A stretch of 63,624 nucleotides of DNA, counting the filler, from Reticulomyxa filosa (Eukaryota > Protista > Foraminifera), in NCBI GenBank assembly GCA_000512085.1. It is 26 parts of 26 records of this genome, joined end to end, with 100 filler letters (N's around TTAATTAATTAA, not from the genome) between each part and the next. Parts side by side here need not be neighbours in the genome. Positions count along the whole stretch, not along the records: positions 10,392 to 11,719 come from ASPP01029701.1; 25 more parts are not named here. One strand, given 5' to 3'. The notes under the pieces were generated by a model. It did not search any database. It was given only the letters and a program-made list of their open reading frames with translations, and had not been told where the DNA came from. The translations under genes were made by a program, and so were the position numbers. The first letter of the stretch is position 1; every line of letters starts with the position of its first letter. This document shows positions 1-63,624 of the stretch, one piece after another.

Positions 1-2258
1 AAAATTAATAGTGATAACTACAACAAACACTTAACAAATTTGTAAAAATTAGTAACTTATTATGCAATGTCAAATAAAATAAGTTAAGTTTTATATTTAT
101 TTTATTATTTTATATTTTGAAAAAAAATAATTAAATAAAAGATGTAAATTAATTAGAAAACAATATATTAATTCAATTAACTGCAACAGTAAAAAGAATA
201 AGTTGATTAAAATGAAAATAAATACAAATTAAAGAATTACAAAATTATATATTTATAGCTACTAAAAAATCATTTTATTAAATAAAATATATTATATTGA
301 TTAATTAGTGATATATTTTATATCATTAACAAGTATCAAATAATTAATAATCATTGGAAGCTAGAAGCTTAAATTATGATAAAATAGCTATCGCTAAAGT
401 GAATATACACAATGTACAAAATACATATCACATGACGACATGTCAAAATCATTTATCATCCAACAAAAGTAAACTTAGTGCATAGTACGAAAGCAAACTT
501 CAATATATGACTAAAGAAAACCTTGTGTAGATGCCGAATGCATCCAAGTGCATATATCGATGAAAACTCAAAAGAAGAAACAAATGATTGTATTATGTCC
601 ACTAACAACTGTAATCATCAAACAAGTCATAAAATCGTAAATAGCTTTCAATTAATTATTGTCCTTTAAGACTAACAAATATCGAAGTAATTTGATGTTT
701 GTTTCATTGTTTGTTTGAATTATATTTAGTTTTCTACAATCTTTATTTAGCACATATTAAAGTTTTTGCGAAAGCAGCAAGTTGGATCAAAGTATTTCTT
801 TTTTTGAATTGTGAGTTACTGGATCTCTCCAGTAGATTTGGAGACTTTGTGATACCATCCGGTTTGATCAAAATCTACGTTGGTATTCCAAAATTTGATA
901 AAGAAATATTAATATGTTTTTGGTTATTGTTGTTTTATTGATTACTTTGTAAGACATTGTAATTTTAGTACTGTATTCATTGTGATTGAGGTGCTTGGTT
1001 GCGATGTTTTTCACTTTCCTTTTTCGTTTTGGAATTTCAATATTACAACTATCAGCTAAAAAAAAAACACATAAATAATAAAAAGATATAACTAAATTAT
1101 CAATTAGCATAAAACTATAATATGAATTAATTATAAATTGACTAATGATATATTTTAGCGTTGCGAAAATTGATATTTGAAAGTTTAACGAAAAAAACAT
1201 ATATTTTACATGAAAAAAAAAATCATTATAACCATAAATAATAATTACTGTTATAAGTATGTATCACTTGAAAATATGAATCAATATAATATGTTTTTCA
1301 GTTTTTTGGATAATGTAAAAAATAAATAACTTGTACCAATATGTAATCACTAGCAAATCAAAAACAAAAATTTGTATTTTTCGAGGCAAAAATGTCGTAC
1401 AAAGCAAGATTTCCTTTTAGTTGGAATTTTCATATTTTGTTTGTTGAACAAATTCAAGATTGCAGTTGGCTGACCAAATCTAGTAATCGCATCAATCTCA
1501 AATGGACGATAAAGATAACATTTCTCGCAAAATCAAGAATTTTTTTCTATGTGACAACTTCAAATGAAAAATCTTGGACTTAAACGTTTTTGGACCATTT
1601 GTTGTTTAAACTCGTCCAACGAGAATCTTGTCGCACTGAACACATTAATGTTGATAAACAAGGATTGCAACAGAGGATATATTTATACAAATCATAGTTG
1701 AAGCTACAGGCATTGGAACTCGTTCTTATCAATGCCAAAGAGGTGAACGGTAGTTCAACATTTAAGCACTTCATGTCTGTATTGAAACCTCTGTTATTGC
1801 ACGGATACGTGGCCACAGGGTGGGGCATAAGGAAGCTTATATATATAGTCTGCTGTACTTTTTTCACAAATTTTCTTGGCAACACTATTTGACAAAAATT
1901 GTTTTGCGATTTTGTTAATGATCTATCAGTAACTTTTTTTTGGGCTGGCTTGCAAAAGTCTATTTTAAGTTTGTTCATTCACTTTATTCTCTACAATATT
2001 TCCATTTTTTTCTACATTTTTGTCGATTACAAACGTTTTATTCCTACAACTTTTTAGTATACATTTTGCTGTTTTATGAAGAACTTCAATCAAAAATATA
2101 AACACAAGAGGACAAATAAAAATTGAAACAAAAAAAGCAAGAGTATGGTTATCAGCAGTACATAAATAAAAAGAAAAGCGTGGGGACAAGTTTCTCTTTT
2201 TTTTTTTTTAAGATTGGGAAAAAAAAAGGCAAGTTAGCATAACACAGGAGCTATAATA

Positions 2259-3601
2259 ATGAGTCAGCAGTACCAACTAAAGACTTCAGATGCAGTGGCG
2301 TTATCGTATGGTATTGGAACTCTGTTTTCGTCTGTGTGTATGTGCGGGATATTGGGTTTTACCTGCAAGCAGTTCCGGAGGCAAGGCAAGGGAGTATACG
2401 AGTACCGTATGACATTGCCAATCTTGGTATCAATGGTATGTGCATTAATGTTTAATGTGATCGGAGTATCGATGATGACAGACGTGTTCGTGCCAATATC
2501 GGATGTAACGTGCAAAGCAGCATATCCAGTGTTGGTGCCATGTTTTTTCTGGAGCAAGATTTCATTGTATTGGGCATTGATGGGAAGACTGGAGCTTATT
2601 GTGCGTCCGACAAGGTACCAAGTGAGTGCATGGATAAGTTACAGCTACCGAGCATTCAGTTTCGTGATACTCCAAGTGTTATGTGGATTATGGTTATACG
2701 AATCGTGGATTGACATCGAAGGGCATTCAGCAGGACCAAAGTATCATTTTTGTTTTCCCATTCGAGTGCGAAATAAATCCCTAGCCTTTCACGTGTTCGA
2801 GCTGACCGTATATGTGGACATGTTATGCGGAGGTTTTGTCTCCGCCATGTACATTTATCGACTCTTCCAAGTTAGTGCCGCCATTGACCAGCAGGAGGAC
2901 ACTAACTCTTTGTACCAGCTCATGGACGATCACGCCAACAAAAGGCCCTTTGGAAAGAGCACTCTGTCCATTCGGTCACTCAAACACAGAATACTACAGC
3001 CCACGTCACATAACGCACGTCTCATCAAAACCGTTCGCAAGACTGCTGTGCTGGCACTTGTTGGTCAGTTATTTTTTTTTTTTTTTTTTATAGCAAAAAA
3101 GTATATAAATGTATAATATCTATATCTAATATATATATTAGATATAGATATTATACATTTATAAATTCTCTATATTACGTATACTCAAAATACATAACAG
3201 CAACAATCAGCTTAGCGTCCGTGTATTTGACCACTACTTATGTGCTGAGACAAGTAGGCTTCTTTTCTGGAGTTGATACCGTCGTTGCCTCTCTGTCACT
3301 TATGTGCATGTTCAAATTTAGCGACAAATTTTATTCCCATACCTTTGGCCATTTGGAAAAACTGTGCTTATGCATTTGCTGCTGCGGCACTGCTTCTTCT
3401 TCACCTGCTCAGTCCAAAGTCTCCGTCAACAGTCCGTCTGCCAACTCCAGGCTCAAAGCTTCTGCCAACAGAGACACCTTCTTGACTGTACAACCGCAGC
3501 CAATGCATCATTCCACTACTTCACAAGAACTATCTCTTCCTTCCATTCGTGATTCCACAGACACTCATTCAAATCATTTGGAAATGACTTCATTCGACTA
3601 A
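2259..3601 (+). CDS. Orphan 7-transmembrane (GPCR-like) membrane protein, 2 exons (2259-3063, 3201-3601), about 401 aa
   Basis: A GT..AG intron at 3064-3200 joins ORF 2259 and ORF 3221 in frame (phase 1). About seven hydrophobic segments, a Cys-rich juxtamembrane patch (CLCICCC) and a Ser-rich tail. Confidence 0.75.
3104..3163. repeat. 60-bp perfect palindrome inside an intron
   Basis: tataaatgtataatatctatatctaatatatatattagatatagatattatacatttata equals its own reverse complement. Confidence 0.95.
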
Positions 3602-3628
3602 TATTGCACGAACACAAATGTTTATTGG

Positions 3629-3659
<31 letters not shown>

Positions 3660-3759
3660 NNNNNNNNNNNNNNNNNNNNNNNNNNNNNNNNNNNNNNNNN
3701 NNNTTAATTAATTAANNNNNNNNNNNNNNNNNNNNNNNNNNNNNNNNNNNNNNNNNNNN
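3660..3759. other. Artificial contig-joining spacer (N44-TTAATTAATTAA-N44); first of 25 identical spacers
   Basis: The same 100-bp pattern recurs at 5752, 6953, 9164, 10292, 11720, 13255, 14419, 16043, 17284, 18952, 25159, 33239, 37550, 40225, 44156, 46454, 47668, 51517, 52734, 54204, 55470, 57039, 58480 and 59617. TTAATTAATTAA puts stops in all six frames. Confidence 0.99.
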
Positions 3760-4082
3760 TTTTTAATATTTTTTAAATACATATACAAAGACTTCCAATG
3801 AGCATGGACAAAGAATCTGGAGTAACTTTGTTACGAATAAGCAAGAATTTGCATTCTCGCTCGAACTTGACGTTAAGACCACTATTATAGCACATTCAAG
3901 ATTTCCAACACATAAAAACAATAATTTATAGATATGATCGATTTTGCAACTTTTTAATAAAAAATTATAATATTTGTTTTTATAAGTCATGTTATTACAA
4001 AAAATTTTAAAAGGATGACTTTTTGACGTCCTTCAATCTATTTAAAAAAATCTAAACTTCATAATTCCTCAATATTAACAAC

Positions 4083-5751
4083 ATGAGCAACCAAATCTTT
4101 CAAAATTTGAAGGAGTTGTCTACTCCACTTTTTCAAGCTCAATGTGTGACACACAAACACGAAATCCTCATTTGTGGAGGTAATGAACAAAGAGCTTGTT
4201 ATTCTTATCATACAATCAAAAACGATTATAAGTTTATTTGTGAGTATCCAAGTGATGTTGGACTATATGAACATTGCGTAGTAAAAATGGTAAATAATAA
4301 CAAACACAGTAATCAAGTCACTTTGTTGTCTTTTGGTGGAGGACATAAATACACATTGTTGATGAAATATGTAAGTGTTTGGAGTAATAGATCAAACAAT
4401 CATAATCAATGGATTCCTTTCACAGACAACCACAATCACCCAATTATCATTGGAAAAGATGAAAATCACTACTATATTGGAGTGCGTGCAGTGATTGGTG
4501 GAAGCAATGGTAATCTGTTATTTATCACTTATCCAAATAATATTAGTGTATTTGATTTAAATACATTTCAATTTATTAAACATGATAAATTACCAACTAG
4601 AACTTATATCCAATTTCATTGCTTTGTATCAAAGTCAGAAAATAGACAAGGACAAGAAATAATGAAAACAAATCAAAAAAAAATAAACAAAATTATCAAA
4701 TGCTGTTGTTTTGTTTCAAGACAGGTTTATCAATTGAATATGATGAAGATAACAACACTTTTCAATTTCATCAACTATTTGTTTGTAATGATCTTGCATT
4801 ATTTAATAGATATGCATATGTATATATCAATGATACCATTTTGTTCTTTGGTGGGAGTAATTGTAATGGCAGTGTTGTTTCAAATTCAGTGCACAAGTAT
4901 TCAATACGAGAAAAAAAATGGATGACATTTAAAGATATATTTCCTGTTTTATTGTATAATTGTTCTGGGGTATTGAATGAAGACAACAATCATATACATA
5001 TTATTGGAACATCGGCACACATGAAAATAATAGTGGATGAATTGTTAGGTTATATACAGGTAAAGTTCATTTTGTAATTAAACATACAATAAATTTTATT
5101 ATATGAAACTGATAAAAAAACAATCAACAGCCAAAAAACGAAACAAAATTTGTTATTCAACATTGGTTTCGAATTTTAAAGATAAGATTAGGATGGATTA
5201 ATGATTTTAATAAAATTATTATCAAATATGTTAAGTAATGTTTTTTTTTTTACATTTAATGACCGATAAATTATGTGATTCACATTTTTAAATAGGTAAG
5301 AGGTTTTGAATTATTAACGATTTTACGAGGGCATGGCAATACAGTAAACAGTGCAAGATTTTCTGCAGATGGTCGCAAGATTGTTTCGGCGTCATATGAT
5401 CACACTGTTCGACTATGGGATGTTATATCAGAAAAACAAATTCAAATTTTCAGAGGACATACTGATCGAGTATTTGCTGCAAGATTTTCACCAGATGGAA
5501 ACACTATTGTTTCATGTTCGGGTGATGGGACAATTCGATTATGGGACATTAATACAGGAAAAGAAGTAACGAAATTAAAAAATGATTCCAGTAAAATATG
5601 GGATGTAAACTTTTCTCCAGATGGAAGATATATTGTGTCAAGTTTGCAAGATAATACAATACGATTATGGGATGTACATTCTAGAATAGAGATAAAACAA
5701 TTGTCAGGACATTTAAGAGATGTATTGAGTGCACAATTTTCATCAGATGGT
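4083..5751 (+). CDS. Kelch-like beta-propeller plus C-terminal WD40-repeat protein (3' partial; frameshift in an A-run near 4680)
   Basis: Kelch-like GG motifs (ILICGG, LLSFGG, ILFFGG). Introns at about 5060-5130 and 5235-5295. The last exon reads LRGHGNTVNSARFSADGRKIVSASYDHTVRLWD...FRGHTDRVFAARFSPDG...IRLWD, i.e. WD40 repeats. Confidence 0.8.
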
Positions 5752-5851
5752 NNNNNNNNNNNNNNNNNNNNNNNNNNNNNNNNNNNNNNNNNNNNTTAAT
5801 TAATTAANNNNNNNNNNNNNNNNNNNNNNNNNNNNNNNNNNNNNNNNNNNN

Positions 5852-6064
5852 ACTGTTGTTTTGCTCTATTTCCAGACTTCGCAATGCGTTCTCAATCATT
5901 GGTAATACAAATGCCAAGGTCTTCACAGAACCCGTTTTTGCTCTCAGCAATATTTCCTTTTTCTCCAATGCTGGCACTACCGTTATGGTTACCAACCCTT
6001 TTTTGTCAACGCTTGCGATCCAAACCAAACGTTTTGAAGCTCTCATTTTTTTATTTTCTTCCAT
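5852..6064 (-). pseudogene. DEAD-box RNA helicase N-terminal fragment with degenerate motif I
   Basis: ALEKKEILLRAKTGSVKTLAFVLP resembles AxTGSGKT but has Gly->Val. The Q-motif region is unrecognisable. Truncated by the contig end. Confidence 0.6.
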
Positions 6065-6410
6065 TTGGATTTTTTAAGTTACACAATATCAAAATTACTT
6101 TTATTAAAAAAAATTTTAAACAATATATGTCCTTTTGAACGTTGTTGGGTGCTCATAAAACAGCAAACAATACAAGCTTAAAAGGATATCTCAATGTCAC
6201 ACATTTTGGTTTCCTCTTTCAGGACAAACTTGCTTGGTACAGTCGCAATGAAATACAATGAAAAGTAATAATAGATTGAATTACTGGAACTGTTATCTTC
6301 TTTCAAAGAAACTGAAAAAAAAAAGTGCTCAAGGTTTGGTGGAGACTGAAAGGTTTTGCGTATGGCTCTGAAACTACTAACAAAAAAATTAATAAAACAA
6401 TAAGATAATA

Positions 6411-6952
6411 ATGTTTGAGTTAGATCAAGTATACTTGGTAGGAAAGATTACCAGTAAACCTAAGAAAATGGACAATCTAGTAGAGCTAAAACGATTGACA
6501 AATTTATTGTTAGTGTTAGGACTGTTCGGCTGGAATCTAACAGACGCAAATGTGAAGTGCAAGCAGTTGCACGTGACGGAAGATGTGATAATGAGTTTGT
6601 TGTCGGACGACTCGTTTATTTGCCTGGGTCGAAATAGGGACGGACTTTTTGGGAACAATTTGGTGGGAGATGAAAACATTGAATTTTGTGTAAACACGTA
6701 TTTCAAAGAAAAAGGCCTGCAAGTGGAGCGAATAATGTTTAATACGTTTGAGAGTCCATATATGTATGCGATTTGTCGAGACTAAACAAAGACAAGAGCA
6801 GCTAGCAATGTTCTTCTATACGCATGGGGAAGCAATGCGGAAGGTAAGTTGTGTGTGTCGAGTGACACTCAAAGTCGTCTAGTGTCCACCACACCGATTA
6901 ATTTTTTCCAAGAGGAGCTAATAACCAAGCATGACTTGGAATACCTAGAAGA
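6411..6952 (+). pseudogene. RCC1/BLIP-II repeat protein with an in-frame stop (3' partial)
   Basis: LGRNRDGLFG and, after an in-frame TAA at 6783-6785, LYAWGSNAEGKL are RCC1-type motifs in the same frame. Confidence 0.6.
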
Positions 6953-7060
6953 NNNNNNNNNNNNNNNNNNNNNNNNNNNNNNNNNNNNNNNNNNNNTTAA
7001 TTAATTAANNNNNNNNNNNNNNNNNNNNNNNNNNNNNNNNNNNNNNNNNNNNTTGGAGCC

Positions 7061-7255
7061 TTCACATGATTATTGAAAGCAGTACACTTACATGAACTGG
7101 TAGCTCAGTTACATGAAGTTACCACTACTCTCAATAATCACATGAGGTGGCCCCATCTGATTTATTGAAAGAACTACACTTACATGAACTGGTAGCTCAG
7201 TTACATGAAGTTGCCACTTCTTCCAATAGTCAAATGAGGTGGCCCCATATGATTA
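7061..7255. repeat. Tandem repeat of a 92-bp unit (2 copies plus the start of a third); each unit is a long imperfect hairpin
   Basis: The core tacacttacatgaactggtagctcagttacatgaagtt occurs at 7083 and 7175. Arms tgattattga...tcaataatca. Confidence 0.9.
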
Positions 7256-7369
7256 AATGCCACAACATCCCTTCCAACCCTTAAATCACCAACCCTTCAA
7301 ACTCCGCACAAAAATAAAAAAGATAATAAAATATATAAAAAAAGCAAATAAATACGTTATATTTTGTAG

Positions 7370-9163
7370 TACCCTACCGTTGGGCGACCTTGGCTAATTT
7401 AAAAAAAAAAAAAAAAAAATTAACAAATACATTCCTATTCTGATGCTTCTGCGTTGGGTCCGACTTGCGAGTTCGACGACTCATTCAAGGGCAACACTTG
7501 CTTTGATATGTGTGTTGCAACGTTGTAATGCCGCAAATTGGAAATTTATTCGATTTGATTGAACTTGTCAGAGGTTATGGAAATGAAATGCAGCTGAAAT
7601 TTGTCAAACTCAAAGTCGTCGTGAATGATTCGTTTGCATTCTTCTTTCAGCAATGGCAGAAACACATCCACGGGCTTGCGTCCGTCGACTTTGACAAGCA
7701 AAGTATGTTTTTGGAACCATTCGGCCACAATGCTTTCCACTTCATGCAGACTCAGGCTTTGAGGATAGGCTCCATTCATAAATGCCTCCTCGATGATCTT
7801 CTCTTCTGCTTCAACCGAGTCCAACGATTGACTGGTAGTAGCAGTAGCATTGGATGCATCCGATGTTGGAACTGACGTCGCTGCATTTTTGGAGGAGTCT
7901 TTCTTTTCGTTTTGAAAATCCATTTCTTTTTCCATTTGTTTGAGACGTCCGGTGCGAATCAATTGTTTCAACAATGAATCTATAAATGGCTGCATTGTTA
8001 CTGTGTTGTCCTTTGTGTCCACGTGGAAACAAGACGGATGTAAGATTTTGATTTCAATGGCATTTCTTCTTCGATTACACGTAATCGATCACGTTTCAAA
8101 TTGGCATTGAATTCGTCAATGTACTGTTGCAAGCTCGGTGGCAAAGGCACGGACAGTATATTCATGCGGTCGACTCTTCGGTACACCAGCATGTACGCAC
8201 ACTCATTACTGCCACCATATTGTCGAGCGACTGTGGCTTTGTCAATGGGACTCACCATGGAGTCGTTGAAGTCATACCAACATTGGTCGGCATCTTCGAG
8301 ACCAATGCTATACATAATGTGAGTGAGTGTCGCAAAAGAAATACAATACACTTTTATCATTTATATATACATATATGTATATATAAATGATAAATGACAG
8401 ACTTGGTGGATTGCTTGTCTTTTTCCGAATCATTGCTTTCTTTGACTGGTTTCTTGCGTGGTCCTTCCCACATCAAGTCGCGGAGATAAGCGTGGTAATG
8501 TCCGTGATGCGGGGTACCGCGATGGATCACTACTCCTGTCAATACATACAAATGCTTGGAGTTGGGATCGTATTTGCTTGGCTCCAAAGCGTACACTGGC
8601 TCCTGTCTGCTAACATAAGCTTTGGGTTTGGTCAATTCACTGCCCGTCAGCGAATAACTCGTATCTGCTCCCAGTGGTCCCAATCCACCCATGCCAACAA
8701 ACTCGGTTGGCAGTTTCGTCGGCTTGGGCTTCAAGCGCTCGCTCGGCAGATCCACCTATGTGTATTTTACGCCTGCCATTCTCTGCAACGAGTCAATGAA
8801 ATACAAAAACAGTTGTTTGGACTTGTAGATGTGAATTTCAGCTGCCGTGACAAGTCCGTTGTCACATACATACCCTATCTTTATTTTATTGTTGTACACA
8901 GCAACAAATCAATGACAACTTAATCACAATTTGTGTGTTTCGAGCAGAGGAGATGGAGTGGGCAAGAAAAAAAAAAAAAAGCAGTATTTGGAATACATTG
9001 TGGTGATACCTCCTTAAGCGTGCTAAAGTCAGTTCGATTGGACCAATCGTCGGGATCTTTGTTTTTTTCTTGTTCTTGGTTTGCAGATGGATTTGGCGTG
9101 TTATCAATTGGTTTAGTTTTGTCAGTTTCATTTGTGCTCGCACTTGTATTTGCATTGGCATTG
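7370..9163 (-). CDS. Ubiquitin-specific protease (peptidase C19), internal multi-exon fragment
   Basis: His box LYVLTGVVIHRGTPHHGHYHAYLRD, then WYDFNDSMV and AYMLVYRR. A 1-nt frameshift in an A-run near 8063 links to ORF 7546-8022. Boundaries approximate. Confidence 0.88.
8353..8394. repeat. 42-bp perfect palindrome in a USP intron
   Basis: tttatcatttatatatacatatatgtatatataaatgataaa. The ORF track gives the same peptide, YHLYIHICIYK, on both strands. Confidence 0.95.
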
Positions 9164-9263
9164 NNNNNNNNNNNNNNNNNNNNNNNNNNNNNNNNNNNNN
9201 NNNNNNNTTAATTAATTAANNNNNNNNNNNNNNNNNNNNNNNNNNNNNNNNNNNNNNNNNNNN

Positions 9264-10247
9264 ATTGGACGAGGAGCGAACGTAGGGGTGCACGTGGTGG
9301 CGGCGGAGCACCGAACGACGGGACAGAAGCGAGCGATAAAGATAATCCGAAAGAAGCGCCTCGTGAACCGACAGCGATTGGCACACGAGATCAACATGAT
9401 GAAGGAGCTGCGACACCACTCGTGTATAGTGCGATTGTACGACATATGGGAGACGAAGAAGAACTTGTATTTGGTGATGGAGCTGTGCGAAGGAGGGGAG
9501 TTGTTGGAGGCATTGGCGGACCAAAAGAAGGGACATTACGACGAAGACTTGACATGTCATGTGATCCATCAAATCGCGAGGGCCGTGGATTACATGCATC
9601 GAAAAGGGATCGTGCATCGCGATTTGAAACCCGAAAACATTTTATGCGTGCGCAAAGGCTCGGCGGAGCTCGTGAAGGTGGCCGACTTTGGCATATCCAA
9701 ACACATGGAAGATGTGAACCAGACCATGCAGACCCCCGTCGGGACGCTTACGTATATGGCGCCTGAACTCCTCGAAGGCAGGCCGTATGGCAAAGAGGTC
9801 GATAACTGGGCACTCGGCATCATCATGCATATCATGCTCGTCGGATACAGTCCCTGGTCCAAATACTCCAGCGCACTCGAAATACAACAACACATCCTCA
9901 CCCAGGACGTCGAGTGGAAGGAGGAAGACTGGATCCACGTCAGCGAGGAGGTCAAAGACCTCGTCATGCGCCTCCTCGATCGCGACCCCAAAAAAAGGGC
10001 CACCATCAAACAGGTCCTCAAACTCGTCTGGAAAGACAATATCAAGTCCAGCAGCTATCACAACGCCATTCGCAATCTCAAAAAAACCATCTTCAAAAAC
10101 AAAATACGCAGCTTCAGCATGGGCTGGGTCGAACGCAATCCCCATCTTATGAAGCGTCTCTTCCATCCACAAAATGTCGTCTTGAAGGATGGCGATGGCG
10201 ATGAGGATGATGACGATGATGATCATCATCATAATAGCAATCATAAA

Positions 10248-10285
<38 letters not shown>

Positions 10286-10291
10286 TAACAA
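9264..10291 (+). CDS. CAMK-group Ser/Thr protein kinase (partial at both ends)
   Basis: AIK, HRDLKPEN, DFG, GTLTYMAPE and DNWALG motifs. Ends in poly-Asp/His/Asn. Confidence 0.93.
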
Positions 10292-11295
10292 NNNNNNNNN
10301 NNNNNNNNNNNNNNNNNNNNNNNNNNNNNNNNNNNTTAATTAATTAANNNNNNNNNNNNNNNNNNNNNNNNNNNNNNNNNNNNNNNNNNNNATAATTTTG
10401 GAACAACAAAAATGACTTTTTCTATTTTACATGCTCTATGTTTCAATTCTCGATCCATGGATCTCCAAGAGATACTTTCGTGAAAATCTTGAAAAAGAAA
10501 AGAGACTAGATTCTTTGAACACTGACTTATGCTTATTTATTCAATCTTTGGAAATATCTATCTTGGCATGCAAAGTCTTCAAAAGCTTCATTGTGGACAT
10601 GACCATAAAGCAGTACGTTTTCTTTTTGATAATTTGATCGAACTGGGAGAATATCTCAAAATGACTTGTTCTGGATCTAAAATAATGACAAACAGACGCA
10701 AGAATCAAGTAAAGTAGTTTTTTTTTTTTTATTTTATGTATTTACATAATACATTAATGAGATTGTTGTAGTTACCAAACCATTTGCAAGTCACACATAA
10801 TGTGTAGCATCCACATAAACACATCAATCCAAACAGCAGAATTTATTTAATTTTGGAGTCAATTGCAGCAACAACGATGACGACGACGACGACATTTGTC
10901 AATCCTTATTCAATCCAAAGTAAGATTACATTTCATTTTGTCCAAAGTTCTTTTTTTTGTTTGTGGGATTCATTTGATGTTTAAAAACGTATATAATATA
11001 TACATATATGTACATGTATATAGAACTTTAAAAAGTCGAAGCATTTGTAGTTATCATTGCCACCACCACCACCACCACCAACCACAATCACAATCATTGC
11101 CATATTAATCGACAATATACGTATCCACATTACTCCGACGGCGAATACGAATACGAAAACGCGAGACGACGGAGATAAAAACGAATACGAGACGATGTGC
11201 AATCGTAGGAGAAGTATTAGTGCACATAACAATGGGGGGGGGAAGCATTTGCGAACATAGAAAGAGAGAAAGGGAGTGAGCATATTATTTTTAAC

Positions 11296-11719
11296 GCAGG
11301 AGACTTTGTAAGTGAGTCGGACTCAACTACCTCTCAACATCGCGCGCCAGGAGAATCGTATCCGCTGACGTACCTCTCAACAGTCGCACTTTACACATAT
11401 GGCCGGAGACTTGAAATGATGATTACCTCTCATCTTCGCACTTAACAAAAATATGGCCGGAGACTTATAGGTCAACGCCTACCTCTCAACTGTCACCAAT
11501 ATGTTAAGGCTGGAGACTTGTAAAATCAACACACCTCTCTACTGTCGCCTACATGTAATGCCGGAGACTTGTATCGTCATTCCGAATACCTCTCAACCGG
11601 CTTTCTTTTTTAAAGTTTTGTAATGAGAGCGCCGTGTACATACTCCCGACTACCTCTCAATGCCCTTTTTTTTTATATCTCGCGGGAGACTCATAGTGCT
11701 AAGCACCACCTCTCTACCG
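11296..11719. repeat. Dual-motif array: 8 units of GCCGGAGACTT-[unique 15-25 nt]-TACCTCTCAAC-[unique linker]; truncated by the contig end; probable structured ncRNA or DNA-site array
   Basis: (G)GAGA at 11299, 11350, 11405, 11459, 11512, 11563, 11624 and 11685. Invariant ACCTCTC at 11329, 11372, 11425, 11481, 11533, 11588, 11652 and 11708. Confidence 0.92.
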
Positions 11720-11819
11720 NNNNNNNNNNNNNNNNNNNNNNNNNNNNNNNNNNNNNNNNNNNNTTAATTAATTAANNNNNNNNNNNNNNNNNNNNNNNNN
11801 NNNNNNNNNNNNNNNNNNN

Positions 11820-11855
<36 letters not shown>

Positions 11856-11858
11856 AAG

Positions 11859-13235
11859 TGGAACGAAAAAATTTGGCACTTGGGATGGTGTATTTGTGTC
11901 ATGTCTGTTGAACATCTTTGGTGTGATGATGTTTATCCGATTGGGATTCGTGGTCGGACAGGCAGGATTATGGTATTCGTTTTTGATCATTCTGTTGTCC
12001 ACAACCGTGACGACGCTGACGACATTGTCGATGGCGGCCATAGCGACGAACGGTGAGCAAAGGGCGGGTGGAGCATATTACATGATCAGTCGTACATTGG
12101 GACCCGCCATTGGAAGCGCAGCGGGCGTGTTGTATTATTTCGGAATGAGCGTGGCTGCGTCCATTGATATCATTGGTGTTGTCGAAGCTATGGTTGACAA
12201 CTTTGGTCTTAGCACCAACTCCGTGGCGAATGGTAGGTCTCTCCAAACCTTTCCTCGCAAACACGTACACATATAGCAATTGTATGTTCTGTTGCATGAA
12301 AAGATGTGCGACTGTATGGGATTCTATTGACGTCGTTGTGTTTGGCACTTTCGACCTTTGGAATCGAGTGGGTAATGAAAATACAACTGGTGCTTGTCGG
12401 AGGGTTGGTGCTGGCCATTTTATCTATTTTGATTGGGTCGTTCATTGACCACAGCGGCTCTACATTGCTCGGTGGCCGAGGCTGGACTAATGGCAATTTA
12501 GTTACAAACATGTCACCCCATTTTCGCCGCTTTGATGGAACTGATTACGATTTCTTCCTTTGCTTTGCTTTGTTTTCCGTTTTAAGTCCTATTCTCCATT
12601 CACTTGTCTTACACGTTTCTATGTCTATGTTTTGTGTAAAAAAAAAAAGATTTTGAATATCAGTCCTTGTCCAATCCCATGGGTGTCCTTGTGTTGTTGT
12701 GAACTGTTTGTGAAGCGGCTTGCACCGGAATTATGGGAGGCGTCAATATCAGTGGTGATTTGAAAAATCCGTCTCAAAATCTTCCAATTGGTATGTATTT
12801 TATTCCTTTCTCTTTTTTCTTTCTCTTTCTCTTTGTTCATACAATATAAATCTGATAACAAAAATAAAAGGCACTCTGTGGGCCATCGGAGTTACCTCCT
12901 TTGTATATATGTTTATGGCATTGGCGGCAGCGGCCAGTGTGACATATGATGGACTAATTGGAAACTATTTTTCATTCATTGACGTGAGCTTGTGGCCGCC
13001 ACTGGTGTTTATCGGCCTTTATTCGTCCAGCTTGAGCAGCGCGTTGTGCATGTTGGTTGGGGCACCACGGGTTCTGAAATCAATTGCGAATGATAATCTA
13101 TTGCCTTTTTTGAAAGTGTTCACCAAAGTGAACGCCAAAGGCGAGCCTATTTACGCCTATTTTTTGAGTTTCGCAATTGCCATTGCTTGCATTTTGGTCG
13201 CGGATTTAAACGTCATTGCTCCTTTAATCACACAA
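11859..13235 (+). CDS. SLC12 family cation-chloride cotransporter (internal fragment, 4 exons)
   Basis: KFGTWDGVFVSCLLNIFGVMMFIRLGFVVGQAG, AIATNG...GGAYYMISRTLGP, PACTGIMGGVNISGDLKNPS and GAPRVLKSIA. Introns at about 12233-12303, 12579-12714 and 12791-12870. Confidence 0.93.
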
Positions 13236-13354
13236 GTGTGTGTGTGTGTGTGTGNNNNNNNNNNNNNNNNNNNNNNNNNNNNNNNNNNNNNNNNNNNNTT
13301 AATTAATTAANNNNNNNNNNNNNNNNNNNNNNNNNNNNNNNNNNNNNNNNNNNN

Positions 13355-13397
<43 letters not shown>

Positions 13398-13411
13398 CAC
13401 GTAAAATGAAC

Positions 13412-13866
13412 TAAAAAGTCCAATGGGGTCATCGTATCCAACACATTAAATTGGTCCACCAAAATTCCCATGATCGTATTCACTCGCGTAAGCGGTTCAC
13501 AACTTTCAATAGCTGCGTGTTTTCGAGTGGCTCTGATGACATTATTAAGATACAACTTTCCAATTCGTACAAGATTTGCTTGAACCACAACTCGTAGCTT
13601 TGATGGATCGTTATAAACAGATGCTCTTCATGTGCGGGGCCCTCTGCATCATACTTACCGCTTCTTGGCTTGTTCGCATTCAATATGCGGTCTAAGCGCA
13701 AATAGTCGTGATAATAGCAAACGTCCGGGATTTGCTTTTCTTTGTTTTGGTCTGACGGTCCGTTGTCACTTTGTGGCTGCTTTTCATCTTTATCTACTAA
13801 AGAGTCTCGAGTCGAACTCTTGAAAAATGGGCAACCACCACCTGATGTTGATCCTGTCGAAGACAT
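13412..13866 (-). CDS. TDO2: Tryptophan 2,3-dioxygenase, N-terminal exon (1-nt frameshift near 13490)
   Basis: YHDYLRLDRIL, HEEHLFITIHQSYELWFKQILYEL, then QFNVLDTMTPLDFL in the shifted frame. Confidence 0.92.
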
Positions 13867-14518
13867 TGTTTCCGAGTAAACACAATTAACACTTTTTTTT
13901 TTTGATATCGCCTTTCTTGCTATACAAATTATCAGGTGCAGTTCACAACTTCAGCTACGGGTCTCCCGGTCTGTCGGATCCATTTCCAATGACAAAAAAA
14001 AAAACAATTTCCCTGTTTGTTGAATAATTAAAAATTTTGAAACAACACAACCATTACAAAGGATATGCGCTAAAACAACCAAAACCATTTATTGTGAAAA
14101 TTACACAACTAAGCACGATAACAAACACAAAAAAAGAAACTGATCATGTCTGATAGCACAGCTACTACATACAGATATAGTTCTCCTTTGAACTGCATAA
14201 GCACTTCATATGTATAAGAAAAGCTAGCATGGCACCACACAATGCAATGGGTGATTGCTATAAATCATCAATACTCGAAACAGATAAGCCACGTTCTATA
14301 AATTTTTTGCATATTGAAAAATGATTAATAAATAAATTATAAAGAGATCACAGCATTTGATTTTTTTAGAAATAAAAAAGATATTTAATGATAACAATAA
14401 TGGAATAAAAATGTAGTGNNNNNNNNNNNNNNNNNNNNNNNNNNNNNNNNNNNNNNNNNNNNTTAATTAATTAANNNNNNNNNNNNNNNNNNNNNNNNNN
14501 NNNNNNNNNNNNNNNNNN

Positions 14519-16010
14519 GCCGGCGACTTTTAACCCGAGCGTTCGCATTTGCTGCAGCGCGGTGTTGAGTGAGGACATAGTATCGCCAGTGCGCGGGAGG
14601 GACGGCGCGAGCAGCACGGTGGAATTGCTCAAGTCGGGCAGCAGCACGAATGAAGAGAACAACGTGGAGCTGTTGGAAAATGGGGTCGGCAATTCGCCTC
14701 ACGAACTCAACAACGTCGACAGCAACACGAAGCGAAATATGTCGAGACATAAGCGAGGCATGACGAATGACGGAGGAGGAGGAGGAGGAGGAGAAGATAA
14801 TCGAACGCGATTGATCAATAGTCAGTTCCGCTTGGCAAATGCGTGTCTCAAATGCATTTCCGAATACGTTAGTTATCACGATGTTCATCCCATTTTGCAA
14901 AGGGCTATTTTACCACGACTACTCAAAGCGTCGGGATATCATCATAAAAAATATTTGCTTTATGCAGGTACGTATACATATATATATATATATATAAATA
15001 TATATGTATATATATATATATATATGTATATAAATATATATTCCAATCTTTTTTTTTAGCGCTGGAAACAGCATTGCGACGTCGATTGTCAACACGCACA
15101 AGGCCTTTGAATGATCTCACTATTCGAATTGTCTTGCAATGTCCTTTGAAAGAAAGGCAGGTTCGAAATGAGATACACGAATTGTCACAATTGCTAATTC
15201 AAAATCTGCTATTGCCACAGTACAAGTTGGACAGTTTTTTTTTTTTGTTTTTTGTAGTTTTCGTATGTGTATGTGTTTGTTTGTTTATTTTTGTTTTTGC
15301 GCGTTCGATAAAAACTCATTTCTCACAGACAACAATGACCAACAAACAATGCAGTGTACGTTATGACTCGGAAGATCCGGAGGTGTATCGCACAAACATT
15401 CGTCTATTTGAGAGTCAAATCGGAAAGAAAGAGGCACTTGCCGTGTCGAATATGGAATTTGAAGTTGAGTTTTAAAAAATCAAAAAGTAAACGCAAAAAA
15501 AAAAAAAAAAAAAAAAAGGGGGGAGCACATTTATTTAAAAAAAAAAAAATTTTTTTTTTTTTGAAGTAGGACATTGGCTGTGTAAAATGTAATATGTATG
15601 TTTGGATAGCACAAAAAGTGGCTGTATGCGTGTGTATACAAAGAATGCCAAAACTATATCCCCAATGAGATCTTGAAGGCGTTTGCCGTGACGGTGATGA
15701 TATCGTTTGGCAACATTCGCAATTGGTCGGAAGAGTTGCTCGAAATACTGCCTTTCTTACGCGCGCTGGAAGAGACGGCATTGTCACTGGAGGGAGAATC
15801 CTCCAACCACGAATACGGCCTTGCTCTGCACACTGTCGTTCTGGCTTTGGTCATGTTTTTGGTCCAGCACATGAAACACTCGCGCATCCAGCAAGAGCTT
15901 TGGTCTCGGTGTCAAGAAATACGATTGTATCGACAAAGTCATAGTCAAATGCTTACGTCGTTTGGTTTGGATCATCTCGGCAGGATCGAGTTGGAAGGTT
16001 GCGACTACGT
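14519..16010 (+). CDS. Uncharacterised helical-repeat-like protein, multi-exon internal fragment
   Basis: GC-richer coding blocks (14519-14967, 15060-15220, 15356-15487, 15643-16010) separated by GT..AG AT-rich introns. No family recognised. Confidence 0.55.
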
Positions 16011-16202
16011 ATACATATATATGTACATATATATATATATATNNNNNNNNNNNNNNNNNNNNNNNNNNNNNNNNNNNNNNNNNNNNTTAATTAATTAANN
16101 NNNNNNNNNNNNNNNNNNNNNNNNNNNNNNNNNNNNNNNNNNTATTTTTAAAAAAAATAATTAGGTCTAAATGTTGATTTTTCATGTAGAAAATCAATTA
16201 TC

Positions 16203-17283
16203 ATCATAAGATATCGTTTTAGGCGTTCAGTTTTCTTTGCAACCTACTGTATTTATTTTCTTTTTTTAATTATGAGAATATATAATCAACATGTCAAGTT
16301 AGTTTAAATAATAAAGCAAAATCATAAGTAATGTAAAATATTCAAAAGATAAAGAACATAAGCATTATCCATTTTAGTATTTAAACCTTAAATGACAAAA
16401 AGTCATTGAAACAAAAGGACATTAAAAAATGGAAAATAAAATTCCAAATAAACAAAAAATTTGTGATAGTCAGCGTAACACTTTTTTATGATAGCTTCAC
16501 CAAAGTGCAAACTCATGAAAAAAGAATAATAATCGATTTTATTTATGTCCAAAGAAAGATATTCTCTTCTTGCAAAAATGATAAAAATAATGAATGCAAT
16601 TATGTGAAGGACAATGTTAGAGTGATCTATGGAATGCAGTTATCATCAGATGATTTAGAAAATAACAAAATCAGAAGTCTTTGCTAATCACTCACCTAAT
16701 TTTACATTCTATAAACACTGTTTTTATCATCAAATGAAAATACAGTAATTTGGCCATGTAATAAATTTTCATAAAATAATATTGAAATGAATAAATTGGA
16801 AAATGGAAATAAAATAAATTCATTTAAAACAAACTTTATCAACAAATGAATTGATCACCATCAAGTGTTGAATAATCAATACTGCATACAATATCGATAT
16901 GTTCAGTGAATTTATTAAGTAATTTATTTGGACGATGAATGAAACAAATCAAAAGCGATAGCTAATGATAATAAAGTAGAAGATTGGTTTAATTTTTGAA
17001 TGAATTGTTCATAATCTTGGCATTCTTATATTCCAATGATTTAACAACTTTTCGTGATTAAATAAGATTTATCAATGAAATCTTTTTTTTAATCAATATC
17101 TGCACGATACTTGAGTAATTCTTGTTGATAACCCTTTCCATTTGTTTGATTCGATTATCTTTCAATTGGACTTTTTGTTTTATAAATTGGAATAATTGAG
17201 TGACTAAATCAAAATACAATTTCATATTTGCAATTACATTAAGTTGCAAAGAAAACTGAACGCCTAAAACGATATCCTATGAT
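16203..17283. mobile_element. Segment bounded by 41-bp inverted repeats (possible non-autonomous DNA transposon or inverted copies of a dispersed repeat)
   Basis: 16203-16243 atcataagatatcgttttaggcgttcagttttctttgcaac versus the reverse complement of 17243-17283: 40/41 identical. A diverged copy lies at about 53660-53719. Confidence 0.5.
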
Positions 17284-17813
17284 NNNNNNNNNNNNNNNNN
17301 NNNNNNNNNNNNNNNNNNNNNNNNNNNTTAATTAATTAANNNNNNNNNNNNNNNNNNNNNNNNNNNNNNNNNNNNNNNNNNNNTTAGCTCTTTCTTTCGG
17401 CGCTGTTGGAATTGGATGACGCACCACCATCATCACTGTTTCCAATGTTTCCACTGTTTGAGCCCATGGAAGAGATCTGAGTCTTGCCTGTGCCTGTCGT
17501 CATGGTTGTTGTTGAACGTTCGCTATCACGTTCCAAAATAGAGATACAGCATTGTCAACAAAATCCACTTACGATTACTACTATTGCACACGAAATCAGG
17601 CCGCGCTTTTCCTGTTACGCAAGATATCAAGTGCATACCACAAAATGCTATTACCGCTATCAACCACAGTTTTCGCTTTAATATCGGCATCTGTCTCTAT
17701 ATGCACATATACACGCTTATCCATTATTGTTTTTTTTTATTTCAATAAAAAAAGACCTTGTGTTGTGAGTAGATATGAACACATGTGTAAATTGTCGGAT
17801 TTTTGTGCAGTGT

Positions 17814-18951
17814 TCATCGCATAAAGCACAAGTGAATGTGATATCGCAAATAACCAAAATATCGTAAATGAATCATTGATGTTTGTATCCTTTTTTTCTT
17901 TTCATTGGCTATTTCAAAAGACTTGTTATACTTAGCCCCGGTAAATTGCAATTCCACTCTCTCTTTGATGATGTGCCATCCCGTGTAGAGTTGCAGTGCC
18001 AGACTGAATTCCATTTGAACTGCCCCTACTATTTTTGCTGAAGGATAATCATCTGTAGAGACTTATTCGCCATCAACGTATACATGGACAAGTCTTTTCA
18101 ATTGTTCAGGTGCCACTGTCTTAATATTGCCACACGTCCAGCAGTTCCATTGGGGTGCACTATGTAAGTTCGTCCATATCTGACAACGCGCAAAATTGCC
18201 ATTAGTGATTATAACGAGTAATTCCATAATCAAACGCAGTAAAGCCTACAAACTTTTTTTAAAAAAAAAACAAAAACAAATCCAATGCGTTCTAGTTCCC
18301 CCCAGACTCTCGGAATATTCTTTCTTTGCTTCTTCTTCTCCTTTTTGCCTGTGATATTTGCTTCGTTTCGTATAATTCATCAATAAATTGGGCTACTTGC
18401 ACATAGCGACTCTACGAACGTCGTAATTTGCTCGCCCACTAGTGTTAATATTTTTTAACAACGTTTTCGTCATCTTGTTCATTATCTTCTACTTCTTCTG
18501 TCCATCCAATCGCTGCCACTTTGCGCAAGACCATCAAGCCTTCGTTTTCTTTTATCATGGCAAGTTTGACTTTGTGATCATGCGGCACCAAGATCCAGTT
18601 TGTTCTGGATAATTTGATAGAGTTTGTTCAATTATTCCAATGCTATCACCGAAGCCATCCGATCTCGCCGCCCTTCTAATTAGAGTATTTCCAATAACGA
18701 CCATATCCGAAATTTGAATTAGATTCAACGATGATACCATCATTATCTCCTTCTTTAGTATTGTGCGTATTAGTCGTTCTGCAAATGCTGGATAATGCAA
18801 CGAATACAAGTATTGCATTGCATCTAACAAGTCGTCCGTCATCCCATAGTTGATCTTGGAGACAGTCCAGCGAAGGGTCGTAGCGGCGATCAAATTAGCG
18901 CGCTCTAGCGCTTTTGCGGGATATTTTCCCGTCTTTATTTTTCCACTTTCT
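17814..18951 (-). pseudogene. Degenerate coding-like region with in-frame stops; family unknown
   Basis: Protein-like ORF pieces (18555-18893, 17814-18014, and a WNCWTCG-containing piece near 18130-18150) are interrupted by stops. Confidence 0.3.
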
Positions 18952-19051
18952 NNNNNNNNNNNNNNNNNNNNNNNNNNNNNNNNNNNNNNNNNNNNTTAAT
19001 TAATTAANNNNNNNNNNNNNNNNNNNNNNNNNNNNNNNNNNNNNNNNNNNN

Positions 19052-19093
<42 letters not shown>

Positions 19094-19237
19094 AACAAGG
19101 ACAACAAATTTTTACATTTTTTTGCTGAAAGTAAGTGGACAACTCATACTTTTTCGAATATGTACTGTGCGTGTGTGTGTATGTGTGTATATGTTGTATG
19201 GACAAATCCTTTCCAAATGTTGCAACACATTGGACAG

Positions 19238-20301
19238 TGGCCATTGAGAACAACAGCTTAGACTTGGAAGCAATAAAAAGCGTGACGCGTCAACTGCTGC
19301 GAGCGTTGGTGAATTTGCACGCGATGGACATAGCGCACCGCGATGTGAAACCGGAAAACGTACTGGTGATAGCAGACAAGCAGGCGGGTAGAAACAACAG
19401 TAGCTACCAAAATGAGGACTGCAACGAAAAGAACGGGAACGAGAATGCGAACGAGAACAAGAACGGGAACGAGAACGAGGGCGAAGACAAAGACGAAGAT
19501 GAAAATGAGAAAGAATGGTTGCAGATCAAGTTGATTGATTTCGGGTCTGCTGTGTGCTTGTCGACGAGCAAAGCCACACAGTGGTTTCCGTCGCTGAATG
19601 ACTGGGTGGGCACTTTAACATATATGTCCCCCGAGAGATATGGAAGCCGTAGCCTTGCTTATGGTGATGACTATCTGTATGACTACGAAGATGACTGCTG
19701 CGAGTACAACTACAATTATTGCTGCAGCCATAACGGTGATGATGGTGTTGGTAATGGTTGCAATTGTAGCTGTGGTTGTAGTGCGAGTTTAGGTTCTGGT
19801 TCTGGTTGTGGTTGTGGTTGTGGTAGTGATGGCGATGTAGACGAAGAAAGGAAAAGAAAGAGAGGAGAAGAGTTTTGTAATCAAGAGAAAAAATCAGAAA
19901 ATTGTAGACAAAAAGAAAACGAAGAAGAGGCGAAAGAAGCAGAAGAAGAAGAAGAAGAAGAAGGGCGTGATATGCAGGAATGGCAAATGTTTTCGTCCGA
20001 TGTATGGAGTGTTGGAGTGATATGCTACGAAATGGTATACCAAAAACGCTTGTTTGCTATCAACACTCCTGTTCGAATATTGGAAGAACAAATTACAAAG
20101 GGATTGTGGAATTTTCCATCCAATTGTCGGCATACATCGGCTCTTGCCCAACACTTCATTCAGTCGCTGCTGACTATTGACCCCGCTAAGCGCTGTACCG
20201 CTTCCCATGCTTTGAAACATCCTTTCCTTAGTGAGCGTAATGACTCTCTCTCTGCGTGGCAAGTTTGCTGTGATACTTATGCTCCACGGGGTGCTAAATA
20301 A
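19238..20301 (+). CDS. Ser/Thr protein kinase C-lobe with two large low-complexity insertions (5' partial)
   Basis: HRDVKPEN, DFG, GTLTYMSPE, DVWSVG and DPAKRCTASHALKHPFL. Probable acceptor (ggacag) near 19237. Confidence 0.9.
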
Positions 20302-21869
20302 ACTTTTTCAATTATTTTTTTTTTTTTTTTTTTTTAAACGTTTTTGTGATAAAATTTTTCCTTCTCTCTTTCCTTCTTTTCTTTCTTTGTTTCTTCATTT
20401 TTGTGTATTTTTTCTTTTTGCATTTTTGCTATTGCTTTGCTTTTCATTTGGTTTGTTCTGTTTTGTTTTGTTTTGTTTTGTTTTGTTTTGTTTTTATAAA
20501 ATTGTCATTATTATTTTATTTGTAAGTAGCACTATAAAAGCCAAAGTAAATTGGACTAGCCGGTTCTTTTTCTTTCTTAAATTGTTTGGTTGGAGTTATT
20601 AAATTTCTTGAAAAAGAAATAAAAATAAAAAATATCTTTTCCTCAAAATATTTATTTTTTTATTACCCTTTTTTGTTTTGTATTTTGTGATTGGTTTGTT
20701 CTCTCTTTCTCCTTATTTTGGTCAACCCAAACAACCATGTCCAAACAACAAAACTTTTTTTTGTAAGAGCTTTTTGTTTTTTGTGTTACAATTGTTAATA
20801 TCTCCATTACTTTTTTTATTGTTATTGTTTGTTTTAGTTTCTTTTTTTTGTGGAAAATGAGTCGCTCAGACGATGCGATTTTTTTTGGTCTAGTTGCTTA
20901 TTTGTTAGTATTGGTTGTTTTTTTTCCCACTTAAAAATTTGAGGAGGAAAAAAAATAAAAATAAAAATATTCATGAGGTTGTTTGGAATGTAAAATTGTT
21001 AAGTGTTTAATGTTTGGTTGTCGTCCTTGTTGTTTTCTGCTGCTCACTTCGAAATGAGGTGGGATAATTAACAACATTGTCATTGAAGGGGAGAAAATAT
21101 TAAGCCATATTTATTCCTTTAGAAAAACTTCATATTTTATCGCTTTTTTTTGAACAAGGTAAAAACCAATCACCGCTTGTGTTGTACTTTATTAGAAAAA
21201 AAACTATTCGTCAATTAAAGTTCTCTAAGTTTTGTGGTTTGGTCATTTTTATTCGTACATTCGGACAACTACTTTGCTTTTGAAATAATTCAATCCAAGG
21301 CCACGTGTCTCTAGGGATAATTCATAATCATTTTTTTGTTACCGTCGCAATCTTGTGACGTTTCAATTGCACATGCTGTTCTTGAAAAAAAACAGAAGTG
21401 AAAAGACAAAATAGCCAGAGAGTTAGCAAAATAGTAACATTTCGAACAGAGTCGACAAGAAAAGAAAGAAAAGGGCCAGAAAGTTTTAGGACCAAGTCCT
21501 ATCCTTGTCAAATTCTCATTTTCAACAAAGAGACAGCCATATTAATCATCAAAAGTTGCTTACAATACTTTTTTAATATAACTTTATTCATTGTTTGTTC
21601 TTCTTGATTAACACTTTTTTGGATGTCCACAACTTTTTGTACTTTGTTTGAGTTTTATCATTCAAAAATTTTGCAATATTTTGTAAAAAATGTTTATATA
21701 ATCCACAAACTATTAACTTACTAAACTACTAATCACATTCCATCAATACAACACACGTATAAAAAAAAAAGAAGAAGGCGGAAAAGGAAGATACGTCATA
21801 AGTCTCATGTTCGAAATATAAATACCTGCTTTTGTTTTTTGCTGCTTTTTGTTTATTTTTTCTCTATTG

Positions 21870-23242
21870 ATGCAATTTTTGGTACGTTCAGATCGAGTCG
21901 TCAGTGTTTATTGGGCTCAAAGTGTGTTGGTGGTGTTGACGACAGTAGGGATACTGGTGACTGGCCTATATCATTACTTATGTGTATTTGCCGCAATTAC
22001 TGATCAAGAAATCTTGTGCCGAGTTTTGGGTCACAAGAATCTCAATAACAGTAGTTTCAATCATAAACAACAGAACACAGAAAACGACGGGAAATCATTG
22101 TTTCAGTTGACAGCTGTGCGAGAGAGTAGAGGGGAGGAACGAAAGAAAAGTAGTTGGATTCACATTTTTGTTATAGCAAAAAAAAAAAGGGGGGGGGGGA
22201 TAAAAGACAATGTTGGGTATATCTTTGTACTTAAAATAAAAAAAATGTTTATTATATGAATGTGTATAATGACGTCGTTATACGTCTATTCTATGCGCAT
22301 TGTGCGTATCTCGCAGAAAGATTCGTGAATCAAATTACTATGACATTCAACAATTGTTGGTATTCTTTACATGCGCCGGCTACGAAGCAACCTCAATTTG
22401 GACATGTTTGAACGCTTGGGATTTGATCCGAATTGATTGTAGTGTATACCTGTCGATTGGGTATGCCGGGGGTACATTCGCCAAAGCTTGCTTATATAGC
22501 ATATTGATCCGTCGCACTGCAACAGCGTTCCAAGTTTTTTTTTTTTTTTGATTGTTCAATATAACTTAAAAAAAAAAAAACAAAAAACAAATTGACCAAA
22601 AAAAAAAAAAAAACATGATCGTTGAAGGAAACAGTATTTCAACCAAAACGATGGCAACTCCAGGCACTTCAGACATGGAATTGGTTGTTTATGATAGGAG
22701 TAGTCATGCTCTCCTCCATGTATTCCGCTCCAAAATATGCCGAAGTAACGGAAACACCTTGGAGGCATTGTTTGACCAACAACGTCTTTGGGTTTGTCAT
22801 TCACGCCATTGCGGATGCAGGATTTGCATTATTATTATGTTACATGTTTGTGTGGAGACTTATGGCAACCTATAAAAGAACAAACGTACATATTGATGTG
22901 GCCATAACTTGCAATACTCCAACAACCTCGTCCACTGTCAGAACTAGCACTGGAGCCACTCCTGCAGCTTCTATTGTCACTGCAGTAACTGCTGGTTCGT
23001 CGCAACAAGAAAATCAAAGATTACGGTTTGTTGCTGTGAAGACGACTCTGTTGGCCATTGTTTGTGTCATTAGCACGCTCGTTGGCGAAATTGTCTATGC
23101 TTTTTCTTCACTTGGCGCGGGTATTTACTTGGATATGTTTGTTCAGGTTTTGTGCTTGGTTTTGCTTTACAAATTGCATGAAAGATCATATCATTTCTTG
23201 TGCGGCAAATGTCACAACTTTTTAACGCGTTGCATTGAATGA
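21870..23242 (+). CDS. Orphan 7-transmembrane (GPCR-like) protein, 3 exons
   Basis: ORFs 21849, 22300 and 22622 are joined by introns (about 22116-22320; 22534-22627, in frame). Hydrophobic helices. KTTLLA motif before TM6, compare KTAVLA in gene 2259-3601. Confidence 0.7.
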
Positions 23243-24189
23243 TGGTATCACTAATGAAATAGCCGGATTTTATATTATCGCTTTGCTGTTTTGTTTGCTT
23301 TAAAACTAGCGTAGGTAACGCTGAGGTTTTTCGGTTTGTCTTGTTTTTCTTTCTTTTAATTTTTGTAAAAATTCTTTTCGCTTTGGCTCTGTCAATTTTT
23401 AAATATGTTCGCTGTTTGAAGAAAAGTAAGCAGCTTTTTTTTATCGAAAAGTTTTGGCATTGTTTTCTATTACTTTCGTTGTACATCCCCTCATTATTTT
23501 TTCTTCTTTAACATAGCACATAATAACCAAAAGATAGTCCTTTAAAAAAAAAGTTATAAATACTAATTGCTACGAAATAATATTCCTTCAAAAAATCCGT
23601 CCAGCTGTAGCAACAAATGCAGGGAAACAGTTTTCAAATTTTTGTTTTATGTTTTATTTGGTGGAAAGACATTTTTTTACATTGCACATTGTAATAGCAG
23701 CATTCTGCAAAACAAAAAAAAAAACATGCAAGACACACTGCGTCTTGCAAAAAGTTTTGGTTACAAAGAAGTATCCAAAAGGTATTCCCCAAAAAAATCT
23801 CAATTCAACACACACACAAAAGTAAACATTCCGATCAGAATAACACCAAGGTTGAAGAGACATGCAAAAGAAATAAAACTTATACATGTATTGCATATAT
23901 TAGTGAATAACCCTCCCCATATAAGGTTGAAAATGTGAATACAACAGAAGAAAAAATTGAACAAAAACAAATAAAAAACAAAAAAAAAGATATTTTGAAC
24001 AAACAAGAAAGAAGTATCGGAATAAAATTGCTGATTTGTAGTTTTCAAGACAACTTTACAGAAAAAAAAAAAAAAAATTATAAGATAGATAATGCTATAT
24101 GCTTCCCTTTTTTTTTTTCTTTTTTTTGTTTGTTGTTCCTCTTATCAAACGAACGAGCAAACATATACATGAATAAAATGCAAACCTTA

Positions 24190-25158
<969 letters not shown>

Positions 25159-25369
25159 NNNNNNNNNNNNNNNNNNNNNNNNNNNNNNNNNNNNNNNNNN
25201 NNTTAATTAATTAANNNNNNNNNNNNNNNNNNNNNNNNNNNNNNNNNNNNNNNNNNNNAAAAAAAAAAAAAAATAGGAAAAACAGGAAAAACAGGAAAAA
25301 CAGAAAAATAAAAAGCAATTTCGAGAGGAAAACCAATATTTTCTGGAATTTTCGTTTGGAGTGGAATTG

Positions 25370-25834
25370 CTGCGAATATTTTCACTGTGTTTGGACTCGA
25401 AAGCAAACGAGAATGAAACGACGCATTGAAGGCGAGTATCCACAAACACAGCGGAGAAGTATATAATATATTGCGGGAAAAGAATGTGTACCGGTCCAAC
25501 TTGGACGTGATGAACTGGCAATTGAACATGTTTCTGGGAGACATGTCCAAGATGATTCGCGACATGAAACGGTACATTGGACAAGCCCGGAGCACTGTGA
25601 ACAAAGAGGAGGAAGTAGAAAAAAACGGTGACCAATCTTCCGAAGCACAAGCAGCCTTGTTCTATGGATATTTGACAAGAATGTTTTATCTTTGTCAATT
25701 GGACTACCGTGTCATCCAACAGCATTTTGCCGATGTGTTTATTTGCAGTTTAGTTGCAGTTATATCCATTTGTGCTTTGCATGTTTTTGATTATAGTAAT
25801 GATGTAAAGACGTATGTATATGCACATTTATATT

Positions 25835-25879
<45 letters not shown>

Positions 25880-28800
25880 ATATGTATATATGTATATATG
25901 TGTACAGTTTGCAATGAAGAAGTCGCGACGGAAACCACCGATGGTATAATTACACAGATTATCGAAGGCATATTTGAAACGTATCAAAATGTGAGCGATT
26001 TGCCTTTATTAATGGAATTATTAATTGACATGTTGACAGGCAAAAAGTGCTATTTCAAACAAACGCTTCCGCCACAGCTGGAGCGCTCTCTCTGCGTCAC
26101 TCTGACAAAGTACTTGACTCAATATCATGTGCCTTCCAATCAACTTGCGCAGATATGGAAATTTTTCCTCAATGGCTTCGATTGGCTCACGCGAGCTACC
26201 GAGTCGGTGGGCATAGTGGACACCAACGCGAACAACGTAGTAGAGGAATGGACGCGCATGGAAGCGTTTATCAACAACTACAACATGTGGACGTTTTTTT
26301 CGACATTTCTTTGCCATCTTCGAGTTGATGAAAACAACGCACCGTTGTTGAAAGAGTACGTGGATCGCACCGGAGATTATGTGGCGGATCTGTGGCATTA
26401 TCTCCTCTTCAAACCTTTTCTTCAATCCCTTCTTGCCATCAAAGAATCCAAAAAAAAAAAAAAAAAAATAAAAAACGACGGTAATGACAATGGAGAACAA
26501 GAAGAAAAAGAAGAAGAAATAAAAGAAAGCAACAAACCGATCGATTCTGGTCCAGTCCAAGATGCCCTCATCCATCTCACTCAATATTCCAACGAGATCA
26601 TGGACGCGCGTGATGTTATTCACAGCAATGTAGCCCTGTTGAAACAAGCCGTGCATCGCTGCCACGACTTGATTGATTCGCACATGCAAGACCTGCACAA
26701 CATTATCGACAAAAGAAAAGAGCAGTTATTAGAAGGCTTGAAGTCTTTTGAACAGCAGAATTCCACGTTTTTATTGCAACAATTGGTGAAACTTAATTCA
26801 GTTTTGTTTCTATACAAAATTGTATGTATGTATGTATGTATGTATGGGTCTATTTGTATATTTATGAATAATGTATACGTTAGGTGTTAGCAACATATGA
26901 AAGCGCTCGCCACACAGCAATAACAATGATTGGTGGTAGTGACAACAAAGAAAGTGACAAAGTAGTAACAATGAAGGAAAGTGCTAAAGATGTCGAACTC
27001 AAGATTTTGAAATTGGCAACAACGACATTATCATCAACCTATCCCAAACCCAAAACTACAACAATCCCCAATTTGGACGTGGGACTTTCCGTCGTCTCTT
27101 CGTTGCAGTCGTTGTTGAGTTCCGAACAAGCGCTTTACGAAGAGAAACCCAAAGTGCTGGAGCAGATTAAGCTAAGTCCAAGTAAGCGCCGCATCATGAT
27201 GGACCTGTTGTATATCCACGTCGAATGCAAGCGCATTGAAAAGCAAGCCATCGACTTTGACTCGTACAAAGAGTACGATCCATACCCGTCGTTACCAGAT
27301 TTTTTCCATTCCATTGTTAGCGCCAAGAAAATCAAAAAGCAGCTTCACAAATATGAATTGCATTACTGTTAAGTTGTATTATCATCTATTGTTTGCATAC
27401 AAAAAGAAGAGAGAGAGAGAGAGAGGAGATTTCAAATACAACATTGCGTCAATTATTTTTTTTTCTTCACATATATATACTCTTTATGTATTGTGATTGA
27501 ATGTGCGAATGCAACAGTGGTGAAGAAAATGAATAAAATGAATGCCACAATGTTTCGACATTACGAGATTATTCGCCCTGCATTGATCTTTAGCACGTGT
27601 TATCGCGTCAGTGAATTGTTCATGTATACAAATTCCTTCAGCATTGTGGTGGCACATGACTCCGAAATTAAGCAATGGAACTCGCAGCTGCAATACTTGT
27701 GCAATTGGCTGATTGTTCAATTCACTGAGTCCAATGCCTTGGACTTGTGGAAAGAAATCGTTTTACATCAATTGAACTTGAAACCATCTCTCGTTGATTC
27801 GGGTTCAGATACCATCAGTGACGGGCAACAGCTGCAACAACAAGAAGAAAAGGAATGGAATATCTGTGAAAATACATTGTTGCATGCGTTGACCAGAAGC
27901 TGTGACGAAACTCATTTCCTCAAATGGTTCAAGTATTTCTTGAGATTCAACTACCCATATTTTCTAACGAAAACCAGGGCCACGGCAAACAATTCAACGA
28001 AAGATGAGACGAAAGATGAATCTCCTTCCAAATTCATTGCACAGATTGGTTTGTTCGATCAATGTTGGTTCTTCCGAACGTACAACGCGTTGAAATATGT
28101 ACCGAACTGCATTGTAGAAATTATTCAGAGTGATTGGACAAAAGTGATTGAATTGACTCGAGTTCTGTATACACGTCTGTTTATTTGATTGGTTGAGAAA
28201 GAGCATTTGTCATTTGTTATATCTTTGACACATCATCGCTACATTTCAAATAAGCCCTTGTATACACCTTTGTTTGTTAGAGCAAACAAGACAATGATGC
28301 CCAACCACTCGCTCAAGCCATACACGACGAATTCTTATCCATAAAAATGAACCTTTTCAAATGGAAAAACATAAAGAATTGGAATGAAAAGCACGCCAGA
28401 ATTGTCCGACATATCAATACGCTTCATGCCATACTTGCGAAGAAACGCAACAAAGACCAGTCTTTTTACGTGCGATGGAACTACTTGATGCACTTTTTGC
28501 TCAAAATCGACTTGTCTGACGAATTCAATGTCGATGCGTCTTTGTTGAGCCAAGAGTATCGCTCTTCCGATGGCTATTGTGTCCCCATCCGAACGGGTCT
28601 ACAATTTGCGCTCGCTATCGAAATCGTTATCATACGACCGTTGGTGGAACAAGCGTTTAGCGCTGGCAACCAAACAATAACGTTGGACGACGAATTTTAT
28701 GCGTTTGTTCAAACCAATCACAAAGTCATCACCTTTTTATTGGAACAACTCTTGGCTAAAAATGAAGCTATCCCACCATCCCATATCCTCAAAAAATTAA

Positions 28801-31418
28801 TTCAATATTCTGCACCGCTCGCTGCTGCGCAAAAGTTTCCATTGTGGCAGCAATTTGCTTCAAAAATTGTTATATTGTTTGCTAGGTGTGTTTTATTATT
28901 ATTCATTTGTCAAAATAAATAAAAATCGTCGTATACAAATATATACATATTTGTATATGTATGTATATATATATGTATATGTATACGTATAAAAAAAAAA
29001 ATAAAGAAATGCGATTCAAGCTATTCCTCAACCAAAATTGGCCATTATCAATTTCTTCGAGCATACGCACGCCAAATTTGGTATATTTGTAGAGCCGTCC
29101 GAAGCAGAAACGGAGGAATATCTCAAGAACCAGGCTTGCAGTAACCTCAATTCCGATAATAAAAAATTCAATGACAAATTTTTGAAATGGATGGTAACAT
29201 CACTGTTTAACAGTTTGAAAAAATGAACAGTGCAAAGACCGTGGATCAATCCCTGTGGTGGAACATGCGATTGTTGGGACAATTTATGAAAGTGTACGCC
29301 CAATACTGTGAGATCCTCAATTCTTTTATGCTTGGCACTCCGGGCAGGTCTGTTTATTTGTTTATCTGTTTATTTTTTATGTTGTATTATGTTTGGTGGT
29401 CATTGATTTTGAATGGGCAAATGTGTGACGATGTACAAATTCCTAAGACATGACCTGTCGAAAAAGCAGATTCGTGTATGGAAAAATAACCAATGTCAAG
29501 TGTTTATTCCCAAAGACATGATATTGTTGATGTGCGAGTGCTTGACTATCGTGACAACTTTCGATAGCACACACTGGCAAGGCATTAACACAGATGTGTT
29601 ATGCGTCCTATTTGGAAGTGCATTGACCATGATCTATTTGTCCACAAGGCGCTTTGTGATAAACTATGAAACGATTCGTGATTGTTAAGTTACTTTTTTT
29701 TTTTTTTTTTTTAAACAAACGTATACCGAGCATATTGTTTTTGAACAAACTTGTGCATTACAATTCATCACTTCATAGTTGTGTCCAAACAATGGCCGGC
29801 CACGTTTGATAATGTTCTGACGAACATATTTGCATTCGCGAATCACATATTGGCCAAAAATGAAAAAAATAGTCAAATGATGGTATGCGCAAAGACACTG
29901 CATCAGCTAAGTGATACTTTGAAAGGCATACAACCACATTCGAAATTGAATATGACCGTAATATTGAAGACCATGTGGATATCACATTGCAGCACTTACC
30001 TTTGTTTATTGAAGAAACTCCACTTTCCAATAAAATTTTGCATACATTGATGAGTAGTACTCTTGTTTGCTGTGCTAAAAATAAAAAAGTGTGCAAACAT
30101 CTCATTACGTTCTTGTCCAGCACTATTGAAAATATAACAAAATTGCCCTCTATCACTCGTGCTGATTGGGATCGGGCGTGGTCTGTATTTAAGTGCATGC
30201 AAGTGTTTAATCATCAAATTGAATATATTTGTAGCCAAGGGGAAAATAAGTTGGCTTGGGTATCCCACATGTATCGTCCACTGCTATTCCATTCTGTCGA
30301 GCCACTTTTTCCATTATTTTCCAACCTCAAAAACGTGAATGACAAAAACACCTCTATTTTGTTTGAAACACTCATCAAAATGTTGGATGATTTTTGCGGG
30401 CAGCCTGCTTTGAAAATTGATGTCCATGTCATTCTCTTGTCATTGCATGCTATTCGACATGTCTTTCTTCATTACAAAACAGACAATGAATACTCTTCCA
30501 TGCCTTATTCGACGTATCAACGTCTATCGCAGCTGCTTTTGCATTTGATTATCTTTCATCAACAGTTTTTCACTATTGACACATTTAGTGGCTTATATTT
30601 TTTATTATTACGAGGTAATATGACTATACCTTATATACACATATATGTATTTTTTATTATTATTTATTTGTCTTGTTCATGAGCGTAATTAATAAGGACA
30701 CAATCAATGTTATGTTCAAAGGTATGATAACCATTGGCTTCCATCATATTCGAAACTGGTCAAACGGCCTTACTCAAACCAATAGCATTTTATTTGTCAA
30801 TGAAATGAGTCGATTGACAACGATAATCACAAAAAAAGTGGACACTAAAGATATTCGCTTGGCAATGAAAATAAAAGGTAGCAACCAACAGGAATCGGAT
30901 TCTGAATCTGATCTCGAAGCAAATGCAGGTCCATTGCAAGAGGAAGACGCAGGTGGCCACGGCCAAGAAGAGGAAGAAGAAGCATTAGGGAATAATGATT
31001 ACGCCAGTCTAGAGGACTTGACACTATCTCAACAAAACACTTTGGACGAAGATCAAACAAAAAATAAAGGAGACGCCTTCAAAAATGAGCATCCCCTATT
31101 TTTTCACATGCGAAGCCTATTGAGAGAATTTGTGTTCTTTATTAGTGACCACAACGTAAACAATGATATTAAGAGATTGATTTTACCAGCAATCTTTAAC
31201 ATCATTGACAACCTTATGTTTGAAGGAGGACAAACGTATGTCAACGAATGTTTCTTTTCTTGTGCTTATGAAAAAATCAAAATTACACGTTTGGCTTCTA
31301 AATGTACTGTGCACACTATAGAATGGACAAAGCATTGGATGAATTAAAGGGTCGTCATAAACCAACGTTGATTAGTATTTACAGTGAGTATCACAAATAC
31401 AGAAAACGCGCAGAATGA
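25370..31418 (+). CDS. Large multi-exon alpha-helical protein, URB2/Npa2-like (ribosome biogenesis) by C-terminal resemblance; 5' end uncertain
   Basis: About 10 consecutive + strand exons. The C-terminus LLREFV...IKRLILPAIFNIID...TLISIYSEYHKYRKRAE* resembles the Urb2 domain pattern (judged from memory, not searched). Confidence 0.5.
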
Positions 31419-32115
31419 TGAACGGTCAAACTTTTCACGAGGGTCAGCTCTAAATAGTTGTGTTATAACGTGAGTTATTAAAGTTGTTTGAATTATTGCT
31501 ACTTTTTTTTTGTAAGGTGCTATCCTTATGATAATAAATCTCGTAAAAGAACATCTCGAAGCATTATTGTCATAATGTATATCCTACCACCTCGCAATAC
31601 TTTAACAAAAGTTGAAATTTAAATAATTTGCCACATTCTCACTTTTAACTTTGCGTATACAACGTATTTATTATTTCCACGAGTACGCAAAAAAAAAAAA
31701 GAAATGCTTGGTTAATTTTGAATACGAGGCATGATTAATTATTCCACTTATAAAACATACAATTTTTTGAACAAAATTAAAATTGTTTGTTGGTATGTCT
31801 TTGGTAACATCTGGCACAATGCATTTTAAATTGTCCAATCTCAAATATTTTTTGTATTGAAAAAAAGTTTGAAAATTTGACAAAGAAACATCACTTTCGA
31901 AAAAGAACCCTTACATTATTTCAACAACGAACAAGAAACGAATAAACGAATAAAGACAAAAAAGAAATAACCCTCCACACAAACAGTTTTAAGATTCTCA
32001 AACAAAACAAAAAAGATCGCAAAAAAACGTTTTAAAGTCACATCTCAAAAGAAACGCGTCATGAGCAAAAAAAAAGAAAAAAACTATACAAAATCGGATC
32101 ACTAAAAAAAATCTT

Positions 32116-33238
32116 TTACGAAAGGGCTCTTTCAAGTATTTTATTGTTTTGAATCAATTTATCAAATGTAGAAGTCCTTCGAATAATATCAACTTTATTT
32201 TCATCACCAAGTTTACGTTCCCAATCATGTTTAGTGGTAACAGTAAAATTTTCAACACTGGACAAGAATTGTTGGAACATAATACTTTGTTTAAAACGAG
32301 GAAAACTTTAAATATTATTGTAATATTAAAATTATATATTAAATTACATATAATATATAAAAATAAATAAATAAATAAATCTAACCTGTCTCTTTCAATT
32401 AATGTAATAACGCAATGTAAACAATCATCAAACATATTTTCTGTAATATTTTTATCTTGTACTTGTCTTAAAATATTTCTTTTAAGACGACCAGAAATAT
32501 TAATTTGTTGATCAGCAGAATCAGCAATAAAAGCATTACAAATAATATTTGCCATATCAATTTTAGTATTTTGATGAAGAAACGTAAATGATTTTTTATA
32601 TTCTCGAATAGCTAAATAAAAATGAATATTTTCAGCAGAAAATTCACTCTCTAAAAACATTGTAAAATATCTTAAAGCTTTTGGAATTTGTAAAATAGTA
32701 TTTAAATCACAATTATATCTGCTTAACATAATATCAAACCATTGACGAGCTTGAGGTACTTGTTCAAAAAAAAGATCAATATTCTTTTTTTCCATTTCAA
32801 ATATTACACAATCGCATTTACAAACGAATCGAGGAAGAGAAGATTGATTATTTTTATCTGTTTCATCTTTATCTTTATCTTTTTCATTTAAAAGTGATGT
32901 TTCTCCAAAATAATGACCTGGAGATAAAACTGACGCTTCAATTTCAGAATACATTATCCCATCTTTTATAAAATCAACTACATTACCATTATCAATTATA
33001 TTATCATCTTTATTATTATTATTATTATTTTCTTTTTCTTTTTCCTTTTCTTTATCTTTATCTTTTTCTTTGTCTTTTTCTTGTTCTCGAGATTTGGTTA
33101 CATCTTCAATTAAATCAGCCAATCGAACTTCTTTATCAATAGTAGTCGAACGAATAGGTGCAGATGTATTACGAACGTGTTCTTTTTGTGGAATTGTTAT
33201 TGTTATTGCTGTTGCCGTTTCTGTTACTGTTGTTGCTG
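32116..33238 (-). CDS. Cyclic-nucleotide-binding domain plus RGS domain protein (5' partial)
   Basis: LSPGHYFGETSLL (cNMP). FTMFLESEFSAENIHFY...QINIS...IERD|FPRFKQS (RGS). Intron at about 32306-32384. Confidence 0.85.
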
Positions 33239-33475
33239 NNNNNNNNNNNNNNNNNNNNNNNNNNNNNNNNNNNNNNNNNNNNTTAATTAATTAANNNNNN
33301 NNNNNNNNNNNNNNNNNNNNNNNNNNNNNNNNNNNNNNCAGTTTTGCACTTTGCAATATCAACAATTAAGGAACATAGAAACGAAGCCGAAATGGCGATA
33401 AATGCAAGAAATCTACCACGTTTCGATTGGGTTGAATTGAATTGATAAAATAATTTTCTTACAAAAATTCAAGTG

Positions 33476-34879
33476 TTACTTTTTATCACGTGTCTTTCCC
33501 GAAAAAAGTGTGAAATTTACAAAACAAAGAGAATAGCATATAAATTGATTTAAAAAAAAAAGGTGGTTATTCTTTTTTAGTATCATTAGAGGTCGATTGA
33601 GTTTGCGTTTGGGCTTGGGTTTGAGTTTGTTCTTTTTCAGTAGTTTCGGTGGTTTTGTGGTTTCAGAAGTGGTCGTGACAACTGCTCCTTCTCCTTTACA
33701 ATAGATGCCATTAAGCCTGTCAATGACCAAATCAACCAAGACCAGTGAGTCCTTTAACCATCGTTCGGCCATTATGCCAATGGCGGTGCAGTTCAGTTCG
33801 ATGATGTAATCCTTGCCGTTTTTGCCGTGAATTCCATCGATGGCTAGTATGTCCATTCCCCCAAAGAGTTTGCTGCACTCGTCCACCCACAGCTTGTATT
33901 GCGGTGTCAGTTCGTCTCCCATCAAGGCCGCCCCGCCAAAGTGCGACTTCCATCCGCTGCCAGTGAACAGTTTTTTCATCACACAATAGCTCGGCCCGAC
34001 TTTCTGAATGCGAAAGCCGTATTCGGGGTCTATGAACGGTTCGCCAGTGCAATAGTTATCATTCAGCGCAACAATAGTGGACACGTCATGGAATTGGTTG
34101 TGGTTGTCCACTTTGATCTTGCCCATGCCAGCATGAGCATGGGAGACTTTCCCAAAAAAAAAAAAAAAAAAGTACGTATACTACTTTATTTATTTAAAAA
34201 AAAAAGTTTACAAAAAAAAAAAAAAATTATTTTTTTTTTGTAAATTTTTTTTTTTTTTGTTAAAACTTAACCTTTGATAACAGCAGGCATGTCTGGTGTA
34301 ATGATCATTTGACTATCGCCACTGTAATACGTAACCGGAATCAAAGGGAACTTATCAGCACCCAGCTTGGCTTCGACGGACTTAAGACCTGCCAACATGA
34401 TCGGTCTTTCCAAGTTGTTGTAAATACTTTGCCACGAATTGATCGATGGCACGTTCGCCATCATGAGCCCAAACATCACGTTGCGACAGTCCGTGACTGG
34501 TGTCGGCCCTCTTGGCTGGTTTCTCACTAACACAAAGTCCGGCTGGATTGTGCACGTGCTCCCCTCTTTTATCACGTCGTCCGACTCGCGAATTGGCTGC
34601 AAGTGCACGCGAGGACCATCCGGGTACGTAGTTATCGACGCTTTGTTCCACGACGTTTGGTACACGTGAATTGTTTGTCCTCCCTTGCACGTCTTCTTTG
34701 CAAACAACTCACACCAGTTATGCCCTTGGTTCCCGTCGAACACTAGCACCACAAACCTCTTTTTGGACGGCTTGTCGCTCTTCTCATCTTCCGGTGCTGG
34801 GCTTGTTTTTGTGCTGTTATCAGCTTCTTTTTGCTCTGAGGCTTGCTCAGTTTTTTTTTGAACGTCCAAAAATATTCAT
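33476..34879 (-). CDS. Synapsin-like ATP-grasp protein, 2 exons
   Basis: PDFVLVRN, VPSINSWQSIYNNLERP, VIKV|SHAHAGMGKIKV, YCTGEPFID, RIQKVG, YKLWVDECSKLFGGMDILAID and DYIIELN. ATG at 34879 with a probable A-run frameshift. Confidence 0.88.
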
Positions 34880-35277
34880 GATTATTTAAGGGAATTCTCC
34901 TTTTTTTTGTTTTCTGTTGAACAAACTTGGTGTGTATCTTACCAAGCTTTGCAAAAAAAAAAATTTAAAAGTTTTTAGACAGTGGGGAGTCGTCTCTTTA
35001 AAACTGGTAGTTAATCTCACGAGAAAAAAAGCCCACGAAACTGTTTTAAAACAGAAAACCGAATAACTTTGTCACATTGTAATATTTAAAGTCTACCCAA
35101 AAAATTTTTTCTCCTTTAAACTATAAAAGATGTAGATGGTCAAATTTAATTTTTTTTAAACAGGGCTTTAAGGATTTTTAGAGTGATGTTGCGTCGGTCT
35201 CATAATGAGAAAAAATTTTAATTTTTTAAAATCGCAAGTTGTTGTTTGCAAAGACAACAAACAAAAATGTATCTACT

Positions 35278-35791
35278 ATGTCACAATTGCCAATAACTAT
35301 AAAAACGCATCCCGAGGATGTATCAAGTCTACAATAATCCAACAAAATTTCCTTTAGCACAAGGATTGATGATTCGCGAAATACGCCGTAAGGACGATTC
35401 GAGATTGAACTACTCATTAAAACATAGCAAACCAGTAATAGACAATTCCAAACCTGAGCATTTTCCACTGCGAGCATTAAATAAAAAAATAAACTACCAA
35501 AATGAAAATTTGAAAACTGAGGAAAGAAGTTATCGTAAACACGACGCTTTAACAAACAGACAAGTTCTTCAAGAAAATCATCAAATTGTCAATAAAATTT
35601 TAAATGTAAAAGCACGCGCTAGTATTTACGATTTGTCCAAACACATTGAAGAAAACAAAAAAACTTTTTTGACTCACCAAAAATGCCGTGAAAGAAAATG
35701 GAAAGCTCAACAAAGGGACTTCAAAAAGAAAATGCGCGCTTGGTACAACGACTGCAAAACGTCAAACCTTCGATCAAAAGCACTGATTTAA
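35278..35791 (+). CDS. CFAP97/KIAA1430-like protein (frameshifted; possibly a pseudogene)
   Basis: SKPVIDNSKP...EER...LQENHQIVNKILNV pattern typical of this ciliary family (judged from memory). Confidence 0.45.
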
Positions 35792-37065
35792 GCATTGGGT
35801 ATTTTTTCTTCAGATTTTCTGGTGATAAATATTTCATACCATACTGTTTTTTTTTGACAGAGAACACAGGACACAGTTCTTAAAAAGGAAATGTGCCCTT
35901 CGAAAACACGACCTATTTGCACTTGAGCCTTTTTCAACTTCGCCAATGAAAAAAACAACTCATTTTACCGCCCATCAGAAATACTAATTTAAACTTCTCA
36001 AATGATTCATTTCAAATAGATGAGCCGAATAAGGAAAAATTGAATCAAAACACCAATTAAACTAGCACGTGCTTTACAAAAACCTGTCAAACAATTGAAA
36101 TTTTGTTAATTTTTGTCAACTGTACTAATGTTTCTTATTACTAATTTTAATCGGACCGAAGATTTGTTACTTTTCTACAATCTCGAAATTACATTTTCTC
36201 TACAGCATTTTGTTGCGTGTAAAATCTACATTATGTTATCTAGAATGAATAATCTATTCAGATTGTGTGAAAACAGTAGTGTTTCGAAAAAAATGAAAAT
36301 AGAATAAAAGTTATGAAAGCAAAATGAAACTTTTTTTAAAAAGGAAACTTAGTGAGAGCCCAACTTTAGTGGAAGCTCTTTTAAAATGCAGCCTTTTTTC
36401 TGGCTGATGCTATGGCATGTTTTGCCAAATTTTTGGTGTTTTTTTTTAATTTAGGCATCCAACAAACTACAACAACCAGTTTACTTATTAAATAGTTGTC
36501 AGATGCAACCCATCCCACCAGTGAAGAAAAATGAAAAAAAACTGAAGAGAGATTGAAAAAAATCTCAATTTTGAATGCAAGATTTTTCTACTGTGGAATC
36601 GATTGCACATTCTTTACAATTTTTAAAAATCCCTTTTAACTATTCAGCAAAAAAGGTCAACTGCCTTGATTAGCATATCCTACCTCGAACACAATTGCAA
36701 AAAAGTTTTCCAATTAAAAAATTGAAAAAGGTAAAGAATATCGGTGAGCATATGAGTTTCTGAAAATGAGCAAAAGTATGGGAGTAAATATCTGTGAAAA
36801 CGCAGTATTTTCAACTGCTACTTCAACACATTCTGGTGACCTGTTGTTATTGCACATTTTACGTGACGAAATGATTGTGTATCAATTGGAAATATAATCG
36901 GATCTTTTTTTTTTCTATCCTAGAGATAATAAAAATTTACGGAACCTAACGGAAAAAAAGTTACTACGCTAACAGTTCAAAAACAAAATATTTCACATTC
37001 TCTGTGGAAAGTACAACCCCCAGTTTTTAAAATAGCCCCTTTTTTTTCTACAATTTTTTTTTGGT

Positions 37066-37532
37066 TTAAAAATTGGCGTCCCAATCTTTGAAATCGGAGG
37101 GCAGAGAAATTTTCTCATGACCATCTTCCTCCTCCTCCTTGATACTCACAGCGTCAAAATTACCCGGGTCCATTTCCGACTTGACAGACGGCAGAATCGG
37201 TGCAGTCAGAGTGCCTTCGCGCAAAGCATTCCAATCAAAGCCTTGGAAAAACTGATGACTCCGAACACGATTGACGCCTCCATGAATAACGCCTAATCTG
37301 TTAATGGGCTTAGGCCTCAGCAATTGGGAGATGAAGTCTTTGGTCCAAAATGACAAATACATCGGCATTCTAAACTGGTCATTTGTCATTTCCTTAATTA
37401 CACTAAATTGGTCCATTCGAGTGGGAAATGGAGGGGCTCCAGTCACCATATCGAACAACACACACCCGACGCTGAACCAGTCTGCGCTCTTGTCGTACCC
37501 CTGGCCTAATATCACTTCAGGCGCCATATAAC
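37066..37532 (-). CDS. AGC kinase (PKG/PKA-like) C-terminal exon
   Basis: YMAPEVILGQGYDKSADWFSVG, RLG...FFQGFDW, and the AGC tail NFD...WDANF*. Confidence 0.9.
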
Positions 37533-38572
37533 CTTTTTTTTTTTTTTTTNNNNNNNNNNNNNNNNNNNNNNNNNNNNNNNNNNNNNNNNNNNNTTAATTA
37601 ATTAANNNNNNNNNNNNNNNNNNNNNNNNNNNNNNNNNNNNNNNNNNNNATCTGGCAGGTCAGAGAAGATTCATCACGTCACAAAACTAAAAAAATAATG
37701 GATTAGTTTAAAGAAAATAATAGAACTGATAAATTTTCCTCATAATTCACCAAACCTAAATTCAATTGATATCATTTGGTGGATAATTAAAGTAAAATTA
37801 TATAAAGGCGAAAAAATTAACAACAAATAACTTTGTTAGATTAAATATATAAATGAAAAAAAATTGCATCATTGACAATATTTTTTTAAGTTTAATAAGA
37901 TTGTTATTCTATTTTTATTTTCTTTCAATATTTTATCCTAAAAAAAGGAAAAAATAAATGCGCTTTCTCCAATTGTTTTGCTTATTCACGTGGCAGCAGA
38001 AGATTCTTCAAAGACAAAATAGTAATTTTCAATTGCGAAAAGTTTTCCGATCATAACTAACTAGTGTTACCATCCTTAAAAGACTTTACAAATAACATTC
38101 ACTTGTGCCGTTAGAAACGCTCTCAATCATCCCTAACAAGAGTAAACAATGAGCAGAGCGCTTGTTGTTTGTTGTTAAAAGACGAGCATTACGTCTTCCA
38201 AAATAAAAAAAATTGAACTAAACGTTACCTTGTAATCAGTTGTCTTAATTTATTTCTTTACATAATTTTTATCCGACAAAATAATTGAATAACCAGATTA
38301 TTTGATCATTGATGAAATAAAAAAACCCATTTCCTGTCTACATCAACATAACTGGGTCACTTTCAAACAACAGGTTCAAACAAATTAATAAATGACCCTC
38401 AGTCTCAATAAAATTAATCACGATTTTAATTATTCCGAATATCAAAGATTATTCATTTTTCACATTACTATAAAAAATAGCTGTTGTGAAATTTGATACG
38501 ATACATATCATTGATATTCCAATTGCAAAATGCTACAGCCAAAGCTTCAGCTTGCAAGAAAGGGTGTTGACA

Positions 38573-40170
38573 ATGAGAAAAAGATAATATTTCTGTGGAA
38601 ACGATGCTGGAGCGATTGCTTGTACATTCAAATGGAGAGAGCTTTGCTTCATTTTCAGATGGCAGCACAATATTTATTTCAGGCAAGGGTTCTCACATTG
38701 CGGAAATAACAAGCAAGGATAAGAAAGCAATACGAACGATGAAGTTTCTGAGCTCTTCTCAGCAGACAAAAGTGGAATCGATATTGCAAATTCGTAACGA
38801 ATACTGTGATCCAATGTTTTTGCCAAAATTTTGCCGGGAAAAAAAGCAGTCCTTTTCAGTTTTGTTTTTTATACTTTGCACTTATTTCTTCACCACTAAA
38901 AACAGGGTTATGGAGAGGCTCGATGTGATCTCTACATTGTTAGGGGGGGGGGGGGGGGGGAAATGTAGTCCTTACTTCCAATTACGACAATACAATGGCA
39001 AGCCAACCCAAAGAAACGCACAATCAGAAAGCAAGAGGGAACATTACAACCATACGTACCAATGTACAAAATAAGTTCTGCTGATGGCAATCTCGGCCAT
39101 CTGACACTATATACTTGTGGACAAGTATTTTCCGTAGATTTCCCGGTTTGCGTTGGACAACGAGTTAAGTTTTGAAAGTTGTCATTTTTGATTGGATCTG
39201 ATTTTCTGATTGGAAGGAAAGGAGGACGGGAAAATGTTAAAAATAATGTATCATCCTACAACAGTATACGTATATGCGTGTACAAAAAGGTTTCGAAAAA
39301 TGGACGACACGTGGTGTATTATGACCACATAAAGCAACGCAAATACTATTCAATGGCGAACCACCCTTCCGCATACAGTGATCCTATCAACTCTCTGTTG
39401 CAATTGACAAATGGTACAAATGAATACATCGGTTTGTCAACAATCGTCAAACTGCCAACGGTGACAATCGATAATGATGATATCACCTCTTCAGTTCCTT
39501 TTTATGTGTATATATATATATGTCTATATGTGTGTATACGTATTTGCATGCTGCATGTATACGTTTCAACTTTTTTGTATCACGCAGGAGGGGGAAAAAA
39601 AAAAAGGGGGGGGGGGGGTACATTATTGTTATAATAATGCTGATGTATACGTGTATGCCAAAGGGGACGAAAGAATTATTTTGTGAAGAAATGTGGGAAT
39701 CTTTGGAGAGGTTTCACAAGATGAATAGCAAATACAGTAACAAAAACAGCAGTAGCTTCTGTGAAAAAAGGTATGTGTTAATGGATTGGACACCGAGCGT
39801 AATTTACCGAGTGTTTGGCGGCAAGTGCGCGCAAATGAGTAATGTCCGTAGCGACAGCGACGGAGTAGGAGGTGACTTACCTTTTGTAGAGGTAATGATC
39901 CACCACGACCACTCCTATGCGATAACCACCGCAAACGGCAAGTTTTTGAAACATTTCCTACCAAATGAACCCGAACAACTAGTGTACCCATTGAACGCAC
40001 AACTGCTGCCTCTTCGTCCCCCTTTGTCCACGTCATCCAATTCCCCTTGCACAAATGGCCAAAACCTCTTGCATTCTTCCTCCTCCTCCTATGATTTACC
40101 TGCCATCGGCCGGCATGTCATTGCAATACTTGAGCATTTCCGAATGACAAGAGTCAAATTCTCACAACTA
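38573..40170 (+). CDS. C5orf34-like (DUF4524) protein, multi-exon, 3' partial
   Basis: RLLVHSNGESFASFSDGSTIFISGKGS...ILQIRNEYCDPMFL and ISSADG...GQVFSVDF resemble the C5orf34 N-terminus (judged from memory). Confidence 0.55.
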
Positions 40171-40189
40171 CTTCTTGTTATTATTATAT

Positions 40190-40222
<33 letters not shown>

Positions 40223-40324
40223 CTNNNNNNNNNNNNNNNNNNNNNNNNNNNNNNNNNNNNNNNNNNNNTTAATTAATTAANNNNNNNNNNNNNNNNNNNN
40301 NNNNNNNNNNNNNNNNNNNNNNNN

Positions 40325-40535
40325 TTTCCTCTCCAATAAGTACTGTTTCGTGATCTTCGTGTTCATTACATGTTATCTCCATTGCATCATTTGCAATTTG
40401 TTTGCATAATAAACATTGAAAGTTTCTCAAAAGTTTTGATTTGTTGGAAGAAGAGATCCAGCTCTTGTCATAACATCCTTCAAAAGATAAATTGCTTAGC
40501 TTTTTAGCAATAGTCTCTTCACGCAGCAATAACAT
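40325..40535 (-). CDS. RING/TRAF-like zinc-finger protein N-terminus (partial)
   Basis: CYDKSW...FQCLLCKQIANDAMEITCNEH. Confidence 0.65.
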
Positions 40536-41321
40536 GCTAGTCAGTTTTTTTCTTTTTTTTGTAGTCAGTGGATAAGGGGCACACTCAGTTTTGTTTTACA
40601 CAAATGGAGACAAAGATAAATTTATTTGTTTTTTGAAAAATACCTTGATTTTGTGCACAAAAAGAAATGTTAAGATAATCTTGTTTCTATTTTTTTTTTG
40701 AGTAGATTTTTCTAGAAACAAAAAAACTGGAGTGAAAAACGAGTTTTTTTCAAGTATCCCAAAAAACGTGTCCTTATTTCCGAGTACATCTTATTGACAT
40801 TGTAGGAAAATTTTCGAAATGATAAACAACGTCACCAAAAACGAAAACTTGAAGTATTAGTACAAATCACTCACCAAACTGAGATCATCTGTGCAAAAGA
40901 CAATAGAAGATTATAACAACAGCATAGAGAGAAAAAACTATCTTATTCATTTTTGTTCATGACAATAACCTTATTTTATTCGTCTTTTTAAAAATTTTTG
41001 CTCAAGTTAACAATATAACGTGGAAAAATGCAACTCAAGCAACATTTACAAACGTTCTTCGAAAAGAAAAAGTCTAAACCGTTAACTTTTTTTCACTTCC
41101 GTCGACTTTGATATTACAATTGAGTTACGAACGAAGTACTGGTGGAACATAAACTAAAAAAGCTTTTTACAACATTTGCTTTTTTTCCAATGAAGAAGTG
41201 CCTCCAGCTATGCAAAAAATACAACAAATATGTAGCACGCCAGACCCCGTAGACAAGAAAAATAATAATAAACTTTTAGGGAATGACATATCGTTCTCGT
41301 TTTTTAACATTGAAGCAGCCC

Positions 41322-43366
41322 ATGGTAGGGCAAGAAACAAAATACAAAGATGTGAAGCCAGAGAGGATTTATCGAAAGGATAAGATGCCACATTGGACAC
41401 AAGGGGACGGCGGGGGTAATTCGGACGACGACCACAAGCATTTGGATGTGAAAAGCGAAGCACTGGACCACACCATGGCCAACTACCCATCCACGTTTGT
41501 GGACAAACTGCTAGGAAGAGGCAACGAGCACGACATGCCAAGGGTGCCCCCCTCTTCCATCTCCCCCTTCCCTCCCTCCTTTGGAATCTCCAAATAGCAA
41601 AAGGCAAAGAGTCAGTTTGATAATACCAAAAAAAAAAAAAAAAATTAATTTTTTTTTTAAATTTTGTAATAATAATAAAAATGATAATGATAATAAATGC
41701 AATTGATAACAGGATTCAAATGGCAATGTAATGAAAGAAGAAAAAGAAGAAGAAGAACAAGGCGCACTAATAAAAACAGAAGAGAGGACCTCCAACAAGC
41801 AAGAGCGAGAGATACAGAAAAGCCAAGACATTGACTTGGACGAAGTGGACATTGACTTGGACGGCTTGCAAGTCCCGCTTGCGCTGAGCGAGGTGGCAAA
41901 CGCGAAGGAGGTAGTGAGCCTTGTGGTTAAGCAAGAGGAAGTGCGCGAAGATGCGAGAGCGGATAAAAACGCCAAAGACAAAGTGCAAGCGCAAAGTGAA
42001 GATAGACACATAATATCCGCAGAAGGGGCAAAACGAGGCAAAGAAGAAGAAGAAGAAGAAGAAGACAAGGAGAAAAGGGGTGTGGATAATGGACGCGCAA
42101 AAGCGCAAAGAGAACGAAGCAAAAGGAATGACAATGACGATGACGACGAAGAAGAAGAAGAAGAAGAAGAAGGAGAAGAGGAAGAAGATGAAGAAGATGA
42201 AGAAGAGGAAGGAGAAGCAAAAGAAGAAGAAGAAGAAGAAGGAGAAGAAGAAGAGGAAGAGGAAGAAGAAGAAGAAGAATGTCGTGGACGAATATGCTTT
42301 CTATCTCGTGAAGAGCGCGACAAGATAGCTTTGAAAAACGAGGAGTTGAATCGCCTAGGTCTTGAAGAGGAGCAGGAGCGAATCGAAGAGAAGATGAAAG
42401 AGCGCGAGAAAGAATTGGAAAAGGAAGTGAAGCAGCAGTTGATCGAGCTGGTGGAACAAGAGGAGCGAAAGCGATTACAGCAAGAGCATCAAGGAGTAAT
42501 GACGGGACTCACTGCCATCATTGATGGAGATGGAATAGGAAGCATACAAAGGAGGAGGAGGAACAGGAGGAGGAGCAGGAGGAGCAGGAGGAGATGGAAC
42601 GGAACAACAGCAAATGCAATTGCCAGATGATACCGACAAAGAAAGTGAGATGGAAGAGGAATACAAGAAATGGAAAATCCGCGAGTTGAAACGCATTTTG
42701 CGGTCGATGCATAAGAAAGAACAAGAGGTGCTCGAAGAACGTGAGCTGCAGAAACGTCGCGAAATGAACGACAAGGAAATCGAATTGGATAACAGAAACC
42801 TGGGCATCAAGCAACCCAAAATCAAACCCAAAATGAAGTTTATGCAAAAGTTTTATCACAAAGGCGTGTTCTACAAAGAGGATAATATCGTTGATGAAGA
42901 ACTCCTCAATCGCAACTTCATGATGCCCACTGGCAAGGACAAGTATACCGACTATGAAAATGTACCCGAGCCCATGAAGCGAAAAGACTTTGGCAAAATG
43001 TCACAAACCAAATGTTTTGTGTCTTTTTTTTTTTTTTTCGTTACAAATATATTCATGCTTATAACATATACAATGTACATAAAATATACAGGGACTCACT
43101 TGGTCGCAGAAGACACGACCGACAAGAGAGAGTTTGTGTTTGCTCATCGCAGCACGTTTTATGAGAAAACTATTCGGCGTGGTGGAGAAGGGGGGTTCGA
43201 GAGACCCTCATTCCGACGCGTGAACAAACCCAACCCAGATGGCAAACATAGAGATAGAGACAGAGACAGAGACAAAGATAGAGATAGAGATAGGGACAGA
43301 GATAGAGATAGAGATAGAGATAGAGACAGAGACAGAAATAGGGATCGTGACAGAGGGAGAAAATAG
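41322..43366 (+). CDS. MFAP1: Microfibrillar-associated protein 1 (spliceosomal B-complex factor), with poly-Glu and a C-terminal RD repeat
   Basis: PDDTD...EEEYKKWKIRELKRI, KFMQKFYHKGVFY, PTGKD, DFGKMSQTK|THLVAEDTT. Introns near 41600-41712 and 43014-43091. Frameshift near 42545. Confidence 0.9.
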
Positions 43367-44255
43367 ATTGAGTTGCTACGGTGTGTCTCTGTTTTCTCTT
43401 TCTTTCATTTCATAGAGTGGTGTTTTGTCCATTCTTTCTTTTAATCACTGTCAATCCAATTTCTTCGAGAAAAAACAAACAATCACAATGCCTAAACAAA
43501 ATGTTTCATGATCGACTGAAAGCTTTTTTTACTGTCTTGGCAAAAATTGTTTGGAAAAAAAAAGCATTCTTTTTCTTTAAGAATTTCAATTTGACTATAC
43601 AATCTCTCAAACCTTAACTCCGTGAAAAGTCATATTTGCAAACACAAAAAACTGATCCACAAAAAATAGAAGATTTGAATTGCACAATTCAGTACTCGCA
43701 GCATTCCTTGTTATATTAAAAAATCGCATATTCGAAAACAAAATTATGTTTAAACTATTTAAATTGTTATCAATGTAGATTGCTGTTCATAATAAAATCT
43801 AAACGTGTAAAATTTTCCGTTTGACTCGTCAGTCACAGTTTTTCTCCTTTAACAAAAAAAAAAAGGGTTAGTTATCGACTATTCAACTTCTTTAAAATTG
43901 AAAGATTTATCTGCTCCAATAAAATCCAAAATCCAATGGAATACAAGCAAAAAACAGGGGAAGAATCAGCGGGCGAGGATGATGCAGACAACGCGTCTCT
44001 TGCAGAAACGTATGTCTCCACTACGTCTGTATCGAGTCGTTCGACCGTATCAAATGAGTCATGGTCACGCCACTCCAATTCAAGCGGACGTGATTCTTCA
44101 GGTTATCGTAACAAGAATTTTTCAGTTTCGAACTAAAGAGAGAAAAGGGGAGGGGNNNNNNNNNNNNNNNNNNNNNNNNNNNNNNNNNNNNNNNNNNNNT
44201 TAATTAATTAANNNNNNNNNNNNNNNNNNNNNNNNNNNNNNNNNNNNNNNNNNNN

Positions 44256-45577
44256 ACATATCTTTCCATATTACATTAAATGAATTAAATTCCTATCCAT
44301 ATTAACAATAACAACACAATTTCATTGTATTGAAGATAGAATCAATTGTAATGAAAATTACAAAAGAGCTAAGTATATTTGAATGCATTAACAGAGCAAC
44401 AATCTGATAATTTTTCTCTTTCTTCACAATCAAATGTGCAAAAGTGCCAAGTATCATTGAGAATGAGACAAAATCTCTTTGAATGAGTATTATTAATATC
44501 GAGATCATTATACCATTGAATACTCACATTGAATTCCAAAGAAGATGTCTTTGGATTTCCAAGTTGTAATGATTTCACTTTCAATTTTTTATTTTCAAAT
44601 AATACGACTCTTCGATATTCATAATCAAACACAATTTCATATTCTCTCCATTTTCCATTCATCAACATGAATATCCTTTCTGGAATATTTGATTTTGTCT
44701 TGTATCTATTTTAATACAACACAATCATAAATTTTGGAGTGGATTTTCAATATCAATTTGTAAACAAAAAATAATAAATTGAATACACAAGCTGTGCTTT
44801 GATCCATTTGCAATAACGATCCCACAAATGTAATATTTGAATATCTTGTTGGCAGCACCAATCTTCATCGTTTATTTTTTCAAATCCAAAATCGTGCAGA
44901 TTATATTCCATGTCATCCAAAGCTGTAACAAAATTCGCGCCTAGTTGATCACATTTGAGTCTCAAATTTTTATGTAGGCTGTAACAACTGATTTGACGAT
45001 ATTTAGTTGTTCTGGAGTGGTTTAATATATTCCACAATATATAAAGAGACATTGATCTGACAATCATCAGTTCTTCTCTTTCTTTCGACCTATCATTTAT
45101 TATATTTAAAACTTCTTCATTTCCTTTGATGAAAAGAAATAAACAAGTAATCATTGTATGTTAAACCTATTGGTGTCACGAGAAGAACAAATTTTTTCCA
45201 ATTCGAATCTTGTTTCATAAGAAATTTGACGACATTGTTTCCATATATTTAAAATCTCTGTTTTGTTCACTCGATTACCAAAATCTTCCAATAACGAGAG
45301 AAAATGCTTTTGATCATGGTGAAATATTCTATTTATTGAAAGAACAAAGCTGATACACTTCAGAAAAAAAAATAATTGGACATGTAGATTTAGTGGCCAA
45401 CCTATTATCATTAATACAGTGCAATATTTCATTTGTTTCGTCAATATCTTCGTCACAACAGTTCCATGCTTGTAAAATGATTTCTTTCTCAATCTCAGGG
45501 AAATTCTGTTGGAGTACCCATATATTATTGTCTCCTGTTTGCTTTGAGAGCTTACCCGACTTGTATTTTGAACTCAT
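44256..45577 (-). CDS. CUE/UBA-like plus PUB-domain protein, multi-exon (3' partial)
   Basis: LQQNFPEIEKEIILQAW (CUE-like). ILWNILNHSRTTKYRQI...FGFEK (PUB-like). Confidence 0.6.
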
Positions 45578-47292
45578 TTACAATTACAAGAAAAAGAATA
45601 TTACAAAAGACATGTTACGAAAAAATTTATCTTGTTCTCCTTCTGTCAGAACCTTGATTTAGCATTACGTCACGGCTTTTAATTTGTAACCTTTGTTGCA
45701 AAACAGAAATTCAAACTTGGAAGCGTTTTTTCAAATTATTGTTAAAAACTCTATTCTTTTATGTACTAAATTTAATAAAATACTTTCATTTCTTTTGGAT
45801 TGAATGGAAGAGAACAAGCAAATGCAAACAATGATATCCTATTAAAATTTACAAGCAATATATATAAGTTTGAATATTTCAAGGGTCATTATAAGTGAGT
45901 GCCATATGACAAGGATTTGAAATGTACATCCCATTGCCATTGCAAGCAAAGGGTTATCTATACATTGCTAACAACATTTGTTAGAATAAAATTTGTGCTG
46001 AATCATTTTTCATATTTTTTTTAAACTCTTATTGTAGACTATTTTCAATTGCATAAATAATCGATTGCATTTTATCTTTATTTTTTAATACAATTTCAAA
46101 TCAACAATTTGATTACTTTGTTGTACAACAAATTTTTTTAAAGCAACAATTCTTATGGCAATAATAGATTTAATTTTTTTATTTTATAATTATTCCGTTC
46201 AAAATTGACAAATAAATTACAATTTTCAGTTTGTGGAAATGACACAACAATCGTTTATATGCATATTTGTCTATTTTTTTATTATTTAATTTGCTTTTGT
46301 GTTTTTTATGACAAACTCGTACAACGAATAAACTTTTGTACTATGCTTAGCAAGATATCATCTTGGAGCCCCTTTTTTTTTTTCTGTTCGCATGCACCAA
46401 AGATACAGTAGATTGCAAAAAAAACCGCCATACCTAAATGGCACTATATAAAGNNNNNNNNNNNNNNNNNNNNNNNNNNNNNNNNNNNNNNNNNNNNTTA
46501 ATTAATTAANNNNNNNNNNNNNNNNNNNNNNNNNNNNNNNNNNNNNNNNNNNNTTTTTTTTTTTTTTAGGTAGTGCATCATTATCCTCACCAGGAGTCTC
46601 TACAGTTTTCAAGAGAGAGAAAAAGAAATTTACAAAGTGGCATCCAATTAGGAACGAAGTTTGATTTGACGCAATGAAGCAACTTCAATTATTGCTCCGA
46701 TACAACGAAAAAGCTCATTTTCAAATTTTCCCCTTTTTCGTTACAAACTAACGAAACGAGTGAAAAGTTGAGAAGTTCAATTAATAAAACACCCAAATTA
46801 AAATTTAACTTTTTATTGAACTACCAGTGCTTGAGATAAATCAAAATGAACTCAAAGATTATAGCCTGTGATAAAAACTTATTCAAACTAAAGTAAATTC
46901 GTTTGGAATAATGTTGGAAAAATAAAACGTTGATTATTGGCAACATACAACTAAGAATTTGCTGCACAAGATGTGCAAGGAACTGATAGAAATTCATTTT
47001 AGGGAGAGCTTTTTGAAATCGAGTGTAAATTTTTGAAGAAAACGAAAAACAATAATCATGCTGTTTGCAATAAAGTAATGAAAAGCAAGTTTATTTATTC
47101 GCAAAAATAATGTCGACAATAGAAAATTAACGCTTATGACACCTCTTTCGAAAAAATAAAAACCATACAATTCAATTAAGTGAATTTAAATATTATCAAC
47201 CAAAAAGAGTCCCTCATCAAAAGATTCATTATTTTTTCTGTCTAATTGACTATCACATTCAGATAATTGATTTTCTTCAACAGAAATAAACA

Positions 47293-47667
47293 CTAAATAT
47301 TATCTCTCAAATACGAGTGGATGTGAGCACTGAATGGGAAACAAGCATCATCAGGGATATCATCTTTGAGAACAATTTGACGATCTTGATTGACTTGAGT
47401 GCGTTGAGACACTCGCACAATTTTGGGTTCACTCAAAAGTTGCAAAAACAATTCGTCGATTTTGGTATTCGGCTCCTTTGTCGAACGATACAATGAAGAC
47501 GTCCTGTTTTCAAACACAAGAGCCAATATCTCGGCCAACATTGATTTAATTTTTTGCGCCAAATTTCCCATAAATTCACCTCTCAGCGATCCTCTTTCTC
47601 GTAATGGCTGCTTCAACACCGCTTTCAAACATGCAGTGGCTCCATTGTCAGGATCGGACAATACGTC
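47293..47667 (-). CDS. Coding fragment, possibly of an RNF213-like giant protein
   Basis: Open frame from the contig end containing a CFPFSAHIHSYL motif. The family call is weak. Confidence 0.3.
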   Translation of the reverse strand, partial: DVLSDPDNGATACLKAVLKQPLRERGSLRGEFMGNLAQKIKSMLAEILALVFENRTSSLYRSTKEPNTKIDELFLQLLSEPKIVRVSQRTQVNQDRQIVLKDDIPDDACFPFSAHIHSYLRDNI

Positions 47668-47779
47668 NNNNNNNNNNNNNNNNNNNNNNNNNNNNNNNNN
47701 NNNNNNNNNNNTTAATTAATTAANNNNNNNNNNNNNNNNNNNNNNNNNNNNNNNNNNNNNNNNNNNNTTTTTTTTTTTT

Positions 47780-50526
47780 TTTACTGTTCCCCTTTTTTTT
47801 TTTTTGCTAAAATGGTTTTATGATACATAACTTCATTTCCTCAAACACTTGGCCACAAAGAGTTAAAAACTTTTTCAAAGCGACTCGCATTGATAATTGG
47901 ATGCGTTTTGTGTCTTTCTGTATTCAACATCCGCATTAGTACTACTACTACCACTTGTCACAAATAACAAAGCAATGGAGGAAGAGACAAACACACAAAA
48001 CTGCAAATTTGTCATACTCTTGTCGAAATTTTTTCATTTCATCATCGTTGAAAATGCACTCCCAATGCTGTTGGTGTTGCAAATATATCCACAATGAGTG
48101 TGCGTGCTGCTGGCCTTTTTCCGATTGTGCTTCTGCCATACTCAATGATAGATTATTCTTTAGCTGTGTAAATTTCCCCCCCCCCCCCACATTAGTACGT
48201 ATACATATTTAGATTATTTTTAAAAAATTATATATAAATATATGTATATATTATAGATGATATAGATATGCTTTGAAATAATATATAAACTGATTCATTG
48301 GTTGCATTGACGTCCATGTCCTCGAACAAATGCAAGCCCCAAAATGCAAAGGCGTCTTCTTGAAGTTGACGAACGGCTTTAGCACGCTCTTTGTCTCCTT
48401 TTTTTTTGGAACCGTCGATAGGCGTTCTAAATTGAAATGGTAGATCAATTAAAGTAATGTTGAGCACACAGATAGTCATTAAAAAAAAAACAAAGACAAA
48501 ACTTTGAGAAAAGAGTTTGCAATCCGAGCAGTCTTTAAATTGGCTTCCTTTTTGAAATTTAGTCGCATGTAAAACTCTTTGACAGCGTCGATGCAATCTT
48601 CGAAGATGTCTTCGCACGACGGATGTGGCATCACATCTTTGATGAAGCGCAGCAGTCTTCTCAGCACCAATTGTCGCAATTGTTTGAAAGAGAGGAATTT
48701 CAGCGTGCATCGCAGCAGTCTTTTCAGACACAAGATTTCGGTTTTGATCTCTTCGACGGAGTATTCGCTGGAGCGGTAAGGCTCGTCAAACAGCATCGCT
48801 TCGGTTATGTTGGACGTTGTTTCTGGCGTCACAAAAGATCGCGGAATATTCAGCATCGAGAATGGATGATTCATTGTCGTCCACTCCGCTACGTTTAGCG
48901 TTACGTACAAATTTTTGCTCAATCTGCCTTTGAGCGAGTCGGATATGTCACTAATGAATACAAACCAATATACACATATACAGAAAGAAAGAAAGAAAGA
49001 AAGAAAATGGATAACCTCAAATCCGTGGCTTCAACACTTGAAAAGTCCACAACATTGGACGACGCATTGTCTTTGTTCGTAGCGCTTTTATTGCGCTTCC
49101 TACTTGCATCGTCGGACACCTCGTAGCTCCTTAAAAAGCGATTCAACACGTGGAGCAGCACTTGGGTCACATACTCGTGCAACACACGACATTGTGCGAC
49201 GATCTCTGGAGGATAGGGCTGCTTTTCCTCCTGCGAAGAAGAAGAAGAAGAAGAAGAAGAAGAGAATGTCGGATTTAAGATGCTGAACCGATGTTGCAAT
49301 TCCGGCATTGTGGTGGACGACGGAGACTGGAGTTCTGATTGCGCCTCTGCTTCCTCATTAGATTTCTTATTCTCAGTCGAGGAATTTTCATTACCATTGC
49401 CATTGCCATTGCCATTGCCATTGCCATTGCTCTCATTAGTTTTTGCCAATATTCGTTGCTGATGATAAGGGGCCAACAACTTGCGCATGCGATCATTGGC
49501 CGTTTGCAGCACACTCAGCACCGCCGTAAAGCCCTTGTCGTCGTTCACCAGCTGATGCCATACCAGTGTCGAACACATCTTTGCGATCAACTGGTTGCAT
49601 GCTCGAGCTTCATCGCTACTGCTCAAGGACAATATCGACACCATCCAACGATCCCAATTGCGTTGTTTCACGCAAGCTCGCTTTTATATACATACATACA
49701 TATACATATATGTATATGTATATATATATATAGTGTTTTGAAACGTATTGCCATTTTCTTTTTCAAAGTTTTATTGAATAAAAAAAAAAAAAAAAAAAAA
49801 AACTGCATTGAGTTCATTGGTGTCAATCAAAGACAACAAATCCATAAGTGTCTTGGTTTTCAATCGAAAGTCTGCCATGCCGATCAAGTACATCAATCCC
49901 TCCAAAGCTTCACTGAGCTTGATGACGTCGCCATCGAAAGGCGGCAAGACGTTGATCAAGCTGTCTTTCTTGACCGCCTTCACTTTATACGAGGACCGCA
50001 TATTGGCGGCGTCGTGTTCATGCTTGTGGGATGCGCTATTGACGGACTGGCCCGTCGAGTCCATGGAATCGGAATGTTCGATGGCCATGCTTTGGTAGCT
50101 CATGTCATCGTTGGAGTTGACAAGTGACGACGGCAGCTTGAGTCGGAACCGGCCTAATATAACATCCAACAAGGTAAGATAGGTAAGAGCGGTAGGCGGC
50201 AACTTCCCTACGGACAGGCCAATCAAATACACCAGCTGATCCAGAGCCTTGTAATCGGACGCGCTTGGTTGGTTCATTCCACTCGATATGTTGGCATTCG
50301 TTATGAGTTTCCTTTGATGCTTCACAAACGCCATCAGGATCTTTGACGCATTCAAACGGACGTCCTGCACTTGCTCCACGTGCAAGCACTCAAACAGCAC
50401 CTTCACAAGTGCGGGTTGGTTTGCCATTTGCGTAAACATTGAGTCTTTTTGATACTCGCATAATATGGCATAGCTTGCAAGCAATTGTGATTTTATCACC
50501 TTTTTTTTTTTGTTGTTGTTGTTATT

Positions 50527-50572
<46 letters not shown>

Positions 50573-51432
50573 TCAATGTTATTGCAATCTCTCCCTTCCT
50601 CTACTACTTTGTTGACAATTGTTTCATCAACTGGATGTTTGCATTGATATATCATAAATGACAACGCACGGTGGTCCGCCAGTCTGATTCGTGGCTTTTT
50701 CTGAAGCAACGTTTCGATACACTCTAACAACAGTTGCGCTATACGGGAATTGACTGACGCCGAAGCACTTGTAACACAAACAAATATTTTTTAATTTATG
50801 AGATTAAGAGGGAAAAAAAAAAAAAAGGCCCCTCCCCTCTTTTCGTCTTCTTTTCTTTGTACACTCTCAACTTGGTCACGCCTTGACTTTTGTGAGGAAA
50901 CAAGGAAGGGTAAAATTGTCTGACCATGTGCAACAAGTCGAAAATGGAGAGACAAGTAGTCATCAATTCCGGAGATGTCTTCACCAACGTGTGAATGTAG
51001 GAAGCCACGGCCAGACCGACTTCGCTTGGCGCTTGATGCCAATAGGGCACGTCCATCATCACTTGTTCAAACGCTTGAGAGAATATTTGCTGTTCAAAAA
51101 TGAATTTGTTTGATCATTAATTTGTGAATACATTATACATTATATACATATAGTGTAGTGTGTATATTAATATTGTACACTTTTTGAAGGTCACAAAAGA
51201 AATGTGATGGAATGCAAACCTTTTGCTTATCACGGTCATTGGCTTCCACAAGCATCATCACCATTTTCACGGCGTTCAACAACAGTAATGTCCGTTCCTC
51301 GGAGTTCACGTGATTGAGGATGTAGAGTTTGATGGACCCCAGTCCCATTGTGAACAATTGTCTCAACAATGACACATTTTCAGAGGCCAATTCGATGATT
51401 AAGTTTAAAATGCTGACAACTTGGCTGTTGAC
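47780..51432 (-). CDS. Neurobeachin/LRBA-like BEACH-family protein, ARM-like central region (internal fragment)
   Basis: VMMDVPYWHQAPSEV...LLHMVRQFY and LKQRNWDRWMVSIL resemble the DUF4704/ARM region. At least 7 exons. The BEACH domain itself is not in the contig. Confidence 0.55.
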
Positions 51433-51670
51433 AGATAGATAAAAATATATATACATAAATACATATACATACATATATACATATACATATATATATATAT
51501 ATATTTTTTTTTTTTTNNNNNNNNNNNNNNNNNNNNNNNNNNNNNNNNNNNNNNNNNNNNTTAATTAATTAANNNNNNNNNNNNNNNNNNNNNNNNNNNN
51601 NNNNNNNNNNNNNNNNTTTTTGTCCTCCTCCTTCACACATTTTCATTAAAAAAAAAAAAAGAAGAATCGG

Positions 51671-52612
51671 ATGAACCAAGCAAAAGCACGCAAAGTGGTG
51701 ATGCGAAAGAAATTGAAATCAATGGGATATGACTTGTCGAACATGTCTTTCAGTCGCCAACAAAAGCTATTGACAAAAGTGCTATTGCGTGGTAATGAGA
51801 AGAAAGGGGATGATAACGACAACAATGAACATGAGGAAAAGGATAGTGACATGAAAGACCTCTCAAAGCGTGCGGACGAAGAAGGAGAGGGAGATGATAA
51901 ACAAAAGTCTGAATTTTGGAAAAAGTTTGAATCCACTGACAACATTCGTGCTTTGGAAAAAATTGCACAAGAAAAAGAAGCGGCACTGAAAAAGCACTCC
52001 AAACCGAAACAAACCAAGCCCAAACCCACGCCCACACCCAAACCCAAAAAACCGACTGAAATGAAGTTAGACTTGGATTTTAATGACATTTTGAAAACCG
52101 ATTTAAAAGACCAATGGAAAGAAGAAGTTGCCATTCGAAGGGGCAGATCCGAAGTTTCTAATATGTTTTATTTTGCAAAGTATGCTCAGAAAGGGATGCA
52201 ATGCTATTTTGTTTATTTGTGTAATGTTTTGTTGCTGGAATAGAAACCTTTGAGACAAAGAGTAAAGGAGTTGCAAAAAAAGCAGAGGGAACTCCAATGG
52301 CAACTTGGCAAAAAAAAAGGAGGGGCTGAACAATTGCAAACAAGCTCTAGTGAAGTGTTGCTGCAAAGACTTGCAGGTGAGAAAGTAGAAGATAATTTGT
52401 ACGTGCTGCAAAGAAGACTCAAGAAAAAACAGTATGAAAAGAGAAGATCGAAACGACGATGGAAAGCCATTGAAGCCAAAAAGTCATTCGGCTTTAATAA
52501 GAAACAAGAACGCAGAACCATGAATATTCAAAAACGTATTCATTCTGTCAAGGAAAGAAGAACTGGCAAACTATTGCCTACTGAAAAACTTGTTGAATTA
52601 GCTGATGTGTGA
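51671..52612 (+). CDS. SURF6: Surfeit locus protein 6 / Rrp14 nucleolar protein, 2 exons (intron 52154-52243)
   Basis: LQRLAGEKVEDNLYVLQRRLKKKQYEKRRSKRRW...KQERRTMNIQKR. In-frame GT..AG intron. Confidence 0.8.
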
Positions 52613-55569
52613 TCAAAAATGAAAATGATTTTACTTGTCTATTTTTGTTTTATTTTGTTCTTTACATGTTTTATTGTTATTATTATCTTTTAATCTCAAA
52701 ACAATCTTTTCATTACCATTTTTTTTTTTTTTTNNNNNNNNNNNNNNNNNNNNNNNNNNNNNNNNNNNNNNNNNNNNTTAATTAATTAANNNNNNNNNNN
52801 NNNNNNNNNNNNNNNNNNNNNNNNNNNNNNNNNTTTTGTGTTGACGTCCATATCATTGCTCGACGTCATTTTGGATTTATTAATTGTAAATGGAATAAAC
52901 ATTTAGTTTTGGACGTTATCAAGACCTTGAACTTTGTACGGCGACAAATATCTAGAATAATAACGGTTTCTTTTGATTAGAACATTGAATAATGACATAA
53001 CATTCAAAATCTTTTTGTTCTAATAAATAATCTCGCACTGCAACAAATCGCTTAAATTAATTTACCATTTGGATGCTTCAAGTACCTTCTTTTTTTCAGC
53101 CACAAATATCTTACTATAAATACTGCCTTGCAACTTTTCTATTATCTTTATTTTCATTTTTATTTTCTTTTTGTCTGCTTGTTCATCTCTGGTGTCGTTG
53201 AACTGCTGAACAAGGTGAACAATTTGCTGCTTAACATCTACAACAAAATGAATAAATATTGTTTTATAATTCCTGAAAATGTGTGTTAATATTTTCTTGG
53301 ATGTCCTTGTTGTGTTAATCACTCTTTTACTTATTTTTTTGCATAATCTATCTTTGCTCATGTGCTAATCGCAATAATGAACGAGAAATGCTGCTTAAAA
53401 ATAATCAAACAAAAATTTTCAAAATATTTTTTTTCCGAAATATTATAACCATTTTATAGAATAAAAAAGAACAAGTAGTTTTAATAAAAATTGCAAATGC
53501 AAAAGCAAACAATCAATAATATTCAATTATTTATAAAAACAAAAATTCTGTCGAAAAAGGGTTTAAATTTTTCAAACAATTAGCACAAAAAAATCAAAAT
53601 TATATTTAAAAACTATACAATTCGTATATATTTTTAAATTAAAAAAATTGGATCAGTACGTTGTTTTTTCATGAAAAGATGTCGTTTTAGGTTTCAACTT
53701 TCTTTTGCACTATACTGTAAAATACGTCACCTTTTGAATTGACATTCAAATTAATAGTATAATGCTCACTTCAGATTCATTGTGGATAAAATAATCAAAT
53801 TAGGATTGAAACGTTTTTTATTTTGATGTTCAAATAATTGGTTTTGAATCAAATTTATCAAGCCACAAAAAATAGCATTCAATGGAACATTTTGTTGATG
53901 AATTAATTGAATAATTGAATGAAATAAATTTGGTTGTTTTAATTCAGGACATCAAGTTTGTATTTAACAGTGAAGATGTCAATAAAATGTCTTACTCGGC
54001 GAAAAGGATTACTGAAAAAAACTCGCTTTTCTACTATAATTTTTTCTTTCTAGAAAAATCTGCTCCAAAAAAAAATCGAAATAAGATTATTTTTAAAAAA
54101 GAAATAAATTTATTTTGTTTCCATTTATGTAAAATGAAATTGAATGTTAGAATATTCACTATTTGCATAGTGGTTCCTTTTACACTGCCCAAAAAAAAAA
54201 GGGNNNNNNNNNNNNNNNNNNNNNNNNNNNNNNNNNNNNNNNNNNNNTTAATTAATTAANNNNNNNNNNNNNNNNNNNNNNNNNNNNNNNNNNNNNNNNN
54301 NNNTGTATTTGCATTTGTATTTGGTTTATTTATATATGTATATATATATGTATATATATATTTTTTTTGTTTGCATATTATTCGTCTCCCCCTCACCATC
54401 CTCTTATCTTCTACTTTCAACCAATTTTAACATTGGCAAATAATACACATGTACATGTGATAGTGAAAATCCAAAATAATATACACACAAAAATACAAAC
54501 CGACAAGTTCAATAAAACGTTGCAATGTAAACTTCAGAGTTCGTTCAGCTCTGCCCAGACGATGTCAAAATTGGCTTCCACCGATTGTAGCAATCATGAA
54601 AACTGAACATTTGGCACAATCCTGTCTTATTATTTTGCGTTGCTATTTTTAATAATTGCCTTACTTAAAAAAAAAAATAAAAATAAAAAAAAGAGGGGAT
54701 GTGTGTAACACAAAATTTTAATTGATTTTTTTTTTTAGACTATCCCTTTTCTTGCTCATCCTCTTCCCCCTTTCCGTTTTGCTTTTTATCAGCCAACTAA
54801 ACTTGGAAAAAATTGTGAATTACTTTCATTTCCTTTAATTCTATTTGTTATTGCTCGTACACCAGAAATCGCTGCTATAACTGGGCTTTACCTTTTTTTT
54901 TAACCATCCAACAACATGCATGTTGGTCTTCAATGCAAAAAAAGGTTTTTTTGTGGTCTCGCGAAACTTGATTGGGATGGAACGTTTGTAATGGTACGTG
55001 ACTGCCCACGCTTGCAGGCTGAGTTATCAAAGCCCTCCCTTGACTTGGTGGTGGTGGCTGTTGTTGTGATTGCGATCGCGACTGCAATTGTGAAGGTGAT
55101 TGTTGCGGTTGTGGCTGAGTCTCCACTGCATTATCTAATGCTCATTCTTTCGCACACTTGCACAAATCTTTTCAGATAGACAAGTTTTTTTGCGGTCTTA
55201 AAGGAATTGTGACGTTATGTCACAAAGTTTCGTTTGTTTGTTTCGAATTCCAAACATTGGAATTTTTCGATTGCATATCAAACCCAATTTATTTCATTTC
55301 TTTAAAGAAATGACTTACTTGCATAAAAACTGGGGAATTAATCAAAAAAATGGTTTCGAACTGAAAATATGAACAGTGTAGGAAGGCTCCAACAATCAGA
55401 TAAACATTCCATCTTTTCTCCTCTACTCCTTTGTCACACTAGTTTTTCTAAAAAAAAATAAGCATTTCGNNNNNNNNNNNNNNNNNNNNNNNNNNNNNNN
55501 NNNNNNNNNNNNNTTAATTAATTAANNNNNNNNNNNNNNNNNNNNNNNNNNNNNNNNNNNNNNNNNNNN

Positions 55570-56325
55570 TCACCTCGCTGAGCGTGGCAACGCCGCTGGC
55601 GTCATCGTCGGCGCCCGGCGCGCGGCTGTTTTCGGTGGTGTTGCCGATGGTGGAGTCCAGGTGCGCGCCCAGTACCACCACCTCGCTGGCCTTGCTGCGC
55701 CCCGGTACGGTCAGCATGACCGATTTTTGCGGGTAGCCGGTATGGCTGACCTGCTCTACCTTGATGTCGCTGCGGCGGCTGGCCAGCTGTTGCCAGTGGC
55801 GGTACAGCCAGTTGGCCGCATTGACGCCGTGGCTGGTGGTGTAAAAAGCGGTTCTGGTAGGCCGCCAGGCTGCCGATGGTGGTGAGCAGGTTGCTTTCCT
55901 GCAGTTGCGGCAACAGCGGGTTGACCAGCTTTTGCTGGCGCAGCGTGTAGTCGGGGGCGGCCGTCGCGGCCAGCAGGCTGCTGCGCGCGCTGGCGGCCAC
56001 GCTCTGGCGCGCGTGGTTCAGGCTGGTGTGCACCATATAGCCGCCACAATGGCGTTTCTGGTGATGGATGGCTTCGCTCAGCGCCGGCAGCAGGCTGTCG
56101 TCTACCTGCACCAGGTGCACGGTTTCCTGGCTGGGGGCCAGGCTGCGCTGGCTGGCCGGGCGGCCGCTGTCGTTGCGCAGGGTGTGCTGTTCGCGGCTGG
56201 CGCTGGCCGGTGACAGTTGTTGCAGCAGGCGGTAGCCATCGTCACCGATGGACAGCCACACCGGGCGCGGCATGGCAGAAAGGGCTGGCCAGCAGGGTAG
56301 CCAGTAGCAGGGGGCGGAGTGTCAT
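55570..56325 (-). CDS. Bacterial secreted leucine aminopeptidase, peptidase M28 (3' partial; two homopolymer frameshifts)
   Basis: RBS AAGGAA, signal peptide MTLRPLLLATLLASPFCHA, pro-region HCGGYMVH, GAHLDS and APGADDDASG. Confidence 0.92.
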
Positions 56326-56347
56326 GGCGTATTCCTTTTCCGGGCGC

Positions 56348-56379
56348 AAAAAAACCGGTCCGCACAGGGCGGCACCGGT
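56348..56379 (-). terminator. Rho-independent terminator between the two protease genes
   Basis: Minus strand accggt-g-ccgc-cctgt-gcgg-accggt followed by a T-run. Confidence 0.75.
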
Positions 56380-56392
56380 GCGGGCTACGGGC

Positions 56393-57038
<646 letters not shown>

Positions 57039-57228
57039 NNNNNNNNNNNNNNNNNNNNNNNNNNNNNNNNNNNNNNNNNNNNTTAATTAATTAANNNNNN
57101 NNNNNNNNNNNNNNNNNNNNNNNNNNNNNNNNNNNNNNAATAATAATAATAATAATAATAATAACAATAATAACGACGGAAAAGAAGAAAAAAAAAAGAA
57201 GCAAAATATTACGATAAATACGCTCACA

Positions 57229-58406
57229 ATGAACGGTGGTAGTGTGTACAACATCAATCAAAAAGACATTGAGAAATGGAAACGCAAATTTGGCGAAATT
57301 TGCAAAGAGATATGTACTAACGACGAAAAGATGTGGGACAAATGGATCAAGCGACTGGAACACGAACAGCAATTGCCATTGATCGCATTACATGTGCCGA
57401 CTGCTCATCCACAGTTACACTGCTCCAGCTACGACGCCATCTTGTCTCAATTGATCGAGTTTTCGCCAAAACATTTTGCCGAGTGCGTCAAACTGTGGCC
57501 GCATCACATCTACTCGGTCGTTACCGTCATCCCCAAAGCCTTGCCGCGCCTTGAACAAAAAAAGAAAAATGTACATTTGTTGCTGGCCTTGGCTGAATTG
57601 TTTTGTCTTTTCTTTTCTTTTTTTTTTCATGCTCAACAACAACAACAACAACAAACTCCTTAATTTATTTCTTTGTCTTTGATTTTATATTTTTAGGTAT
57701 CGAATAAATCAACAGCTTGACAAATCAGTCGAGTTTTACTTGCAATGGGGAAGTGAGTTTTTAGAAGATTACCCCTTGCATTTCGATGTATGCGAACTGC
57801 TGTTGAGCCAAGAGCGGGAATTGAATCGGAGCGAAAAAGCATGGCTTTTGGCCAGGAAACAAAAGACGCAACTGAAATTGGAATATGACAACAAAAAACA
57901 GCGAAGTAAAAAATATGGCCACCGCGTGCACCCCTCGCCACTACCTTCGAAACGAGAAGGCGGAGAAGAAAAAGAAGATGGCGATCTGGGCGCAACGACG
58001 TCTTTGAAATCGACAGTGGTGGAATTGGATTTGCACGGAGAAAAAGAGTACTGGAGCAAGTTCAATGCGCTGTCATCGATCCAAATGGAAGTGTTTAGCA
58101 TGATCGACATTTGTCAGTTGTTCGACACCGTTCGACGCTTCTTGCTGTACGTCATCGAGTTCGACTGCATGCAAACTGTCGACTTGCTTATCGCCAATCA
58201 GTCCGACTTTGACATCAACTTTGTGGTGGAGCTCGTCCAATCCAAGATCGCCGAGCTCTCCAAAGGAACACATTCTCACTCACTCGTCGTCATCCATCCG
58301 GCCGCCACTCCCATCACTCCCACTACCCCTGGTACTCATCATAATACCTATCATCATCCCAAAGTCACCCCACAGCAAAAAATCGCTTACTTTAAATTTT
58401 TCCTGG
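57229..58406 (+). CDS. VPS41: Vacuolar protein sorting 41 (HOPS subunit), internal fragment
   Basis: WDKWIKRLEHEQQLPLIALHVPTAHPQL...YDAIL...VKLWPHHIYS...LLLALAEL matches the Vps41 helical region. Confidence 0.75.
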
Positions 58407-58441
58407 TATGTGTACGTATACGTAGGTACTGTTTTTCAAAT

Positions 58442-58479
<38 letters not shown>

Positions 58480-58597
58480 NNNNNNNNNNNNNNNNNNNNN
58501 NNNNNNNNNNNNNNNNNNNNNNNTTAATTAATTAANNNNNNNNNNNNNNNNNNNNNNNNNNNNNNNNNNNNNNNNNNNNTCTCTCTCTCTACAAAAG

Positions 58598-59616
58598 GAA
58601 ATAATAGAAGTCAAGCATTTGATCTACCACTTGGATGTCGCCGCAATGTATCCAAACATCATTTTGACCAATCGCTTGCAGCCTGTCGCCGTGGTGAATG
58701 ATGAAATCTGTGCCGCTTGTGACTTCAATCGACCGGATATTCAGTGCAAGGTGAACAAACAAATAAATAAAATTTAAAATAAAAAAAAAATGCGTTTAAT
58801 GAATGAACAAATAAATAAAATGTTGTTTTTTTTTTTTTTTTTTTATACGTAGAGACGTTTGAAATGGCAATGGCGTGGCAAGTACTTTCCCTTGGACAAA
58901 TCAGAGTACAAACTCCTGCGTGCTCAAATCGAATAATGAGCCCGTGGACGCGAAGAAGTTGGCATTTGTGAATATCGTGTCCCAGTTCAAAAAAGACAAG
59001 GACAAACAGGACGTACGCACATTCGCAGAGTTAACGAAAGAGCAGCAATTCTCACTAATCCGCAGTCGAGTCAAAAACTACTGTCAGAAGGCGTACAAAT
59101 ACCAAACCGTCGAAAAAGGGTTGGACAAAGAGTCGGTCATTTGCCAGCGTGAAAATGCGTTTTACGTAGACAAGGTGCTGATGTTCCGAGACCGAAGATA
59201 CACTTTCAAGAACTTAGTTAAAGATTGGAAAAAGAAAAAGACGAAAGTGCAAGTTTAATTTTACAATTTTTTTTTTTAAATTATATACACATATACATAC
59301 ATGTGTATATGCACATACTTTTTAAAAAAAAAAAAAAGCAATAATGGAAAAGACTGAATGCGAAAAAAAAATTGTCATTATATGATTCCATGCAATTGGC
59401 ACACAAGTGTATTTTTAAACTCGTTCTACGGCTATGTCATGCGCAAAGGAGCAAGGTCAATATCTCATATGCACGTATACATTACTTTTTTTTTTTGAGA
59501 ATATTTTATGAAAAATTGCAAATACACTTTGTTCAGATGGCATTCGATGGCAATGGCAGGCATCACCACTCACATCGATGGTAATCTAATCATTGACGCA
59601 CATCGGCTATGCGAGC
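58598..59616 (+). CDS. POLE: DNA polymerase epsilon catalytic subunit, internal fragment with two frameshifts
   Basis: [44 protein letters not shown]...[17 protein letters not shown] and [14 protein letters not shown]. Confidence 0.93.
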
Positions 59617-61119
59617 NNNNNNNNNNNNNNNNNNNNNNNNNNNNNNNNNNNNNNNNNNNNTTAATTAATTAANNNNNNNNNNNNNNNNNNNNNNNNNNNN
59701 NNNNNNNNNNNNNNNNTTTTTTTTTTAAGGGATGCAGACGTATACTAGACGATTTGGAGCGTGAAAGAACATTGAGATATTACGAGAGATGTTTTGGAGG
59801 AAGACTTGTCAACAAATTGTACTTACCCATGAAAGTGTTTAAAGAGTCTTTTGCAAAATGAATGTGTATGTGTGAGATTGAGAAAAGAGTGCCCGATATT
59901 TGAATTGCTTTGCATTCGATAAAAAAGTATTTTTCTCTTTTCAAAAAAAAAAAAAATTGTAAATTGTGGTAAAAAAAAAGATGTATCAATTTATTGTATG
60001 ACCTTGTGTGCAATGTGTTGATTCTTGTTTTTGAATTCCGTTTTAAATTAAAAAATAATTTTCACTACAAAAATATTTTTTCAAAACCATCCTTTGGTTT
60101 TCCGATCAATAAAAAAAGTTTTTTTTATAATAATATCCAAGTCGATCAGTTGCCAACTAATTTCATTAGTAAACTATTCGACGACAATATTGATTCCACA
60201 GAAATAGAGTGAGAAACATCTTTTGTTTGTAATTTTCCCAGAGATTCAATTGAAACTGTTCTTTTTATTTATTTTTATGTATGCATACGTAGTGTATTTT
60301 TTTTGGAGCAATACTTTTTTTTTTTTTGAAGTTTTTAAAATAAGAGCATTTGTGTAATTGACTGTTAAGCACTTTAACAGCAGTTTGAAGATAAGGGATT
60401 TCTTTACCAACCTTAGCTGTCAATAGGATCTACAGTCTTTCTAGCTTGGATTGTACAAGGCAAGTTTTGTCTCCATATCCTCCATATTTGTTTCTGTGGA
60501 GGCTCTTCGGTGGTGTCAAGACCAGCGGTGGTGTTGTTGACGCGTGCTTTCCATTGCTGGAGTTCCAATTCCAATTCCTTGAGCTGATTGTTCATTTCTT
60601 GGGTATGCACCTATGCATTTTTGAGTTCTTGCGTAAAATTTTTGCCATCAAATGAGAAAAGTAACTAAAAACAAAATGACGACAACTAATATTATGTGTC
60701 ATTAACTTTTAATTTATGAGCGAATCTTTAATTTTGTCAAAATTTTTAAAATGAAGGAATATTAACATTTTTATTATAGACACAATACGGAAAACTGCTT
60801 TTTCCTCAAAATAATTGCAATATAAATTCCTTTTTTGATTTATTCTACAAAAAAAATAGTTGAAAACAACAAATGAAAAGGTTGCGACGTTAGTCGTGCA
60901 AAAATGTAACGTGACCACTGAATTAAATACCTCTTACAAAAATTAAATTCAAATCGGAGTATTGTTTCGTTTGACAAACTAGTTAATTTGAAGTATTATA
61001 AACAAAACAAGTGGAAAAAAAAGACATCAATATTGAGTGAATATAAAGAAAATAAATTAGAATGCACAACCAAAACACTCCATTACAATTGGTTTTTTCA
61101 CATGATTGAAAACCCAACA

Positions 61120-63600
61120 TCAAAGATACCTTTGAGCGTCTGCTCTAACACTGCTTCTACGAGGAGCACCCGTTTGGGGTCCTTGAATAGAAGGTCCTCT
61201 ACCACGGGTGGGCGGTGGAGGGTCTGATGGTGGGGGTGGTTGAAAAGAATTTGAAAATGCTGGAGGCGGTGGTTGAGTTGATTGCACACCAGCTCCTGCG
61301 TAGGAAACTCTTTTTGGAACATCAGCACCTCTTGGGCTATCTGGATGATGAGGGAAATCGAATGAACGCGTTCTGCATGACATTACAAATCAACCAAAGA
61401 GAAAAGTTGTTATGTGTATTTATTGTACTGGTTTTTGAATAATTATACTTTGTAGAAAGTCCTCAACTTTGTATTTCAGGCAGTTGGACAGAAACTGATT
61501 CTTCAATGTATTCTTCATGTCCTTTACGAGACTTTTGAGCCATTAGTTTAGCTTGTAGAGCCTTTTTAATATTAAAATAGTAAAAGGATAAGATCAACAG
61601 ATAAGCGATAATATCTAAGACATGATTAAGGAAACGCCATTGGCGAACGTAAAGGCCCACAATTCCGCTTTGATTTTTGGTTTGTCCATTTATCCAATCA
61701 AAGGATTTATCTCTGTGGCCCAATACTAATAAACTCTAATGTGTATGTGAATATAATATATATATATATATATATATGTATACATAACACATAAATTGAA
61801 TCAAATTTACAAAAGTAACAATAACAAACACCCAAAAAGAGATGTTCTCCAGTAACTTCCAGAATCCATGCGCAACAGATATAAACTAAGACAATAAACA
61901 GTCTGCATCGGATACTTTTTTGTCTGGAATTTAATTTGGCTCTTTTACAATGATAAAAACAACTAATGGGTCTCCACACAAGCCAAGCCGCTCCCAAAAT
62001 GCCGGCCAACCCCAATAAGAGAAGATTGGCAATGGACACGAAGTGCTTGTATTGTTTAGGAGTTGAACGGAAAACTACCAATATTAACGTATACACAAAT
62101 ACGGCGAGTGATAGCCAATTCAACCATCTTCGTTCCCAAATGCTTGCGCTTTCTGTTATATACGTAAGTAACATATATAAGTATACGTAGAAGTACGAAG
62201 CGAAAGCACAAAGAAAGGAGAAAAGCATGCAAGCAAAACCAAAGGACCCAACTTCTGCCTCGAGAAACTCGTAGCCATGAGTTAATCAATGTCGCCAACA
62301 AATTGAAATGTAAACAAGCCAGGACAACGTCCCAGACGAAAACCTGCCCCCATTGGTGAACATACCAAACATAACAAGCTTGATAGATGCATGTGATCGG
62401 CAATATCCAATACACCAACATCGACGCTCGCACCTCGCAAAAGCCAAGTTTCAAAATGCGCACAGCAATTAGTATGGAAAGGATTCCTGCAATCAGCAGA
62501 ATCACGATCAAGACGACTGCATATTCGAGGTGGGACAGCCAATCGGAGTAATCCGAATTGTGTTCCGGAGTAATTGGCGCTTTTCATTATTTTAATTAGT
62601 GTGATGCACTTTTCATATTTTATTTTATTTTTTATTTTCTTATATTCTATCTTTCTCCCTTTCAAAAAAAAAAAAAATAGAGTTAAGAGATAGCATTAAT
62701 AACGATGTATGTAAAAGTTGAGTCCTCCAAAGTAGGTCAAATGTTGACAACGACAATATAGCAAATTTTTGTTAGTTTTGATGCTATCCACAATACATCC
62801 AGGGGAACTCCAGGATTCGCTTATATTGTCCGCATTCATTTGATAGGAGCTACAGAATTGTTCAAAGGTATCCGACGTTTGTGAAGGCGCGGCTGTGCTA
62901 TTACTGCCACTTTGAGTAGCGTTTGTTGTCGGTGCAGTGGTGGTCGTCGTCAAAGCTCTGTCGGACTCTTGCTTATAACCAAAGCCTTGGCTCGTGCACG
63001 ACACCAGGGACGAGCGTATTGGAGTCGCCCAGCTGAGCTCTTCCGGTCCAAAATCATCTGTGGTAGCATCCATGTCGAGAGCGATGAATAACAACGGGGT
63101 GTTCATTTGTGCTGTATGTATGTATGCGTGCATGTGTGCATGTGTGCTATATGCAATATTGCGTGCGTAGCGAAATGTGAATATAAGTGCCACATGCAAA
63201 AAAAAAAAAAAAAAAAAAAAAAAGATTATGAATAGCACACCATATTTTGCACTTTAACAAGGACATACACAAACAACAGCGACAACAACAAAAAGCAGGG
63301 AATTTGAGAGTGTGGCCATACCATACCACAAAAGTCATTTGGTTTGAACAATGGCGGGATAACCGAGCCGGTCAACAGTTCGGCAAAATCTCCGTCGATT
63401 TCAATCACAAACAAGTCGACCGAATTGTATTGCGCGCCATATTGGGCAAATGCACTACGTCCACCTGCGATAATTGCCTCGGGGACATTAACAAAAAAGT
63501 TTTCATTTGTGACTTGGATATCTTTTTCATTTGATTTATTTATTGGTTTATTTGTTTCGTGTGTATCCAAGATAGTAATTCGATTGCACTTATAGAACAT
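61120..63600 (-). CDS. GPS(GAIN)-motif plus multi-transmembrane protein, adhesion-GPCR-like (5' partial, multi-exon)
   Basis: C...WSSPGC...YCRCQHLTYFG GPS motif (about 62725-62860), followed by about 7 hydrophobic segments (ORFs 62056, 61707, 61463) and a probable Pro-rich tail exon (61120-61383). Confidence 0.75.
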
Positions 63601-63624
63601 TTTATTTTTTTATTTTTTTATTTT

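Follow-up and report, generated by a model that had tools for sequence, protein, structure and literature searches.

We report a real and non-random tandem array, located in the final 424 bases (11296-11719) of a 1328-base piece (10392-11719) of the window, i.e. the whole stretch of 63,624 nucleotides analysed here. The array is one ancestral unit, tandemly copied and later diverged, and not a set of constant repeats placed around unrelated inserts. In our tentative reading, it may well be an old, non-coding minisatellite of ~ 54 bp carrying reiterated putative protein-binding boxes. An earlier note on this DNA had proposed unique inserts, sequence-independent folds and a CRISPR/TIGR-like architecture, all of which failed on testing.

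The unit was defined by two short boxes (Table 1). The second one, ACCTCTC, occurred eight times, exactly and on the + strand only, with a spacing of 43-64 bp, for a chance expectation of 0.07 and with none of 200 shuffles reaching eight occurrences. The first one, GGAGACT, was exact in 6 of the 8 units, carried a single mismatch in unit 2 and was reduced to GAGA in unit 7. The presence of ACCTCTC and GAGA in all units, as previously described, was thereby confirmed. Box 1 was found 20-30 bp (mostly about 20-26 bp) ahead of box 2 in seven of the eight units, and the distance from box 2 to the next box 1 was 21-38 bp, mostly 30-34. Measured from box 1, successive periods were 51, 55, 54, 53, 51, ~ 63 and ~ 59, the first five as in the earlier note and the last two replacing its values of 61 and 61; measured from box 2, they were 43, 53, 56, 52, 55, 64 and 56. 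The periods are not all multiples of three and, as the note had stated, no reading frame is kept across units. Two further elements of the earlier description were recovered, namely T-runs behind units 6 and 7 and an outer helix in unit 6. The segments separating the boxes differed in length, from 13 to 23 nt for the inserts (box 1 to box 2) and from 14 to 31 nt for the linkers (box 2 to the next box 1). The placement of the boxes relative to the helical turn gave a similar outcome at 10, 10.5 and 11 bp per turn, and was thus not specific to 10.5.

Table 1. Coordinates of the tandem array and of its units, counted along the window.
Feature	Position	Strand	Description
Whole array	11296..11719	+	8 head-to-tail units of 43-64 bp, all in one orientation; truncated by the piece end
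Unit 1	11296..11345	+	Box 1 GGAGACT 11299-11305; 23-nt insert with tgagt/actca hairpin; box 2 ACCTCTC 11329-11335; linker short, GC-rich
Unit 2	11346..11400	+	Box 1 GGAGAAT (1 mismatch) 11350-11356; box 2 11372-11378; linker AACAGTCGCACTTTACACATATGGCC
Unit 3	11401..11454	+	Box 1 11405-11411; box 2 11425-11431; linker homologous to unit 2 linker
Unit 4	11455..11507	+	Box 1 11459-11465; taggt/gccta hairpin in insert; box 2 11481-11487
Unit 5	11508..11558	+	Box 1 11512-11518; box 2 11533-11539, followed by TAC instead of AAC
Unit 6	11559..11621	+	Box 1 11563-11569; box 2 11588-11594; outer gccgg/ccggc helix; T-rich linker 11602-11611
Unit 7	11622..11680	+	Box 1 degenerate, AGAGCGC 11626-11632; box 2 11652-11658; T9 11666-11674
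Unit 8 (cut by the piece end)	11681..11719	+	Box 1 11685-11691; gtgc/gcac hairpin in insert; box 2 11708-11714

An nhmmer profile built from the eight units recovered exactly these eight copies in the piece, with no copy upstream of the array or on the - strand. Tandem Repeats Finder called no repeat at the array because its copies are too diverged. Once aligned with MAFFT, the units displayed a mean column identity of 55% and pairwise identities of 45-76%, the central units 3 to 6 being the most similar (64-76%, with five of their six pairs above 70%) while pairs involving units 1, 2, 7 or 8 were 45-65% identical. Beyond the boxes, the inserts were more similar among units than shuffled inserts (p=0.008), and the same was true of the linkers (p<0.002, the observed score being reached by 0 of 500 shuffles), of which those of units 2 and 3, as well as those of units 4 and 5, could be aligned by eye. 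Inserts and linkers had been described as all different from one another; both are instead homologous between units and, since they resemble each other more than shuffles do, the whole unit is best explained as one diverged tandem duplication. With eight units of 43-64 bp in one orientation, non-coding and homologous over their full length, the array has the properties of a minisatellite, whose head-to-tail units measure about 10-100 bp.

Conservation along the unit was strongly uneven. Extended consensus boxes were visible in the alignment (..ATGGCCGGAGACTTGTA.. and ..TACCTCTCAAC.GTCGC..), and 9 of the 53 well-occupied columns were invariant, 7 of them in a single run corresponding to ACCTCTC, which at 7 nt is the longest invariant block. 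Random placement of nine invariant columns produced such a run in 1 of 100,000 permutations (p=1e-5), and GGAGACT formed a second, near-invariant block. The earlier claim of two short motifs far better conserved than the remainder, unlike in a uniformly decaying repeat, is therefore supported, and the boxes are conserved above the background of the unit, as a model of DNA sites expects. Because this conservation is so strongly clumped, the boxes are probably under constraint.

Uneven mutation or gene conversion, instead of selection, could however be the source of the clumping. The corresponding alternative, a functionless minisatellite in decay whose boxes only look conserved, because mutation or indel rates are uneven, because gene conversion was patchy or through the selection bias of a genome-wide scan, is possible if somewhat unlikely. 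It agrees with the homology of the whole unit at 45-76% identity, with the stronger divergence of the edge units and with the silence of Tandem Repeats Finder, as well as with a box 1 already lost in unit 7 and mutated in unit 2. The lack of any sign of transcription signals, structure or coding also fits, and the array was singled out from very many windows. Against it, a 7-nt block identical in all eight units at ~ 55% column identity is very unlikely under uniform decay, a second block is exact in six units, and a chance origin is hard to sustain even when allowing for thousands of such arrays per genome.

In the reading that we prefer, that of constrained protein-binding boxes, a single ancestral unit would have been duplicated in tandem within AT-rich, eukaryote-like intergenic DNA. 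Two boxes, (GCC)GGAGACT(TGTA) and (T)ACCTCTC(AAC.GTCGC), would then have hardly changed, keeping the same order and orientation, while the DNA between them drifted by substitutions and small insertions or deletions. These boxes would be recognised by their sequence, as reiterated DNA sites for one or two sequence-specific proteins, and the array might work as a multi-site platform, either as satellite binding boxes, as insulator or enhancer sites, or as spacer-promoter or transposon subterminal repeats. Protein binding on DNA is what we infer as the source of the constraint. A GAGA..GTA core is common to both boxes in inverted orientation (GGAGACTTGTA and, on the other strand, GAGAGGTA), which would be compatible with a single protein family recognising both. 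The variable length of the segments also favours DNA sites, because loosely spaced sites tolerate variation and protein-measured guides do not; for the same reason, segments of 13-23 and 14-31 nt disfavour a guide reading, unlike the lengths of ruler-set guides. Against an array of sites, the box spacing is itself loose (20-30 and 21-38 bp), and the array represents a single locus of eight units. The second option of the earlier note, an array of DNA sites for recombination, comes close to this preferred reading.

The structural signal expected from an array of RNAs was examined on both strands. The GAGA/TCTC pairing appeared in most minimum-energy unit folds; it consists of four invariant pairs and thus carries no information on covariation either way. 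The GTA/TAC stem, which had been described as closing many inserts, was unpaired in a third of cells through one-sided changes. Across the eight aligned units, no pair displayed changes on both sides, i.e. no compensatory change was found. The RNAalifold consensus was limited to the four-pair stem, at -0.41 kcal/mol (+) and -1.14 kcal/mol (-), and the whole array folded like its shuffles (z 0.01 and -0.14 for the two strands), with no excess of structure; the conserved fold that had been proposed thus did not emerge. Single-unit folds ranged from z +0.5 to -3.4 over both strands with no consistent signal; unit 6 reached -12.6 kcal/mol (z -2.2) and, for the - strand, a z of -3.4. Relative to units with shuffled inserts, folding of the - strand was nominally better (p=0.02).

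Considered separately, the inserts folded slightly better than shuffles (p=0.07 on the + strand, 0.04 on the -) and the linkers worse. Small hairpins of 4-6 bp, which the earlier note had listed, were present in inserts 1, 4, 6 and 8, and four of the eight inserts folded at 0 to -0.2 kcal/mol, being essentially unstructured; the idea of inserts that fold independently of their sequence did not withstand these tests. Complementarity of inserts and linkers, searched against the rest of the piece, was at chance level only. An RNA or single-stranded DNA role is nonetheless possible, because half of the inserts carry a hairpin and the units fold nominally better on the - strand.

Known RNA families offered no match either. 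Searching Rfam 15 at permissive E-values, the best candidate within the array was ceN33, with 17.2 bits for a gathering score of 75 (E=1.4), so that no family came near significance, and a tRNA scan of the piece returned none. Taken together, these results weakened the small-RNA reading of the array, namely a polycistronic or multi-promoter array of short RNAs in which the boxes would be RNA processing or protein-binding signals and the variable parts the payload, and we regard it as unlikely. This reading would account for the dual-box grammar and the strict single orientation, and it can call on the insert hairpins, the frequent GAGA-TCTC pairing, the slightly better folding of the inserts, the T-runs after units 6 and 7, and the A/T-rich, TATA-like stretches that six of the seven linkers carry 5-20 nt ahead of box 1. 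It is opposed by the missing compensatory changes and the broken GTA/TAC stem, by a consensus fold energy of about zero and an array that folds like shuffles on both strands, by the chance-level complementarity and the lack of an Rfam family or tRNA, and by variable parts that are residual homologues of uneven length. In addition, the T-runs follow only two of the eight units, and the CRISPR, TIGR and C/D tests presented below fail. A eukaryotic array of ~ 50-nt RNAs, with a dedicated protein recognising GGAGACU/ACCUCUC and with the variable parts serving as guides or decoys, in a counterpart of dual-box guide arrays like TIGR, found no support in these tests and appears very unlikely.

Nothing on the piece pointed to a coding function. 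No ORF above 100 codons was detected on its 1328 bases, with stops in all six frames; a Pfam scan of three ORFs returned sub-threshold matches only, and ORF, Pfam and relatives searches revealed no protein-like sequence upstream of the array on the piece. A 73-aa ORF-like stretch (10416-10634) had no relative among 1.84 billion representative proteins, and an index of assemblies contained no record of four ORFs of the piece. At 10416-10717, ORF-like stretches on the + strand gave way to a stop, a run of T13 and A/T-rich DNA, and may represent the 3' part of a gene together with a short intron (GTACGT at ~ 10611). On the - strand, GAGAG|GT occurred in every unit and 6 of the 8 inserts ended in AG, delimiting intron-like segments of 17-27 nt. 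Coding sequence interrupted by such tiny introns was rejected, since stops persisted in all frames after computational removal of the segments.

Several other features were observed on the piece. The 10-mer TAATTTTGGA occurred twice, exactly, at 10393-10402 and 10848-10857; it includes AATTTTGG, which has the shape of the Sm-binding site of snRNAs and spliced-leader RNAs and may occur by chance in AT-rich DNA, and Rfam identified no snRNA on the piece. Microsatellites, (ACG)6.7, (CCA)8.3 and (CGAATA)3.3, lay within 400 bp (10874-10893, 11060-11085, 11142-11161 and 10990-11022, including a TA-rich patch). This palindromic patch, (TA)n/ATATATACAT, and the neighbouring microsatellites form a mix typical of eukaryotic intergenic DNA. 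Directly upstream of unit 1, a purine-only, GA-rich tract (agaaagagagaaagggagtgag, 11258-11280) resembled the complement strand of the CTCTC core in box 2, and may represent either a decayed remnant or plain low-complexity sequence. The piece is AT-rich and plausibly eukaryotic non-coding DNA, with a GC content of 34% in the flank and 46% in the array and no break in the composition pattern at their junction.

This context bears on a further alternative, in which the units are sub-repeats of a larger element, either promoter or terminator copies of an rDNA intergenic spacer or transposase-bound subterminal repeats of a transposon. It narrows the site-array reading to a named context, and in that specific form we find it quite improbable. 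In its favour, the array occupies the extreme end of a short contig, the kind of place where multi-copy DNA interrupts an assembly, its GC content departs from that of the flank, T-runs and A/T-rich stretches separate the boxes, and a single orientation is kept throughout. However, rRNA, transposase and terminal inverted repeats were not found on the piece, and units so diverged would not alone break an assembly. Finally, an artefact of the assembly or of the library, for instance concatenated adaptors or the chimeric or adapter-derived contig end that the earlier note had considered, is scarcely credible despite the location at the contig end: the units differ by 24-55%, whereas those of an adaptor concatemer would be almost identical, a search with three common adaptor cores gave no match within 3 mismatches, and the composition pattern is continuous from flank to array.

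No related array was found in viral, metagenome, prokaryote, plasmid and phage collections, which consist mostly of prokaryotic, viral or environmental sequence, so that this blank says little about a eukaryotic sequence. A one-unit pattern gave 14 single chance matches in viral contigs. A two-unit pattern matched 2 times in viral contigs, 87 times in metagenome contigs and 36 times in prokaryote genomes, which by a rough estimate is about what a 21-base pattern holding two variable gaps yields by chance. Where several box words lay close together, the matches were CRISPR arrays, coding repeats of the leucine-rich-repeat (LRR) type or unrelated short-period repeats, and a three-fold ACCTCTC pattern retrieved from viral contigs only repeats with periods of 15, 30, 45 or 60 nt, taken as coding and unrelated. 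The array had no blastn match among plasmids and phages, and a literature search for the box strings returned unrelated primers only.

Some of the rejected sequences illustrate how such scans can mislead. In the metagenome contig OFEQ01031516.1 (1132-1305; L041), a 23-bp repeat holds both TACCTCTCA and GGGAGACT in each unit and sits between coding-looking blocks, by eye from an animal cyclase-type gene. Although both words are shared with the array, period and context differ, and we consider the resemblance a coincidence. Repeats with periods of 63-69 nt, each unit containing GGAGACTT/GGAGATTT and ACCTCTC, were observed in viral or metagenome contigs (L057, L099, L110, L184 and L228); they are taken, from translation by eye, to be coding genes of the leucine-rich-repeat type, and represent a trap for motif-pair scans. 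Coding LRR repeats keep their frame, whereas the array does not and contains stops.

If the boxes are real binding sites, the locus would be a place where some sequence-specific protein assembles in many copies, in a poorly known eukaryote. Its candidate identities would then include a chromatin boundary, a promoter or enhancer in a spacer, the end of a transposon and a satellite box, and the motif pair would provide a handle for finding the protein and its other sites. The array alone is an ordinary kind of object, with its main value as a worked example: an old tandem duplication in which two boxes are constrained can produce a pattern of dual motifs and variable inserts, and evidence from covariation or RNA is needed before such a pattern is taken for a guide-RNA array.

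Among known systems, clusters of box C/D snoRNA genes form polycistronic arrays in plants, Euglena and trypanosomatids. They resemble the array through their short tandem units, single orientation and eukaryote-like genomic setting, but the present units are shorter than typical snoRNAs. A single C box (RUGAUGA, at 11416) and a single D box (CUGA, at 11365) were found in the array, in different units, and none on the - strand. With C and D boxes thus absent from the units as a set and no significant Rfam snoRNA match, a box C/D cluster was rejected.

With CRISPR arrays, the locus shares direct repetition in one orientation with more variable DNA in between. CRISPR repeats, however, are 23-50 nt long and near-identical, and their spacers are unique and of constant length, whereas the present array has no invariant block longer than 7 nt, and its would-be spacers are of unequal length and represent diverged versions of one another. 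A CRISPR array was therefore rejected on both repeat identity (55% in mean column terms) and spacer constancy and uniqueness.

TIGR arrays consist of ~ 36-nt units with two 9-nt spacers (rarely up to 12) and alternating 8-12-nt repeats (PMC12045711). They also have intervals of the box D-N9-box C type, flanks that covary or form palindromes, and an adjacent tas gene with a Nop domain, and the hosts of TIGR-Tas are prokaryotes and their viruses (PMC12045711; bioRxiv 10.64898/2026.09.09.750476). The array resembles them in its two alternating short conserved elements, its two variable segments per unit and a weak overall sequence conservation that escapes repeat finders. It differs in its units of 43-64 nt, in variable parts of 13-31 nt that change in length and are mutually homologous, and in its eukaryote-like context. 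Searching for the box D-N9-box C grammar, the best combination gave 3 matches, out of register with the units, and shuffles gave up to 4. Unit and spacer lengths that do not correspond, a grammar at chance and the lack of covariation led us to reject a TIGR array and, together with the homology of the variable parts, to regard as unsupported the CRISPR/TIGR-like polycistronic array of structured small RNAs initially proposed.

Arrays of DNA sites provide closer parallels. Hypervariable minisatellites have a common core, and reiterated sites are found in the Su(Hw) sites of the gypsy insulator, in the enhancer and promoter repeats of rDNA spacers and in the subterminal repeats of CACTA or Ac transposons. 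Like the present array, insulator, rDNA spacer and transposon site arrays combine short conserved sites with variable, loose and often A/T-rich spacers over a few hundred bp of non-coding DNA; in contrast to these, the 1.3-kb piece shows no gene, transposon end or rDNA next to the array, and the boxes corresponded to none of the sites tested.

The human alpha satellite carries the 17-bp CENP-B box in monomers of 171 bp (PMC2115871, PMC2289308). In satellites of this type, as here, the units diverge while a short box stays recognisable at regular intervals, in non-coding DNA and without RNA structure; the satellite box is bound on the DNA by a sequence-specific protein, as we propose for the present boxes. 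The present array differs by its two boxes per unit, its ~ 54-bp unit, the 8 copies seen and a much higher divergence (45-76% identity). A satellite with a binding box would thus be its nearest working analogue, as an analogy of mechanism and not of membership.
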